64,000 bases of DNA from a candidate division WOR-3 bacterium (lineage in GTDB: Bacteria; Hydrothermota; Tepidihabitantia; Tepidihabitantales; Tepidihabitantaceae). The stretch spans positions 32,001 through 96,000 of the forward strand of contig CBFGKH010000002.1 of assembly GCA_965649295.1 (NCBI GenBank), written 5' to 3'. Each line of letters opens with the position of its first letter. Position 1 is the stretch's first letter. Both the position numbers and the translations under genes were made by a program. Of this stretch, positions 1 through 64,000 are shown in pieces. The notes under the pieces are model-generated. The model ran no database searches. It was given only the letters and a program-made list of their open reading frames with translations, and was not told the DNA's origin.

Positions 1-2457
1 TCGAAGATTGCGCCGACCGGACTGCGGCCTGAGTATGGGCATGGCCGTTATCCGAATGTCGTTACCAGCTTGGAGTTTGAGCGGATTCTTTCGGCCTCAG
101 GGCCGTTCGGTGGCCATGTGCAGCGGCCGTCGGACGGCCGGGTGCCAAGGCGGGTGGCCTGGCTGCAGTGCGTTGGCTCGCGTGATGATTCGGTCGAGCG
201 CGGCTACTGCTCGGCGATGTGCTGCATGTATGCAGTGAAGGAGGCGGTCATTGCCAAGGAGCACGCGAAGGAGATTGAGCCGACGGTCTTCTACATGGAC
301 ATGCGTTCCTATGGCAAGGATTTCGACCGCTATGTCGAGCGGGCCGAGCAGCAGTATGGTGTGCGGCTGGTGCGGGCGCGGGTGCCGGAGATACGTGAGG
401 ACCCTGGGACTCACAACCTGATTCTCCGCTATGCCGGCGATGGCGGTGCCCGGGCCGAGGAGTTCGACATGGTTGTGCTCGCCTGCGGGTTTGTGCCGCC
501 ACCGGAACTGGTCGAGCTTTCCCGGCGACTCGATTTTGAGCTGGACCGGTTCGGGTTCTGTCGTGCCGATGCCTGGAATCCGGTGCAGACGAGCCGGAGC
601 GGTGTGAGCGTGGCTGGTTCATTCGCCCAGCCGATGGCGATTCCTGAGGCGGTGACGACAGCGTCGGGAGCAGCGGCGGTGGCAGAGGAGTTGCTGGCGG
701 CTGAACGCGGCCAGCTTGCTCAGGCGAAAGAGGCTCCGGCTGAGCTGGACGTGCGCGGCGATGCTCCGCGCATCGGGGTGTTTGTCTGTCACTGCGGTAT
801 CAATATCGGCGGTGTGGTGCGCGTGCCAGAGGTGGTCGAGTTTGCCCGGACCCTGCCGCACGTGGTCTTTGCAACCGAGAATCTCTACTCTTGTTCGGGC
901 GATACTCAGGAGAAGCTGAAGGAGTGGATTCGCGAGCACCGGCTGACGCGGGTGGTGGTGGCTTCCTGCTCACCGCGGACGCACGAGCCGCTGTTCCAGG
1001 CGACCTGCGCCGAGGCCGGGCTGAATCCCCATCTCTTTGCGATGGCCAATATCCGGGACCAGTGCTCTTGGGTGCACATGCAGGAGCCGGACAAGGCAAC
1101 CGCGAAGGCCAAAGACCTTGTCAAGATGGCGGTGGCCCGGGCAGTGCGGCTGCGGCCGTTGCCCAAGGTCGAGCTGCCGGTCAGAAAGTCCGGCTTGGTG
1201 ATTGGCGGTGGTATTGCCGGAATGACTGCCGCCCTAGCGCTGGCTGGCGAGGGATTCGAGGTGGCGCTGGTCGAGCGCGAGCCGGAGCTGGGCGGCAATG
1301 CTCGTTCTATCGCGAAGACGGTTGAGGGCGACGACGTGCGCAGGCGGCTGGCCGAACTGGTGGCGCAGGTGCAGAGCCAACCGCGCATCAAGGTCTATAC
1401 TGGGGCGCGAATAAGGCAAATTGACGGGTTCGTGGGCAATTTCCGGACGACAATCGAGCGGTCGGAAGGGACCAGTGGATCGGATGTGCAGGTCGAGCAC
1501 GGAGTCGTGGTCGTCGCCACCGGTGCCGAGTACCGCACGCCGACTGAGTACGGTTATGGCGAATCCGGGCAGATTGTCACCCAAAAGGAATTTGAGGAGA
1601 TGCTCGCCGGCAGAACGGCGGCGGTTGCCAAGCTCGATTCAGTAGTCATGATTCAGTGCGTCGGCTCGCGCGAACCTGACCGGCCCTACTGCTCGCGCAT
1701 CTGCTGCGCCGAAGCGGTGAAGAACGCGCTCGCGCTCAAGGAGCTGAACCCGAATGCTCAGGTCTTTGTGCTCTACCGCGACATCCGCACCTATGGCCTG
1801 CGCGAGGAGTACTATCGCAAGGCACGCGAGGCCGGCGTCGTCTTCATCCGCTACTTGCCGGAGCAGAAGCCGGAAGTGCGGGTCGTTGGTGGCCGGCCCG
1901 TGGTCACCGCGTTCGACCCGATACTCGGCCAGACCATCGAGTTTGGGCCTGACCTGCTCGTGCTCTCATCCGGGCTTGTGCCGAGAACAGGTTCAGAAGA
2001 GCTGGCCCAGATGCTCAAGGTGCCGCTCAACGCCGACGGCTTCTTTCTGGAAGCCCATATGAAGCTGCGGCCGGTCGATTTCGCCACCGAGGGTGTCTTC
2101 ATGGCCGGACTCTGCCACTTCCCCAAGTTTATTGACGAGGCGGCGGCCCAGGCCAAAGCCGCTGCCGGCCGCGCCGCCACGATTCTTTCGCGCGACAAGC
2201 TTGAGGCTGAGGCGACAGTGGCTCACGTTGACCCGGCCAAGTGCTCAGCCTGCCATATGTGCGAAACCCTCTGCGCCTATCGCGCCATCGAGGTCAAGAC
2301 GATCAACGAGCGGACCGGCAAGCAGGCCGCGGTCGTGAACGAGGCGCTCTGCAAGGGCTGCGGTGCCTGTGCCGCCAACTGCCGCTCACTGGCAATAGAC
2401 ATTCGCGGGTTCGGGTCGGAGAATATCTACCGCGAGCTGGTGGCGCTGCTCGACTAG
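1..2457 (+). CDS. hdrA: Heterodisulfide reductase subunit A-like FAD/Fe-S flavoprotein (5'-partial)
   Basis: Frame is open from base 1. Two QCVGSR...YCS..CC HdrA motifs, GVFVCHCG, GGGIAG FAD-binding motif, EAHMKLRPVDF, and C-terminal CxxCxxCxxxC ferredoxin motifs. Confidence 0.9.
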   Translation, partial: SKIAPTGLRPEYGHGRYPNVVTSLEFERILSASGPFGGHVQRPSDGRVPRRVAWLQCVGSRDDSVERGYCSAMCCMYAVKEAVIAKEHAKEIEPTVFYMDMRSYGKDFDRYVERAEQQYGVRLVRARVPEIREDPGTHNLILRYAGDGGARAEEFDMVVLACGFVPPPELVELSRRLDFELDRFGFCRADAWNPVQTSRSGVSVAGSFAQPMAIPEAVTTASGAAAVAEELLAAERGQLAQAKEAPAELDVRGDAPRIGVFVCHCGINIGGVVRVPEVVEFARTLPHVVFATENLYSCSGDTQEKLKEWIREHRLTRVVVASCSPRTHEPLFQATCAEAGLNPHLFAMANIRDQCSWVHMQEPDKATAKAKDLVKMAVARAVRLRPLPKVELPVRKSGLVIGGGIAGMTAALALAGEGFEVALVEREPELGGNARSIAKTVEGDDVRRRLAELVAQVQSQPRIKVYTGARIRQIDGFVGNFRTTIERSEGTSGSDVQVEHGVVVVATGAEYRTPTEYGYGESGQIVTQKEFEEMLAGRTAAVAKLDSVVMIQCVGSREPDRPYCSRICCAEAVKNALALKELNPNAQVFVLYRDIRTYGLREEYYRKAREAGVVFIRYLPEQKPEVRVVGGRPVVTAFDPILGQTIEFGPDLLVLSSGLVPRTGSEELAQMLKVPLNADGFFLEAHMKLRPVDFATEGVFMAGLCHFPKFIDEAAAQAKAAAGRAATILSRDKLEAEATVAHVDPAKCSACHMCETLCAYRAIEVKTINERTGKQAAVVNEALCKGCGACAANCRSLAIDIRGFGSENIYRELVALLD

Positions 2458-2769
2458 CCCCAACCCCTAACGACAAGCTGGCCATTTCTCCGACTGCAGC
2501 CGGTACGGCAATGCTACTGGTAAGGCAGGGCGGGAAGCGGCTTGCAGGAGAGGCCCAGAAGTTCTTGGCCAAGCCCTGCTAAGGGTAGAGCCGCGAATCT
2601 GGTGGACAGGATTGGGAGAGGCCAGTTCGCCGACCGAGGCGCCAATGGCGGGTAAAGCCCAATCGGCAGGAGTGAAGCTAGCTGGCGGCAAGAGAGACCC
2701 AGACACTACTACACAAAGTTGGCGGGAATGAACGCCGATGGTCTGTTTGGAGGCTTGCTCGGTCATAGC

Positions 2770-2789
2770 CTCGGGAACCACTCCCGGGA
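2770..2789. repeat. Degenerate dispersed palindromic intergenic element, copy 1
   Basis: CTCGGGAACCACTCCCGGGA resembles 46933-46953 and 32641-32657. Confidence 0.45.
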
Positions 2790-3030
2790 CAGTAGAGGGT
2801 GGGGTGGGCAAGAATGGCATAGCTGTTTGATGAATCGGAAGTTAGTGGCCAGAGAGCAATGCCGATTGGCCCGCAGTGAGCCATGATTCGGCTCTGCTGC
2901 CCAGAACAGCGGTCCAGAAGATATAACAGGGATGGGGTGTAGAGCCCGCAAGGTTTGGGGTCGGTTTGACTTTGGCGTGGCAGGCCGTAGGCTTGGCTTA
3001 TGATTTTCAGTCGCCGTAGGGAGGTGGCCA

Positions 3031-3549
3031 GTGTCCAGATACGATGAACTATGTAATGCCTATGTTGCGGCCCGAAACGAGTTCTTTCAGCGCCGGGAGC
3101 GGTGCGTCGCTTTTGCAGCAATGCTGATGAAGGGATTCGAGACCTATATCGGGGCACCGCTTTTTCAGATGCGCTTTGTGCCGCATACTGGCGATGCGGC
3201 CGCGGCCAAAACTAATTCGCCGGATGCGGCAGCGTGGCTGGGGAACGACGGACGGTGGCACTTCCTTATCGGCCTGCCGCTGGTCGAACGGGTTCAGGGG
3301 AGCAACAAGGGCGGTACGACGCAGACGCTGCGGTTCGACCTCCATGTCGCGCCGGTCGAAACGGGCTTCAACGTCGGCGTGACCGGGACGAATGAACGTT
3401 TTGACCTGCCGGCAACCGAGAACGCGCCTGAGCACCAGCCGTTCTTTGAGTTTCTTTACGGGCAGATGGCCCGCGTCTATCAGCAGCCGGGCCTGAAGTT
3501 TCTCGATAACATGCCCGACACCCTGCGCACCCTGCACGGTGACCGCTAG
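3031..3549 (+). CDS. Hypothetical protein (172 aa)
   Basis: GGAGG RBS before GTG and plausible protein composition; no family recognised. Confidence 0.75.
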   Translation: MSRYDELCNAYVAARNEFFQRRERCVAFAAMLMKGFETYIGAPLFQMRFVPHTGDAAAAKTNSPDAAAWLGNDGRWHFLIGLPLVERVQGSNKGGTTQTLRFDLHVAPVETGFNVGVTGTNERFDLPATENAPEHQPFFEFLYGQMARVYQQPGLKFLDNMPDTLRTLHGDR

Positions 3550-3811
3550 GCACTGATTGCTGGCGGCAGTCGTTAGCTGAGCCTTTGGCGCCGGAGCGGC
3601 GGTGGCACCGGCCCCACGACTGCGCTTTGTCTGTTGCCTTCCTGTCATTCCGGGCATCGCGAGGAATCGCCGCGGCCGGGCGGCGAAGAACCGCCGGCCC
3701 GGAGGAGAGACCGTCCGCGGTCGCCGTTCGCCGTAGCCTGTCAAGACGACCAGGCTGGACGCAGTTTAGTGCGCCCAGCCTGGAGGTTGTTGCCGACAAC
3801 CGCTGGCTCGG

Positions 3812-5956
3812 CTAGAAGCTCAGTCTGATTCCCGCGCTAAAGACCCGACCGCGTGACGGGCCCCAGAGGGGCACTTCTTCCACCAGCCAGCCAGATTGGA
3901 CGTAGTCAAAGAGATTCTCGACACCGGCGGAAATGACTAGGTTGGAGCCGACCGGCTGCGATGCCCGCACGTTCCAGAGGGTGTAGGTCGGTGAATAACC
4001 GGCCCGCACCAGCTCGCCGGCTACGCGCTGCTGATAGGGCATGCTGCCGACCAGCTCGCCGTTCAACGTCAGCTTGTGCCCGAGCCGGGGATGTTCATAG
4101 CTAGCTTGCCAGTTGGCAGCGTGGCGTGACCGATAGACGAGCGGCTCACCACTGGTTCGGTCATGAGCATCGGTGAACGTGTAGCCAGCACGCAGCTCGA
4201 AACCGGCAGGCAGGCGCAGGCCGATATCGAGTTCGAGCCCTTGAGTCACAAACGAGCCGACGTTCTGGTACTGGTAGCGGCGAAGCAGGTTTGCGCTGTC
4301 GTATTCGACCAGCCGTTCTTCGATCATGTTGCTCAGGTCGTTTCGGAACAGACCGGCCGTGAGGACAAAGTCACCGGGATGGTATTCGGCGCCGAGCGTC
4401 CCGCCGATTGACCGTTCGGGAACCAGGCGTGGGTTCTGGATGAAATCGTACATTCCCTGGCCAGGGCAGAAATGGGTCAGTTTCGAAAAGGTGGGGGGTG
4501 TCTTGTTGCCAAGGCCGAACGTACCGCGCACGGTCAACTTGTCGGTGGGGTCAAACTGGACGGCAAGGCCAGGGGTGAGCGAGATGCCGAAGTCAGAGTG
4601 TCGCTCAACTCGGGCGTGGGGTGTCAGTTGGAGTAGTCCCAGCCGCAGACGGTCTTGAATCGAGAGGCCGGTCATGGCGACAGAGCGCACGCTCAGGCGC
4701 GTGTTCTCCACCAGTCGTTCGTAGCGATGGCTGGCTGCTGCTTGCAGCGCATGGTTCTGGGTTAGCGTCTGTCTCACCGCAAGTTCCAGAAAGACGGCGT
4801 CTTCGAACGCATTGAACCACTGGTTGGCGACAAAGACTCGCTGCCGGTAGTCGGAGTAGGTGCCCCGCAGCCAGACACTCGTGGCTGCGCTCGGCTGCCA
4901 AGAAAGAGTTGCGTTTGGGCCCCATTGGCGGATGTTAGGATTCTGATAGAGCCCGGAATCGGACCGGCCAAGAATCCGCGCAATCGCGCCGCCTTGGCGT
5001 TCTTCAATATTAGCATTGGCTCCGAGACTGAGGTCGAGCTCACTGCCGAGGCGCTGGTTCAGCTTCAGAGTCAGTGCTGCCCGGTCGGCTTTGACGTAGT
5101 CGGAATTGCCGTCGCGGTCAATGTCCACTGGGTCGGCCTGGCTCTTGCTTAGGCTGACGCTGACGCCGGTATTTTCAAGCTTCAGGTTGAGCGTTGCGCC
5201 CAGCGCCAGCGTTCCGTAGGTACCGGCGCTCAGATTGACAGCGCCGCCGGTGGTGTCGGCCGACTTGGTTACAACGTTGACTGCACCAGCGATGGCGTCG
5301 CCGGAGTAGGCTAGCCCGCCCGCGCCCTTGACGACCTCGAGCCGTTCAACATTCTCGGTGGCGAGGTGCGAGAGGCCGTAGAATGTGCTGATGTCGGAGA
5401 GTGACGGGGCGCCGTCAACAAGTACCTGGGCATACTTGCCGGCCATGCCCTGAATCTGGACCTCAGCCGCGTTACTGCACGGACACTTAGTTTTCACGGC
5501 CACGCCGGGCTGCCAGCGCAGTACCTCCTGAATGTTGGCGGCGCCGCGCTCGGCGATTTCCTGCTCCGAGACGACGGCAGTGGGCACCGGCTTGTCGTCT
5601 AGGGTGCGCAGGTCAGGTCGCACCGCAATCGAAGGCATTTCTACTGGCTGGGGCCGAAGCCGGAAAGAGGCTTCAACCTGGCCAAAGGCCGGTACCATGA
5701 CGGTGAGGGTCTCGGTGCCGAACCCGACGGCTGAGGCGACAATCCGCTGCCGGCCAGCCGGAACACCGACAAGTTGATAGTGACCAGACTCGGTTGCGGC
5801 CGCGCCCAGCTTAGTGCCGATAACAACAAGATGGGCAAGGGGAATTGGATCACCGCTGGCGTCGTCAATGACGATGCCGGTGACAACCCCAGTCTGCGCG
5901 GTGGCAATCGCCGCGGCGACAAACAGTAGCCAGGCAGTTCTACTAGCAAGACTCAC
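3812..5956 (-). CDS. TonB-dependent outer-membrane receptor with N-terminal carboxypeptidase-regulatory-like domain
   Basis: Signal peptide, plug motif ERLEVVKGAGGLAYSGDAIAGAVNVV, LVPERS, GVENLFD, and C-terminal Phe. Cys motifs CPC and HFC. AAGGAGG RBS before GTG. Confidence 0.92.
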   Translation of the reverse strand: MSLASRTAWLLFVAAAIATAQTGVVTGIVIDDASGDPIPLAHLVVIGTKLGAAATESGHYQLVGVPAGRQRIVASAVGFGTETLTVMVPAFGQVEASFRLRPQPVEMPSIAVRPDLRTLDDKPVPTAVVSEQEIAERGAANIQEVLRWQPGVAVKTKCPCSNAAEVQIQGMAGKYAQVLVDGAPSLSDISTFYGLSHLATENVERLEVVKGAGGLAYSGDAIAGAVNVVTKSADTTGGAVNLSAGTYGTLALGATLNLKLENTGVSVSLSKSQADPVDIDRDGNSDYVKADRAALTLKLNQRLGSELDLSLGANANIEERQGGAIARILGRSDSGLYQNPNIRQWGPNATLSWQPSAATSVWLRGTYSDYRQRVFVANQWFNAFEDAVFLELAVRQTLTQNHALQAAASHRYERLVENTRLSVRSVAMTGLSIQDRLRLGLLQLTPHARVERHSDFGISLTPGLAVQFDPTDKLTVRGTFGLGNKTPPTFSKLTHFCPGQGMYDFIQNPRLVPERSIGGTLGAEYHPGDFVLTAGLFRNDLSNMIEERLVEYDSANLLRRYQYQNVGSFVTQGLELDIGLRLPAGFELRAGYTFTDAHDRTSGEPLVYRSRHAANWQASYEHPRLGHKLTLNGELVGSMPYQQRVAGELVRAGYSPTYTLWNVRASQPVGSNLVISAGVENLFDYVQSGWLVEEVPLWGPSRGRVFSAGIRLSF

Positions 5957-5960
5957 AGTA

Positions 5961-6048
5961 TCCTCCTTTTGTTCGGTTATTCTGCTGCCACTGCTCCGTC
6001 TCGGCTGGAGACGGAGTGTTGCGTTCGAGTTAGGAAAGGGAAGGAGGA
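5961..6048 (-). promoter_or_regulatory. Putative SD/anti-SD translational switch between the uORF and the TonB-dependent receptor
   Basis: 8-bp inverted repeat 5961-5968/6041-6048 (receptor SD versus uORF S-P-P-S codons) enclosing a 9-bp hairpin 5994-6002/6008-6016. Confidence 0.55.
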
Positions 6049-6431
6049 CTGCGGGGACCGAGCTGACCGAGATAGCACTGGTTCGGATGCTGAGCTGTTG
6101 TCTCGGCCCGCGGCCAAGGAGTTGGATTCGCTGCGGGCTGGGCGCAAACTGGGTCAGCTATCGCCGGCAGTTGCCGTTCCGCCCGGGGCTGAAGCGGCTG
6201 GGCTTTGGCAAGTCGGGTCGGACATGTCCGGCATTCCTGAACCGCGGGCCGCAACTGGCCGGCTGATTGGGACGGACTGGCAGTGGTGGTGAGGTGCCCA
6301 GTACAGCAGTTTAACTCCATCGGACTGGCCGTACCGTCGCCGCAGCCGCAGATGTTACGTTGCAGCGGCTGCAGGGCGACCAAGACGGCACAGACCAGAA
6401 TCAGTGCTCGTGTTCGTTCTGATGCCACCAT
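6030..6431 (-). CDS. Cys-rich exported small protein, DUF2946/CruR-like upstream ORF with RAPP-like arrest motif (RSPP)
   Basis: N-terminal hydrophobic segment, CGC, CC and CxxC (CRTC) motifs, C-terminal GPRSPPSLS. Lies directly upstream of the TonB-dependent receptor. Start may be GTG 6428. Confidence 0.7.
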
Positions 6432-6434
6432 CTA

Positions 6435-6463
6435 AGTCTATTATCCTCCGGCTGGACGGTCAA
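6435..6463 (-). promoter_or_regulatory. Sigma70-type promoter for the uORF/receptor operon
   Basis: TTGACC-17-TAGACT on the minus strand, 6 nt before GTG 6428. Confidence 0.6.
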
Positions 6464-6491
6464 CGGTAGCCGTCACTCGGCGCTACCTGCG

Positions 6492-6520
6492 TTGACTTGG
6501 CCGGTTACAGCCTCTATAAT
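6492..6520 (+). promoter_or_regulatory. Sigma70 promoter of the rpmH operon
   Basis: TTGACT-17-TATAAT. Confidence 0.85.
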
Positions 6521-6536
6521 CCGACCCGAGGAATTT

Positions 6537-6674
6537 ATGCCCAAGCGAACATATCAACCATCTCGCGTCAAGCGCGCGCGCACCCACGGTTTCCGAGCCC
6601 GGATGAGCACGCCGAGCGGCCGCAATGTTCTCCGGCGGCGGCGGCAGAAGGGTCGCAAGCGTCTGACCGTATGA
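6537..6674 (+). CDS. rpmH: 50S ribosomal protein L34
   Basis: [23 protein letters not shown]...GRKRL; GAGG before ATG 6537. Confidence 0.97.
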
Positions 6675-7064
6675 ATGTCCGACTCGCCTGCTGCCGATAT
6701 GACCTTGAAGCGAAGCGAGATACTGAGGCGCCGCCGCGACCTTGGTCGGGTAATCCGCTCCGGCACGAGAATTGCCGGCCCGGCGCTGTATCTCCGTTTC
6801 GCACCCCAGCCTGCTAGTTCAGACAATCTGCCGGCCCGGCGTATTGCCTTTCTGCTTTCGCGGCAGGTTGGCACCGCCGTTGTCCGCAACCGGGTCAAGC
6901 GGCTGCTGCGGGAGGCCTATCGCCGGCACAAGGACTGGTTCCGACCGGGCTATGACTATGTGCTCGGAGCTGGGCCAGGCGTAGTCGGTCTCAGTCTCGG
7001 TCAAATCGAAGAACAGACCCGGTCGCTGACCGGTCGCATAGCCCAAGATGACACTAGTGCTTAG
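6675..7064 (+). CDS. rnpA: Ribonuclease P protein component
   Basis: AVVRNRVKRLLRE (RNR motif) and position after rpmH. Confidence 0.93.
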   Translation: MSDSPAADMTLKRSEILRRRRDLGRVIRSGTRIAGPALYLRFAPQPASSDNLPARRIAFLLSRQVGTAVVRNRVKRLLREAYRRHKDWFRPGYDYVLGAGPGVVGLSLGQIEEQTRSLTGRIAQDDTSA

Positions 7065-7299
7065 TTTGCTAGTTCGACTGTACCAGCTCACGCTCGGGAC
7101 GGTCCTGCCCAATGCCTGTCGGTATCAGCCGAGCTGCTCTAACTATGCGCTGGAGGCGCTGCGCTTGCACGGGGCTGGTCGCGGCTCGCTGCTCGCTCTG
7201 CGCCGGCTGCTGCGCTGCAATCCGTTCTCTGGCGGCGGGTTTGACCCGGTGCCGCCGGCAACCAACCCTGAACTGGCCAATACAAGGAAGGCGAAGTGA
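7048..7299 (+). CDS. yidD: Membrane protein insertion efficiency factor YidD
   Basis: CRYQPSCSNYA...RCNPFSGGGFDPVP. Confidence 0.95.
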   Translation: MTLVLSLLVRLYQLTLGTVLPNACRYQPSCSNYALEALRLHGAGRGSLLALRRLLRCNPFSGGGFDPVPPATNPELANTRKAK

Positions 7300-8855
7300 A
7301 ATCAGATACGACCCGGATGATCGTCGGCTTCTTGCTGATTCTCGTTATTCTTATCGGCTGGCAGTTGCTCTATCGGCCCAAGCCTCGGGTTCAGCCGACG
7401 CCAACGGCTGAAGTGCCGCCACCAGCGCCAACACCAGCACCGGCGCCAACAGCGGAGCCGAAGGTAGCGCTGGCTCCAATGCCGGCGATTCCAGTAGCCG
7501 AGACAACGGTCGTATTGGCCAATGATTTCTTGCAGCTTGAGTTCTCGAATATTGGCGGCCGGTTGCTGCGGGTTCGCCTGAAGAAGTTCGATGCCGAACT
7601 GGTACCTGAGTCGGGCGCGCTGCTTGGCACCACGCTCGTTACTGATTCGGGTGCGTTCAGCCTAGCCCCGGTGCCGATGAAGGTGACGGGCAGCGATAGT
7701 AGCGTTGAGTTCAGTTATGAGGCGGGCGGCATCGGCATCAGCAAGTCGTTTGTCCTCGGGCCACGCTATGCGCTGCGCCATAACATTAGCACCACTGGTG
7801 CTATTGGCGTCGTCCTTGATGGTGCGGCGGGCTTGGCTCTGACCGAGACTGCGTCCAAGGAGGGGCTTGGTTATTACAGCTTCTCGGTGCGGAACGGCCG
7901 CAAGACCCGAACGGTCGCAGCTACTAAACTGAATAAGCCCTGGAGCAATAACGAACCAGCCGCCTGGGTTGCGGCCCGTTCGAAGTACTTTGTGCTGGTG
8001 CTGGCCGGGCCGGATTCGAGCTTTGACTCCTGCCATGCGTTCCGGCTGGAAGACGGTCGCGTTGGGTTCGGGGCAGCGAGCCACCGGCCGCAACTGAATC
8101 TGACGCTCTATCTTGGTCCGGTTGACGAGCGAGAGCTCGGGCCGCTCGGGCTGGGGGGAATCATCGCCCACGGCTGGACCCGGCCGATTGAACTGGCGAT
8201 GCTCTGGCTGCTGCGGTTGCTCTACTCGCTGGTCCGCAACTGGGGCCTGGCCATCGTCATCTTCGCGGTGCTGATGAAGGCGTTGCTCTGGCCGATCTCG
8301 CGCACCCAGACAAAACAGATGCGGCAGATGCAGTTACTGCAGCCAAAGCTGAATGAGCTGAAGGCCAAATACAAAGACGACCAGCAGAAGCTCAACGCCG
8401 AGACGATGCAGCTCTACAAACTGTACAAGATCAATCCGCTGGCCGGCTGTCTGCCGATGCTACTGCAACTGCCGATATTTTGGGCACTGTACGCGGTGCT
8501 GCGCAACGCGATCGAGATGCGCGGTGCCCGTTTTGTACTCTGGCTGCACGACCTGTCGCAGCCCGACACCTTGTTCGGCCATCTTCCGCACGGTATTCCG
8601 CTAATCGGCGGCTATGCCTTTGGCCTGCTGCCGGTAATGATGGGCGTCTCGTTTATCGCCCAGAATCTGATAACCTCGACCGACAAGAAGAACTGGGCCT
8701 TGACGATTATCTTCCCGGTGTTCATCACCGCCATCTTTCTGAACCTGCCGAGCGGGCTGCAACTCTACTGGTTTATGTATAACATTCTATCCATCGGCGA
8801 GACTCTGTTCGCCGTCAAAGGAGGTAAGCTATGGCGCAAGCAGACGAGTCAGTGA
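7296..8855 (+). CDS. yidC: Membrane protein insertase YidC
   Basis: N-terminal TM, periplasmic domain, NWGLAI, INPLAGCLPMLLQLPI, LPSGLQLYW. Confidence 0.95.
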   Translation: MKSDTTRMIVGFLLILVILIGWQLLYRPKPRVQPTPTAEVPPPAPTPAPAPTAEPKVALAPMPAIPVAETTVVLANDFLQLEFSNIGGRLLRVRLKKFDAELVPESGALLGTTLVTDSGAFSLAPVPMKVTGSDSSVEFSYEAGGIGISKSFVLGPRYALRHNISTTGAIGVVLDGAAGLALTETASKEGLGYYSFSVRNGRKTRTVAATKLNKPWSNNEPAAWVAARSKYFVLVLAGPDSSFDSCHAFRLEDGRVGFGAASHRPQLNLTLYLGPVDERELGPLGLGGIIAHGWTRPIELAMLWLLRLLYSLVRNWGLAIVIFAVLMKALLWPISRTQTKQMRQMQLLQPKLNELKAKYKDDQQKLNAETMQLYKLYKINPLAGCLPMLLQLPIFWALYAVLRNAIEMRGARFVLWLHDLSQPDTLFGHLPHGIPLIGGYAFGLLPVMMGVSFIAQNLITSTDKKNWALTIIFPVFITAIFLNLPSGLQLYWFMYNILSIGETLFAVKGGKLWRKQTSQ

Positions 8856-9355
8856 ACGTTCCGGAGAATGAGTCAGCTGTTCCGCCATCTCCTCTGCCGG
8901 TTGACCAGCAGGAACTTGTCCGGCTGACGGTTGAGAAGATTGTCAACCTGATGGGCTTGCGCTGTCGGGTTGAGATTACCTACGAGCGCGACGGCTATGT
9001 TGCCGAGGTGGTCGCCAAGCGGCCGGCAACGTTTCTTGTCGGCCGGCGCGGCGAGATACTCGACGCGATTGGGCTATTGGCGCATCAGATTGCCAGCCGT
9101 CAGTATCCCCAGTGTCCGCCGGTAACGGTTGATGCCGATGGATTCCGGCGCCGGCACCAGCAGCAACTGCGCGGCAAGGCCCAGGCGATTGCCACGATTG
9201 TGCAGAACACGGGCCGCGAGATGGCAGTTGACTTTCTCACCGAGGAAGAGTTCCGGATAGTGAAGGAAGAGCTGCGCTCTAATCGAGCGGTCCGAGTGCA
9301 TGCGGTCGGCGACGGCGAGCGCCGTAATGTCATCATCTCGCCTGCGGCCCGCTGA
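8831..9355 (+). CDS. jag: Jag/KhpB(EloR)-like RNA-binding protein (KH domain plus degenerate R3H)
   Basis: KH GxxG motif (VGRRGEILDAI) and synteny between yidC and mnmE. Confidence 0.75.
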   Translation: MAQADESVNVPENESAVPPSPLPVDQQELVRLTVEKIVNLMGLRCRVEITYERDGYVAEVVAKRPATFLVGRRGEILDAIGLLAHQIASRQYPQCPPVTVDADGFRRRHQQQLRGKAQAIATIVQNTGREMAVDFLTEEEFRIVKEELRSNRAVRVHAVGDGERRNVIISPAAR

Positions 9356-9359
9356 CCGG

Positions 9360-10673
9360 GTGCGGCCGACAGTGGCGGCGCTGGCGACGCCGCCCGGCCA
9401 GAGTGCGCTGGCGGTCATCCGGGTAAGCGGCCCGGACGCACTGCCGATTGTTGACCGGCTGGTGCCCGGCTGCCGAATCCGCACCCAGCCGTCACATACG
9501 GTCAGGCTTGGCTGGTGCCGGGACAGTGCCGGCAAGCCGATTGACCAGGTGCTGGTGACGGTCTTTCGCTCTCCCCGTTCATATACCGGTGAGGATATGG
9601 CCGAGATATCCTGCCACGGTGGCTTGGCCGCGCCGGCCGCAGTTCTCGACCGGCTGTTCGAGCTTGGCTGTCAGTCGGCCGAGCCCGGTGAGTTCACCCG
9701 GCGGGCAGTGCTGGCGGGCAAGCTGACCGTGGCCCAGGCCGAGGCAGTTCTCGAGATAATCAATGCTCAGTCACCGGCCGCGCTGCGGGCGGCGACCAAA
9801 CGTTACCAGGGTCAGTTGGCAGAGTTTGTGGCTCAAACCGGGGCCGAGCTGAGCCAGGTGCTGGTTGAGCTTGAGTACAGCCTGCTCGACGATGGCCCGC
9901 TACCACCGCTCAATCGCCGGCTAGGCAGACTGGCAGCCGGAATTGAGCGCGAGCTAGCCTTGGCCAGTCAGAATCGCTTTCTCTACGAAGGAGCGAAGGT
10001 GGCGATTGTCGGTCGGCCTAATGTCGGCAAGTCGAGTCTCTTTAATCGGCTGCTGGGTACGGCTCGAACCATTGAGAATCGGTTGCCGCACACCACCCGC
10101 GACGCGGTCAGTGCCGATGTGATGATTGGGGATATCAGGGTGCGGCTGACCGATACTGCCGGTCTTTCGGCGCGACCGGTGCCGGCGCTGACGCTGCAGG
10201 CACAGGCAAAAACCCGGCAGGCGATTGCCGAGGCTGACCTGGTGCTGGTTGTGCTTGACCGTTCACTGCCAAGCCAGCGGGCCGACCGGTTGGTGCTGGC
10301 CGAGACAGCCACCCGGCCACGAATAGTTGTGCTCAACAAGGCAGATCGGCCAGACCGACTTGGGCCGGCAGCCGGGCTGCGGCCGCGAGTGGCGGTATCG
10401 TGTCGAACCGGAGCCGGGCTTACTGGCCTGCGGCGGCTGCTGGCCAAGCGGCTTGCTCCGGGTGCCGGAATCGGGCTGGTTGCCGGAGAACGTCAGCTGG
10501 CGGTCCTGCGGGACTGCCTGGCAGCGGTAGAGCGCAGTCGGACAGCGCCCAATGCCGAGATTGCGGCACTTGAAATCCGGCAGGCCCTTGATATGCTGGC
10601 TCAGCTTGACATTCGTTTTCCAACCCAGGCGATTCTCGACCAGGTTTTTGCCCGGTTCTGTGTCGGCAAGTGA
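9360..10673 (+). CDS. mnmE: tRNA modification GTPase MnmE/TrmE
   Basis: SYTGED, GEFTRRA, GRPNVGKS, TTRD, DTAG, NKAD and terminal FCVGK. Start is approximate (GTG 9360). Confidence 0.93.
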   Translation: MRPTVAALATPPGQSALAVIRVSGPDALPIVDRLVPGCRIRTQPSHTVRLGWCRDSAGKPIDQVLVTVFRSPRSYTGEDMAEISCHGGLAAPAAVLDRLFELGCQSAEPGEFTRRAVLAGKLTVAQAEAVLEIINAQSPAALRAATKRYQGQLAEFVAQTGAELSQVLVELEYSLLDDGPLPPLNRRLGRLAAGIERELALASQNRFLYEGAKVAIVGRPNVGKSSLFNRLLGTARTIENRLPHTTRDAVSADVMIGDIRVRLTDTAGLSARPVPALTLQAQAKTRQAIAEADLVLVVLDRSLPSQRADRLVLAETATRPRIVVLNKADRPDRLGPAAGLRPRVAVSCRTGAGLTGLRRLLAKRLAPGAGIGLVAGERQLAVLRDCLAAVERSRTAPNAEIAALEIRQALDMLAQLDIRFPTQAILDQVFARFCVGK

Positions 10674-10760
10674 TGCGGTTCGTCAGCCTGATTGCGCTAG
10701 TGGTGTCGGCCGGTCCGGCACCGAGGGCCGAGCAAGCGGGCGCGCCGCTTTCCTGGGCCG

Positions 10761-11138
10761 ATGATGATTGAACGGATTTTGCTGCTGGTGACCGATACAC
10801 CAGCAATGGCCGCAACAGCAGCGTGGACACTGGCACTGGCGCGGGACCTTTCCGCCCGGCTCTTTGCAATTGCCCTGCTTGGCCCGGCTGACTTGCCGGC
10901 TGACGAGGAGCGGGCCTGGAAGCTGCTCTACGAGATTGAGGACGATGCTTTCGAGCAAAACGTGAAGGTGTCGCTGCTGCTTGAAGCAGGGGCGCCGCTC
11001 GACCGGCTGCCGACGCTGGCAGCCAACTACGAGGTCGGTCTGGTAGTCGCCAGCGCCGACTGCCAGCTTGACCCGGCCGAGCTGGTGCGCCGCAGCCCGC
11101 GGCCGGTGGTCATCTATAACAAGCAACCGGAGGTATGA
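10761..11138 (+). CDS. Universal stress protein-like protein
   Basis: ERILLLVTD N-terminal strand and C-terminal SPRPVVI, typical of the USP fold. Confidence 0.65.
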   Translation: MMIERILLLVTDTPAMAATAAWTLALARDLSARLFAIALLGPADLPADEERAWKLLYEIEDDAFEQNVKVSLLLEAGAPLDRLPTLAANYEVGLVVASADCQLDPAELVRRSPRPVVIYNKQPEV

Positions 11139-11620
11139 TGGCGAAGCTATCTGCGCCGCCCCAAGTTGGCCAACTGTCGGCATTGCTCCCCCGTGCGGCG
11201 ATTCTGCTCAACATGCAGGCCACGGAGAAGTTCGCGGCCATCCGCGAGCTGGTCCAGCCACTGGTCGCGGCCGGGGTCATCACCGACGAGGCTGAGTTTA
11301 TCGCGGCGATTGTTCGGCGCGAGAACATGGAGTCAACCGGTATCGGGCTGGGAGTGGCAATCCCCCACGCCCGTACCCGCGCCACGAATTCGATTGTGCT
11401 GGCATTCGGTCGTGCTGACCACGGCATTGATTTTGCCAGCCTTGACGGCAAACCCTCGCATCTCATCTTTCTGATTGCCGCGCCCGAGGAGCAGAAGACC
11501 GAATACATCATGACGCTGGCCCGACTTTCCCGGCTGTTGCGCAAAGACGAGGTGCGCATCGGCCTGAACCGGGCCACGAATGCCGACGAGGTGCTGGCCG
11601 TTATCCGACAGTATGAGTAG
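11135..11620 (+). CDS. PTS EIIA (Fru/Ntr-type) domain protein
   Basis: RE..ESTGIGLGVAIPHAR phospho-His motif and FASLDGKP. Confidence 0.9.
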   Translation: MMAKLSAPPQVGQLSALLPRAAILLNMQATEKFAAIRELVQPLVAAGVITDEAEFIAAIVRRENMESTGIGLGVAIPHARTRATNSIVLAFGRADHGIDFASLDGKPSHLIFLIAAPEEQKTEYIMTLARLSRLLRKDEVRIGLNRATNADEVLAVIRQYE

Positions 11621-12167
11621 TGAAGCCGCGGTCAGCCGACCGCTAGGGAAGCTAGTGGTCACTCTCCGCCAGGGTGACATCACCGACGAGACGGTAGATG
11701 CAATCGTCAATGCGGCCAATACCCGTTTCTGGATGGGCAGCGGCGTTGCCGGCGCTATCAAGCGCCGGGGCGGGGTGGAGATTGAGACCGAGGCAATGAA
11801 TCATGGCCCGGCCGAGCCGGGTGCGGCCGTGGCAACGACCGCCGGGCGACTGGCGGCACGTTACTGCATCCACGCCGCAGTGATGGGCGATGACCTTGTC
11901 ACCTGCGGCGACTTCATCCGCCGGGCCACCCGCAACGCTTTGGAATTGGCCGAGAAGCTGGGGGTAAGAAGCATTGCGCTGCCAGCACTGGGCACCGGCG
12001 TCGGTTGTTTTCCTGCGGCTGATTGCGCGCGGCTGATGCTTGATACCGTGGTCGAGTTCAGTCGGGGTCACGAGCAGCCGGCCGATATTCGGTTTGTCCT
12101 GTTTGACGAGCCGACATTCACCGCGTTCGCGAAAGAACTAGCCGCCCGCAGCCAGAATCATTCCTAG
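11613..12167 (+). CDS. Macro domain (MacroD-type ADP-ribose-binding/hydrolase) protein
   Basis: GDIT..VDAIVNAAN, GSGVAGAI, ALPALGTGVG. Confidence 0.9.
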   Translation: MSSEAAVSRPLGKLVVTLRQGDITDETVDAIVNAANTRFWMGSGVAGAIKRRGGVEIETEAMNHGPAEPGAAVATTAGRLAARYCIHAAVMGDDLVTCGDFIRRATRNALELAEKLGVRSIALPALGTGVGCFPAADCARLMLDTVVEFSRGHEQPADIRFVLFDEPTFTAFAKELAARSQNHS

Positions 12168-12190
12168 CCAGTTCTGCCCGTTTCTTGCCA

Positions 12191-13948
12191 ATGGCTGAGC
12201 TTAGCTACCTACTGCCCCGGTCGCGGCAAGTGATTGCCGACCGGCTGGCCGAGCTCGGGTTGCCGATTGCTGCGACCGAGGTTCGTGATGCCGAGGCCGG
12301 GATTGATGCCGACCTGGCACTACCGCTCTTTCGGTCGGCCAAGCTTCTGGGCCGCAATCCGCACGAGCTGGCCACCGAACTGGCCGAGAGGTTTGACCGC
12401 AGTGGTACCGACTTTGCGGTGGTTACTCCGCTGCGGGGTTATCTCAACTTCCGGTTTGCGCCGGCGCGACTGGCAGCCGGTGTGCTGGCTGACTACAGCC
12501 GCAACCCGGCCGGCTACGGTAGTTCCGAACTGGGCCGCGGGCAGCGGGTGGTGATAGACTACTCTTCGCCCAACATCGCCAAGCCGTTTGCGGTCGGCCA
12601 TCTCCGTTCAACAATCATCGGCCAGGCGCTGAAGAATATTCTCGAATGCCTTGGCTATCAGGTGATTGGCGACAACCACCTCGGCGACTGGGGCACCCAG
12701 TTTGGCAAGCTGCTCTGCGCGTTCGACCGCTGGGGCGACGAGGCCGAGCTGGCGGCTAACCCGACAGCCACCTTGCTCGCACTCTATGTTCGGTTTCACG
12801 AAGCGGCCAAGACCGAACCGGCTCTGGAGGCAGCGGCCCGCGACTGGTTTCGGCGGTTGGAGACCGGTGACCCGGTTGCCCGCAGCCGCTGGGAAAGATT
12901 TGTCGCTCTCAGTCGAGCCGAGTTCAACCGCATCTACGAGCTGCTCGGGGTACGGTTCGACACGGTGCTCGGCGAGAGTTTCTATGCGGATCGGCTCGAA
13001 CCGCTGGTGCAGCAGGCGCTGGCCCGGGGCATTGCCCGGCGCGAGAAACCGCCGGCCGCCGCCACCGGTTCGGACGAAGAGATCCGCCCCGATGAGACGG
13101 TTGTCGTCATGCCGCTCGACGCGGCCGGTATTGATGTGCCGCTCGTTCTCCAGAAGTCGGATGGCACCAGTCTCTACGCGACCCGCGAACTCGCGACGGC
13201 TGAATACCGCATCGCAACCTGGCAGCCGCAAAAGATACTCTATGTTGTCGGCAACGAGCAGCAGTTCTACTTCCGGCAGTTCGCGGCCGCGATGCGGTTG
13301 CTCGGCCACGAGACCCCCTGCATCCACGTCGGCTTTGGACTGGTGCGGCTGCCGAGCGGCCGCATGTCCACCCGGGCGGGTCGGGTCATTCTGCTCGAAG
13401 AGGTCATCCGGGAGGCAATCCGCCGCGCTGGAGCGATTCTTGCCGACCGCGACCTGCCGGCAGCCGAAAAAGAGCAGATTGCCAGTCGGGTCGGCATCGG
13501 CGCCATCAAGTATGCCGACCTTTCGGTCTCCCGGCAAAAAGAGGTGGTGTTCGACTGGGACCGGATGCTTGCCCTCGACGGCGATTCCGCGCCCTATCTG
13601 CAGTATGCTTGGACGCGGACCCGCTCGATTCTGCGCAAGGCTGAGATCGAGCCATCGGCGCAGGCCGCGCTATTGTTGACCCTGCCTGAGGAGCAGACCT
13701 TGCTGCGCGAACTTGCCCGCTACCCAGAGACAATTGTCGCTGCGGCCGAGGCATATGAGCCGCACCGGATTGCCAATCGCATCTACCGCGTGGCGCGCGA
13801 GTTTTCGGTCTTCTATGACCGGGTACCGGTGCTTCGGGCCGAACCCAGGGAGTTGGCAGCAGCGAGATTGAAGCTCGTCGAGATGACCGGAGCGGTAATA
13901 GGTCACGGCCTCGGGCTGCTCGGTATCGAGACCGTTGACCGAATGTAG
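12191..13948 (+). CDS. argS: Arginine--tRNA ligase
   Basis: DYSSPNIAKPFAVGHLRST, HLGDWGTQFG, MSTRAG, YLQYA and terminal Met. Confidence 0.97.
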   Translation: MAELSYLLPRSRQVIADRLAELGLPIAATEVRDAEAGIDADLALPLFRSAKLLGRNPHELATELAERFDRSGTDFAVVTPLRGYLNFRFAPARLAAGVLADYSRNPAGYGSSELGRGQRVVIDYSSPNIAKPFAVGHLRSTIIGQALKNILECLGYQVIGDNHLGDWGTQFGKLLCAFDRWGDEAELAANPTATLLALYVRFHEAAKTEPALEAAARDWFRRLETGDPVARSRWERFVALSRAEFNRIYELLGVRFDTVLGESFYADRLEPLVQQALARGIARREKPPAAATGSDEEIRPDETVVVMPLDAAGIDVPLVLQKSDGTSLYATRELATAEYRIATWQPQKILYVVGNEQQFYFRQFAAAMRLLGHETPCIHVGFGLVRLPSGRMSTRAGRVILLEEVIREAIRRAGAILADRDLPAAEKEQIASRVGIGAIKYADLSVSRQKEVVFDWDRMLALDGDSAPYLQYAWTRTRSILRKAEIEPSAQAALLLTLPEEQTLLRELARYPETIVAAAEAYEPHRIANRIYRVAREFSVFYDRVPVLRAEPRELAAARLKLVEMTGAVIGHGLGLLGIETVDRM

Positions 13949-13959
13949 GAATAAACAGA

Positions 13960-13999
13960 CTGGTGGGACGGCAAGGGGGAAGCCGCCCCACCAGCTTTT
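13960..13999 (+). terminator. Intrinsic terminator between the convergent argS and Kelch genes
   Basis: CTGGTGGGACGGC/GCCGCCCCACCAG stem followed by CTTTT. Confidence 0.6.
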
Positions 14000-14009
14000 G
14001 CCCGCACCC

Positions 14010-15824
14010 CTAACGAACGAGTACTAGTCGGTCGCGCCGCAACCGGCTGTTGCCCTGCTCGATGACGACAAAGTAGGTGCCGTCGGAAAGTTCAGCCAAG
14101 TCAATTGTCCGCTCAAACCAGCCGGGGCCGGAAGTGAGAGGAGATATTCGGCGGCAGTTGCCGACGGCGTCGTAGATGCGGCAGTGAACCGGCCCGGCAC
14201 TGGCAATCTGGCCACGTATCTGTAGCCCGGTTCCGGTCAAGGGATTGGGTCCGAGCGCAATACTGGTTCGGCTGGGCACTGGGCCAGTTGCCATTACGCC
14301 ACTGCGCTGGACTGGGCCAGGGCGGACGACCTCGTTGGCCGGCAGGTAACGCCAGACTTCCACCGACTTGTTGCCCTTGATGGCCAGGAACGTGCCGTCG
14401 CCGAGACAGGTGATGTCGGCTCCGTCCTTCACCCTGACCAACCGGCTGCCATTGCCGGCTGGAGGGATTGTCTCAAGCTCGGTCCAGTTGTCAGATTCCG
14501 GGTCGTAGCGCCAGAACTGCAGAGTGTTGCCGCCTTTGAAGGCGTAGATGGCACCGTTGTACCAGGTGGCGGTACCACCATCCTTCAGGACGGTGTTACG
14601 GCCGGTGTTGTTATTGAACGTCGGCATTGGCGTAAGCGGACGGCTGTACCATGTCTCGCCGACAACATCGAACCGGCGGAACTGATGGTATTTGCCCTGA
14701 TGGGCATAGATTGTTCCGCTGCCGTCATAGCAGAGCCACGAGCCTTTGTCCCATTTCGGACTCTGTCCCGGGGGCAGGCTGGGCAGCGAATCCCAAGAGC
14801 CGGTCTGGGTATTGTAACGCCAGAACTCGTTGCTGCCACCGCCTTTGGTGACATAGACATAGCCGGTGTCGTTCTTCGTTGCAAAGACGGCGTCGGCACC
14901 AGCCTTCAGCTTCTTCTTCCGGGGCCCGGCCGGCACATCGGCCAACCGCTGCCAGGAGTCGGTATAGGCGTTGTAACGCCAAAAAGCGCAGCAGGAACCC
15001 TTAGTGACGTAGATCTGGCCACCGCCGTCACCAGTCGCGGTGGCGCCGGCAACCGGCAATCTCCGTTCCGGTCCGGCGGGAATGGTCTCTCGGTTCTGCC
15101 AGCCATCAGTTATTGGGTCATAGGCGTAGAAGTCCCGGGTCTTGTTGCCTTTTGCAGCAAAGACGCGGCCAACCCCGGGCAGCCAGACAAGCCAGCCACC
15201 GGCCTTGATTGCCTTGCTCGAAGGCAGGGCCGGCATCGAGGAGACCGGCTGCCAGCCACTCGGACGGGGCCGGGAAGCGACTTTGATTGTATGCATCTGG
15301 CGATTGTTTGTCGGGTCGTCATCGCGGGCCAGCCCAACCGAGCAACGGACGACATAGAAACCGCTGCGCGCAAAGTGGAGCGTGTCAAATGTCTTCATCA
15401 GAATCTCACCAGACCCGAGGGTAACCAGAATCGAATCGCGATAGACCGGTTCACCGTTCGTGTGGTCAATCATGAGCCAGGCCGGGAAAGTGGCAGGGTA
15501 GTCACCAAGATTGGCAAGCCGCGCCGACGGGGTGACGAGCAGCACGGTATCTACTGTTCCGACCGGGGCGGTAATCTCGACCACGGCCGCATCACGAAAG
15601 GCCCGGAACGGTCGGGGATGCCAGTAACCAATCCAGCCATTGGTTCCTTCCCGATCTTGGGACCGGCCGATAGTCAATTGGCCAAAACTGCCCCGGGAAA
15701 TCAGCGTGCCTTCAATATCAGTTGCCTTGCGGCCGCCGGCGTCAATCACCCACTCGGTCAGCCGATAGGATGGCTGAGCCAGGGCGACGGCCGCGGCCAG
15801 CACGAGAATCAGTAGGCGATGCAT
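14010..15824 (-). CDS. Secreted protein: N-terminal IDAGG/GQ/GYW module, CARDB/Ig-like domain, Kelch-like beta-propeller, T9SS type A-like C-terminal domain
   Basis: Signal peptide; repeated KG....FWRY....DSW..L..VP blades; C-terminal GPNP...IYDAVG...GTYFV...LVLVR; GAGGAGG RBS. Confidence 0.8.
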   Translation of the reverse strand: MHRLLILVLAAAVALAQPSYRLTEWVIDAGGRKATDIEGTLISRGSFGQLTIGRSQDREGTNGWIGYWHPRPFRAFRDAAVVEITAPVGTVDTVLLVTPSARLANLGDYPATFPAWLMIDHTNGEPVYRDSILVTLGSGEILMKTFDTLHFARSGFYVVRCSVGLARDDDPTNNRQMHTIKVASRPRPSGWQPVSSMPALPSSKAIKAGGWLVWLPGVGRVFAAKGNKTRDFYAYDPITDGWQNRETIPAGPERRLPVAGATATGDGGGQIYVTKGSCCAFWRYNAYTDSWQRLADVPAGPRKKKLKAGADAVFATKNDTGYVYVTKGGGSNEFWRYNTQTGSWDSLPSLPPGQSPKWDKGSWLCYDGSGTIYAHQGKYHQFRRFDVVGETWYSRPLTPMPTFNNNTGRNTVLKDGGTATWYNGAIYAFKGGNTLQFWRYDPESDNWTELETIPPAGNGSRLVRVKDGADITCLGDGTFLAIKGNKSVEVWRYLPANEVVRPGPVQRSGVMATGPVPSRTSIALGPNPLTGTGLQIRGQIASAGPVHCRIYDAVGNCRRISPLTSGPGWFERTIDLAELSDGTYFVVIEQGNSRLRRDRLVLVR

Positions 15825-15845
15825 GGCGCCTCCTCGGTGCGGGCG

Positions 15846-17417
15846 CTAGCGCACCGGCACTGGCGGAAGCACGCCGGACCGTAGCGGAGTGGCGACACCG
15901 GGGAGTGCTGCTGGCGCTAGCGGGAAACGGATTCCGGCTTCACCGCGACGGGCTCCAACCACCCGGTAGGTAAAGGCTGCATTCGACTTGCCGCCGCCAA
16001 TCTCATAGGCGTCGAAACCAGTGGCGTCGCTCTTGACATAGATGCCTTTGCAGTCGTCGTTCAGCGTGATGAAGACCCTTAGGGTCTGGTCCTGCTGCTG
16101 CTCGATGCAGTCGAGGAATACCGGGTCAAGATTGACCCGGCAGTGGCCGTTCTGGAGCCGGGCAGTGCCGTAGTCTTCAAACAGTGGCTCGGGCGACTCT
16201 GGCGCGAAGAGAATCCGGTTGCCGTCGCCGGTTGGCATTACGGTGCTGACATTGCCATTGCCAAGGACTTTGAATTTCTGGGCGCCGTGATTGTAGGCAA
16301 CATAGGCCCAGGCAGTATCGCCACCCGGAGCAGCGAACGTCCGGAAGAAACCACCGCAGCGGTCCCCAGTCAGATTCCGCGCTAGGCCATAGACGCCAAC
16401 CGTCGTGCCGTTGAAAGCACCACCAGAACCCTGGAGCAAGGTATAGACTGTATCGCTGATCCGATTGCCCATGGTGGCTATGCCAGTCCCGGTTGTGTCG
16501 TGGGCATAGGCGAACAGCCCGATGTGCCGAGCCGTGAAGGCACCGCCCGAGCCGCCTTCGAGGTAGAAGGTCGTGTCGTTGCAGCCGGCACCGGCAACAG
16601 CGGTGCCGGCAGCGTGGCTGTTGTGGCCCCAGACCGCAAAGGCATTGTTTGTCTTGCCCTGAGCATAGGTTGCAGTTCCCGCATCGCTCGTCGCATAGAC
16701 ACCGATGCCATTCTTGCTCCCTCCGTAGACGCCGATGCATGTTCCTTGCACGTCACCGACAATGGCCGGTTGATTGGTGAGCCCGTTGGCGGAGGCGACC
16801 AGTTGCTGGTCGGCCCGACCGCTGCCCTCAATCCAGAAGTTGGTCGCTGGCTGCGGAGTGGTGCTGTTCCAGACGAAGCCGGTTGCGTGCCGGTCATCGA
16901 GCTTGTCTGAGTTGTCCGCGTAGCCAGCCAGTTCAGCCCGGTAGGCACGATCGCCGTATTGGGCGTGGAGAGCGAAGGGCATGGTTGCCATCTCGGTGCG
17001 CGGTTCGAGCATCCGGCCATTGACGTTGAGGCCGATCCAGCGCCGCTGCCCGGTTAAGAAGACCAGTGTGTCGGCTGGATTGAGACCTATTTTGACATTG
17101 AATACTCCCTGTTCGACTGGTACCGCCGGCAGGCTGCGGGAGAGCAATGGACTGCCGCCGATGCTGTCGGAGTAGATGGTGATTGTCATTGGGACGGTGG
17201 CGGTTAGCGGCTCACCGTCGGCATCGGTCAGGTATCCTTGGTAGTTGAAGTAGAGCGGTACATCGTCGACACCAGCTCCACGGTCGGCCAGGCTAGACCG
17301 TTCGAGTCCCAGGGCCCCGGCGACTAGCGCCGCGACGAGCAGCAGGACTTTGCCTGGCTTTAGTCCTTCCGCAGCTACAAAGCCACGGAGATGGTTCCCC
17401 ATCGTTAGTGCGAGCAT
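15846..17417 (-). CDS. Secreted tail-fibre/tailspike-like Gly-rich beta-helical protein with C-terminal chaperone-like domain
   Basis: N-terminal FNYQGYLTD...GVFNV...PR...PFALHA module, GVYG/AVAG repeats, and C-terminal [12 protein letters not shown]...[20 protein letters not shown]. Confidence 0.7.
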
Positions 17418-17586
17418 CCTTCCTCCTATTGCAAGATTGCAACCAACACCGGCCGCGCCAAGACGCGACCGACAGTAACCCGGTTCAATTTTGCTTGGTC
17501 AGCTTCCCAAGCAACACCCCAAACAGAACAAATAATAATACCCGTTGTGCCAGCTCCGGTCAACAGTTGGACTACTGTCTGGGTGT

Positions 17587-17615
17587 TGACAATTGCATCG
17601 CCACCCTCTAGCATC
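17587..17615 (+). promoter_or_regulatory. Sigma70 promoter of the carboxyltransferase operon (a divergent TTGACC-17-TATTAT promoter lies near 17535-17563)
   Basis: TTGACA with TAGCAT about 16-17 nt downstream. Confidence 0.6.
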
Positions 17616-17642
17616 GGCTGGCCCAATGCCCGGAGGAAACTG

Positions 17643-19196
17643 ATGTCGCATCTTGACCGGATCCGAGAGGAGCTGCGTCGGCGCAACGAAGCCGCACTGA
17701 AAGGTGGCGGTGAAGAGCGGATCGCCCAGCAGCATGCTGCGGGCAAGCTGACTGCCCGGGAGCGGCTCGACCTGCTGCTCGACAAGGGCACATTTGTTGA
17801 GCTCGACCGGCTGCGCGTGCATAACTGCACTGATTTCGGGATGGCGGATAAGCGCATTCCTGGTGACGCGGTTGTGACCGGCCACGGGCGCATCAATGGC
17901 CGGCCGGTGGCGGTCTTCGCGCAGGACTTCACTGTCTTTGGCGGCACCCTTTCCCGGGTGTTCGCCGAGAAGGTCTGTAAGGTGATGGACCTGGCGCTGC
18001 GCGTCGGGATGCCGATTATCGGTCTCAATGACTCGGGCGGGGCCCGGATTCAGGAGGGGGTGGATTCGCTCGGCGGCTACGCCGACATCTTTCTACGCAA
18101 TACCCTGGCCTCGGGCGTGGTGCCGCAGATATCGTGTATCATGGGCCCGTGTGCTGGCGGCGCGGTCTATTCGCCGGCGCTGACCGATTTCATACTGATG
18201 ACCGAACGGGCAAGCCACATGTTCATCACCGGGCCAGAGGTAATCAAGGCGGTTACGCGCGAGGAAGTGACCAAGGACCAGCTCGGTGGAGCCGACACCC
18301 ATAATTCAGTCTCGGGTGTTGCCCATTTCAAGGATATTGACGACCGCGATTTGCTCGAACGGGTGCGCAAGCTGCTCTCGTTTTTGCCCCAGAACAATAG
18401 GGAGCGGCCGCCCAGCGTGCCTTGCCGGGACCGCGCTGATCGTCCGGTCGAGGGGATTGCCGAACTATTGCCGGATGACCCGCGACGGCCCTATGATATG
18501 ACCGAGATAGTCCGACGGGTCGTGGATGGGGGCAAGTTCTTTCAGGTTCACCAGCACTGGGCCCAGAACATTCTGGTCGGGTTTGCCCATCTGAACGGCG
18601 AGGTGGTCGGCATTGTTGCCAATCAGCCGCGCCATCTTGCCGGCTGTCTTGATATCAATGCTTCGGTCAAGGCCGGCCGGTTTGTCCGGTTCTGCGATGC
18701 GTTCAATATCCCGCTGGTCACTTTTGTTGACGTACCCGGGTTTCTGCCCGGCACCCAGCAGGAGCTGGGCGGCATCATCCGGCACGGCGCAAAGCTGCTC
18801 TATGCGTTCTGTGAGGCGACAGTGCCGAAGATAACGGTTATCACTCGGCGCGCCTATGGCGGTGCCTATGACGTGATGTCGTCCAAGCATATCCGCGGTG
18901 ACTTGAACTTTGCCTGGCCGACTGCCGAGATTGCGGTGATGGGTTCAGAAGGTGCGGTGAACATTCTCTACCGGCGTGAGATTGCGGCGGCAGCAGACCC
19001 GGCAGCCCGGCGCCGGGAGCTGACCGAGGAGTATGAAGAACGGTTTAGCAATCCGTTCCGGGCTGCCGAGCTTGGTTATGTTGACGAGGTGATTGAGTTC
19101 GAGGACACCCGCCGCCGCATCATCAACGGCTTGGAACTGCTGCGCACGAAGCAGCAGACCAATCCGTGGAAGAAGCACGGGAACATACCGCTCTAG
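17643..19196 (+). CDS. Acyl-CoA carboxyltransferase (propionyl-CoA carboxylase beta / methylmalonyl-CoA decarboxylase alpha)
   Basis: [38 protein letters not shown] and KKHGNIPL terminus. GGAGG RBS before ATG 17643. Confidence 0.95.
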
Positions 19197-19201
19197 GAGT
19201 A

Positions 19202-19243
19202 AGTCAAGAGTCAAAAGCCAAGTGTCAAGAGCCAATGGTCAAG
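19202..19243 (+). repeat. Heptamer tandem repeat (consensus AG[CT]CAA[GA]), intergenic
   Basis: AGTCAAG AGTCAAA AGCCAAG TGTCAAG AGCCAAT GGTCAAG. Confidence 0.85.
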
Positions 19244-19288
19244 AGGGAGATGGGAGGCCAGGGATGACACAGCGAAGCGTGGTCGGCG

Positions 19289-20962
19289 ATGAGTGACGAC
19301 CAGTTGCGGGAGCACATCGCCAAGTGGCGCCGGGAGGTGCGGGACCCGGCCTTGGCCAAAGCGCCGGAGCGCAAGCCCAAGTTTGAGACCGTGTCGGGGA
19401 TTCCGCTGCCCGATGTGGCCACGCCGCTTGACAATACCGGTTTTGACTATTGCGCCGACGCGGCCATGCCGGGTGAGTTTCCGTTCACGCGTGGGGTGCA
19501 GCCAACGATGTATCGCTCGCGGCTCTGGACGATGCGCCAGTATGCCGGTTTCGGTTCGGCTGAGGAGACGAATAGGCGGTTTCGCTATCTGCTAGCACAG
19601 GGTCAGACCGGACTGTCGGTTGCCTTCGACCTTCCCACCCAGCTTGGCTACGACTCTGACCATCCGCTGGCCCGGGCTGAAGTCGGTCGCGTCGGGGTGG
19701 CAATTTCGTCGCTTGACGATATGGCCGTACTCTTTGCTGGTATTCCGCTCGACCAGGTGTCGGTCTCGATGACAATCAACTCGACCGCTGCGACTCTGCT
19801 GGCGATGTACTGCGTGCTCGCCGAGCAGCAGGGCGTACCCTTGGCAAAGCTGCAGGGTACGATTCAGAACGATATCCTGAAGGAATACGTCGCGCGCGGG
19901 ACCTACATCTATCCGCCGCGGCCGTCCTTGCGGCTGGTGACTGATATCATCGCCTGGTGCGCGGAGAACGTGCCGCGCTGGAATCCGATCAGTGTCTCCG
20001 GCTATCACCTGCGTGAGGCCGGCTGCACCGCAGTCCAGGAGGTTGCGTTCACCATCGCCAACGGGCTGGAATATGTCAAGGCGGCAGTGAGCGCCGGACT
20101 CGATGTCAACCGTTTTGCTCCCCGGCTTTCGTTTTTCTTCGCGGCCCACTCGGAGCTGTTCGAAGAGGTTGCCAAGTTCCGGGCGGCTCGGCGGCTCTGG
20201 GCCAGATTGCTGCGCGAGCGCTGGAACGCATCTGATGACGCCTGCCGGCTTCGGTTCCACACCCAGACCGGTGGCGTGACGCTCACAGCCCAGCAGCCGG
20301 ACAACAATGTCGTCCGGGTGGCCTATCAGGCGCTGGCCGCAGTGCTCGGCGGCACGCAGAGCCTGCACACCAATGCGCGGGATGAGGCGTTGGCCCTGCC
20401 CACCGCTGAGTCGGCGCTGATCGCCCTGCGCACGCAGCAGATTCTCGGCCACGAGACCGGCGTGGCGGACACGGTTGACCCGCTGGCGGGTTCGTATCTG
20501 GTGGAGCGGCTGACAACCGAGATTGAGCTCCGTAGCCGCGAGCTGATTCGGAAGGTGGAGTCGCTGGGCGGGGCAGTTGCCGCTGTTGAGCAGGGCTGGA
20601 TCGAGCAGGAGATTGCTGAGAGCGCCTACCGCTATCAGCAGCAGGTCGAGCGGGGGGAGAGGATTATTGTTGGTGTGAACAAATACGGCGGGGATGCCGC
20701 GGCCGAGGGCCGGCTGGAGCTACTGAAGGTTGATGCGGCGCTGGGAGAGCGGCGGATTGAGTTGCTGCGGCAGTTTCGGGCGAGCCGCGACAACTCCCGG
20801 CTGCAAGCGGCACTGGCCGAACTGCAAAAGGCGGCCGGCGGTTCGGCGAACCTGATGCCACCGACAATTGCTGCGGTCCGGGCCGGGGCAACGGTCGGCG
20901 AGATTGCCGACGCGCTCCGGCAAGTGTTTGGAGTCCATACTGCGGGAGGTAGCCGTGGTTAG
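19289..20962 (+). CDS. Methylmalonyl-CoA mutase, substrate-binding (large) subunit
   Basis: WTMRQYAGF (Tyr), [13 protein letters not shown] (Gln, Arg), GGTQSLHTN. No fused B12-binding domain. Confidence 0.93.
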
Positions 20963-21368
20963 GCGCGTTGCCCACATTGGCATCGCGGTTCAGAGTATTG
21001 ATGAGGCCGCGAAGTTCTATGCGCAGCTCGGCCTTTTGGTCAGCCACCGCGAGTCGGTGCCGAGCCAGAAGGTAACAGTTGGTTTCATTCCAGTAGGCGA
21101 TACCTGCATCGAATTGATTCAGCCGGAGGCCGACGACGCGCCGATTGCGAAGTTTCTTGCCAGCCGGGGCCCGGGCCTGCATCACATCTGCTTTGAGGTC
21201 GAGGATATCGATTCGACCCACGCCGGACTCACCGCCGCCGGCGCGCGGCTCATTGACAAGTCTCCGCGGCTGGGCGCGCACAACACCCGGGTGGCGTTTG
21301 TCCACCCCGAGTCGGCTACTGGCGTGCTGGTCGAGCTGAGTCAGCCGGCTGACCGGCACCTAGACTGA
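20955..21368 (+). CDS. mce: Methylmalonyl-CoA epimerase
   Basis: [38 protein letters not shown] before GTG 20955. Confidence 0.92.
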
Positions 21369-21710
21369 CGGCACCGGGTCAAGGAACGTTTGGAACTCGA
21401 TCGTGCGGTCTTCGGGGTCCTCGGCAAAGAAGTGGTAGATGCGGTATTTGTTGTTCTGCTGCGGGCTGGTCGCTCCTGCAGGGCGGAACTTTTCGTACAT
21501 TTGGTCAACATCGGCACGAGTCGGGTAGTAGAAGGTGATGATGCCGCCGGTATCAGCGGTATCGCGCTGGCAGAACCCGACGAGCAGGTTGCCGTGTTGC
21601 AGAATCGTGCAATCGGCCTGTTCGAGCCAGACGTTCATTCCCACCTGTTCGCAGTAGAACCGCACGACGTCGGCCAGTCGCTTTGTTTTGAGAAAGACGA
21701 TACCGGCCAT
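21360..21710 (-). CDS. VOC/glyoxalase family protein
   Basis: FY...GM pattern and FFAEDPEDRTIEFQ. Confidence 0.8.
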   Translation of the reverse strand: MAGIVFLKTKRLADVVRFYCEQVGMNVWLEQADCTILQHGNLLVGFCQRDTADTGGIITFYYPTRADVDQMYEKFRPAGATSPQQNNKYRIYHFFAEDPEDRTIEFQTFLDPVPSV

Positions 21711-21714
21711 AGGC

Positions 21715-23175
21715 CTACTGCTGGCTAACGGGCGGTTTCGTTCCGAAGGCCTTGTCGAGCAAGGCCCGGTCCGGCGGCCGCGTGAACAGGCTGACGACGA
21801 TGAGGACGAGCAGGGAAACGCTGATGCCGGGGATGAATCCGTGCAGGCCGCCCGGATTCCGCAATGCCATCCAGACCAAGGCGGTGATGCTGCCGCTCAG
21901 CATCGCGGCCACCACGCCGGCCCGGGTTGTCCGGCGCCAGTAGAGACCGAAGAGATAGGGCCAGAGGGTTGTCGAGGCAATCACCGCCCAGGCAAACCCG
22001 GTGATGACGAGTATCATTGCCGGTGGTTTGAGCGCAACCAGGACCGCGGCCAGGCCGATGACTGCCGAGGCAGCACGCGAGAGAGCGACTTCGGTACGGG
22101 CCGACATCCCCATTCCCAGGCTCTCCTGCAAGAGGTCTTTGATGAGCGCGCTGACCGAGACGATAAGCACCGCCGCAAATGTGGACATGCCGGCGGCAAT
22201 GACACCGGCAAGAAAGAGGGCCGATGCCCAGGCCGGCATTACGGTCTTGACGAGCATCGGAATTGCTTTGTCGGCAGCGGCGAGGTCGGGAAAGAGCACC
22301 CGTGCCAGCGCACCCGAGAAGTAGGGCAAAAGCGCCATCGTTGCGCCGACGGTCGCGACAACCGTGCCCAGCCGCAGGACCCGAACGCTCTTGATCGAGT
22401 AGAACCGGGTCAGCAGTTGCGGCATGCCCCAGACCCCAAGCGAGACAATCAGTGAGTAGGAGACCAGCCCGGGCCAGCCCCAGATGCCCGGGGTTGCCAG
22501 GTAGCTGCCGTCGGCGAACTGGCCGAGCCGGCTGAACGCGGTGCTAAGCCCGCCGATGCGAAGGGTTGTTAGCGCCGCCAGCAGCACCAAGCCGACAATC
22601 ATAATTATGCCCTGAGCAAATCCGGTCCAAACCACCGCTACATAGCCACCCAGGGCAACATAGACGACGATTATCAGGGCGGAGATGAGCACGCCCCAGA
22701 CATAGGGCAGTCCGACCAGCACTCCGAAGGCGTGGCCCATTCCTTGAATTACCGAGACGCTGTAGATGACCAGAAAGACCGTGACAACGGTTGCCGAGAT
22801 TAGCCTTGCTGCTGGCGAGCCGAATCGTCGGGCAAAGAAACCGGGCATCGTCAGCGATTCCAGCCGGGAGGTCATCGTCCGCGTCCGAGCGCCGAGCACA
22901 ATCCAAGCGAGCAGGGTGCCGACAAGCACATTCGTGGCACCAACCCAAAGAGTCGCCAGGCCGTATTTGTAGCCGAAGCCACCGCCGCCGATGATGACGA
23001 CCGAACTGAAATAGGCGGCTACAAAAGAGAACGCCGTGACCCACGGGCCGATTGACCGGCCGCCCAAATGAAAACCGTCAGCCGAACGAGCCTGCTGCCG
23101 TGACAGTAGGCCAATGACAAAGAGCAAGGCCAAATACAGTCCCAGCACCAGAACATGGATGGCGGTTGCGCTCAT
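21715..23175 (-). CDS. Sodium:solute symporter (PutP/PanF family)
   Basis: About 13 TM segments; LGGRSIGPWVTAFS, GGYVAVVWT, GMPQLLTRF, AAGMST. Confidence 0.92.
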   Translation of the reverse strand: MSATAIHVLVLGLYLALLFVIGLLSRQQARSADGFHLGGRSIGPWVTAFSFVAAYFSSVVIIGGGGFGYKYGLATLWVGATNVLVGTLLAWIVLGARTRTMTSRLESLTMPGFFARRFGSPAARLISATVVTVFLVIYSVSVIQGMGHAFGVLVGLPYVWGVLISALIIVVYVALGGYVAVVWTGFAQGIIMIVGLVLLAALTTLRIGGLSTAFSRLGQFADGSYLATPGIWGWPGLVSYSLIVSLGVWGMPQLLTRFYSIKSVRVLRLGTVVATVGATMALLPYFSGALARVLFPDLAAADKAIPMLVKTVMPAWASALFLAGVIAAGMSTFAAVLIVSVSALIKDLLQESLGMGMSARTEVALSRAASAVIGLAAVLVALKPPAMILVITGFAWAVIASTTLWPYLFGLYWRRTTRAGVVAAMLSGSITALVWMALRNPGGLHGFIPGISVSLLVLIVVSLFTRPPDRALLDKAFGTKPPVSQQ

Positions 23176-23178
23176 ATG

Positions 23179-23289
23179 TCAGTCCTTGAGTTTGGCGAAG
23201 AGCGCCCAGATAAGCGCCGCGATAATCGCAGCCAGTGCCACGAGCAAGGCGGCGAATGTCAGCCAGGGCAATCCAAGCGGACCGGTCAT
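23179..23289 (-). CDS. Small (36 aa) single-TM symporter accessory protein, absent from the ORF track
   Basis: MTGPLGLPWLTFAALLVALAAIIAALIWALFAKLKD; stops 3 nt before the symporter ATG. Promoter TTGACA-16-TAGCAT lies 6 nt upstream. Confidence 0.75.
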   Translation of the reverse strand: MTGPLGLPWLTFAALLVALAAIIAALIWALFAKLKD

Positions 23290-23385
23290 GCGGCAATGCT
23301 AATCGGCGCTGAGTCGGTGTCAAACCGTCACCGGGGTAAGCCCGGCTTGACAAACTCAGGTTGTCCGGCGAGAGTTTAGGCGCCG

Positions 23386-24987
23386 ATGAACGGAGCTGTT
23401 CCCCGACTGACCCGTGACCGTCGCAACTGGCTGATTGCGCTGGTTGTGCTGGGGATCGCGCTGGGCTACTCGACGCTCGTTCACCTTTCCTGCCCGGTCT
23501 ATCCTGAGGACGATGCGTTCATTATCTACCGCTATGTCGAGAACATCGTTGCCGGTCACGGCCCGGTGTACAATGTCGGCCAGCGGGTTTTTGGAGCTTC
23601 GTGTCCTTTGTATGTTGCCGGTCTCGCTCTTGCGAAACTGGTGTTACGGAGCGTACCGACACCGAACTTAGCGGTTCGCCTCAATTTCTTGCCCTGGCTA
23701 TTGGTCGGCGTCGGCCTGTTTTTGCTCCTGCGCCGACTGCTTGAGCAGGACCTAGTGGCAGCGCTGTTCGCTGCTTTCTTTTTGGTGCGCGATGACTTGC
23801 TGCGAATCTCAACCGGCGGGATGGAGTCGTCGTTCTTTGCCGCCCTGCTTGTTTGGGCGCTCTGGGCCCTGGTTCGGCACCGGTTCAGGCTGGCAGCTTG
23901 GCTGGCTGGCATCTCTGTGCTGGTGCGGCTAGAGGGCGTGCTGCTCTTGCTCGTTGTCTTCGGTGCGTGGCTTGTGCTCGACCGGCAGCGGCCGCTTGGA
24001 GTTCTACTCGGCCTGCTGTTGCCGGGTTTGGCCTGGACTGTCTTCGGCTTCGCCTACTACGGCACGCCGGTCTATCATTCCATCATCGCCAAGGCCAAGC
24101 CACTCTATCCGCTGCCGCCAGCACACGCCTTTCTCGCCATCCTGCGGGAGTTCGATGCCCGGATACTCGGCAACCTCCAGCCGTATAAGGCTGACGGTAT
24201 GCCGGTGGTCTGGCGCTTCACCGCCAAGACCGCGGTGCTTATCCTCCTGACCGGCGTCGGTCTCTGGGGTCAGCTTCGCCTGCTCTTTCGCTGTCCGGCC
24301 ACCGCCCGAGGTATCGTCGTCTTGACAGCAGTGCCGCTGCTGCTTCTGCTCTTGCTCATTTTCTATCTTGCCAGCAATCCGCTCCTCTTTCCTTGGTACC
24401 TGCCGCCGCTCTATCTACTCTGGTTCATCGTTGTGGCCGGTGGGGGTCACAGCACCGCCCAACCGCGGGCGCGGCGGTTGCTCGTGTCGGTGCTCGGCAT
24501 CTTCTTTGCGGTCGTTACCTTGCGTCAGCCGCTGGAGCGGACTTTGACCGGCCGAAGCTTTATTGACATCGGCATCACCCAAGACCCGGTGCGCACCCGC
24601 ATCGAGGCCTATCGCGAGGCGGCAGAGTGGCTCAACCGCGTCCTGCCGAGCGGTACGCCGGTGCTGGCTGCCGAGATCGGTTCGTTTGGCTATTACTACC
24701 AAGGGCCGGTGATTGATGGCTGCGGTCTTGTAACTCCGGAGGCGCTGCCCTATATGCCGGTGCCGCTGTCCGAGCGCTACTCAGCCGAGTGCGGCACAAT
24801 ACCGCTGGAGTTTGTCAAGGCGACGATGCCGGATGTCATCTGCACGATGGCGACATTTGCGGGGCTGAGTCTTTTTGACGATGACTGGTTCAAGCTGAAC
24901 TACCAATGGGTCAGGGCGTTCAATCTGCCTAAGCCGGCTTGGAATACACCGGCGGTTGACGTCTATATCCGTCGCGACCATCTCTAG
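23386..24987 (+). CDS. GT-C fold integral membrane glycosyltransferase
   Basis: EDDAFIIYRY..N...GHGPVYN, GME and RLEG motifs; many TM segments. Confidence 0.78.
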   Translation: MNGAVPRLTRDRRNWLIALVVLGIALGYSTLVHLSCPVYPEDDAFIIYRYVENIVAGHGPVYNVGQRVFGASCPLYVAGLALAKLVLRSVPTPNLAVRLNFLPWLLVGVGLFLLLRRLLEQDLVAALFAAFFLVRDDLLRISTGGMESSFFAALLVWALWALVRHRFRLAAWLAGISVLVRLEGVLLLLVVFGAWLVLDRQRPLGVLLGLLLPGLAWTVFGFAYYGTPVYHSIIAKAKPLYPLPPAHAFLAILREFDARILGNLQPYKADGMPVVWRFTAKTAVLILLTGVGLWGQLRLLFRCPATARGIVVLTAVPLLLLLLLIFYLASNPLLFPWYLPPLYLLWFIVVAGGGHSTAQPRARRLLVSVLGIFFAVVTLRQPLERTLTGRSFIDIGITQDPVRTRIEAYREAAEWLNRVLPSGTPVLAAEIGSFGYYYQGPVIDGCGLVTPEALPYMPVPLSERYSAECGTIPLEFVKATMPDVICTMATFAGLSLFDDDWFKLNYQWVRAFNLPKPAWNTPAVDVYIRRDHL

Positions 24988-24989
24988 CC

Positions 24990-26606
24990 TTGCGCCACTT
25001 TCGTCACCCGTCGTTTCTGCTGGTCGTCATTGCCACGCTCGTATTCGGCTCAGTCTCGCTTATCTTTCCATTCGGCCGCGACCAGGGTATCCATGCTTTC
25101 ATCGCCGATGCGGCACTGCATGGTCGGGTCGTCTATCGCGACGTCTTCAATGTCAAACCGCCGCTGACCACCCTCGTCCATGCGCTCGCATTGCTCCTTT
25201 TCGGCCATTCCATGACCAGCATCCGTCTGCTCGACCTGTTCTGGACCCTTGCTACCGCCCTCGTGCTGGCCGCTCTTGCGGCCCGAATTTTTGGCAACCG
25301 CTGGGTGGGAGCTGTTGCCGGCGCACTCTATCCCTTGCTCTACTATCCGTTCGGGTACTGGCATACCGCCCAGACTGATGGCTGGCTCAACCTGCCGCTT
25401 GCTGCCGCCTTGCTGCTCATCTTACAGTTTGAGAGTCGCGGTCTGCAATCGGCCACCTTTCCGCGGGCCCGGCTCTTCTTCTGGCCCGGCTTGTTCATTG
25501 CTCTGGCCACGCTACTCAAGTACACTGCCGCCATTGCTCTGCCGCTGCTTGCTATTATCTTCGTTCTGCCATTCGTCGCCCGCGGCCTCCGGTTCTCCTT
25601 CCGGCTTCGCCTTATCCTCTGGCTCGGCCTTGGTTTTGCCACCGGCATTGCCGCTTGCGGCCTACTGTTGCTCGCCACTGGCGCACTGCCGGCATTTATC
25701 CAGAGCCAGTTCGGCCTGATGCCCGCCTATGTCGCGCTCGGTCCAACCGAGTCACTCTTTCGCCGGTTCTCGCAACAGCTATTGACGACACCATGCCTGC
25801 GCAATGTCGGCATCGTCGGTTTGATAGGTATCATTGCGACTTTCGTCTTCTTTCTGCTCCGGCACCGCTCTCCGTTCAGCGCGCAGACTACGGGCTTCTC
25901 CTTTCAGTTGGCGATAGTCATCGGCTGGTTTGTTACTGCCCTAGTTTCGGTTTTTGCCCAGGCCAAGTTCTTTGAGTATCACTACCTGCCATTGCTCGGC
26001 GTCGTGGCGGTGTTGGGGGCCGGAGTCGTTGCGCTCTTTTTACCGTGGCTGCGGCGATTGCCAGTCGTCGTCAATCTCGGCCTCGGACTGGTGCTGGCGG
26101 CTGGCGCTGCACTGGCTACTGGGTATGGGCCGCGGTTCGCCAATCTGGCCCAGGTTGCGGGCGGCCAGGTTTCGTTGCGCCAGTATTGGGATTCAGGCCG
26201 GCATGACTCGGGCAGCGATTTCAGCTTGCGTGAGGACCTAGCGCTGGCTGACTACATTGCCGCTAATACTGATCCGACCGACCGCATCTTCATCTGGGGC
26301 TATGAGCCGCTTGTCTATTTTGTCGCGCGGCGCTGGCCGGTATCGCGGTTCATCTACAATTTCCCGCTGGTGGTGAGTTGGCGAACTGCCGATTTCCGCA
26401 GCGAGCTTGTGGCGGCGCTAGCGGCGACACCACCACGGCTGATGGTGGTGGCGCACGGCGATGCCACGCCCTGGGTGATGGGGCACGACAAGGATTCTTA
26501 CGCGAGCCTGCTCGAGTTTCCGGAGTTACTCGACTTCATCCGGAACAACTACTTCTTTGCGACGAGCGTCGAGCGGTTTGACATCCTCTTCCGCGCCGGC
26601 AATTGA
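24990..26606 (+). CDS. GT-C (ArnT/GT39-like) membrane glycosyltransferase
   Basis: RDQG, YRDVFNVKPP, many TM segments, soluble C-terminal domain. Confidence 0.78.
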   Translation: MRHFRHPSFLLVVIATLVFGSVSLIFPFGRDQGIHAFIADAALHGRVVYRDVFNVKPPLTTLVHALALLLFGHSMTSIRLLDLFWTLATALVLAALAARIFGNRWVGAVAGALYPLLYYPFGYWHTAQTDGWLNLPLAAALLLILQFESRGLQSATFPRARLFFWPGLFIALATLLKYTAAIALPLLAIIFVLPFVARGLRFSFRLRLILWLGLGFATGIAACGLLLLATGALPAFIQSQFGLMPAYVALGPTESLFRRFSQQLLTTPCLRNVGIVGLIGIIATFVFFLLRHRSPFSAQTTGFSFQLAIVIGWFVTALVSVFAQAKFFEYHYLPLLGVVAVLGAGVVALFLPWLRRLPVVVNLGLGLVLAAGAALATGYGPRFANLAQVAGGQVSLRQYWDSGRHDSGSDFSLREDLALADYIAANTDPTDRIFIWGYEPLVYFVARRWPVSRFIYNFPLVVSWRTADFRSELVAALAATPPRLMVVAHGDATPWVMGHDKDSYASLLEFPELLDFIRNNYFFATSVERFDILFRAGN

Positions 26607-26640
26607 CAGCCGCACGCCTCGCACCTACACTCGCACTACC

Positions 26641-27549
26641 TTGCGCTACAGCGTCGTAATCCCCGCCTTCAACGAGGCCGAGTCGGTTGCCGAGCTGCTT
26701 AGCGAACTGAAGCGGGCGCTGCCGACTGATGCCGAGTTCATCTTTGTTGACGACGGCTCTTATGACGACACCGGAACGAGACTCGACGAGCTCGCAAAGA
26801 CCGAGCCGCGCTGCCGGGTGATTCATCTGCAGCGCAACTTCGGCAAGTCAGCAGCCTATTCGGCCGGATTTGAGCAGGCCCAGGGCGACATCGTTATCAC
26901 GCTCGACGCCGACCTGCAGGACGACCCGGCTGAGTTGCCCAAGCTGCTGGCCCGGCTTGATGAAGGCTATGACCTGGTAGTCGGCTGGAAGCTCGGCCGG
27001 TTTGGCAATGAGCCGGGCAAGACGATGCCGTCCCGGCTCTTCAACTGGTTGGTCTATCTTCTGTTCGGACTGCGGTTGCACGATTCGAACTCTGGTTTTC
27101 GGGTAATGCGGCGGGCGGTTGCGCAGAGTCTGGAGCTTTATGGCGACCTGTATCGCTTCATTCCCGAACTTGCCCATCAGCGCGGGTTCCGAGTGACTGA
27201 GGTCGGTGTCCAGCACCGGCGCCGCAAGTATGGCCGCAGCAAGTATGGGGTCAGTCGGTTCTGGACCGGTGTCCTCGACTTGCTGACGGTGCGGTTTATC
27301 ACCGGCTTCACCCGCAAACCGCTGCACTTCTTCGGTACGCTCGGACTGGTCCCCCTACTCCTTGGCTGCGGGATCGAGCTTTATGTGCTCATCCGCAAGC
27401 TCCTTGGCGGCACGTTTCAGACGCACGTGGCTGCGATTGTCATTGGGGTGTTACTGATAACCGTGGGGATACAGCTCATCGCTACTGGTCTGGTTGGTGA
27501 GATGATTGCCGCGGCGAGTCGCAGCCGCGACTACTTTATCCGCCGTTAG
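26641..27549 (+). CDS. GT2 polyprenol-phosphate glycosyltransferase (ArnC/GtrB-like)
   Basis: VVIPAFNE, VDDGS, RNFGKS, DADLQDDP and two C-terminal TMs. TTGACA-17-TACACT promoter at 26603-26631. Confidence 0.9.
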   Translation: MRYSVVIPAFNEAESVAELLSELKRALPTDAEFIFVDDGSYDDTGTRLDELAKTEPRCRVIHLQRNFGKSAAYSAGFEQAQGDIVITLDADLQDDPAELPKLLARLDEGYDLVVGWKLGRFGNEPGKTMPSRLFNWLVYLLFGLRLHDSNSGFRVMRRAVAQSLELYGDLYRFIPELAHQRGFRVTEVGVQHRRRKYGRSKYGVSRFWTGVLDLLTVRFITGFTRKPLHFFGTLGLVPLLLGCGIELYVLIRKLLGGTFQTHVAAIVIGVLLITVGIQLIATGLVGEMIAAASRSRDYFIRR

Positions 27550-27567
27550 TCAGCTACTCATCACCTC

Positions 27568-28437
27568 ATGCGTTACGAGGGTAACATCTTCCGGCCGCCG
27601 TCCGAGGCCGATTCGCTGCTGCTGCAGGCGACAATTGGTTGCTCGCACAACCGTTGCACCTTCTGCGCGATGTACCGGGACAAACAGTTTCGAGTTCGGC
27701 CCATTAGTGAGGTGCTTGAGGACATCAGCTTGGCCCGGCAGTATTACGGCCCAGAGGTACGACGGGTATTCATCTGCGACGGTGACGCGCTGGTCCTGCC
27801 CCAGACCTATCTTGTCCAGGTGCTGGACGCGCTGGCTAAGAGTTTTCCTGACCTGCAGCGTGTCGGCATCTACGCCAATGCCCGCGACATTCTCAAGCGC
27901 ACCGATGAGGAGCTGCGCGAACTGGTCAACCGCAAGCTGACTATCTTCTACATTGGGATGGAGTCCGGCTCGGACCGCATCCTCGAACAGGTGGCGAAAG
28001 GCGCGACTGCCGCGGAGATGGTTGCGGCGGTGCAAAAGGCGATGGCGGCAGGGATGAAGTCTTCGGTCATCTACCTGCTTGGCCTTGGTGGCCGCCGGTA
28101 CTGGCAGGAGAATGCGATTGAATCGGCGCGGGCGGTATCGCAGATGAATCCAAACTACCTGTCAGCCCTGACCGTGACCGTCATTCCTGGCACTCCGCTG
28201 GCCGAGCAGTTGGTACGGGGCGAGTTTGAGCTGCCCGCACCAGAGGAGTTTGCGGCAGAACTACGGCTCTTTCTTGAACACGTTCGGGTCAAGGCGACGG
28301 TTTTCCGTTCTAATCACGCCTCAAACTACGTGCCGCTGGCTGGCCGCCTGCCCAAGGACCGGGAACGGTTGATTAGTGAGCTTGACGCCGCCATCAGTCA
28401 GCACCGCTTCCGGCCTGAATACTTGCGCGGGCTTTAG
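27568..28437 (+). CDS. Radical SAM protein of unknown function
   Basis: RPPSEA...GCSHNRCTFC, GMESGSD, FRSNHASNY. Confidence 0.88.
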   Translation: MRYEGNIFRPPSEADSLLLQATIGCSHNRCTFCAMYRDKQFRVRPISEVLEDISLARQYYGPEVRRVFICDGDALVLPQTYLVQVLDALAKSFPDLQRVGIYANARDILKRTDEELRELVNRKLTIFYIGMESGSDRILEQVAKGATAAEMVAAVQKAMAAGMKSSVIYLLGLGGRRYWQENAIESARAVSQMNPNYLSALTVTVIPGTPLAEQLVRGEFELPAPEEFAAELRLFLEHVRVKATVFRSNHASNYVPLAGRLPKDRERLISELDAAISQHRFRPEYLRGL

Positions 28438-29153
28438 GGCTTGCGCGCCACGACAAAAAGCGACATTCCGAACGGCGGCCGGAAATGACGTTCGATTGCC
28501 GCAATCAGTGGCACGAACCGGTCGAAGAGTATTGTCTGCCAGTTGGAAAGCTCGGCCCGGCCGAGCACGCGGGAGTTCAGAAACCAGCCCAAGACCGCCG
28601 GCAGGTTGCAGTATTGCGAGTGCTCAATGACAAAGCCGGCACGGGTGAGTAACTCGACTAGTTGCCCGCGGCCGTAGCGCCGATAGTGGGCGAGGTTGCG
28701 GTCGAGTGAGCCATAAAGACAGGCCATCGCCGGCACGTGAACGAGTAACCGACCGCCTGCTGCGAGCACCCGATAGAAGTTGGCAACGGCGCCGGTGTCG
28801 TCGGCGATGTGTTCGAGCACGTTGACGCAGACGACCGTATCGTAGCCGGTGCCAGCAACTTTCGGCAGGTCCGGGCTCGCCGCATCGCACTGCACGAACC
28901 GAACGTCAGGAAAGTCTATGCGCATGTGGGCAAGGTAGAGTTCAGAGATGTCAATACAGGTCAGGTTGCCGAACTCCTGCAGATAGCAGGTCAGATTGCC
29001 GATGCCGCAGCCCACTTCGAGCACTTTGCGGCCGATGTAGGGCCGGAGCAGGTCTATGACCCACTGATTGTAGTTGTGGGTCAGGGCAAATGTCTTCAGT
29101 GTTTCGCGGGCGACGTCGGCGGCCCGGCCAGCAGGGCCTTGGGGTCGGCGCAT
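28434..29153 (-). CDS. Class I SAM-dependent methyltransferase
   Basis: LEVGCGIG, NVLEHI, HYRRY. Start moved to ATG 29153, which follows a leaderless promoter. Confidence 0.88.
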   Translation of the reverse strand: MRRPQGPAGRAADVARETLKTFALTHNYNQWVIDLLRPYIGRKVLEVGCGIGNLTCYLQEFGNLTCIDISELYLAHMRIDFPDVRFVQCDAASPDLPKVAGTGYDTVVCVNVLEHIADDTGAVANFYRVLAAGGRLLVHVPAMACLYGSLDRNLAHYRRYGRGQLVELLTRAGFVIEHSQYCNLPAVLGWFLNSRVLGRAELSNWQTILFDRFVPLIAAIERHFRPPFGMSLFVVARKP

Positions 29154-29244
29154 GGTCAGAGCGTAGGCGGCCCGTCTTGGTCTGTCAAACCGACGCCGGC
29201 TGACCCCTTGACTCAAACGGGTGCTGGCCTACACTCACTGCCGA

Positions 29245-31269
29245 TTGACTACCGCTGACGTTACTAATCCGACAACCGACTTCAGTTCGCCGCCGTCGGT
29301 TGCTGGCCGGCTGGGTTTAGTCGAAAAGTGGCTGGGAGAGCATGAGTGGCTTATTGTGCTGGTGCTGGCCTTGGCTGCCTTTTTGGGTCGGATTATCTTT
29401 GCTCTGCCTTTGGCACTCAATCCGGATGAGGCGATGCACGTCATTCGCAGCAGTGAGCCGACCCTTTGGGCAATCTACCGCGAGGACCTAGCCGGGCCTG
29501 ACCCTTCGTTACTTCACTTCATTCTCTTTCCGCTCTGCCGGCTCAATGCCTCGGATACCGTTCTTCGGCTACCCTCGATTCTGGCGGGAGTGATGGCCGC
29601 GCTCTTCTCCTATCTCTGGCTCAGGGAATTGCGGAGCCGGGCTGCCGGTCTTATTGGCATGATTCTTGTTGGCTTTGCGCCGGCAGTGCTCTTTGTCACG
29701 AGCGAGGTGCGAGCCTATGGCCTATTACTCGGCTTCTCGGCCGCGGCGCTCTGGCTGCTGGCGGCTGGGGTTCGTCGGGGGTCAGCTGGGCTACTGCTAC
29801 TGTTCGGGGTTGCGCAGTGTCTCGCGCTTGTCTCGCAGTATTCGGCACTGCTGCTTGTGGCCGGGGCGGGGTGCTACTCACTAGTGCTGGTCATAACTCG
29901 GCGCATCCGCGGACATCGGTTTTGGGCGTGGCTGGGAGCCGAGGTGATGACACTGGGGTTGCTCGCTTTCCTCTATATCACCCATATTTCCAAGCTCCGC
30001 GGCGGCGAGGCAGAGACGAGCGTGAAGCAAGGGTTCCTCAGTGGCGCCTACTTCGATCCGGCCAAGGAGAGAATCCTCGGCTTTGTCTTCAGCCGCACCG
30101 TGGCCGCATTCCGGTTTCTTTTCACGTCGCCGGGGCTGGGCCTGCTGGCGCTGCTGCTTTTCCTCTTGGGCATTGTTCTAATCCTTTGGCGCGGGCCACG
30201 GCCAAGATTAGCCACGGCGGCGTTGGTGCTGGTTCCTTGGTTGGGGGCGGTGGCGGGCAGCTTGCTCGGGCTTCATCCTTATGCTGGCACGCGCCACATC
30301 GTCCTGCTCATCCTGTTTGCGACCGTTCCGATTGCGCTGCTGCTGGCTTGGGTGGCCCGGGAGAAGCTCACGCCGATTCTGCTTGGTGCGGTGTTGATCG
30401 TGCCAGCTTGGAATCTCGTCCGGCTGCCTTGGGCCGGCGGCTGGCTCAGCCCGCTGCGCGATGGCTATCGTTCGAACCTGCTGGCAGCGGTTAGCTATGT
30501 TCGCAGCCTGCTGCCGGCGGGCGGCGTTGTTTTTGCCGACCTTGAGTCCCATTATGTCTTCCGGCGCTATCTTTTCAGTGGCCGGCCCGGTGTCACCAGA
30601 GTGGGGGCGCCGGGATTCCATGAGTACGAGTGGCAGGGTTATCGGATAATCACGCTTGATTACTGGTATGTGACCGCCGAATCGCTTGGCAATGAGTTGC
30701 AGCGGATGGCCGAGACCTATGGTCTGGAGCCGGGGACCAAGGTCGTGGCGGTTTCGGCTGGCTGGGGTACGAGCCGGTCCCGACGGCTAGCAAGAATGGG
30801 AATCGAGTATCCGGGGACCCGGGAATATGGGTTTAGGGTAGCGGTGATGCCGGTAATAGTAGGCGAGGAGCAACTGAGTGAGAAGCGGCGTGAACAGGTC
30901 AGCCGAACCCGACGCGCCTTGTACAATCTTGCCTGGCAGATGGCCCGGGCTCGACCAAGCCGGGTCGCAACCGTTATCTGGCCTTCGTACTACCTTGATA
31001 CTACGGCCGAAGAGCTGACCAAGGCGCTTGCCGATGTGACGATTCCCTACAGCACATTCTATCGTCTTGTGCTGCGGCCGGATGCCGACTTTGACCGGCT
31101 GCTGCCGGCACTGGCTTTCTGGGTCTTTGGCACCAAGGAACGGCACGTCAAGTCAGTTGCCTGGATGAACGGTTGCGAGAACTACATCGCTGGTGACCAG
31201 ACATTCACCCTACTGGGGGTTGACCCGGATAGCTTGGCCGCAGTCTATCTTGTGACTGCGACGCCCTGA
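29245..31269 (+). CDS. GT-C (GT39/ArnT-like) membrane glycosyltransferase with large periplasmic C-terminus
   Basis: PDEA motif, LRLPSILAG, SEVRAY. Promoter TTGACT-16-TACACT at 29208-29235; TTG start is approximate. Confidence 0.78.
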   Translation: MTTADVTNPTTDFSSPPSVAGRLGLVEKWLGEHEWLIVLVLALAAFLGRIIFALPLALNPDEAMHVIRSSEPTLWAIYREDLAGPDPSLLHFILFPLCRLNASDTVLRLPSILAGVMAALFSYLWLRELRSRAAGLIGMILVGFAPAVLFVTSEVRAYGLLLGFSAAALWLLAAGVRRGSAGLLLLFGVAQCLALVSQYSALLLVAGAGCYSLVLVITRRIRGHRFWAWLGAEVMTLGLLAFLYITHISKLRGGEAETSVKQGFLSGAYFDPAKERILGFVFSRTVAAFRFLFTSPGLGLLALLLFLLGIVLILWRGPRPRLATAALVLVPWLGAVAGSLLGLHPYAGTRHIVLLILFATVPIALLLAWVAREKLTPILLGAVLIVPAWNLVRLPWAGGWLSPLRDGYRSNLLAAVSYVRSLLPAGGVVFADLESHYVFRRYLFSGRPGVTRVGAPGFHEYEWQGYRIITLDYWYVTAESLGNELQRMAETYGLEPGTKVVAVSAGWGTSRSRRLARMGIEYPGTREYGFRVAVMPVIVGEEQLSEKRREQVSRTRRALYNLAWQMARARPSRVATVIWPSYYLDTTAEELTKALADVTIPYSTFYRLVLRPDADFDRLLPALAFWVFGTKERHVKSVAWMNGCENYIAGDQTFTLLGVDPDSLAAVYLVTATP

Positions 31270-31275
31270 GCTCGG

Positions 31276-32286
31276 CTACCAGCGTGAGCTGAGATTGGCC
31301 CGGCCCATCCACTCAATCCGCGACCACCAGGCCTCGTTCTGCTGGTACCATTTCACGGTTTCGGCGATACCCTGAGCAAACGGCCGGCCCGGCTTGATGC
31401 CGAGTACGCTGGCTGCCTTCGCTGTCGAACTGATGTGTTTCTGTACTTGGCCCGGCCGGTCCTCGATTGCGGTGCAGAGACTAGACGGTTTGCCGAGCAA
31501 CCGGAGTACCTTGTCGGCAATCTCCCGGACACTGATTGCCTCGCCACTGCCGAGATTGAAGACCTCGCCGATGGCCTTGTCGGGTTGGGTGATGACTTGG
31601 TCAATGCGCTGGCAGAGGTCCTCAACATAGAGCCAGTCCCGAATCGCGTCACCACCGCCGTGCAGTTCGAGCGGCTGGTTGCGAATCGCTGCCGTTATGA
31701 AGCGGGGTACGACCTTCTCCAGATGCTGGTAGGGGCCGTACTGGTTGAATGGCCGTAAGATTGTTACGGGAATCCGATAGGTCTGGTAGTAGGCATAGAC
31801 CAGCCGGTCAGCACCGGCTTTGGCCGCAGCATAGGGGCTCATCGGGTTGAGCGGATGTTCTTCGGTCATTGGCTCGGAGAGGGCGGTGCCATAGACCTCG
31901 CTCGTCGAGATGTGCACGAAGAGCTGGATGCGGTCGGCGTGCTTCACCACCGCATTGGCCACGGCGTGGGTGCCGAGCACGTCGGTCTCAAAGAAGACAC
32001 GGTTGTCGTAGAGCGAACGGGCAACGTGTGATTCGGCGGCAAAGTGGACGACGAGGTCAGCGCGACCCACCAGCGCAGTGACAATGTCTGGGTTACAGAC
32101 GTTGCCATACCAGAACTCGTAGCGGTCGCGGTCGTCGCGAATGCGGGCCGGGATGTTGTCGGGGTTGCCAGCATAGGTCAGCAGGTCGAGGTTGAGGATG
32201 CGGTCACCCGGATGGGTATCGTACCAGTAACGGATGAAATTGGAGCCAATGAAGCCGGCGCCGCCAGTTACAAGAATCGTTCGCAT
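31276..32286 (-). CDS. rfbB: dTDP-glucose 4,6-dehydratase (RmlB-like NDP-sugar dehydratase)
   Basis: TGGAGFIGS, LTYAGN, HFAAESHV, STSEVYG, YAAAK, DRPG. Confidence 0.85.
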   Translation of the reverse strand: MRTILVTGGAGFIGSNFIRYWYDTHPGDRILNLDLLTYAGNPDNIPARIRDDRDRYEFWYGNVCNPDIVTALVGRADLVVHFAAESHVARSLYDNRVFFETDVLGTHAVANAVVKHADRIQLFVHISTSEVYGTALSEPMTEEHPLNPMSPYAAAKAGADRLVYAYYQTYRIPVTILRPFNQYGPYQHLEKVVPRFITAAIRNQPLELHGGGDAIRDWLYVEDLCQRIDQVITQPDKAIGEVFNLGSGEAISVREIADKVLRLLGKPSSLCTAIEDRPGQVQKHISSTAKAASVLGIKPGRPFAQGIAETVKWYQQNEAWWSRIEWMGRANLSSRW

Positions 32287-32917
32287 CGGGCAAGTGTGCC
32301 CAAACCAGCGCCCAAGTCAACTGGTGGCAATAATGCCACCGGGTAATGCCATTGGGATTATGGTAGTCGTGGCTCCCTGCTCTCCGGTCAGCGCCAGCAG
32401 ATACTAGACTTCGCCAAGCACAATGGCTGCTATTCTGTCGAAGCCTTGGCCGAGGAGTAGCAGACCAGGCTCAACCCGACTCCGGACTACTGGCACTTAC
32501 TTCTGTGTCCCGAAGTAGGCGGCTAGCGGTTGAGTCGGAACGTGGTCTTGGCCGACTGGGCCGTCACCAGCCTAAGTACCCGAGAAACCTGCGGATAGGA
32601 GCCGGGTTCAGGCTGGCATCGTCGCGACAATGGTCAAGGGGGGAGTGACTCCCGGGGTGAGTCGCCAAGGCAGGGTCAGGGCGAGTTTTGGTTCGGATTG
32701 CGGGTCGAGTTACGTGTGCAAGTCCTTGGTCAGTAGCGAGTTGAGTTGAGCTAACAGGGTCGGGTCGAAGTCGTAGCGCAGCGGCGGAGCAAGGTGCGGG
32801 CGCAGATTCAGGTCGAGGTTGGGCACGAGGATGGAGTCGAGGTGGGAATGGAGCTCGGGCAGCAGCGAACAGGTGAACTGAGCGATGAGCTCGGTATGGG
32901 CAGCCGGGACCGATTTC

Positions 32918-34927
32918 TTAGAACCGGCGGTTCCAGGGATTTCGTCTGATGATTGCCTGAATCTGTTCGTCGGTGGGTGGGCCGGTGTGGGTTTCGAGCG
33001 AACAGAGGCCGTCGGACTTCATCAGGGCCTGGGCTTCGGGTGTGAGGAACCGGGTTAGCTGGGCATAGGCGTGGCCGTCGCCCAGGGCAAAGCGTTTGTA
33101 GTAGTAGCGGAGCGGAAAGAGGACATAGAGCCAGTCGCGGGCGCGGGTGAGCGCGACATAGAAGAGCCGTCGTTCTTCCTCGATGCTCTCTTCGTCTTCG
33201 GTGGCCATATCCGAAGGTATCATTCCGTCGGCAGCGTGAATCACATAGACGACCTTCCATTCACAGCCCTTGGCAGAGTGCATTGTCGAGAGTACGAGCC
33301 AGTCTTCGTCGCGGTGGGGCGGGCCGGCAAGGTCGGCGGTTGAGTCGGGCGGGTCCAGGGTCAGGTCGGAAATGAAGTTGGCGCGGCTGCGGTAGCGGCC
33401 GGCAACGCCGACGAGCTGTTCGAGGTCGCGTTCGCGGGGCACGGGATTGTCGTAGAGGCGGAGCAGCAATGGCGCGTAGAACTCGCGCACCCGTTCGACT
33501 TGGGACGCAACCGAGAGGTGCTCGTCGGCGCGGAGTTCAACGAGCAGCCGGGCAAGCCGGTGGTAGTCAGGCTGGGCAGCCGCGGGCAGTTCGATGTCGC
33601 CGAGGCGGGCGAGGTCGTAACCGCGTTCCTCAAGGTCGGCCATGAATCGCTCGGCGGTGCGCGGACCAATGCCATCGAACATCTCGAGCACGCGGAACCA
33701 GCTCATCTCGTCGCGCGGGTTCTCGACAATGCGTAGAAACGCGAGCAGGTCCTTGACGTGGGCGGCTTCGAGAAACTTGAGTCCGCCGTACTTGTGATAG
33801 GGGATGTTGCGCCGGGTGAGCTCGATTTCGAGTTGGTCGGAGTGGTGGCCGGCGCGGAAGAGGACGGCCTGGTGCTGGAGCTTGATGCCGTTCTCGCGGT
33901 GCTGGAGGATGGTGTCACAGACCACCCGTACCTGTTCGTCTTCGTCGCGACAGACGATTAGCCGTGGCCGCTCCTGGCTTTCGCGGCGCGACCAGAGGTT
34001 CTTGGTGTAGCGGAACCGGGCCGGCTGCATCACGGCGTTGGCCAGGGCGAGAATCGGGCCAGTGGAACGGTAGTTCTCTTCGAGTGTGACGACGGTTGTG
34101 CCCGGGAACTGGTTGGGGAAGTCGAGGATGTTTTTGATGGTGGCGGCGCGGAACGAGTAGATGGATTGGGCGTCATCGCCGACCACGGTGATGTTGCGGT
34201 TCTGCTGGCGCAGGCGCTGCAGGATTTCAGCCTGGATGATGTTGGTGTCCTGGTATTCGTCAACCAGGATGTGCTCGAACCGACCCGCCATCAGCTCGGC
34301 AATCGCCGGTATTTCGAGGGTCGCATTCCAGAAGAGGAGCAGGTCGTCGTAGTCAAGGGTCTGCTTCTGCTGCTTGCGTCGGTTGTACTCGTTGAAGATG
34401 AGGCGCAGGCCGGGTTCGGCTTCAAGGCACCACGGGTATTCGCGCCTGAGCACTCGGTCGAGCGGCTCGCGGGAGTTGACGACGCGCGAGTAGATGGCGC
34501 GGATGGTGTGTTTGCGGGGAAAGCGCTTCTCCTTGGCCGCAAACCCGAGCCGGGTGCGGATAAGACCGAGCAGGTCAGCGGAGTCGCCTTCGTCCATCAC
34601 CGTGAAGTCAGGGGAGAGACCGACCGCGCGGCCATATTGGCGAAGGAGGCGATTGGCGATGGCGTGGAACGTGCCGCCCCAGACTTTGGCGGTGGAGTGG
34701 CGGCTGACCGATTCGGCGCGGCGTAGCATCTCCTGGGCAGCGCGGCGGGTGAAGGTCAGTAGCAGGATGCGTTCGGCTGGGACGCCGGAGCGAATCAGAT
34801 AGGCGACGCGGTAGGCAAGGGTGTTGGTCTTGCCGGTGCCGGCGCCGGCGATGATGAGCAGCGGGCCGTCACCGTGGGTGACTGCCTGGCGCTGCTGGGG
34901 GTTGAGTTTGTCGAGCCAGTCGGACAT
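32918..34927 (-). CDS. UvrD/PcrA/Rep family SF1 ATP-dependent DNA helicase
   Basis: AGAGTGKT, VDEYQD, GDDAQSIYSFR, ENYRS, STMHSAKGCEW, EERRLFYVALTRA. True start ATG 34927. Confidence 0.93.
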   Translation of the reverse strand: MSDWLDKLNPQQRQAVTHGDGPLLIIAGAGTGKTNTLAYRVAYLIRSGVPAERILLLTFTRRAAQEMLRRAESVSRHSTAKVWGGTFHAIANRLLRQYGRAVGLSPDFTVMDEGDSADLLGLIRTRLGFAAKEKRFPRKHTIRAIYSRVVNSREPLDRVLRREYPWCLEAEPGLRLIFNEYNRRKQQKQTLDYDDLLLFWNATLEIPAIAELMAGRFEHILVDEYQDTNIIQAEILQRLRQQNRNITVVGDDAQSIYSFRAATIKNILDFPNQFPGTTVVTLEENYRSTGPILALANAVMQPARFRYTKNLWSRRESQERPRLIVCRDEDEQVRVVCDTILQHRENGIKLQHQAVLFRAGHHSDQLEIELTRRNIPYHKYGGLKFLEAAHVKDLLAFLRIVENPRDEMSWFRVLEMFDGIGPRTAERFMADLEERGYDLARLGDIELPAAAQPDYHRLARLLVELRADEHLSVASQVERVREFYAPLLLRLYDNPVPRERDLEQLVGVAGRYRSRANFISDLTLDPPDSTADLAGPPHRDEDWLVLSTMHSAKGCEWKVVYVIHAADGMIPSDMATEDEESIEEERRLFYVALTRARDWLYVLFPLRYYYKRFALGDGHAYAQLTRFLTPEAQALMKSDGLCSLETHTGPPTDEQIQAIIRRNPWNRRF

Positions 34928-34973
34928 CGGTGGAGTATACAAAAGAGAGGAGAAGGGATACAGGACGGAGCAA

Positions 34974-35043
34974 GGCAGAGGGCGAGAAGCCAGAGCGCAG
35001 AAGCCAAGAGGCAAAGGTCAAGAGGCAAGGTGCCAGTTGCAGA
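34974..35043 (+). repeat. Degenerate heptamer tandem repeat, intergenic
   Basis: GGCAGAG GGCGAGA AGCCAGA GCGCAGA AGCCAAG AGGCAAA GGTCAAG AGGCAAG... Confidence 0.75.
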
Positions 35044-35192
35044 GCGGGGCAGGTGGAAGGAGGGGGCGAAGGTCAGGGCGAGGCGGATTGGGGGTTGACG
35101 CGAGCTAGGTGGGTCGTATTCTCTTGCAGTAACGCACAGTCGCGCCAGTCAAGACCAGTCAGTCGGTACGTGCGTTATGTAAGGAGGACAGG

Positions 35193-36422
35193 ATGAAGGG
35201 CAAGAAGTCCGTCAGGAAGGCGGCCAGACCGGCCGCAACCAAATCTCCGGACCGGTAACCAGCCGAACCAATCCCGGCTACCAACGCCGACGACTGGGTC
35301 AACCAGATGCTTATCCTTGCGACGCGCGAGCGCGCCGACACAATCCACGTCGAGCAAGGAGTCGAGGGAGTGACCGTTCGCTTGCGCATTGACGGCACGT
35401 TGCGACCAATCCGAGCACCGGAGCAGGCCTTGCAGGAGGCGGTGATTACGCGGCTCAAGAAGATGTCAAGGATGAAGACAGAAGACGACCGGGTGCCCAA
35501 GGATGGACGATTCGGTGCGATTATTGACGGCCGCGAAATCGACTTCCGAGTCTCCAGCTTCCCGACCGCCTACGGCGAAAGCCTGACCCTGCGGGTGCTG
35601 GACCGCGCCACGCTCATTCCGATAGACCAGCTGGGATTCTCGCCCGCAGCCCTGACCAGCGTGCGCGGGATGCTGAGCAAGCCGCGCGGCCTGATTCTTG
35701 TCACCGGTCCGGCCGGCAGCGGCAAGACCACGACCCTTTACGCATTGCTGAGCTACATCGCAAAGAGCGACAAGAAGGTCGTCTCGCTCGAAGACCCGAT
35801 TGAATTCGTCCTGCCGAACGTGACCCAGTCGCAGATTGACCCGCGTTCCGGGTACGACTATCCGACCGCGCTGCGCTTGGTCGCGCGTCAGGACCCGGAC
35901 GTGGTCATGGTTGGCGAGTTGGGCGACGCCGACACGGCGCAAGCGGCCCTGGATACCGTGCTCGGCGGCAATCTGGTACTAGGCTCCATCTCCGCGAACG
36001 ATGCAGGCGAGGCGATTGGCCGCCTGTTGGGAATGGGAATCGACCCGTTGCTGGTTGCTACCGGCCTGGAAGACGTGATTGGGCAGCGACTGGTTCGTCA
36101 AGTCTGTCCGTCCTGCAAGCAGAGCTTTGCGCCGACCAAGACGCAGAGCCTGTGGCTGGGACTCAAGCCCGGGCAGAAGCTCGCCAAGGGCCGCGGCTGC
36201 AAGGAGTGCAAGGGCACCGGTTACAGAGGACGCATTGGGGTCTTCGCGGTGCTGCCGATGACCGAGGAGCTTCGCGACCTCGTGCTCGCGCGGCCGCAGT
36301 TGAGTGAATTGCGTCGGTCCTTTGGCCAGATTGAAGCGGGAGCCCTGAACAAGGACGGGATGGAGAAAGTCAAGGCCGGGCTCATCACTGTCGAAGAGCT
36401 GATGCGGATGGGAAAGGCGTAG
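35193..36422 (+). pseudogene. GspE/PilB-family secretion ATPase, degenerate, with in-frame TAA at 35256-35258
   Basis: Strong AGGAGG RBS before ATG 35193, in frame with ORF 35307-36422. Walker A GPAGSGKTTT, EDPIE and Cys4 motif are present; the His box is lost. Could alternatively be translated from ATG 35307. Confidence 0.65.
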
Positions 36423-36554
36423 CAGCACCCCGGGCAAGCGGTCTGAACCGACCGGCTGTCGGTATTTCGCCTTGGCGCCGGTTCTGCCGGTCATTGTGCC
36501 CGGGTGGGACTGATTGACACTCCAGTACTGGCGGCTAGAATCACGGTCCGGCAG

Positions 36555-36627
36555 GCCGGCGTAGCTCAGTTGGTAGAGCAACGGAATCATAATCCGTGTG
36601 TCAGGGGTTCGACTCCCTTCGCCGGCA
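36555..36627 (+). tRNA. tRNA-Met (CAT), probably elongator; CCA not encoded
   Basis: GCCGGCG/CGCCGGC acceptor stem, GCTC/GAGC D-stem, ACGGA-ATCATAA-TCCGT anticodon arm, TTCGA T-loop. Upstream TTGACA-16-TAGAAT promoter. Confidence 0.95.
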
Positions 36628-36644
36628 TCGCGAGACATGATACA

Positions 36645-36713
36645 ATGAAGATTCTGCTGATTGTCTTGAACTTACGGAGCGCGGCGGGGCCTTGGGCCCC
36701 GCTTTTGCCTTGA
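36645..36713 (+). promoter_or_regulatory. Candidate Ile/Leu/Val leader peptide and attenuator hairpin upstream of ilvE
   Basis: MKILLIVLNLRSAAGPWAPLLP; hairpin GCGGGGCC-TTG-GGCCCCGC-TTTT at 36684-36706. Confidence 0.5.
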
Positions 36714-36725
36714 CAGGAGGACGCC

Positions 36726-37655
36726 ATGGGTCTGGAAGAGACCAAGTCGCAGTACATCTGGATGAACGGCAAGTATGTGCCGTGGGACGATGCCAAGATT
36801 CATATCTGCTCGCATGTCATCCATTATGGGACCGGGGTTTTTGAGGGGATTCGGTGTTACAAGACACCGACCGGGCCAGCGATTTTCCGGGCCAAGGACC
36901 ATACCGACCGACTGTTCAACTCGGCCAAGATCTACCGGATGGATATCCCGTTTACCAAGGACGAGATAAATGCGGCAATGGTTGACCTTATCAAGAAGAA
37001 CAACCTGCAGGAGTGCTACATCCGGCCGATTGTCTATCGTGGGTACAAAGAGCTGGGGGTGAATCCGTTCGGCTGCCCAGTTGACGTCGCCCTGATTACC
37101 TGGTACTGGGGCAAGTATCTCGGGCCGGAGGCGCTCGAACAGGGTGTTGATGTGATGGTGTCTTCCTGGAACCGAATGGCGCCGAACACCTTCCCGGCTA
37201 TGGCCAAGACCTGCGCGAACTATATGAACTCGCAGCTCATCAAGATGGAGGCAATCAAGTATGGGTTTGTCGAGGGAATCGCGCTGGACGTGAACGGCTT
37301 CCTTTCCGAGGGCTCGGGCGAGAATCTGTTTGTGGTGAAGGACGGCGTCATCCACACGCCGCCCTTGCATGCCACGGTGCTGCCTGGTATCACTCGGGCA
37401 ACGATAATCACGCTCGCCCGGGAGCTCGGTTATACGGTGATTGAGACGATGATGTTGCGGGAGTTCCTCTACATTGCCGACGAGGTGTTCTTCACCGGTA
37501 GTGCGGCTGAGGTGACACCCATCCGATCAGTGGACAAGATTCCGATCGGCACGGGCAAGTGTGGGCCGATAACGAAGCGGTTGCAGGAGGAGTTCTTTGC
37601 CGTCATTGATGGCAAGAAGCCGGACAGCCACGGCTGGCTGACGTTCGTCAGGTGA
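36726..37655 (+). CDS. ilvE: Branched-chain amino acid aminotransferase
   Basis: HYGTGVFEGIR, YIRP, AK..ANY, EGSGENLF, LPGITR, FTGSAAEVTPI. Confidence 0.96.
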   Translation: MGLEETKSQYIWMNGKYVPWDDAKIHICSHVIHYGTGVFEGIRCYKTPTGPAIFRAKDHTDRLFNSAKIYRMDIPFTKDEINAAMVDLIKKNNLQECYIRPIVYRGYKELGVNPFGCPVDVALITWYWGKYLGPEALEQGVDVMVSSWNRMAPNTFPAMAKTCANYMNSQLIKMEAIKYGFVEGIALDVNGFLSEGSGENLFVVKDGVIHTPPLHATVLPGITRATIITLARELGYTVIETMMLREFLYIADEVFFTGSAAEVTPIRSVDKIPIGTGKCGPITKRLQEEFFAVIDGKKPDSHGWLTFVR

Positions 37656-38089
37656 AGGTTGCGCTCGGAGCCGACCATCGGGGCTATGCCTTGAAGGAAC
37701 GGCTACGAAAGTTGCTCATCAGTCTTGGTCACGAGGCCATTGACTTTGGGCCGACCAGTGCCGAGCCGGTTGATTATCCTGACTATGCGTTGGTTGTGGC
37801 CAGGGCGGTAAGTGAGGGCCGGGCCGATCGGGGAATCCTCATCTGTTCAACCGGTATCGGCATGTCAATCGCTGCCAATCGGCTGCCAATGGTGCGGGCA
37901 GCGCTTTGCGACAGCGTTCGCCTGGCCAGGCTGAGCCGCGAGCACAACAATGCCAATATTCTCTGCTTGGGAGCCGATGTTGTTAGCCCGGCGTTGGCCC
38001 AGCGAATTGTGCGGGTCTGGCTCCGGACTGAGTTTGCGGGCGGACGGCATGCTCGCCGGCTGGGTAAGATTGAGCGCGGCCGCGGCTAG
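37652..38089 (+). CDS. rpiB: Ribose-5-phosphate isomerase B
   Basis: GADHRG, DYPD, CSTGIGMSIAAN, HNNAN, GGRH.RR. Confidence 0.95.
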   Translation: MKVALGADHRGYALKERLRKLLISLGHEAIDFGPTSAEPVDYPDYALVVARAVSEGRADRGILICSTGIGMSIAANRLPMVRAALCDSVRLARLSREHNNANILCLGADVVSPALAQRIVRVWLRTEFAGGRHARRLGKIERGRG

Positions 38090-39319
38090 CTACTGCCGCA
38101 GCATCAGGGTGATGAGAATCGTGGCGACCGGGATGCCGACCGCACTGATAATAGTCACGTAGTCCTGCCACCACTTGAGGGAGACGCGCGGTATCATGAT
38201 GATGTCGCCCGGCTCGACGATAGGGTTGTCGCGGGTGCTGATCGTGCGGCCGTCGCGCTGAATGTGAGCGTATTTCAGGTTGGCGTAGTGGGTTGGCCCG
38301 CCCGCTTGACCGAGATAGTCGCTGAAGCGCTGGTTGGGCGAGTAGGCGTAGGCCTTGGGCTCGCGGACTTCGCCTTCAACATAGACTAGCGTGTTGACCG
38401 GCGGCACGACGACGATGTCGCCGTTCATCAGTTCGATGTCGAGGTCGGTATTCTGCTCGTAGATGATGCGGCGCAGGTCAACCGGCAGGCGTTTACGTGC
38501 GCCGTTGCCGCCGACGATCAGCCGTTCGACATAGGCGTTGGACATGTCGGCCCAAGGGGTTATGCCGCCAGCCCGACCGATAACACCAGATACACGCTCA
38601 CCGGGCCGTAGCTCATAGATGCCCTCGCTGACGCGCTCTTTCTCGGTGGTCAGGGTTGACGACCGGAGCCGGTATTCGCCCCGACCAAAGACCGCTCCTT
38701 TGACTGTGACCAAGGCTTCAACCGGCGGCACCCGAATGATATCGCCGGACTGAACAAAGGGATTGGCCGACAGGTCACCGTCATTCTCGAACCGTTCCAG
38801 GTCAACGGTCGTATAAAGCGCACCGTCGCGAATCAACTGAATATTGGAGCGAGAGCCAAGCGGCGCCAAGCCGCCGGCCCGGGCAATTATCTGGGAGACT
38901 CGCTCGACCGGCGAGGCCAGGACTGTGCCCGGATTCTGGACTTCACCGGTCAAAAAGACGACGGCGGTGCGCAGGCCGGTCAGCGTCAGTTTCACCCGCA
39001 CCTGCTTGTAATAGCGGCTCATCGCCAAGGTCAGGGTCTCTTCGGCCGCGGTTACAGTCAGCCCACTTACGGGCACGGCGTCAACGATTCCAACCTTGGG
39101 GATGCTGATGGGAACGCGGCCTTCATAGGTGACAGCGGCCTCGTTGCTGAAGGTTATGCTGCCGGTAACCGTGATGAGCAGCCGGTCCCCAGGCATCAGG
39201 ACGTACTGTTCAGAGATGATTGGGCTCTCGACACCAGTGGCTGACGGTATTGGCAGCGCTGCTTCCTGAGCGATTGCGGGCAGGAGCAACACAAGCAGTA
39301 GCAGGGAGTTCCGCGTCAT
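38090..39319 (-). CDS. SLBB-domain polysaccharide export protein (Wza/KpsD-like)
   Basis: Signal peptide, YVLMPGD, repeated V.GEV..PG / AGG / GD.I.VP units and a C-terminal helix. Confidence 0.82.
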   Translation of the reverse strand: MTRNSLLLLVLLLPAIAQEAALPIPSATGVESPIISEQYVLMPGDRLLITVTGSITFSNEAAVTYEGRVPISIPKVGIVDAVPVSGLTVTAAEETLTLAMSRYYKQVRVKLTLTGLRTAVVFLTGEVQNPGTVLASPVERVSQIIARAGGLAPLGSRSNIQLIRDGALYTTVDLERFENDGDLSANPFVQSGDIIRVPPVEALVTVKGAVFGRGEYRLRSSTLTTEKERVSEGIYELRPGERVSGVIGRAGGITPWADMSNAYVERLIVGGNGARKRLPVDLRRIIYEQNTDLDIELMNGDIVVVPPVNTLVYVEGEVREPKAYAYSPNQRFSDYLGQAGGPTHYANLKYAHIQRDGRTISTRDNPIVEPGDIIMIPRVSLKWWQDYVTIISAVGIPVATILITLMLRQ

Positions 39320-39343
39320 CGCGGCAATTGTAGGTTGGTGGTT

Positions 39344-41530
39344 CTAGACTGTCAAATCGCCACTTGTCTGTGCCAGCAGCAGACCGAGAGAGCTTGTTAG
39401 CTTGATTGCGAGCGCGGCCAGGGCTGCTGCGGCCAGACCAAGGGCGGGAACCAGTACCAGGCTTGTTGCCAATCCGCCGACAAAGCCACCGGTCAGGTCA
39501 AGGGCAGTGATGAGGCCGGTGCGACGGCGAACTGGCTGGCCGGCAGTTGCCAGTGAGAATTGGAGGCCGAGCGCGATACCGACGAGGAGATTGAGAAGTA
39601 GAAGGAGGACTGCCGGCAGCGAAGTCAGCCAGACGAGACTGGCGAGCAGGCCGAGCAGGATGTCGGCAACCAAGAAGGCTCTTGGTGAGACACGACCGCC
39701 AATCGAACTGCCGAGTACGGTTCCGGCCATGAACGCGGCAGTAAGCACTGCCAGGCTCCAATAGACTGAGCCATAGCGCAACTGCCAGGAGAAGAGAACT
39801 AGTATCGGCAGGGCGGCGCCGGTGAATCCCGAGGATAGAATTGCCCACGGCACGGCGAAGGCCGAACGCCGGCGCCAGGCCAGAATTAGGACGACGAGAG
39901 CCAGTCCGGCAGCCATCAACCCCAGCGTCGAGGGCCGGATGCGGCTGACTGCTGTCCAGAGTCTTGCTGATGCTGGGGATGCGAGTCGGCTTTCCCTAAT
40001 CAGTGTAGCGAGAAGTTCTGACCGGGCAGCGTCGGCTGACCCTTCGACTGCGGCCTGCAACTGCTGCTGGCGCAGCGGACTGAAAAGCGAGGCGAGGTAG
40101 CCACTGTCGAGCAGCAGCCAGTTGCCAGGCGGAAGTGGTCCCGATAGAACTGGGCGATTCGCGGCGATGAGCAGCGGAAAGTCGAGGGCCAGTAACTGAA
40201 CGTGAGGAAAGATTGCTGCCAGTTGGCGGCGGCGGTGGGCAAGGAGAGTGGTCAGGTCGCTACTGAGTGCGGCTGGGTCACCAGGGCCAGGAATTGCCAG
40301 TGTTCCGGCAGGGGTCAGCCTTGTTCGACAGCGACGGTAGAAGTCTGGGGTGAAGAGGCGGCTGCTAGCGAGTGTTGTCGGCGCGGGTAGGAGCAGGATG
40401 ATGCAGTCGAAGGAGTCCCTGGTATTGCGTAGAAACGCGACCGGGTCCTGAGCCAGTACCCGGACATGCGGGTCGGCAAGCTGACTAGCAACAGTCGGGT
40501 CAATCCTCTTGATGGTGCTGGTCAGGCGAGCGTCAGGCTGGAGAATTGTAATCGCCAGTTCTGGCCAGTTGCGGGCAGCAGCCGCGGGCGCGCCCAGGCC
40601 TTGGCCGATGAGGAGGAGCTGGCGCGGATTACTAGCAGCGAGCAATGGCACTGCCACGAGCTCTTCGGCGGCAAGCGGGTCTAGCGCCGGAATTGTGTGA
40701 ACCGGGACGCCGTCGTAGAGCACGGTCGGACTGCCGGCTCGCTCGATGACAACAGTCAGGCCGTAGCGGGATGGTGTCAGGCTAGTTGCCTGGTAGCCAG
40801 GCCAAGCAAGCTGCCAGCATCCTAGTTCGAGCCTCGGTCCGGCAATCGCCAGCCCAAGGAGTATCGGTACCAGAAGCCAAGGCAGCATCCTGTGCTCGCT
40901 ACTGCCTGCGCCATTCTCCTTTTTCGGCGAAGGAGCGGGCAGGAAGAGAACAAGCGGCAGGGCGCTAGCAGCGAGCGTGGACAGGGTTGGGGCGCCGAGC
41001 GCGAAGAGCACCGCGAGCAGCAGTCCGGCTGTGACCGTGCCGGCACCGCGCCAGCAATAGGCTCGGCCACCCGAGCCAAGGCGGCTAGCAGCCCAGACAA
41101 ACAGCCAACCATGGCTCCAAGCCGGGATGAGTGTGAAGGTGAAGAGTATGGCGATTAGCGTTGGGATGGTCAGGGTTTGGCCTGGAGCAAGGCCGATGAT
41201 TCGGCGCACTGGGACGATTGCTGCTGCGGCTAGGACAGTGCCAACGATGGCGACGATGACAATCAGCGATAGATAGCGGGTCTCTTGCCTGGCCTTGATT
41301 TCTTCTTGCAGTGGCAAGGAAACGGTAAGAGAAGGGCCAGGATGGCGTGCGGCACCGGTCCAGCGGGAGCGACCAGCGATGGCAGCGCCAATTGCCTCCC
41401 AGAGGAGCCAGGCTGAGACGGCGATGCCGAGGGTCAGTTCGTTGCCAGCAAACGTGGCCATGAACTGGCGCAGGAGCACGGCTTGGGCGACAAGGCCGAA
41501 GAGTCCAAGGCTGAACAGCAGGTCTGGCAC
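39344..41530 (-). CDS. Fused membrane domain / spermidine-synthase-like protein (degenerate motifs)
   Basis: GNEL N-terminal TM motif, SRYG, central LLIGQG...FDCII...LFTPDFY..C...L...G domain, and C-terminal TMs. Confidence 0.7.
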   Translation of the reverse strand: MPDLLFSLGLFGLVAQAVLLRQFMATFAGNELTLGIAVSAWLLWEAIGAAIAGRSRWTGAARHPGPSLTVSLPLQEEIKARQETRYLSLIVIVAIVGTVLAAAAIVPVRRIIGLAPGQTLTIPTLIAILFTFTLIPAWSHGWLFVWAASRLGSGGRAYCWRGAGTVTAGLLLAVLFALGAPTLSTLAASALPLVLFLPAPSPKKENGAGSSEHRMLPWLLVPILLGLAIAGPRLELGCWQLAWPGYQATSLTPSRYGLTVVIERAGSPTVLYDGVPVHTIPALDPLAAEELVAVPLLAASNPRQLLLIGQGLGAPAAAARNWPELAITILQPDARLTSTIKRIDPTVASQLADPHVRVLAQDPVAFLRNTRDSFDCIILLLPAPTTLASSRLFTPDFYRRCRTRLTPAGTLAIPGPGDPAALSSDLTTLLAHRRRQLAAIFPHVQLLALDFPLLIAANRPVLSGPLPPGNWLLLDSGYLASLFSPLRQQQLQAAVEGSADAARSELLATLIRESRLASPASARLWTAVSRIRPSTLGLMAAGLALVVLILAWRRRSAFAVPWAILSSGFTGAALPILVLFSWQLRYGSVYWSLAVLTAAFMAGTVLGSSIGGRVSPRAFLVADILLGLLASLVWLTSLPAVLLLLLNLLVGIALGLQFSLATAGQPVRRRTGLITALDLTGGFVGGLATSLVLVPALGLAAAALAALAIKLTSSLGLLLAQTSGDLTV

Positions 41531-41806
41531 TGCAGCCCAATCGTAGGTCAGGTTCGGGTCAAGTCAACCGGCCAGTGTCGGGGAGCAGTTGACGACTGCC
41601 AGCGTGGTCAGCGTGGTAGGCCGGCAGCGACGGTCAAGACAGAGAGTCTTGTGACTAAGAGCAGCGAGGGGCGCAAGCACAGGGTTAGCAGGATGGGGGT
41701 AAGTCTGAGACCCTGGGCCTGCTGTCGGCAGCCGCAAATTGGCCATTGACAGTTGTAGCTAGTCCAACCGATACTTGTCCGGGACAGTAACTATAAAGGA
41801 GGCCCT

Positions 41807-42256
41807 GTGCTTCGTGAGTTCAAGGAGTTCATCGCTCGCGGTAACGTGATGGACATGGCCGTAGGGATCGTCATCGGTGCGGCGTTCGGTGCGATCATCA
41901 ATTCCTTTGTTAAGGATGTGATCATGCCGCCGATTGGGCTGCTGCTGGGCAAGGTTGACTTTGCCAACCTGCATGTGGTCCTAAAGGAAGGCACAACACC
42001 AGGTCCATATCCGACCCTGGCAGCGGCACAAGCAGCCGGAGCGACAACCCTGAATTACGGGTTGTTCATCAACGCCGTCATTAGTTTTCTAATAATCGGC
42101 CTGGCGGTGTTCATCATGGTAAAGGGTGTGAACCAGCTCAAGCGACCCAAGCCAGCGCCGGCAGCAGTGCCGACAACTAAGTCGTGTCCATACTGCTGCA
42201 CCGAGATACCAATTAAGGCGACCCGCTGCCCGCACTGCACGTCGCAGCTCGGTTAG
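41807..42256 (+). CDS. mscL: Large-conductance mechanosensitive channel with C-terminal Zn-ribbon
   Basis: [40 protein letters not shown]...CPHC. Confidence 0.96.
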
Positions 42257-42340
42257 CTGGTTGTGGTCTAGCTTGACCGCAACCGGCCAGCGGTCATAAT
42301 TGCCGACGACTGCTAAGAATAGCTGCCCAAAGGAGGCAAG

Positions 42341-42574
42341 ATGGCTGACAACGCGGCGCCGGCAACTGCTCCGGCGGCAAAGAGTAGGACAACCGCCCTG
42401 ATTCTCTGTATTCTGCTTGGCGGGCTTGGGGTCCATCGGTTCTATGTCGGCAAGGTCGGAACCGGCATCGTCTGGTTGCTGACAGCCGGTGTGTTTGGTA
42501 TCGGCTGGCTGGTGGACATCATCATGATTGCCACCGGCAAGTTCAAGGACAAGCAGGGCAACTCCCTCGCTTAG
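42341..42574 (+). CDS. TM2 domain membrane protein
   Basis: KS...[29 protein letters not shown]. Confidence 0.9.
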
Positions 42575-42691
42575 CTGATTGCGAGTAGTCTCCGGCCGCT
42601 GCCCGCGCAGCGGCCGGACGGCTTTCCGGTGCTTGACTTGGCGCAGCGTGACGGGCATAGTGAGGGCCGAGGCCGGTGAATTGAGGTCAAC

Positions 42692-43420
42692 GTGGAGCGC
42701 CGCTGCCGGATGAGCACGCTACTGCTGCTTGGGCTTGCGGCCGGGCCGATCGAAGCCGATGTCATCGAGCAGATTTTCGCTCGCCAGGCAGTAGTGGCAG
42801 CCCAGGTCTGCTCGCTCAGCTACCTAGCTCTGTACCAATACCGCGAAACCGACTATCGCCAAGACCGTCGGCAGGAGGTGAGCTGTTTTCGGCGGGTGAC
42901 GATGCGCGGCTACGATAATCAGCGGCACGACTTCCTCCGGGTTACCGTTGATGGCCGCGAGCTGGTCGGTGAGGAGATGGAGCAGGAGATTAGTGACCTG
43001 CGGGCCAAAGGGCTGATTGCCACCGGCACGAGGATGCCGTTTTTGCTCGAAACCCGCAACGAATATCGCTATCAACTGCTTGGCACAACCGAGCTGGCTG
43101 GTCAGGACTGCTGGCTTGTCGGTTTTGAGCCGGTGCGACCTTCGGGCAGGACGGTGCGCGGCCAGAGTTTCGTGCTCCGGGCGACCGGCGACATCATTCG
43201 CACCGAGTTTCGGCCAGCCCGAGTACCGTTTGTCGTGCAGGATATCGGGCTCGTGCTCGAATATGGTCGGGTCGGTTCCTACTGGCTACCGAGCCGATTT
43301 ACCTTCCGGATGGACTTGCGGCTGCGGTTGCTGGTAACAATGCTCGACCGCCGAATTGAGGTTGACGACAGTTACACCGACTACCATCTCTATCTCGGCG
43401 AGGCCAGTGGCAATGAATAG
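42692..43420 (+). CDS. Hypothetical exported beta-rich protein (possibly LolA/MucB-like fold)
   Basis: Short hydrophobic N-terminus; Y.Y.LLG...GQDCWLVGFEP and YWLPS patterns. Start uncertain (42692 or 42710). Confidence 0.6.
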   Translation: MERRCRMSTLLLLGLAAGPIEADVIEQIFARQAVVAAQVCSLSYLALYQYRETDYRQDRRQEVSCFRRVTMRGYDNQRHDFLRVTVDGRELVGEEMEQEISDLRAKGLIATGTRMPFLLETRNEYRYQLLGTTELAGQDCWLVGFEPVRPSGRTVRGQSFVLRATGDIIRTEFRPARVPFVVQDIGLVLEYGRVGSYWLPSRFTFRMDLRLRLLVTMLDRRIEVDDSYTDYHLYLGEASGNE

Positions 43421-43982
43421 CCTGCTGGCGGCGACGCTATTCAGCGGAGTCGGTTTTCTCTTTGGGGCGCTGCCGTTCTCGGTCTGGCTGGCACGATTGC
43501 GCGGCCGGGAGGTGCGGGCGTTCGGAGACGGCAATCCTGGTGCGGCCAATGCCTTTCGGGCTGGTGGCGCGGTAATCGGTATTGCCGCGTTGCTATTGGA
43601 CTTTCTCAAGGCCGGGCTGCCAGTAGCGGCTGCCTGGTGGTGGGCGCGGCTGCGAGGCTGGCCGATTGTGCCAGTCAGCCTGGCGCCGGTGCTTGGTCAT
43701 GCCTTCTCGCCATTCCTGCGCTGGCGGGGCGGCAAGGCGATTACCGCGACATTCGGAATCTGGGCCGGGCTAACACTTTGGCAAGGGCCGTCACTGCTGG
43801 GCGCGGCGTTTCTCGTTGGCAAGTTTCTACTGCGGCTGGCTGATGCCGGGACAGTGCTCTTTGGTATGGGCGTACTGCTGCTGGGGGCGATAGTGTGGTG
43901 GCGGTCGCCAGTGCTGGTCTTTCTGGCAATGGCGAACGCACTGCTTTTGGCCTGGACCCACCGGCGCGAGCTAAGACGATGA
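43413..43982 (+). CDS. PlsY-family acyltransferase
   Basis: GALPFS, GDGNPGAANA, DFLK, GHAFSPF, GGKAI. Confidence 0.85.
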   Translation: MNSLLAATLFSGVGFLFGALPFSVWLARLRGREVRAFGDGNPGAANAFRAGGAVIGIAALLLDFLKAGLPVAAAWWWARLRGWPIVPVSLAPVLGHAFSPFLRWRGGKAITATFGIWAGLTLWQGPSLLGAAFLVGKFLLRLADAGTVLFGMGVLLLGAIVWWRSPVLVFLAMANALLLAWTHRRELRR

Positions 43983-45130
43983 ACGTCTGGAACCTATTTG
44001 TTGATGCCTGGCGGGTGCTCATCTTTGTCGGGGTGCAGGGCCTGATTGCGGTTACCAACGCATTACTGATGCGGCGGCCAGCAAGGTATCCTGCCGCAGC
44101 CAGGCAGCCGCTAGTCTCGGTGCTGGTGCCGGCGCGAAACGAGGAGGCGACAATCGGCGCCTGCCTCTGGTCGCTGCTCGACCAGACCTATCCGAACATC
44201 GAGATTTTTGTCCTCGACGACAATTCAACCGACCAGACGACCTATCTGGCAGCGAGCTTTGAGAAGCCCAAGGTGCACCTAATCGGTGGCCGGCCCCTGC
44301 CCAATGACTGGACTGGCAAGGCTTGGGCCTGCCATCAACTGGCCCAGGTTGCAAACGGCGAGCTACTGCTATTCCTCGATGCCGATGTGTTTTTGGAGCC
44401 AGCCGCAATTGAACAACTGGTCAATGCGCAGGCAGCCACCAATGCCCAATTCGTCACTGCGCTCAACCGGAACGAGGTTGTTACTTTTGGCGAACAACTG
44501 ACAGTACCGTTTGTGGTCTGGAGCATTGTCACCTTGCTGCCGCTCGGTCTGGCCTACTGGCTGCGGCGGGCGACAGTCTTCTCGGCGGCCAACGGCAAGC
44601 TACTACTCTTCACCCGGCAGGCGTATGAGCAGACCGGCGGCCATGCGCAAGTGCGGCAGGATGCGACCGAGGACTTGGCCCTGTGTCGGCAGGTGAAAAA
44701 GCTGGGGCTAGGCTGGCGCTTGCTCGACGGCAGCGAGATTGCCCGGGTGAGGATGTACAACGGTTTCGCGGACGCAGTAGCGGGTTTCTCCAAGAACTAC
44801 TTTGCCCTGTTCGGCTACCGAGTGGTGCCGGCCTTGTTTGTCTGGTTCTGGATTATGCTCATCACCTGGCACCCAATCTTCACCTTGGCGGCAACGATTA
44901 CCGCACCAACCGGCAGCACGCTGGCCAGTGCTCTCACGCTGCTACTGGTGGCTGGGCAGTGGTTGCTCATCAGCAGCAAGTTCCGACTGCCGCGGCGGCT
45001 AGCGCTGTTCCATCCGCTGATAATGACCGTCTCGGCATTCATCGGTGTCCGTTCGCTGCTACTGGCGCTTGGCAATCAGACAACCTGGAAAGAGCGAGTC
45101 CTGCCGCGGCGGCGACCGCGGCTGTTCTAG
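43979..45130 (+). CDS. GT2 membrane glycosyltransferase (CruC/CrtQ/HpnI-like)
   Basis: SVLVPARNE, DDNSTD, WTGKAWACHQL, DAD, ANG, ED, RMY..F...GFSKN. Confidence 0.85.
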   Translation: MNVWNLFVDAWRVLIFVGVQGLIAVTNALLMRRPARYPAAARQPLVSVLVPARNEEATIGACLWSLLDQTYPNIEIFVLDDNSTDQTTYLAASFEKPKVHLIGGRPLPNDWTGKAWACHQLAQVANGELLLFLDADVFLEPAAIEQLVNAQAATNAQFVTALNRNEVVTFGEQLTVPFVVWSIVTLLPLGLAYWLRRATVFSAANGKLLLFTRQAYEQTGGHAQVRQDATEDLALCRQVKKLGLGWRLLDGSEIARVRMYNGFADAVAGFSKNYFALFGYRVVPALFVWFWIMLITWHPIFTLAATITAPTGSTLASALTLLLVAGQWLLISSKFRLPRRLALFHPLIMTVSAFIGVRSLLLALGNQTTWKERVLPRRRPRLF

Positions 45131-45355
45131 ATTCGGTGCCGACTATCGGGGCGGGTTTGATTCGGACCGCCCCAGCAGCTATAATTAGTATCATGGCTGG
45201 GGCAGGATGCCGATGATAACACTGGGAATGGACCGAGGCTAGGCCTGGTAGATGGTAACGATGGGTGCAAAGCCGCTGCCAGTCCTAAAAGGCCGGTGCC
45301 CACAGACCCACAAACAGCCGCAAGCAAAGAGCATAGCTTACGTTTGGGAGGAAAT

Positions 45356-46564
45356 ATGCAGAGAATCGCCCTGACAGCATTACTATCGGTCGCCTTGCTC
45401 GGGATGCCCGGGCTTGCCCAAGAGCCGGAGTCAACCGATGTAACACCGATTGTCAATTCCGGTAACAACCTGGCCTTCAAGCTGCTGGTCCGGCTTAGTC
45501 GGACTGGCAACGAGAATGTCTTCGTGTCGCCCACCAGTATCGCAATGTGTCTAACCATGGCCTACAACGGTGCCGCCGGAACCACGCTCGGCGCAATGAT
45601 ACAGACACTGGGCTACGACGGCCTTGACCCAGAATACGTCAACCGGGCCAATAGCTTCCTGCGCAAAGAACTGACCGGCGCTGACCCCAAGGTGCGGCTC
45701 GACATTGCCAACTCGCTCTGGGCGCACAAGACCGTCGGGCTGCAGGAGCGGTTTGTCAGCCTCAATCAGAACTACTTCAACGCCCGGCTGAGTGTGATTG
45801 ACTTCGCCAGTCCAACAGCAGTGCCCGCCATCAACAACTGGGTGAGCCAGAACACCAATGGCCGCATCACCCAGATAGTGAACAAGCTCGACCCGGCCGA
45901 CCGCCTGCTGCTCATCAACGCCATCTACTTCAAGGGCAAGTGGACCGAGCCGTTCGACCCCAAGAAGACCGCGCCCCGCGACTTTTACCTGACCAAGACA
46001 AAAACGGTAAAGCGGCAGATGATGCGGCGCGAAGGCAGCTTCAACTATCTTCAGGACAACGGTTTTCAGGCAGTCAGCCTGCCTTATGGCGATGGCCGGC
46101 TGGCGATGTACATCTTCTTGCCCGACAGCCGCGACGGCATCATTGACCTGCTCGCCCAGATGAGCAAAGAGAACTGGGATGAGTGGATGGGCCAGTTCCG
46201 GCGGCGCGAGGGTGAGGTAGTCCTGCCGCGGTTCCGCATCGAGTATGACACGAGCCTGGTCGAGCCGCTGAGCCTCTTTGGCATGAGCGTCGCCTTTGAC
46301 CCGAAAGAGGCGAACTTCAGCTACATGGTCAAGCCGCCCGAGAACCTCTTCATCGGCGACGTCATTCATAAGACATTCGTCGAGGTAAACGAGGAAGGCA
46401 CTGAGGCAGCCGCGGTCACCGGCGTCAAGATGATGGCCACTGCCGTACCGACGAAGACCGACAAGTTCACATTCATCTGCGACCATCCGTTTGTCTGCGC
46501 GATTCGGGACAACGTGACCGGCGCAATCCTCTTCATCGGCACGATTGCCGATCCGAAACAGTAA
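45356..46564 (+). CDS. Secreted serpin (serine protease inhibitor)
   Basis: Signal peptide, NVFVSP, NAIYFKGKW, VNEEGTEAAAVT hinge, FICDHPF. GGAGG RBS before ATG 45356. Confidence 0.95.
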   Translation: MQRIALTALLSVALLGMPGLAQEPESTDVTPIVNSGNNLAFKLLVRLSRTGNENVFVSPTSIAMCLTMAYNGAAGTTLGAMIQTLGYDGLDPEYVNRANSFLRKELTGADPKVRLDIANSLWAHKTVGLQERFVSLNQNYFNARLSVIDFASPTAVPAINNWVSQNTNGRITQIVNKLDPADRLLLINAIYFKGKWTEPFDPKKTAPRDFYLTKTKTVKRQMMRREGSFNYLQDNGFQAVSLPYGDGRLAMYIFLPDSRDGIIDLLAQMSKENWDEWMGQFRRREGEVVLPRFRIEYDTSLVEPLSLFGMSVAFDPKEANFSYMVKPPENLFIGDVIHKTFVEVNEEGTEAAAVTGVKMMATAVPTKTDKFTFICDHPFVCAIRDNVTGAILFIGTIADPKQ

Positions 46565-46597
46565 AAGGCCAGACCTAGCAGTAAGAGCCTACTAGGA

Positions 46598-46634
46598 CAG
46601 AATCGCCGAGCAGGACTCGGCGATTCTGCTTTCT
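46598..46634 (+). terminator. Intrinsic terminator after the serpin gene
   Basis: 13-bp stem CAGAATCGCCGAG/CTCGGCGATTCTG followed by CTTTCT. Confidence 0.8.
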
Positions 46635-46932
46635 ACGCAGCACAGCCGACAAGGTGAATTGCTGGCCTGTCGTCAGGCAACGCCAGCAGTAGTCTTCGAA
46701 GCCTGACCGCAAGCTAGTCCTCTGGCAGCTTCCGGAGCAGAATCAGGCACGCGTCCCCAAGCAGTGCGAATAGTCGTCACTGGCGTAGCCAACGAAGCGG
46801 CCTGGCAATGCCAGTCAGGGGCCGTCGCGATGGCACATCCGCAGGCCCAGTTGCAGGTGGTCATGCAATAAGACCGGCAAGCCGACTTAGGAGCGATGTC
46901 AGGACAGGCTTGTGGACTGGCCGAACAAGAGG

Positions 46933-46953
46933 CTCGGGAGACCATCCCGGGGA
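46933..46953. repeat. Degenerate dispersed palindromic intergenic element, copy 2
   Basis: CTCGGGAGACCATCCCGGGGA, with flanks similar to 2735-2810. Confidence 0.45.
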
Positions 46954-47423
46954 TGGAGGAGGGGGAGAGAAGGGAAGCAATATATCACATTGTAAGGCCT
47001 AGATTTAGGCTAATAGCGACCCTGCAGGTTCTGCACCCGAAAAGGGGTGCAAAGCCCTGACCATCAGTCTTCAATATTGAGCGGGTCTGTGTCGCGTCGG
47101 CCGTGAAACGACGTGCGCCAGCCGCGAGCTGGTCAGCGATAGTTGTACCTTGTTGGTCGCGTTGCGTGGAAGACCGGTCTCGTGGGCCTACTGGCGGTAA
47201 TTGAGTCGAACGCAAGTTCGCAATAGTGAGCTTGAGTGGGATGTCAAGCGCAGTCAGCAGCGGCTTGGCTGGTACCTGTGTAGCCGGTGTAGAACATGGC
47301 TTGCCGAGGGTTGACAGGCAAGCTATGATTGGCCTGTGGCGGAACCGAGCAACGTGACTCCTGAAGCGGTGAAGCGCTTGTGCTGGAGTTCGAGCGCGAG
47401 CTGCTAGCCTAGTCGCTCGTGGT

Positions 47424-47451
47424 TTGACTGGCTCGGGCAGTAGATTATAAT
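47424..47451 (+). promoter_or_regulatory. Sigma70 promoter of rpmA
   Basis: TTGACT-16-TATAAT. Confidence 0.75.
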
Positions 47452-47489
47452 CTCGGTCCGACAATCCAACCTGTTTAGGAGTCAATCAG

Positions 47490-47747
47490 ATGGCACACAA
47501 GAAGAGTGGCGGTTCTGGTAAGAACGGACGTAATAGTCCGGGCCAGCGGCTGGGTATCAAGGCCTTTGGCTCGGAGCGGGTGACCTGCGGTTCGATCATT
47601 GTCCGGCAGCGGGGTACGGTGATTCTGCCGGGAGTGAACGTCGGCCGCGGCAAGGACGACACGTTGTTTGCGCTGGCGGACGGAGTGGTCAAGTTCGAGC
47701 AGTGCGGCAAGTCGAAGAAGCGCGTGTCGGTGGTCGCGGCTTCCTAG
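47490..47747 (+). CDS. rpmA: 50S ribosomal protein L27
   Basis: [39 protein letters not shown]. Confidence 0.97.
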
Positions 47748-47826
47748 CCACTACGAACGCAGTTTCTTTGTCGCTGCTAGGGCCTCTTCGCAGAAGAAGA
47801 GGGGGCAGCGGTATGCGGAGGTTGGC

Positions 47827-48549
47827 GTGAGAATCAAGTTTCTGGGGCATGCCGCCTTTCTGCTGACGGCGAGCGACGGCACGCGGATAGTTACTGACCC
47901 GTATAAGCCGGGTGCGTTTGACGGTGCTATCAAGTATGGGCCAATCCGGGAGGCTGCCGATTATGCGACGGTCAGCCACGACCATCTTGACCACAACAAC
48001 GCGGCTGAGCTGCCGGGCAAACCGGTAGTGATAGGGCCAAGCCAAGAGTCAAAAGCCAAGAGTCAAGAGCCAAGAGGACGAAGCGAGAAGCTAGAGGGGC
48101 GCGAGCCGATTATCCGAACCCGGGCCGGCAGCGTGGTGATTACCGGGTTTGATTCGTTTCATGACACCGAGCAGGGAGCGCAGCGGGGGAAGAACATTAT
48201 CTTTCTGTTTGAGGATGCGGGGCTGCGGCTGGCGCATCTTGGTGACCTCGGGCATGTGCCCAAGGAGCAGGCGGCGGCGATTGGCCGGGTAGATGTCCTG
48301 CTGCTGCCGGTGGGCGGCTATTACACGATTGGGCCGAACGAGGCGGCGAAGGCAACTGAGCTGCTGGGTGCCCGGGTGATTATTCCGATGCACTTTGCGA
48401 CCAAGAAGACGAATATGCCGATTGCCGGTGTTGAGGAGTTTCTGCGCGGACGGCCGAATGTGAAGCGATTGGGGACGAGTGAGGTTGAGGTGACGCCGGC
48501 CAGTCTGCCCCCAGCACCGGAGATTTGGGTGCTGGAACACGCACTCTAG
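47827..48549 (+). CDS. MBL-fold metallo-hydrolase with in-frame heptamer-repeat insertion
   Basis: GHAAF, TDPY, SHDHLDHN, HLGDLG, PVGG, IPMH. GGAGG before GTG 47827. Confidence 0.88.
   Translation: MRIKFLGHAAFLLTASDGTRIVTDPYKPGAFDGAIKYGPIREAADYATVSHDHLDHNNAAELPGKPVVIGPSQESKAKSQEPRGRSEKLEGREPIIRTRAGSVVITGFDSFHDTEQGAQRGKNIIFLFEDAGLRLAHLGDLGHVPKEQAAAIGRVDVLLLPVGGYYTIGPNEAAKATELLGARVIIPMHFATKKTNMPIAGVEEFLRGRPNVKRLGTSEVEVTPASLPPAPEIWVLEHAL
48040..48095 (+). repeat. Heptamer tandem repeat inside a CDS
   Basis: AGCCAAG AGTCAAA AGCCAAG AGTCAAG AGCCAAG AGGACGA AGCGAGA AGCTAGA. Confidence 0.85.
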
Positions 48550-48606
48550 TGACTGCTGATTTGTGGCGGCCGATTTCCGATTGGGCAGGATGAAGCGAGG
48601 CAAAGC

Positions 48607-49449
48607 ATGAGAGAGATTGGGTTTGATGTGATCAGGGATACGGTTGCCCGGCTGTGTATCGAGGCGAACTGCTATCTTGGTGATGATGTGGTGCAGGCGT
48701 TTCGGCGCGGCCTGGAGATTGAGGAGTCGCCGGCTGGCCGGGATGTGTTGAATCAACTGCTCGAGAATGAGCAGATTGCCCGCAAGGAACTGCTGCCAAT
48801 CTGTCAGGACACGGGCTGGGCCGTGGTCTGGGTTGAGATTGGCTCGCAGGTGCGGGTGACGGGCGGCGAGCTTTATGACGCGATTCAGCAGGGCGTGGCC
48901 AAGGGTTATACCGAGGGCTACCTGCGCAAGTCAATTGTCGAGGACCCGTTGCGGCGCAAGAACACCGGCAACAACACGCCGGCCATCATCTACACCGACA
49001 TTGTACCGGGCGACAGGCTGAAGCTCGTGGTCCAGCCCAAGGGTGGCGGTTCCGAGAATATGAGTGAGGTGAAGATGCTTTCGGCGGCGGACGGCGCCGA
49101 GGGGATCAAGAAGTTTGTGGTTGACCGGGTGGCGCGGTCGAAGGCCAATCCGTGTCCGCCGATTATTGTCGGCGTCGGCATCGGCGGGACGTTTGAGAAG
49201 TGCGCGATGCTGGCGAAGAAGTCGCTGCTTAGGGAGATTGGTTCAGTTCATCCTGACCCTTTCTATGCGGAGATGGAGAAGGAGCTGCTCGAACGGATTA
49301 ACAAGCTTGGCATCGGGCCGCAGGGACTGGGTGGCAGGGTGACAGCGCTGGCCGTCTTTATCGAGGCATTTCCTTGTCATATTGCGACGATGCCCTGCGC
49401 CGTGAATATCAACTGCCACGCCGCGCGGCATAAGACAGTGGTGCTCTAG
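48607..49449 (+). CDS. Class I fumarate hydratase / tartrate dehydratase, alpha subunit
   Basis: PICQDTG, GYLRKS, KGGGSEN, CPP, CHAAR. Confidence 0.93.
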   Translation: MREIGFDVIRDTVARLCIEANCYLGDDVVQAFRRGLEIEESPAGRDVLNQLLENEQIARKELLPICQDTGWAVVWVEIGSQVRVTGGELYDAIQQGVAKGYTEGYLRKSIVEDPLRRKNTGNNTPAIIYTDIVPGDRLKLVVQPKGGGSENMSEVKMLSAADGAEGIKKFVVDRVARSKANPCPPIIVGVGIGGTFEKCAMLAKKSLLREIGSVHPDPFYAEMEKELLERINKLGIGPQGLGGRVTALAVFIEAFPCHIATMPCAVNINCHAARHKTVVL

Positions 49450-49457
49450 GGGGCGAG

Positions 49458-50009
49458 ATGGCAAAGAAGATTCAGGCTCCGCTGACAGTTGATACCGTGA
49501 AAGACCTGCGGGCTGGTGATTCGGTGCTGATTTCGGGCATCATCTATACCGGCCGCGACCTTGCCCACAAGCGGCTGACCGATGCCATCAAGGCCGGGGA
49601 GAAGCTGCCGTTCGACCTGACCGGTGCGGTTATCTACTATGTCGGGCCGTCGCCAGCCAAGCCCGGACAGGTGATTGGTTCGGCCGGGCCGACAACGTCG
49701 TATCGGATGGACAGCTACTCGCCGCTGTTGATGGAGAAGGGGATGCGCGGCATGATTGGCAAGGGCAACCGCACCCCGCCGGTGATTGAGGCGATGCAGC
49801 GCTACGGTGCGGTCTATTTTGCCGCAGTTGGTGGTGCCGGCGCCTTGATTGCGCGCAGCATCAAGGAGGCAAAGGTCATCGCCTATGAGGACTTGGGGCC
49901 GGAGGCGGTGCGCGAGCTGCGCGTCGAAGACTTTCCAGCGATTGTCATCAACGACAGGTACGGCGGCGACCTGTACGAGCAGGGCGTGGCCAAGTACCGG
50001 AAGGACTAG
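49458..50009 (+). CDS. Class I fumarate hydratase, beta subunit
   Basis: TGRDLAHKR, GPTTSYRM, IGKG, DLGPEA. Confidence 0.93.
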   Translation: MAKKIQAPLTVDTVKDLRAGDSVLISGIIYTGRDLAHKRLTDAIKAGEKLPFDLTGAVIYYVGPSPAKPGQVIGSAGPTTSYRMDSYSPLLMEKGMRGMIGKGNRTPPVIEAMQRYGAVYFAAVGGAGALIARSIKEAKVIAYEDLGPEAVRELRVEDFPAIVINDRYGGDLYEQGVAKYRKD

Positions 50010-50012
50010 GCG

Positions 50013-50819
50013 ATGGCAGACGAGACGAAGAGCCCAAAGTCAAAGTCGAGGAGCCAAAAGCCAAGGGCCAAGGCGACCAAGCCCGAAACCCGGGCTGGCA
50101 GCGGTCAGCCGAAAGCCGAAAGCCCTACTGTCGCTCCTAGTGACCTCGTAACCATCTACGTGATGGGCGAGGCTTACCAGGTGCCGAAAGAGCTGACGAT
50201 AATGAAGGCGATGGAGTATGCCGGTTTTCGGTTTATCCGCGGGTGCGGGTGCCGGGGCGGGTTCTGTGGCGCTTGCGGCACGGTCTATCGCAAGAAGGAT
50301 TCGTACAAGCTGCGGGTGGGTCTGGCGTGTCAGACCGTGGTTGAGGACGGAATGTATCTGACCCAGATTCCGTTCTATCCTGCCAACAAGGCGCAATACG
50401 ACATCGCCACCGAGCCGGCCAATACTCAGGTGCTGGTGCGCCGCTATCCGGAGATAATGCGCTGCATCGCCTGTAACTCGTGTACCAAAATCTGCCCGCA
50501 GGATATTGACGTGATGGGCTACATCAATGCGGCGATTCGCGGCGACATTGCCAAGGTGGCCGACATGTCGTTCGACTGCATCATGTGCGGGCTGTGCGCG
50601 AGCCGCTGCCCGGCCGAGATTGTTCACTATAACGTCGCCCTGCTGGCGCGGCGGCTGTATGGCGCCAAGCTGGCCAAGCGGGCACCGCATCTGGCCGAGC
50701 GGCTTCGGGAGATTGCGGCCGGCAAGTTTGAGCCGGGACTGGACCGGCTCTGCCAGCTCGACGAGAAAGAACTGGCGAAGCTTTATTACGACCCGAACAC
50801 GAGGGATGTGGAGCCGTAA
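50013..50819 (+). CDS. Fe-S subunit (2Fe-2S plus two 4Fe-4S), SdhB/FrdB/TfrB-like
   Basis: CRGGFCGAC...LAC, CIACNSCTKICP, CIMCGLCASRCP. Lys/Ser/Pro-rich N-terminal extension encoded by heptamer repeats. Confidence 0.85.
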   Translation: MADETKSPKSKSRSQKPRAKATKPETRAGSGQPKAESPTVAPSDLVTIYVMGEAYQVPKELTIMKAMEYAGFRFIRGCGCRGGFCGACGTVYRKKDSYKLRVGLACQTVVEDGMYLTQIPFYPANKAQYDIATEPANTQVLVRRYPEIMRCIACNSCTKICPQDIDVMGYINAAIRGDIAKVADMSFDCIMCGLCASRCPAEIVHYNVALLARRLYGAKLAKRAPHLAERLREIAAGKFEPGLDRLCQLDEKELAKLYYDPNTRDVEP

Positions 50820-50825
50820 GGAGGA

Positions 50826-52478
50826 ATGATGTACCCGGAGAGCATGCAGCAGTCAATCAAGCGACTGGAGGCCACTCGCGAGGAACGGATTCGGCAGGGC
50901 AAGATTCCGCTGCTCGGGGCCGAGCAGAAGAAGGAGCTGCTGCAGGGTTTCCATCCCGATTACATCGAAGCCTCGATGCGAGCGCTGGCAGTGGGGCCGA
51001 ACAAGGGTGACCGCACGCCCCACGAGATTGCCGACGTGTTGGAGGCGTGGCCGCTGGTTGACCGGCGGCGGTTTGATGTCGAGAACCCGAAGTTCGATGT
51101 TGATGTGCTGGTGATTGGCGCGGGCGGGGCAGGCGTGGCAGCGGCCCTGGTTGCTGCTGAACGCGGTGCCCGCGTGCTGACGGTGACCAAGCTGCGGATT
51201 GGCGATGCCAACACGATGATGGCCCAGGGCGGGATTCAGGCGGCAGACAAGCCGAACGACTCACCGGAACGGCACTACCTCGACGTCCTCGGCGGCGGCC
51301 ATTTCAAGAACATTCCCGAACTGGCGCGGGCACTGGTTACCGATGCGCCGGGAGTGATTGCCTGGCTCGAAGAGCTCGGCGCGATGTTCGACAAGGAAGA
51401 GGACGGGACGATGATTACGATTCACGGCGGCGGCACCTCGCGCAAGCGGATGCACGCGGCCCGTGACTACACTGGCGCCGAGATTATGCGCACCCTGCGC
51501 GACGAGTTCCGCAACCGGAACCTGGAACTGCTCGAATACTGCGCGGCAGTGGAACTAGTGACCGATGCGACCGGCGCCTGCGCCGGGGCGGCATTTGTCA
51601 ACCTTGAGACCCAGGAGCTTTTTGTGGTCCGGGCCAAGACAACGATTGTCGCGACCGGTGGCTGCGGCCGGTTGCACATTCAGGGCTTTCCCTGTACGAA
51701 CCACTACGGTGCGACCGCGGATGGACTGGTGCTGGCCTACCGGGCCGGCGCGAAACTCGCCTTCATTGACACGATTCAATACCATCCGACCGGCGCGGCC
51801 TATCCAGAGCAGATATTCGGCCTGCTCATCACCGAGAAGGTGCGTGGCGTGGGTGCCCACCTAGTCAACGACGAAGGCAACCGCTTCATCTACGAACTGG
51901 AGAGCCGCGATATCACTGCCTCGGCGATTATCCGCGAGTGCCAGGGCCGGGGCAAGGGCGTCAGGACACCAGCCGGCCGCGTTGGGGTCTGGCTCGACAC
52001 ACCGCTGATTGAGGTGCTCAAGGGGCCAGGCGCAGTGAAGAAGAACCTGCCGGCGATGTATCACCAGTATGAGCGGTTCGGAATCTATATGGACAAGGAG
52101 CCGATTCTTACCTATCCGACTCAGCACTACCAGAACGGTGGCATCCTGATTGATGCAACCGGCCTTACCGGTGTGAAGCGGCTCTATGCGGCTGGTGAGG
52201 TTGCCGGTGGCATTCACGGTCGGAACCGGCTGATGGGCAACTCGCTGCTCGACATCCTCGTGTTTGGTCGCCGGGCCGGTGCCGCTGCTGCCGAAGCAGC
52301 GCGGGCTGTCACTCCGAGCGAGCTCGGGAAGATTGGCTTCAGACACGTCGAGGCGTTTGAGTCCGAACTCAGGGCGGCAAAGATACCGCGGGAGCGCCAG
52401 TCGCCGATGCTTTTGCCTGACTACCGGCGGCCGGAGCTGAAGAGTCCGTTTCCGTTCGCCGGGCTCGGCTGCGAGTAG
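50826..52478 (+). CDS. Fumarate reductase/succinate dehydrogenase-family flavoprotein (no covalent-FAD His)
   Basis: GAGGAG, MAQGG, ATGG, QYHPT, ESRD, HYQNGG, HGRNRLMGNSL. Confidence 0.85.
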   Translation: MMYPESMQQSIKRLEATREERIRQGKIPLLGAEQKKELLQGFHPDYIEASMRALAVGPNKGDRTPHEIADVLEAWPLVDRRRFDVENPKFDVDVLVIGAGGAGVAAALVAAERGARVLTVTKLRIGDANTMMAQGGIQAADKPNDSPERHYLDVLGGGHFKNIPELARALVTDAPGVIAWLEELGAMFDKEEDGTMITIHGGGTSRKRMHAARDYTGAEIMRTLRDEFRNRNLELLEYCAAVELVTDATGACAGAAFVNLETQELFVVRAKTTIVATGGCGRLHIQGFPCTNHYGATADGLVLAYRAGAKLAFIDTIQYHPTGAAYPEQIFGLLITEKVRGVGAHLVNDEGNRFIYELESRDITASAIIRECQGRGKGVRTPAGRVGVWLDTPLIEVLKGPGAVKKNLPAMYHQYERFGIYMDKEPILTYPTQHYQNGGILIDATGLTGVKRLYAAGEVAGGIHGRNRLMGNSLLDILVFGRRAGAAAAEAARAVTPSELGKIGFRHVEAFESELRAAKIPRERQSPMLLPDYRRPELKSPFPFAGLGCE

Positions 52479-52982
52479 ATGGGCCGCGGACGACTGCCAG
52501 CCACACTCCAGATTGAGTCAGCGATACTGCTCTTGCGCGGCCAGCGTGTCATGCTTAGCACTGACCTCGCACAGCTTTACGGCGTTGAACCACGGGTATT
52601 GGTGCAGGCGGTGAAGCGCAACATCGAGCGTTTCCCGCCGGACTTCATGTTTCAGCTCAGTCGTGATGAAGCCGCGCGTTTGAAATCACAATCTGTGACT
52701 TCAAGTTGGGGTGGCATCAGGCGGGCAATGCCCTATGCCTTCACCGAGCAAGGTGTGGCGATGCTGTCGAGTGTGCTACGTAGCCCGCGGGCAGTGCAGG
52801 TCAACATCGAAATCATGCGGGCGTTTGTTCGGCTGCGACAGTTGCTGGCGACCCACGCTGATCTTGCTCAACGCCTTGACGAGCTGGAGCGGAAGTACGA
52901 TAAGCAGTTCCGGGTCGTGTTTGATGCTATCCGGCAATTGATGACGCCGCCGGAGCCGAAGCGGACGCGTATCGGGTTCTAG
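52479..52982 (+). CDS. ORF6N domain DNA-binding protein
   Basis: [51 protein letters not shown] terminus. Confidence 0.92.
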
Positions 52983-53683
52983 CTGACAGGCAACTTAGCT
53001 AGACCTGTCCGATGATTGCGCCCCACTTTGCTCAGGTTTAACTGTCAAACCACAACGATTCTGTCATACCGAGACCACGGCGAGAAAGTCACAGAACTCT
53101 TCTTGGCAAGATGTTGGAGTCTCGCGGGTAGCAGTGTGGCCACCATTGTTCCTGTCGGTTCATGGCAGACGTGGATCGAGCCGGCAGGCGACGCTTGAAT
53201 AGAAACCAGCAAGCCGGCAATGGCGGCACTGCAAGTATTAGGCTTGAGCTGGTAGCACTGCCATCGGCGGCGTGGTTTTCTGCGTTGAGCCGGAATGGGG
53301 GGGCGGGCTCTCAGACCCAGCATGTCAGCTGCGGCCTGCGCCGAGAGTCCCGAGAACGTCCGCTGGATGACGGTGAGCCGTCTCACTTCCGGCTCCGCGG
53401 AGTATGCGCGTTCCAACATGCACCGGCATACCGTCATCCCGCCCGTTACTGTCAATATGACATAATCGCTGTGCCGTTACCCTACGACATTATCGCTGCT
53501 GTTTCACAGCACGCACTCTTTCTGCTTGACAGCCCCCCTCCCGTCGTACTATTCCACAGTTGACTTGGCGAAGTCTATCCGGTGTGATTCCGGATAGGGG
53601 ACAACATGAGCGGTCTGGTCTCGTAGTCGAGAAGCGTGTGCGTCCGCTTGGCGCACGGATCGCAGTCTAAGGAGGATCGAGCG

Positions 53684-55225
53684 ATGGTTCACTTGATGCG
53701 GGACCGGCGCTTGTACTTGGCGCCGCTTGCTGTCATCTGTGCGTACCTGATGATGTTTTCCTGTAGGCCTGTTACGCCGGATGACGGCATCAACCCCAGG
53801 ACTCGGGTCCCTGAAAACAACGCTGCTCTGAGGAACGTCATCGTGTCCGGGGACACGGTTCGTCTCGTCTATGCTCCGGGAGCAGCCAAGCCGAACTACA
53901 CCGCTGGTGATGTCATTGTCGGGCGGCATGGGGATGGTTACCTGAAGAAGGTCGTCTCTTCCTCAGTCCGAGGCGACACGCTGGTGTTGCGAACTTCGCA
54001 GGCGGCATTCACCGACGCGGTGGACTCGTGTACCTTTGATACGACCGTGGCACTTGTCGCCGAGACTATGACCTTGCCAGCGATCAAGCGGGACTCGGAG
54101 TACACGGACGCGGCTGGGGTGATGCATAAGGTCTCGGTCTCTTGTGATGGTCTGGAGGTGCTGCCAACTTCCGACGGCAGGACTTTTGTTGTCCGGCTGC
54201 CCAATGTTCGAGTGGAGATATCCAATGGCGGCAATCTGGCAGCATTTGTGGCCTGCGATACAGTCGTCCTTACCAAGGGTATTGATATTGACCTCGGCTT
54301 GAGAGTTCGCGGCGCAGCGGTGAGTGAGTTTCGGGCAATCGCTCAGTCAACCGAGGGGGTGAGCTTCCGGCACCTGCGGCTTGGGTTCACACGAACACTC
54401 TACAACGACACCGCACAAGTCAAGCTGGCAACGGTTCGTCTCGGACACGCTGTGGTTATGGTCGGCTTCGTTCCGGTGGTCTTCGCCTTCGAGATGGGGG
54501 TCTATGTTGGCATCGGTGCGAATCTATCGCTAACCGTCTCCGGCGAGATCGCCAACGAGGCGTCAGTTTCGTCGAGCCTGACCGTCGGGGCAATCTACGA
54601 GAACCGTGCCTATCGTACGGTCTATGACAAGACATTGTCGTCCAGCCTAACGATGTCATTTGTGCCAGTAGGTGTGAGCGCGGAACTACAAAGCTTCCTG
54701 CGTGGAAGTCTCGACATGAAGATCTACGGTGTTGCCGGTCCGACCGTGTACGCGCAGCCGTACATCTACGACGAGATTTCCTCCCCGCCGATTTCGGTCG
54801 AAGCCGGCTATGGCATATCTGCCGGGCTTGGGTTCAAGGCCGAGATACTTGATCGGAGGATTGTTGAGTTCAACTGGACCTTTGCCGACTTCAGGCGTGC
54901 GCTGGTGGACACGACCTTTGCGGCAAACCAGCCACCAACTACGCCAACCACACCATCTGGAACATCGAGTGGTCAGGTTAACGTGTCGTACACATACTCT
55001 TCATCAACCACTGATCCTGAAGGCGGACGCGTTGCACTTCGCTTTGATTGGGGCAATGGTGATACATCCAACTGGACGGCATATGTGAATAGCGGCGTGG
55101 TAGCAAGTCAACCTCACGCGTGGTCGGCTGCCGGTACCTATAGTATACGAGCCCAGGCCAAAGACGAGGCCGGCAACCTATCCGGGTGGTCGAGTGCAAG
55201 GACGGTTTACATCGGCGTTCAGTAG
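53684..55225 (+). CDS. Lipoprotein with beta-rich body and C-terminal PKD/Ig-like domain; probably the 5' part of a gene split by TAG
   Basis: AAGGAGG RBS, lipobox MFSC, and NQPP.TP...TDPEG...FDWG.G...H.W..AGTY.IRAQAKD..G..SGWS. Confidence 0.8.
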   Translation: MVHLMRDRRLYLAPLAVICAYLMMFSCRPVTPDDGINPRTRVPENNAALRNVIVSGDTVRLVYAPGAAKPNYTAGDVIVGRHGDGYLKKVVSSSVRGDTLVLRTSQAAFTDAVDSCTFDTTVALVAETMTLPAIKRDSEYTDAAGVMHKVSVSCDGLEVLPTSDGRTFVVRLPNVRVEISNGGNLAAFVACDTVVLTKGIDIDLGLRVRGAAVSEFRAIAQSTEGVSFRHLRLGFTRTLYNDTAQVKLATVRLGHAVVMVGFVPVVFAFEMGVYVGIGANLSLTVSGEIANEASVSSSLTVGAIYENRAYRTVYDKTLSSSLTMSFVPVGVSAELQSFLRGSLDMKIYGVAGPTVYAQPYIYDEISSPPISVEAGYGISAGLGFKAEILDRRIVEFNWTFADFRRALVDTTFAANQPPTTPTTPSGTSSGQVNVSYTYSSSTTDPEGGRVALRFDWGNGDTSNWTAYVNSGVVASQPHAWSAAGTYSIRAQAKDEAGNLSGWSSARTVYIGVQ

Positions 55226-55691
55226 GTGCAGTACACGGTTGCTCTGACGTGGGGAGCAGAGCCGCTGGACCTCGATGCACACACCTGGACGCCGAGGGTG
55301 GGCAACGACTCCCACCATGTCTACTACGCCAATCGCGGCAGGCTATCGGTCGCCCCCTATTGCTCGCTTGACGTTGATGATGTGAATGGCTATGGGCCAG
55401 AACATACGTCGTTATCCCAGCTTTCGGCCGGAACCTATGCGTACGCCGTCCATCGCTACTCCAGCGGCGCCCTGCAGACATCACAGGCGGTTGTCGAGGT
55501 GTACCGTCAGGGAAGTCTTATACGAACATTCACAGTGCCTACCAGTCCATCGGGCACCACCCTGAGTTGGTGGCATGTATTCAACATTGACGGCTCGACC
55601 GGCAATGTTCAGTCCGTCAACAGGCTCGACTCCCTGCCACCGCGACCGTGGTGGGTAGACTCGGGGTTCGGGGTCGGAGAAGCGGCAATAG
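55226..55691 (+). pseudogene. YfaP/DUF2135-like domain, in-frame continuation after TAG; 3' end probably frameshifted
   Basis: LTWG..PLDLDAH, LDVDD..GYGPE, Y.YAVH.Y. No RBS before GTG 55226. The ORF runs on to 55879, overlapping the next gene. Confidence 0.6.
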
Positions 55692-55751
55692 GATGGCCGT
55701 GGTCCGCGATTGATTCGTATGTACCAGGTAACCAAACAAAAGGAGGCCTGT

Positions 55752-56207
55752 ATGAGAAAAGTCATCGCAGTCTGTGCGGTGCTGCTCGGCATCTCGGCAA
55801 TTGCGCTGGGAAAGGAGTAGTCTGTTCAGCCGGCAGCGGGGCAAGATGGTGCGGAGATAGCAGCTCCCGCCGCGGCTGAATGTGCATCTCATAATGAGTT
55901 TGCCAGTGCCGAGGAAGCGTACTTGGCTGGCAAACAGGCTGGTTATGAGGCAGGCAAGCAGGTGGCGCTTGCCTCTGTGCGATTGAAGGATGCTACCCGA
56001 GTGGGTGAGCCGATAGAGCTCTCCAGCCGCGCGACATACAGCGGAGGGTACGATGCCGACTATGACCGTGGCTACCGCGAAGGCTACGATGTCGGCTACC
56101 GCGAAGGACTGGAGAAGGGCAAGCGCGCCAAACCAGGGTGGGGTGTTGGTTTTGTTCTAGGGTTCTTTCTTAATTTGATCGGCGTAATCATTGCCGTCGT
56201 CATATAG
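55752..56207 (+). pseudogene. Exported/membrane-anchored protein with GY..GY..G repeats, interrupted by in-frame TAG at 55818-55820
   Basis: AGGAGG RBS and ATG 55752 encode signal peptide MRKVIAVCAVLLGISAIALG, in frame with ORF 55923-56207. Confidence 0.7.
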
Positions 56208-56215
56208 GGGGCAAT

Positions 56216-56668
56216 ATGGCAGTCCTGATGTATCGCAAAAGCTATTTGAAATCGGTGGTCATCGCAGTCATCGCCTGCTTTGTCCTTGCCAGCGCCGAGA
56301 CTATTACGTTACACGACGGATCGGTGGTTACAGGGACGATAACCGGGCAGACGGAGACCAAGATTACGGTGAAGACGCCGCACGGTACTTTGACAATCGA
56401 CAAGGCGAACATCTCGTCCGTCGATTACGGCAGCGGTGGCAAACGCGACTCGCAGCAACAACAGAATGAATCGAGAATCGCTGTTTCTACGGAAGGCAAT
56501 TACAGGAGTGGCTATGATCAGGGCAAGTTGAAGGGCTACGAGGATGGCCACGCGGCGGGGGTGTCCGAACAGCGGTCGGCTCGCCTGTTGGGCTCCATTG
56601 TTGGCTGGCTCTGCTCGCTTGCTGTCGTGGCTTTCGTCATGGCGATCGCGACCGCGTCGACGTACTAG
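56216..56668 (+). CDS. Hypothetical exported protein with GxxxG repeats and a C-terminal TM
   Basis: Signal peptide, ETITLHDGSVVTGTI module, GYDQGKLKGYEDG and a hydrophobic tail. Confidence 0.75.
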   Translation: MAVLMYRKSYLKSVVIAVIACFVLASAETITLHDGSVVTGTITGQTETKITVKTPHGTLTIDKANISSVDYGSGGKRDSQQQQNESRIAVSTEGNYRSGYDQGKLKGYEDGHAAGVSEQRSARLLGSIVGWLCSLAVVAFVMAIATASTY

Positions 56669-56913
56669 CTGGTGAGACGGTGGAACATCCTGTGTGCTCT
56701 TGCCGTGACCGTAACTCTCGGCAGAGATGTGCCGTGACAAGTAGAACAGGGTAGGTTCTTCGTGAGGCCAGTGTAACGAGATGAGATTCTATCAGACGCT
56801 CAACGCACATTTACGCGTGTCGTGAGGGGTACGCCACTTGAGGCTGGACCGCAGTGGCCCGTCTTGGAGTTGTTCTGTAGGAATACGTGGCAGACCTGAA
56901 GCGAAAACTTGCC

Positions 56914-56954
56914 GACACTCGCGGGGCGCCAACTGGCGCCCCGCCAGTGTTTCT
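56914..56954. terminator. Hairpin, probable bidirectional terminator
   Basis: GCGGGGCGCCA/TGGCGCCCCGC stem between convergent genes. Confidence 0.65.
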
Positions 56955-56963
56955 TGCCCCTAG

Positions 56964-57872
56964 TTAGCGTTTCTTTTTGGGTCGGAACCGGCCGATGCGG
57001 AGGATTTCGGCAAGGTTTGCATGCGGGGTGACTTTGGGCACAAGGAGCGGCTTGGCGCTGGCAAGGAGCGTGGTCACGCCCGGGCCGTGGCCAGCCACGA
57101 CGCAGTCAGAGTGAACCACAATCCCGATGGTGACAGCACCGCGTCGCCAGGACCGGCCGTAACAGTTGTCGTGGTCGTTGATAGCAACGAAGTCGCCGAA
57201 CCGGAGACGGTCGAGGCCGAGTTTCTTTATCTCGTTGCGATCGGTAGTCATCACGTCATAGTCGCCAGTGCCCATCGAGGTGGAGCCGGTGCCTGAGCCC
57301 ATGAGGTAGCCGGGCACGATGGCAGCGACCGGTACCTCGAGGCGGCCGTCACCGAGTTCGCGAATTCCCATCCGCTGGAGCAGCCCGGGGTCAAGGTTGG
57401 TAACCTGAATGTCGGGATAGTCGATTAAGGCCAGACCCTGGCCAAAGCCGCGGATGAGGAATCGGTCGTCGAGGGTGAGCTTGTTGAGGACGTCGTCGGC
57501 AAAGTCAATCAGCACGTGCTCGGCACCGCCGTGATGGCCGGTGACTATTCCTTTAGCACCTTTGGCATCGCCCGAGACGACGCGCGCCTCGTTGCCGACG
57601 CAGGAGTAGAAGTGGAGCGAAGTGTTTGGATGGTCCATCCGCTTCTCCCAGTCGGCGATACAGGAGACACCGGGTTCGATGTGGTCGCCAGCCCAGCCGA
57701 AAGCCGGGTCGCCAACCTTGACGTTGTAGGTGATGCCGCCGATGCTCGGCAGCAGGAACGGCCGACCATCAGCGTCAACGCCGTGACCGCGACGGCCAGA
57801 GGGGTAGGAGACTTTGCCCTGGACTGAGAGCATGACGACTCGGTCAGAGTTAGTGCGTAGCTTCTTGGTCAT
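56964..57872 (-). CDS. DUF4438-family conserved protein
   Basis: [40 protein letters not shown]...GHGPGVT. Confidence 0.75.
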
Positions 57873-57953
57873 GGCAGGAGTATAGGTGCTACAGTGGCAG
57901 AGACAAGTATGCCCGACGCTGGGCTGGAGAATGACCGAGAAGTTGCTAGAAAG

Positions 57954-59063
57954 CTAGCGGAGCAGGCAGCCGCGGCGCTCGTATTCCTGGAATAGCCGGC
58001 CCCAGCCAGTATTGGCCAGCCATTGCTTGTACAGCCGTTTGCCCTTGAACGGCCAGAAGATGAGGTCGTGGTTGATGGCCGAGACAAGAATTGGGATATA
58101 GACGACCGGCTTGCGGGTGACGATTTTCTGCAGCACCCGGGTGGGGCCGTACCAAGAGAGCCAGCCTAGGAAGCGGTGGAAGTTGTAGCCGACGCGGAAT
58201 CCCCAATTGACGTCGCGGATGTCGTCGCCGACTACCTCAATCTCAGCCGGGTCGCCGATGCCCAAGCCGGCTTCGTGGGCAAGCCGGATATATTTGATGC
58301 TCATCGGCTCGAAGCCCATCATCTTGGCCGATATCGCGTCAATTGCGACCTGGTCAGCCGATGCCATGATGACATTCTTTACCACCGGCTCGATGGTGCG
58401 CGGCCCAGGGCCATTGCCGGCAGTGGTGCCGTCCATCACCGCGAAGATGCCGGGATGAATCTCTTTCTGGATGGCGAGTAGGTCAACAAGGGTTTCGTGA
58501 ATCCAGGTGTGGGTGTAGTGGCGGTTGGTTGAGAGGAGGCCGCCGAAGGCGTTCTTCATGGCGCCGGTCGTTGTCGTGTAGATGTGACACTTCATCGTCG
58601 GCATATGGACGATGTTCTTGCCGATAAAGTAGTCGGGTATCCTGATGCCCTTGGGAAAGACTCGGTCGAGGGCAAGCATCTTGGCCTTGGGCCGATAGAC
58701 AATCCAGGACATGTCCTCGGGCCGGAAGTTGTAGAGCACCGGCAGGCCGCATTTGCGGAAGATGGGAACGTAGCGGTTGAGGTCCTCGCCTTTCTCAGTA
58801 TCAACGACGACGGTGCGGTTCTGGACAACAGAGAGGTCGCGCAGGCCGATGTCGCCCAGCCCGAGGATGGTGCCTTCGAGCTGCCAGGGCGTGGTGTTGC
58901 AACCGGGCATCGGATAGTGCCAGGTGATGTTGTCTTTGAGGATTGTCGGTTTGGTGGGGTCGAGGTGCTGGCGGGCATCGGCGAGCACGAACAGACGCCG
59001 ATAGTCGTCGAGCACGGTCTCGGGTTTGGTATAGAGAACAGCGACTTTGGCCTTGGCAGCCAT
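57954..59063 (-). CDS. DUF362-family (Fe-S associated) protein
   Basis: LKDNITWH, PTMKCH..TTTTGAMKN, DGT..G.GP, DQVAID. Start moved to ATG 59063. Confidence 0.8.
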   Translation of the reverse strand: MAAKAKVAVLYTKPETVLDDYRRLFVLADARQHLDPTKPTILKDNITWHYPMPGCNTTPWQLEGTILGLGDIGLRDLSVVQNRTVVVDTEKGEDLNRYVPIFRKCGLPVLYNFRPEDMSWIVYRPKAKMLALDRVFPKGIRIPDYFIGKNIVHMPTMKCHIYTTTTGAMKNAFGGLLSTNRHYTHTWIHETLVDLLAIQKEIHPGIFAVMDGTTAGNGPGPRTIEPVVKNVIMASADQVAIDAISAKMMGFEPMSIKYIRLAHEAGLGIGDPAEIEVVGDDIRDVNWGFRVGYNFHRFLGWLSWYGPTRVLQKIVTRKPVVYIPILVSAINHDLIFWPFKGKRLYKQWLANTGWGRLFQEYERRGCLLR

Positions 59064-59169
59064 AGGGGTTATTATAGCCACCAGTTGCGGCAGGACAACT
59101 GTCGTAGCCATTGCACCGGCGCTGGTCTCGTGCTAAGATGCCAGCAGTGAATCCAGACAGGCGGCGACA

Positions 59170-60234
59170 TTGGCAGCCGAGCCGCTGAACGGCAACGGCA
59201 GCACCGATACCAGTGCAACCCGGCGGGCAATCACGCGCGGGGTGCGTATCTTTGTGCTCTTGGCGGTGGTTGCTGCGGTCCTGGTGATTGCGCTCACTGC
59301 CAGCCGTGAGACATTGGCCGGGTTGACTCGGGTCAAATGGTACTGGCTGGTGGTGACGGTTGTGCTCTGGTTTGCTGCTGCCGGGCTCGATGGTCTGCGC
59401 CTGGCCGTGCTTTCACGGGCCGGTGAGCATCCGTTGACCGCCTTTCAGGCGTTCCAGGTAATCTACATCGGCTACTTCATGGCGGCAGTCACGCCGTTTC
59501 AGGTCGGCGGCCTACCCTTGCAGCTCTACATTATGCACCGTTGGGGCATCAGTCCGGGCAAGGCCTCGGCGATGCTGATTATGCGGGGAATCCTGTTCTA
59601 CGGACTGCTCTTTGCTGTGGCGCCGTTTGTCGCAATTCGGCTCGGGGCTGCCACCGCCCTGCTCAAAGTTCTTGCTGCCTACATTGCCGTGATTATTGCT
59701 GCCGGGACGGTGCTGGTACTTGTCAGTCTGGTATTTCCGGCCAAGCTCGAGGCCTGGCGTGAGCGGCTGGCAGCCAAACCGCATCCCGGTCGGGTCCGAC
59801 GTTGGATTGTCTGGTTATTGGGCGAGCTGCATGGCTTTACCGATGGCTTGCGGCTCTATCTGCGCGGTCGGAATCTTGGGCATCTCGCACTGGCGACAGT
59901 GCTGACCGTTGCCTGCATGAGCTCGCTGTTTGCGATGAGCGCGACACTCTTGGCCGGGCTGGGCGTACATACCGAAGCGTGGCGGGCCATGGGCCTGAAC
60001 CTGCTTCTTTGTTCGGTCATGCTCTTTGTGCCGACGCCGGGCGCAAGCGGCGTGGCCGAGGCCGGCGCCGCCGGACTCTATTCGCTAATCTGTCCGCGCT
60101 ACATGCTCGGCGTCTATGTCGTGCTCTGGCGGCTCTTTAGCTTCTATCTGGGTGCGATTGCCGGCGGCATCGCCACCCTACCCCATCTTTCCCGGCGCAG
60201 TCCAAAACCGTTACCCAACCAGAACCAGAGCTAG
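59170..60234 (+). CDS. Lysylphosphatidylglycerol synthase TM-domain / flippase-like (UPF0104) protein
   Basis: AVTPFQVGG.P, PTPGASGVAE, WRLFSFY. Confidence 0.82.
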   Translation: MAAEPLNGNGSTDTSATRRAITRGVRIFVLLAVVAAVLVIALTASRETLAGLTRVKWYWLVVTVVLWFAAAGLDGLRLAVLSRAGEHPLTAFQAFQVIYIGYFMAAVTPFQVGGLPLQLYIMHRWGISPGKASAMLIMRGILFYGLLFAVAPFVAIRLGAATALLKVLAAYIAVIIAAGTVLVLVSLVFPAKLEAWRERLAAKPHPGRVRRWIVWLLGELHGFTDGLRLYLRGRNLGHLALATVLTVACMSSLFAMSATLLAGLGVHTEAWRAMGLNLLLCSVMLFVPTPGASGVAEAGAAGLYSLICPRYMLGVYVVLWRLFSFYLGAIAGGIATLPHLSRRSPKPLPNQNQS

Positions 60235-62882
60235 GCGCGGCGGCGACTACCCAAGAGTTTGCGCAGTTCGTCAACCAGCAGGATTGAACCAGCCAGGGCG
60301 ACGATGCGCAGCCAGTCGGCCAGGCCGAGCGGGACAGTGCCGAAGACTGCCGGGCCAATAGGCGTGTAGATGACCAGCAGTTGCAGCAAGACCGCAATGA
60401 TGATGCCCGCGGCCAGCGAACGATTGCCAGCAAGACCGATGGTGAATATCGAACGGTCGGCGGAGCGCATGGTCAGGGCCTGAAACCACTGAAACGCGGC
60501 CAGCGTGGTAAAGGCAATGGTGCGGGCGTGGGCAAGTGGGCGTGTCTGCCGGTCGAGTAGGAACTGGATGAATGTTCCGGCGGCCATGGTCAGGGCAAGC
60601 AGGGCAATTCGGCCGAGCATTGGCCTGCTAATCAGCCGTTCCCGGGGCGAGCGCGGCGGCTCGGCGAGCGCGCTGCCGTGGCCGGGTTCAACGCCGAGCG
60701 GAACCGTGCAGGCACCATCGGTCACGAGATTGACCCAGAGCACCATCACCGGCGTCAGCGGTTTGTCTAGCCCAGCAATGATGCAGGCAACAAAGGTCAG
60801 CATCTCACCGAGACTGGTGGCAACGAGATAGGTCACGACGCGACGGATGTTGCGGAAGATGATGCGGCCTTCTTCGATTGCCCGGACAATCGTCGCGAAG
60901 TTATCATCAAGCAGCACCATATCGGCCGCTTCTTTGGCGACCTCAGTGCCTGCCCCACCCATCGCAATGCCGATGTCGGCTGCCTTCAGAGCCGGCGCGT
61001 CATTGACGCCGTCACCAGTCATCGCCACAACCTCACCCTGACGGGTGAGTGCGTTCAGAACTCGCAGTTTGTGAGTCGGGCTGACCCGGGCAAAGACTGA
61101 CACCGAACCCAGTCGCCGGACCAGTTCTTCGTCAGACAACGCGTCGAGCTCGCTGCCGGCGATGACACCGGCGCGGCTGCGGACGATGCCGGTCTGCTGG
61201 CCGATGGCAGCCGCAGTCTGGACGTGGTCACCAGTGAGCATCAGCACCCGAATCCCAGCATTCTGCGCTGCCCGTACTGCCGCCTGAGCCTCGGGTCGCA
61301 GCGGGTCGGCCATTCCCCAAAGTCCAAGCAGTACGAAATCGGAGCCGAGGTTCTCGCCGTCAAGGCGGTCGGTGTCGGGCGCGACTTCCTGCACCGCGGC
61401 TGCCACCACGCGCAAGGCATTGGCGGCGAGCTGCTCGACCGTGTCGCGAATCTCCCAGCAGAGCTCGTCGGTAAGCTCAACTCTCCTGCTGTCCGGGCCG
61501 GCAAGATAGCGGCAGCGGTTGAGAACTCTTTCCGGTGCACCCTTGAGGTAGATGCGTCGGCCCGTGTCCGACCCAACCAGCACAGCCATGAACTTGCGGC
61601 TGCTGGAGAAAGGTATCTCGGCGATGCGCGGCAGCGCGGCCCGGGCCGCGGCGATGTCAATGCCGCAGGTAAGTGCTGCGTTGAGGATTGCCCGTTCGGT
61701 CGGCGTGCCCTCAAGGCGGCCATCCGGGCCGACAATCGTCGCATCGCTGGCAAGTGCACCGGCCAGAAGCAGGTCGCGGACAGGACCAACCGCTTCAACT
61801 GGAACACTCACTTCAGTCCCGGCAACCCAGAGCCGAGTCACGGTCATCTCGTTGCGGGTCAGGGTACCGGTTTTGTCAGTGCAGATGACCGTGGTCGAGC
61901 CAAGCGTCTCGACTGCCGGCAGGCGGCGGATTACCGCGTTACGTTGAGCCATCCGGCGAACACCAAGGGCTAGCGTGACGCTGACCGCAGCCGGTAGGCC
62001 GGCTGGCACCGATGATACTGCGGCGGCGACCGCAAAGAGAAGCATCTCGCCGGTCGGGTAGCCGCGCAACAGACCGAGCGCGAAAAGTACGGCGCCGAGC
62101 GAGACCGCGACGATGCCGAGGGTGGTGCCGAGGTTGTTGATGCGCTGCTGGAGTGGGGTTAGTGGTCGTCGTGTCGCCCGCATCTGGGCGGCGATGCTGC
62201 CGAGCGTCGTCTCCATCCCGGTTGCGACGACGACCGCTGCTGCCCGGCCGCCGGTTACGACGGTCGAGAGCCAGACCATATTCAGTCGGTCAGCAAGCTC
62301 GGTAGCGACAGGGAGGGGTTCTGGATTCTTGGCAACCGGCTCGGACTCGCCGGTCAGGGCTGCTTCGTCCACCTGCAGTTCTTCGGTCCAGAGCAGTCGG
62401 GCATCGGCTGCCACTCGGTCGCCGGTCGCGAGTTGGAGGATATCGCCGGGGACGACTTCGGTTGCCGGAATCAGAAGTGATTGGCCGGCACGGAGGACCC
62501 GGGCGCGGGGCGCAGCCAGCTTTTCGAGCGCGGCGAGGGCCTGTTCTGCTCGCCACTCCGATACGACACCCAGCGTAGTGTTGAGTACAACGACCACGGC
62601 AATTGCCGCGGCGTCAACCAGGTTGCCGCTGAGTAGTGATGCGGCGGCAGCAGCGAGCAGGACATAGCTGACCGGATTGTTGATGTGGTGCAGGGCCAGC
62701 CGAATAATGCTCGGTCGTTCTTCGGCAACAAGCTGATTGGGGCCGTGGCGGATGAGGAGTTCGGCTGCTACTGTCGGGTCGAGTCCTTGCGGGTTGGACT
62801 GGAGCCGGGCCAGCACGTCGTCGGCCGCGAGTGAGTGCCAGGGAGTAGGCTTGGTCTCATTCCGTGGCACTGGCTGGCTCAT
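60231..62882 (-). CDS. P-type (type II, Ca2+-ATPase-like) cation-transporting ATPase with atypical TM4 motif
   Basis: TGES, DKTGTLT, KGAPE, TGD, GDGVNDAPALK, WVNLVTD. TM4 reads PAGLP. Confidence 0.93.
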   Translation of the reverse strand: MSQPVPRNETKPTPWHSLAADDVLARLQSNPQGLDPTVAAELLIRHGPNQLVAEERPSIIRLALHHINNPVSYVLLAAAAASLLSGNLVDAAAIAVVVVLNTTLGVVSEWRAEQALAALEKLAAPRARVLRAGQSLLIPATEVVPGDILQLATGDRVAADARLLWTEELQVDEAALTGESEPVAKNPEPLPVATELADRLNMVWLSTVVTGGRAAAVVVATGMETTLGSIAAQMRATRRPLTPLQQRINNLGTTLGIVAVSLGAVLFALGLLRGYPTGEMLLFAVAAAVSSVPAGLPAAVSVTLALGVRRMAQRNAVIRRLPAVETLGSTTVICTDKTGTLTRNEMTVTRLWVAGTEVSVPVEAVGPVRDLLLAGALASDATIVGPDGRLEGTPTERAILNAALTCGIDIAAARAALPRIAEIPFSSSRKFMAVLVGSDTGRRIYLKGAPERVLNRCRYLAGPDSRRVELTDELCWEIRDTVEQLAANALRVVAAAVQEVAPDTDRLDGENLGSDFVLLGLWGMADPLRPEAQAAVRAAQNAGIRVLMLTGDHVQTAAAIGQQTGIVRSRAGVIAGSELDALSDEELVRRLGSVSVFARVSPTHKLRVLNALTRQGEVVAMTGDGVNDAPALKAADIGIAMGGAGTEVAKEAADMVLLDDNFATIVRAIEEGRIIFRNIRRVVTYLVATSLGEMLTFVACIIAGLDKPLTPVMVLWVNLVTDGACTVPLGVEPGHGSALAEPPRSPRERLISRPMLGRIALLALTMAAGTFIQFLLDRQTRPLAHARTIAFTTLAAFQWFQALTMRSADRSIFTIGLAGNRSLAAGIIIAVLLQLLVIYTPIGPAVFGTVPLGLADWLRIVALAGSILLVDELRKLLGSRRRA

Positions 62883-62930
62883 GCCAGAGCATATTTGCCT
62901 TGATTAGCAAGGTCAAACCAGGGCGGTTGG

Positions 62931-64000
62931 CTAACGGCCCAACGGCCAAACCCGGAGTACCAGCAAGACAGTAGTAACCGTGGCGATAACACTCAAGGGC
63001 AGACCGCTTGGCCAGTAGTCGCCGAATCGGTATCCGCCCGGGCCGAGTACGAGCGTGTTCGACTGGTGGCCGATCGGGGTCAAGAAGGCACAGGAGGCGC
63101 TAACCGCGACGGTCATCAGGAATGGGTCGGGCGAGGCGCCGAACCCGATGGCAAGGTCGTAGGCGACCGGTGCCATCAATAGCGCAGCAGCCGCATTGTT
63201 GATGACGTTCGAGAGTAGCATCGTGGCGACAAAGAGTAGGGCGAGGGTTGCGGTTGGCGGCCAGGAGTGGCCGAGTACGAGCAGGCCGTGGGCAAGCAGC
63301 CGCGCCGCGCCACTGGTTTCGAGCGCTTGGCTCAGCGGAATCAGCGCCCCCAGCAGAACGATGACCGACCAATCAACCGCGTTGTACACCTCGCGTGGCG
63401 GCACGATGCCGGCGAGCACGTTCAATGCAGCAGCCAGCATCAGCGCGACAGCCGGCGAGAGCAAGCCGGTGAGGATGGCGACCAGGGCAGCGACAAAGAT
63501 AGCCAGGGCTAGAGTCAGGCGGCGCGGCTGGCCGACAGACAGACCGCGACTGACAAGCGGCAGGCAGCCGAGCTCGACTAAGCTGTCGGCTATCATTGCC
63601 TGGTCGCCCTGGAGTAGCAGGACGTCGCCGGCCTCGAACCGAATTTGACTAAGGCGTTGGTTCAGGCGGGAGCCGTCGCGGGCGACTGCCAGTAGATTGA
63701 GGCCGTGGCGGTCGAGTAAGGCCAGGTCGCCCGCAGTGCGGCCGACAAGTTGCGAGCCAGGTCGGACAACCGCCTCGGCGATATCGATGCCGGCGATATC
63801 GCTCAGCTTGCCGGTGAATCGTCTGCTTCCAATCTGTAGTCCGGTTCGCGCAACGAGGTCCTGCAGTTCCTCTGGTTCGGTCTCGACCAGCAGGGTGTCG
63901 CCTGGCATCAGGCGATCGTTGAAGGTGTGGGGCGGTTGATTGATGCCGTTACGCACGATCGCGACCAACGGCACTGGTTCACCGTAGGCTTGCCGTAGCT
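62931..64000 (-). CDS. SLC13/DASS permease with TrkA-C domains (5'-partial)
   Basis: TrkA-C repeats (GD.LL), SNVINNAA, FLTPIGHQSNTLV.GPGGYRFGDY. Frame is open to the window end. Confidence 0.9.
   Translation of the reverse strand, partial: LRQAYGEPVPLVAIVRNGINQPPHTFNDRLMPGDTLLVETEPEELQDLVARTGLQIGSRRFTGKLSDIAGIDIAEAVVRPGSQLVGRTAGDLALLDRHGLNLLAVARDGSRLNQRLSQIRFEAGDVLLLQGDQAMIADSLVELGCLPLVSRGLSVGQPRRLTLALAIFVAALVAILTGLLSPAVALMLAAALNVLAGIVPPREVYNAVDWSVIVLLGALIPLSQALETSGAARLLAHGLLVLGHSWPPTATLALLFVATMLLSNVINNAAAALLMAPVAYDLAIGFGASPDPFLMTVAVSASCAFLTPIGHQSNTLVLGPGGYRFGDYWPSGLPLSVIATVTTVLLVLRVWPLGR

Follow-up and report, generated by a model that had tools for sequence, protein, structure and literature searches.

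The closest described counterparts of the locus reported here are secreted leader peptides with RAPP or RGPP endings that precede TonB-dependent receptor genes, and leaders followed by stem-loops that shield a ribosome-binding site (RBS; PMC9426467, PMC9973294, PMC12992588). CruR of Bordetella pertussis (Bp2923), a DUF2946 (PF11162) protein encoded upstream of the TonB-dependent receptor gene bfrG/crtA, is described as carrying RAPP three residues before its C-terminus and a CXXC motif at a fixed spacing of 45 residues from it, which is kept within 1-2 residues (PMC9426467). Toeprinting has located its arrest at the point where the two proline codons occupy the P and A sites (PMC12992588), and the operons reported for DUF2946/CruR hold the copper-homeostasis genes TBDT, PepSY_TM, PCuAC, Sco, YcnI and CopC (PMC9426467). 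An invariant CXXC and either an N-terminal signal peptide or a Nin-Cout transmembrane segment characterize DUF2946/CruR. In Rhodobacter capsulatus, the stall of CutF melts a stem-loop shielding the RBS (PMC9973294). ApdA/ApdP, RQH and SecM are described as small secreted or membrane uORF products with R-x-P-P near the C-terminus, which monitor Sec or YidC and lie upstream of sec or yidC genes (PMC7897499, PMC10987492, PMC10951233). Natural uORFs with RSPP cluster with those carrying RAPP (PMC10987492), and RSPP and RxPP have been described as arrest-prone; placed in ApdA or ApdP, RSPP keeps arrest only partially (PMC7897499, PMC12992588). The sequence context upstream of the arrest motif matters.

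The window (the whole 64,000-nucleotide stretch of DNA analysed here) harbors a leader gene of comparable anatomy upstream of a TonB-dependent receptor gene. The components of the locus, all on the minus strand, are the following:

6435..6463, minus strand: leader promoter from a consensus scan, with -35 TTGACC (6463-6458), a 17-nt spacer and -10 TAGACT (6440-6435)
6030..6431, minus strand: leader ORF P0001, 133 aa, conserved upstream of orthologous receptors and varying most at codon position 3
6348..6425, minus strand: hydrophobic helix at the N-terminus, spanning residues 3-28 in the AF2 model, which may serve as export signal or membrane anchor; a hydrophobic N-terminus is common to 11/11 members
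6342..6350, minus strand: Cys28-Gly-Cys30 (CxC), both cysteines invariant in the 11-sequence alignment
6303..6308, minus strand: Cys42-Cys43 pair, C42 nearly invariant, the pair 84-85 residues before the Arg within the subclade of the window
6222..6233, minus strand: Cys67-Arg-Thr-Cys70 (CxxC), its cysteines 60 and 57 residues ahead of the Arg in the arrest motif, C70 invariant
6042..6056, minus strand: putative arrest motif Pro126-Arg-Ser-Pro-Pro130 (codons CCC CGC AGU CCU CCU), PR[S/G]PP invariant in 11/11
6041..6053, minus strand: anti-RBS, CGCAG plus UCCUCCUU, formed by the R-S-P-P codons plus one base and paired with 5954-5968 in MFE and ensemble folds
5994..6016, minus strand: nested GC-rich 9-bp hairpin CUCCGUCUC/GAGACGGAG in the spacer, which persists in folds with the ribosome footprint blocked
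5954..5968, minus strand: receptor RBS read from the sequence, with the Shine-Dalgarno (SD) element AAGGAGGA (5968-5961), the spacer UACU and the start codon GUG (5956-5954)
3812..5956, minus strand: TonB-dependent receptor P0002, 714 aa, with N-terminal CarboxypepD_reg, plug and barrel (Pfam domains)

An earlier sequence-only reading of this DNA had placed a 133-aa minus-strand ORF 73 nt upstream of a TonB-dependent receptor. All of its coordinates were correct on re-check: the leader stop codon TAA (6032-6030) and the GTG start of the receptor at 5956 enclose a 73-nt spacer, and the identity of the downstream gene is confirmed by its Plug, barrel and CarboxypepD_reg domains. The CGC (C28, C30), CC (C42, C43) and CxxC (C67, C70) motifs that it had named are all found in the leader. 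Its C-terminal RSPP is present as well, though not at the very C-terminus, because PRSPP is followed by three codons (SLS) before the TAA. In the AF2 model of the leader the N-terminal helix (H3-19, H21-28; pLDDT 78-91 over residues 1-20) is the sole confident element, and disorder is predicted past residue 28.

Judged against its published description, CruR resembles the window leader in being the product of a small first operon gene, in its N-terminal export-type segment (a predicted helix in the window leader), in a Cys motif with constant spacing to the C-terminal R-x-P-P, after which the stop codon follows within 2-3 residues, and in the long structured spacer leading to a TonB-dependent receptor; both proteins are predicted to be poorly structured. 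However, no sequence relation of CruR to the window family is detectable, and the family uses RSPP (with one RGPP) instead of RAPP, a Cys-to-Arg spacing of about 57-60 residues (57-64 over all members) instead of 45, and three Cys clusters instead of one CXXC. Neither PepSY_TM nor another copper gene follows here, the receptor sequence resembles neither CrtA nor OprC, and the output reported for CruR is Rho-dependent termination, whereas a helix sequestering the SD and start codon is predicted for the window. With CutF the leader shares, by prediction, the exported nascent sensor, the Cys motif and the C-terminal Pro-rich stall site. It also has the properties listed for CutF-like proteins (PMC9973294), namely, small size (133 aa), PP in the last 15 residues (three residues from the end), an N-terminal signal (inferred from the helix) and a same-strand gene less than 1000 nt downstream (73-nt spacer), whereas five of the 11 family members, at 151-155 aa, are just over the 150-aa limit. 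CutF is a DUF2946 member (bioRxiv 10.1101/2025.02.05.636593), unlike the window family, and is reported to control a detoxifying oxidase, with copper prolonging its stall; the importer downstream of our leader suggests the opposite sign of control. A further difference from the published account of CutF is that the anti-RBS of the window family consists of the arrest codons themselves.

The leader, a small protein with a putative localisation signal, also conforms to the RAPP-like class in having a conserved R-x-P-P (RAGP and RAPG are the class's other forms) close to its C-terminal end. The model described for SecM, in which stalling breaks up a helix that sequesters the SD (PMC10987492), is similar to the one proposed below. 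A further close class is that of a recent survey, which comprises RAPP/RGPP secreted uORFs before TonB-dependent receptors in Gram-negative phyla and has the same architecture and type of downstream gene (PMC12992588). The sole RGPP member of our family (genome G051) would fit the search criteria given there, but the ten RSPP members would be missed, since the survey as described used RAPP and RGPP only. A relation to DUF2946, suggested by the comparison with CruR in the sequence-only reading, found no support: none of the members scanned matches any Pfam model, PF11162 included (P0001 by hmmscan at E<=1, 0 families; seven of the 11 members at E<=10, 0 families), PF11162 did not match the leader locus when run against the window's genome in six frames, and PF11162 was found in 0/272 genomes of the phylum. 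The suggestion that the switch may be undescribed accordingly stands for the sequence family and its RSPP usage, and falls for the kind of switch, which was already known from CruR in 2022, CutF in 2023 and the 2025 survey. As a separate observation, which we record as a lead only, a language-model neighbour cluster of the leader (rank 22, score 0.95) contains DUF2946 in 23% of its members.

The leader is a real, conserved gene. Orthologues of the receptor are present in eight of the 66 genomes of the order, and the leader occurs at all six loci with an intact 5' end; four further members stem from metagenome contigs, which were searched with the receptor rather than the leader alignment, and one was retrieved with a profile from 1.84 billion proteins. 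Every member with available DNA (10/10 loci) adjoins the orthologous receptor, with the leader upstream, while the outer neighbours vary between loci; the loci are mutually related, and counts across them therefore overstate their independence. Two genomes were left out, one whose receptor lacks signal peptide and leader and has an unrelated coding sequence running in, a rearranged or misassembled locus (G041, L017; L030 is alike), and one whose locus is cut by the contig end (G016, L019). The 993-aa protein P0008 from the profile search, with nine matched stretches, was not counted as a member, and a weak match in G007 (E = 2e-4) was taken as spurious because it contains two in-frame stops in a genome without the receptor orthologue. 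A word-indexed homologue search with P0001 gave zero matches, and a search of genome contigs with the single receptor protein found no locus; a later alignment-based receptor scan recovered only G024 and G012 again plus one unrelated weak match. Across the genomes of the order, the metagenome contigs and the 1.84 billion proteins, the leader family is seen in one uncultured bacterial family only.

The 11 distinct members share a pattern of constraint at few positions. The ending P-R-[S/G]-P-P is present in 11/11 (RSPP in ten, RGPP in one, RAPP in none), two residues before the stop in nine members and three in the other two, with a tail of variable sequence. Three cysteines (C28, C30, C70) are invariant, and a Cys pair is located 57-64 residues before the Arg in 11/11, with a Cys at exactly -60 in nine. 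The CxxC form at the homologous position is found in four members (window, L027, L028, L029), and the others have CxC or a different spacing. The conservation of R-x-P-P and cysteines, on which the sequence-only reading had made its case depend, is documented in the relatives, as is the leader-receptor synteny that it had suggested looking for. All 11 N-termini are hydrophobic; outside the helix, the cysteines and the ending the sequence diverges rapidly, the stretch between the last Cys pair and the ending is not conserved, and the alignment lacks any conserved run of 7-10 columns. One example is the comparison of G024 and G008, whose leaders are 49% identical while their receptors are 86% identical. 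The third codon position differs more than positions 1 and 2 in all nine pairs compared. The combination of an invariant ending, a fixed Cys distance and predicted disorder fits a regulatory nascent chain.

Upstream of the leader, the pattern TTGAC-N16-18-TAnAnT is found in 10/10 loci, with its end 3-10 nt from the start codon of the leader; it occurs 270 times in the 4.56 M positions of the genome. In the window 3 nt separate its end from the ATG and 6 nt from the next GTG, at 6428, which may be the true leader start, judged by promoter geometry. Since the promoter abuts the start codon, the arrangement suggests that the leader transcript is leaderless or nearly so. At the other end of the locus, the receptor scores under every NCBIfam cut-off, and among solved structures it is closest to CirA and BtuB, not to known copper receptors; neither NCBIfam scoring nor the comparison with solved structures revealed a copper-receptor signature. 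The AF2 model of the receptor is poor in the plug and in the Cys497 loop (pLDDT <50). No metal-linked gene lies beside the leader-receptor pair, and the 1.5 kb downstream hold no additional conserved gene. The metal sensing proposed in the sequence-only reading, like the choice of a particular metal, found no support in the analysis.

The complementarity of the arrest codons to the receptor SD and the 9-bp spacer hairpin, both claimed from the letters of the sequence, were confirmed. UCCUCCUU extends from 6048 to 6041 across the codons AGU-CCU-CCU-U, and its pairing with AAGGAGGA is predicted to reach further than the 8 bp initially proposed. The predicted helix comprises 13 bp, namely, 8 bp of UCCUCCUU/AAGGAGGA, a 2-nt bulge and 5 bp of CGCAG/CUGUG, and because of this extension the Arg codon pairs with the GUG start codon of the receptor. 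The anti-RBS pairs with 5954-5968 at a probability of 0.99-1.00 in MFE and ensemble folds, and barring the footprint of a stalled ribosome from pairing leaves the SD bases mostly unpaired while the hairpin stays. Folding of 5940-6060, proposed in the same reading, reproduced the SD pairing, but its stability is only modestly better than that of shuffled sequences (z = -1.99; 5/200 shuffles fold as well). The weight beyond chance comes from synonymous recoding, motif rarity and family conservation, not from the local fold. In the window, 1/200 synonymous recodes of the arrest region keep the SD pairing as strong as observed. Among the ten loci, the SD is predicted to pair inside the footprint of a ribosome stalled on the motif at P >= 0.77 in six, in differing registers, intermediately in two (0.35, 0.42) and not at all in two (the RGPP member L014, and L032), so that the pairing expected in homologues is borne out only in part. 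At most 10/200 recodes equal the observed pairing in five loci, whereas the other five are no better than their recodes.

The codons and residues of the ending are themselves conspicuous. CCU accounts for 12 of the 20 codons of the PP pair versus 11.5% of the Pro codons genome-wide, and the anti-SD codons are under selection at the nucleotide level. An R[SGA]PP within the last nine residues is found in 11 of the 18,393 ORFs of at least 40 aa in this genome. ORFs of at least 300 aa are depleted of the motifs (observed versus expected: RSPP 2 vs 7.8; RGPP 0 vs 11.8; RAPP 2 vs 14.4); RxPP is costly in this organism.

The best reading of the locus, and in our judgment a probable one, is a nascent-chain sensor of the CruR/CutF type in which the stall unmasks the SD. 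The anatomy of the locus, its conservation, the selection on nucleotides and the predicted pairing are documented above; the arrest, its signal and the sign of control are inferred. Leader and receptor would form one transcription unit behind the conserved promoter abutting the leader start codon. At rest, the SD and GUG start of the receptor would be held in the long-range helix with the R-S-P-P codons of the leader, whose closure the nested spacer hairpin may help. A ribosome translating the leader would stall, in the manner of RxPP motifs, when Pro129 occupies the P site and Pro130 the A site, and cover the anti-RBS, so that the SD would become free and the receptor would be translated. Outside the ribosome the nascent chain would bear three Cys clusters, the last of them a constant ~60 residues from the point of stalling. 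If these cysteines bind a ligand or undergo thiol chemistry or export, the chain may be pulled or folded and the stall ended, whereupon termination would follow 3-4 codons on, the helix would re-form and receptor synthesis would cease. By analogy with CruR, the ligand is expected to turn the importer off.

The same arrest peptide might act through a different output. The stalled ribosome would shield a rut site or block Rho, allowing read-through into the receptor, and its release would let Rho terminate in the spacer, either alone in loci without SD pairing or alongside unmasking. The mechanism described for CruR is Rho-dependent (PMC9426467). The genome encodes Rho (670 bits, above the cut-off), the spacers are long (73-146 nt over the loci), and the 3' parts of the leaders contain more C than G, with the best 78-nt C/G ratio of 1.4-2.1 located near the 3' end in 6/10 loci, among them L014 (2.06), which lacks SD pairing. 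Yet the bias is modest and follows from Pro/Ala/Arg/Gln-rich coding, and a Rho-based output leaves both the enrichment of the rare CCU codon and the sensitivity of SD pairing to recoding unexplained; we hold it to be possible but rather unlikely. Attenuation at an intrinsic terminator was set aside, because a terminator scan detected no terminator-like site in the spacer; the 9-bp hairpin has no T-run after it. Rfam returned no family at E<=1 over 5500-7000.

Another explanation dispenses with arrest. Receptor genes are commonly paired with genes for small partners, and exported proteins rich in Cys can be stable and bind metals; the leader could be a stable exported Cys-rich protein or lipoprotein that cooperates with the receptor, for instance by binding metal in the periplasm or at the cell surface. 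PRSPP would then be a tag with a role in structure, sorting or degradation. This is compatible with the N-terminal helix and the conserved cysteines, and three members have L-A-S-C or a similar string just after the hydrophobic segment, reminiscent of a lipobox; the string is absent from the subclade of the window. The disorder beyond residue 28 and the very rapid divergence of all but the Cys residues and the ending argue against a stable protein. A tag would hardly account for an RxPP that is depleted in the proteome but invariant here, fixed 2-3 residues from the stop, and the nucleotide-level selection for anti-SD codons would be left unexplained, which makes this explanation improbable.

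Export-type helix and C-terminal RxPP are also the architecture of substrates that monitor Sec or YidC in the manner of SecM or ApdA (PMC10987492), whose stall would be a readout of export capacity and not of a ligand. However, the leader does not lie upstream of secA, secDF or yidC: the gene downstream encodes an outer-membrane receptor, the yidC of this genome, though close by, follows rpmH-rnpA on the opposite strand, and the monitoring model has no use for the invariant cysteines with their fixed spacing, so that we regard such a function as very unlikely. Finally, overlapping spurious ORFs are common in a genome of ~62% G+C and the local fold is only modestly better than shuffles (z = -1.99), but a chance ORF with coincidental pairing is effectively refuted by the conservation data, since 11 members share ending, frame and promoter, vary most at position 3 and carry a motif found in 11/18,393 ORFs.

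Returning to the stall-dependent unmasking of the SD, we tentatively extend it to a more specific and rather speculative proposal. The leader may be a convergent sensor-arrest peptide unrelated to DUF2946, in which the weaker RSPP became fixed because its AGU-CCU-CCU codons double as anti-RBS, so that an RNA constraint would have chosen the amino-acid motif. The ~60-residue distance from Cys to stall site might correspond to the ribosome tunnel plus the SecYEG channel, with the last Cys pair being sensed on the periplasmic side of the translocon during stalling, which would make the leader a transmembrane sensor of thiols or metal that an uncultured lineage translates from a leaderless mRNA.

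The locus provides a natural family with RSPP as its fixed motif instead of RAPP or RGPP, which escapes surveys restricted to the latter two. Because one 13-nt stretch encodes both stall motif and anti-RBS, it offers a clean system in which peptide and RNA effects are separable by synonymous mutations, and the conserved 60-residue spacing is a testable geometric prediction of where the nascent chain is read. The principle of CruR and CutF, a ligand-sensing nascent peptide that gates the downstream gene by stalling, would thereby extend to a sequence-orphan family of an uncultured lineage, and the lack of DUF2946 in this lineage argues that such switches arise repeatedly.

Downstream of the leader lies the gene for a TonB-dependent receptor, in which Pfam recognizes CarboxypepD_reg, Plug and barrel domains. 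The positions given in the sequence-only reading all proved right on re-check. The features of the locus are:

6463-6458 and 6440-6435, minus strand: -35 and -10 elements of the leader promoter
6431..6030, minus strand: leader ORF of 133 residues
6048-6041, minus strand: UCCUCCUU, within the codons AGU-CCU-CCU-U of the leader
6016-5994, minus strand: 9-bp hairpin
5968-5961, minus strand: receptor Shine-Dalgarno sequence (SD), AAGGAGGA
5956, minus strand: receptor start GTG, 73 nt past the leader stop
6537-6674, 6675-7064 and 7296-8855, plus strand: rpmH (L34), rnpA and yidC, a cluster spanning 6492-8855 and divergent from the leader

The RSPP motif ascribed to the C-terminus of the leader is present, but three residues still separate it from the stop codon. 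On the far side of the receptor, a large ORF for an HdrA2-like flavoprotein of the heterodisulfide-reductase type (1-2457, plus strand) is cut by the window start and runs convergent with the receptor operon; its match to NF040770 (E = 1.6e-216) lies under the cut-off of that model.

The leader protein has no Pfam or NCBIfam match and no match in a word-indexed protein collection, and a search of the leader region against Rfam returned no family. Because the leader protein alone found nothing, its relatives were sought through the receptor, whose orthologues (E <= 1e-60) are present in 8 of the 66 genomes of the order, every one in the window's own family. Locus L019, which is cut by a contig end, was left out of the leader count. 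At L017, in genome G041, the receptor signal peptide and everything upstream are replaced by unrelated coding sequence, and the metagenome locus L030 is likewise rearranged. The G041 orthologue, 72% identical to that of genome G012, lacks signal peptide and leader, and the foreign coding sequence joins it in frame; this arrangement may reflect a genuine rearrangement, a pseudogene or an assembly artefact common to both loci. The synteny sought in relatives was found at all six remaining, intact loci, which carry a same-strand ORF of about 131-152 aa upstream of the receptor, with endings that include PRSPPLS directly before the stop.

A profile of these six leaders retrieved the same six only from 272 genomes of the phylum. 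Its six matches among 1.84 billion representative proteins comprised four already in the profile, the new member P0007 (ending PRSPPHN) and a 993-aa multi-stretch protein, which was left out of the member count. When metagenome contigs were scanned with a receptor profile, six loci came up, namely, four new leaders (ending PRSPPSL, PRSPPSI, PRSPPSSQ and PRSPPHN, each followed by the stop), one duplicate of L014 and one rearranged form. The leader family accordingly has 11 distinct members, 10 of them with DNA; RSPP is found in 10 and RGPP in one (L014). The upstream neighbours vary, from rpmH-rnpA-yidC on the other strand in the window to unrelated genes at the other loci, and no gene within 1.5 kb 3' of the receptor is conserved across loci, thus identifying leader plus receptor as the conserved unit. 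In the window this 3' region (2467-3799, minus strand) holds the overlapping ORFs 3368-3799, 3049-3744, 2678-3157 and 2467-2820, which have no Pfam or NCBIfam match and no conserved counterpart at the other loci. Codon position 3 is the most differing position in all nine leader pairs compared, as expected if the leader frame is translated. The leader is a real and conserved element.

What the protein keeps is sparse. The alignment of the 11 sequences has eight invariant columns (M1, C28, C30, C70, P126, R127, P129 and P130) and three nearly invariant ones (L16, C42 and S128), so that the conservation anticipated for RxPP and for the cysteines was indeed observed. Two residues follow PP in nine members and three in the other two, and their sequence is variable. 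A cysteine pair is located 57-64 residues ahead of the Arg in 11/11 members, with a cysteine at exactly -60 in nine and at -59 or -62 in one each, and the intervening sequence is unconserved. Relative to the Arg, the cysteines of the window's subclade are arranged as CxC (-99/-97), CC (-85/-84) and CxxC (-60/-57). In the AlphaFold2 prediction, made from the 11-row alignment, a helix at the N-terminus (residues 3-28) is the sole confident element and the rest is coil of low pLDDT (mean 59). Leaders evolve much faster than receptors: between genomes G024 and G008 the former are 49% and the latter 86% identical. Members of the family share four things: an N-terminus of export type, a small number of cysteines, a ruler of fixed length and R-x-P-P two to three residues before the stop.

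By its motif the leader is a putative arrest peptide. Random-library stalling screens are reported to have yielded RxPP with x = G, A, S or P, and RSPP to rank among the most under-represented tetrapeptides of bacterial proteomes. Natural uORFs with RSPP are described as clustering with RAPP uORFs upstream of sec and yidC genes (PMC10987492), and in the reported toeprint of the CruR arrest, two Pro codons occupy the P and A sites (PMC12992588). In the ORFs of at least 300 aa of the window's genome, a crude ORF set rather than an annotated proteome, RSPP occurs twice (7.8 expected), RGPP never (11.8) and RAPP twice (14.4), in contrast to 14 occurrences of RLPP and 10 of RVPP. The organism thus appears to avoid RxPP with a small x, yet one such motif is fixed in the leader family. 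R[SGA]PP within the last nine residues is found in only 11 of the 18,393 ORFs of at least 40 aa in this genome.

The minimum-free-energy fold of window RNA 5940-6060 pairs both octamers with the hairpin nested inside, just as the sequence-only reading had proposed. In a longer fold the helix gains 5 bp, in which CGCAG, made up of the Arg codon and the AG after it, pairs with CUGUG, where the GUG start lies; the predicted 13 bp in all would lock both SD and start codon. The fold of 5940-6060 is modestly unusual only (z = -1.99; 5 of 200 shuffles equal it). For comparison across the family, each of the 10 loci was folded over a stretch that begins 30 nt ahead of the Arg codon and ends 18 nt beyond the receptor start, and the pairing score is the probability that the SD core pairs within the footprint of a leader ribosome whose P site is occupied by the first Pro codon. 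This footprint was taken to span -14 to +15 nt, a general figure for ribosomes. As a control, the leader codons of the footprint were recoded synonymously 200 times per locus with the codon usage of the window's genome.

Pairing of the receptor SD with the stalled-ribosome footprint (locus; probability; class; recodes of 200 attaining the observed pairing)
Window; 1.00; strong; 1
L016; 0.77; strong; 3
L029; 1.00; strong; 8
L015; 0.99; strong; 10
L027; 0.97; strong; 10
L018; 0.92; strong; 49
L028; 0.42; intermediate; 65
L013; 0.35; intermediate; 72
L014 (RGPP member); 0.01; none; 115
L032; 0.00; none; 167

The expectation of SD pairing in homologues was borne out in part: it is strong at six of the ten loci, intermediate at two and absent at two, and these loci are related and hence not ten independent trials. 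The pairing register differs, with CCUCC of the PP codons used in five loci and UUUCCUGAC, spanning the stop codon, in L018; such shifts are expected from selection on pairing rather than on sequence. Of the 20 Pro codons in the PP pairs, 12 are CCU, the rarest Pro codon of the window's genome (11.5%), which is consistent with the recoding result. In the loci with a long-range helix, disallowing any pairing of the footprint leaves most of the SD single-stranded.

In all ten loci a promoter of the form TTGAC-N16-18-TAnAnT ends 3-10 nt before the leader start (6-7 nt in seven), so the mRNA from which the leader is read is probably leaderless or nearly so, and in the window this geometry favours GTG 6428 over ATG 6431 as the start. 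The arrangement is not special to the leader locus and leaderless genes appear to be common in the organism: 113 of 270 pattern matches in its genome have an ATG or GTG 3-10 nt further on that opens an ORF of at least 60 aa, and many of these ORFs have plainly protein-like N-termini. The spacer between leader and receptor has no terminator-like site. The divergent rpmH-rnpA-yidC cluster has its own near-consensus promoter (TTGACT-17-TATAAT, 6492-6520), about 30 nt from that of the leader.

The most likely mechanism, which we consider fairly probable, is that a stall on the leader unmasks the receptor ribosome-binding site (RBS). The leader ribosome would stall on PRSPP, its body would cover the anti-RBS, that is, the arrest codons themselves, and SD and start codon would be left open for synthesis of the receptor. 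Upon release the ribosome would finish three to four codons on and the helix would re-form. Release may depend on binding of a ligand, on thiol chemistry, or on folding or export of the growing chain at the cysteines, as suggested by their invariance and by their constant distance to the peptidyl-transferase centre. Such control resembles the proposals for CruR, in which copper relieves the stall (PMC9426467), and for CutF, in which periplasmic copper prolongs it (PMC9973294). By analogy the CruR sign, in which the ligand would release the stall and switch the receptor off, is favoured, because the downstream gene encodes an importer. The distance from cysteine to stall is about 60 residues in the leader versus 45 in CruR; it is our speculation that this would fit tunnel plus translocon, i.e. 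a periplasmic read-out.

A CruR-type Rho mechanism may also operate, perhaps in loci without SD pairing: Rho is encoded in the genome, and the 3' parts of the leaders contain more C than G (best 78-nt C/G ratio 1.4-2.1). It is less likely that the leader acts as a stable Cys-rich partner protein, given its predicted disorder, the speed at which it diverges and the signal at the nucleotide level. The conservation of the leader rules out a chance ORF.

The receptor itself scores under every NCBIfam cut-off. Of the proteins with solved structures, CirA and BtuB come nearest to its profile and no copper receptor scores at <=1e-10; no metal gene accompanies the leader-receptor pair across the loci compared. 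Two receptor cysteines, C158 in a plug C-P-x-S motif (KCPCS in the window) and C497 in a barrel loop (THFC), are invariant in seven orthologues and are candidates for a disulfide or for a thiophilic binding site; around both, the AlphaFold2 model is poor.

The closest known systems are CruR and CutF by function and the RAPP-like class of arrest peptides by motif. Kinship with DUF2946 (PF11162), the CruR family, as raised by the sequence-only reading, was not recovered: a Pfam scan of seven members (E <= 10) gave no match to this or any other family, a six-frame DUF2946 search of the window's genome gave none at the leader locus, and none of the 272 phylum genomes yielded DUF2946. A protein-language-model look-up placed the leader near unnamed small Verrucomicrobiota proteins, and in one of their clusters 23% of the members carry DUF2946, which is no more than a lead. 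Secreted RAPP/RGPP uORFs enriched upstream of TonB-dependent receptors in Gram-negative phyla are reported in a 2025 survey, with a motif set that leaves out RSPP (PMC12992588). The accessible literature on RSPP with ribosome stalling or uORFs yielded no RSPP leader before a TonB receptor. The leader is a new, sequence-orphan form of an already known type of switch, of interest mainly for its fixed RSPP, the overlap of its stall codons with the anti-RBS and its conserved 60-residue ruler.
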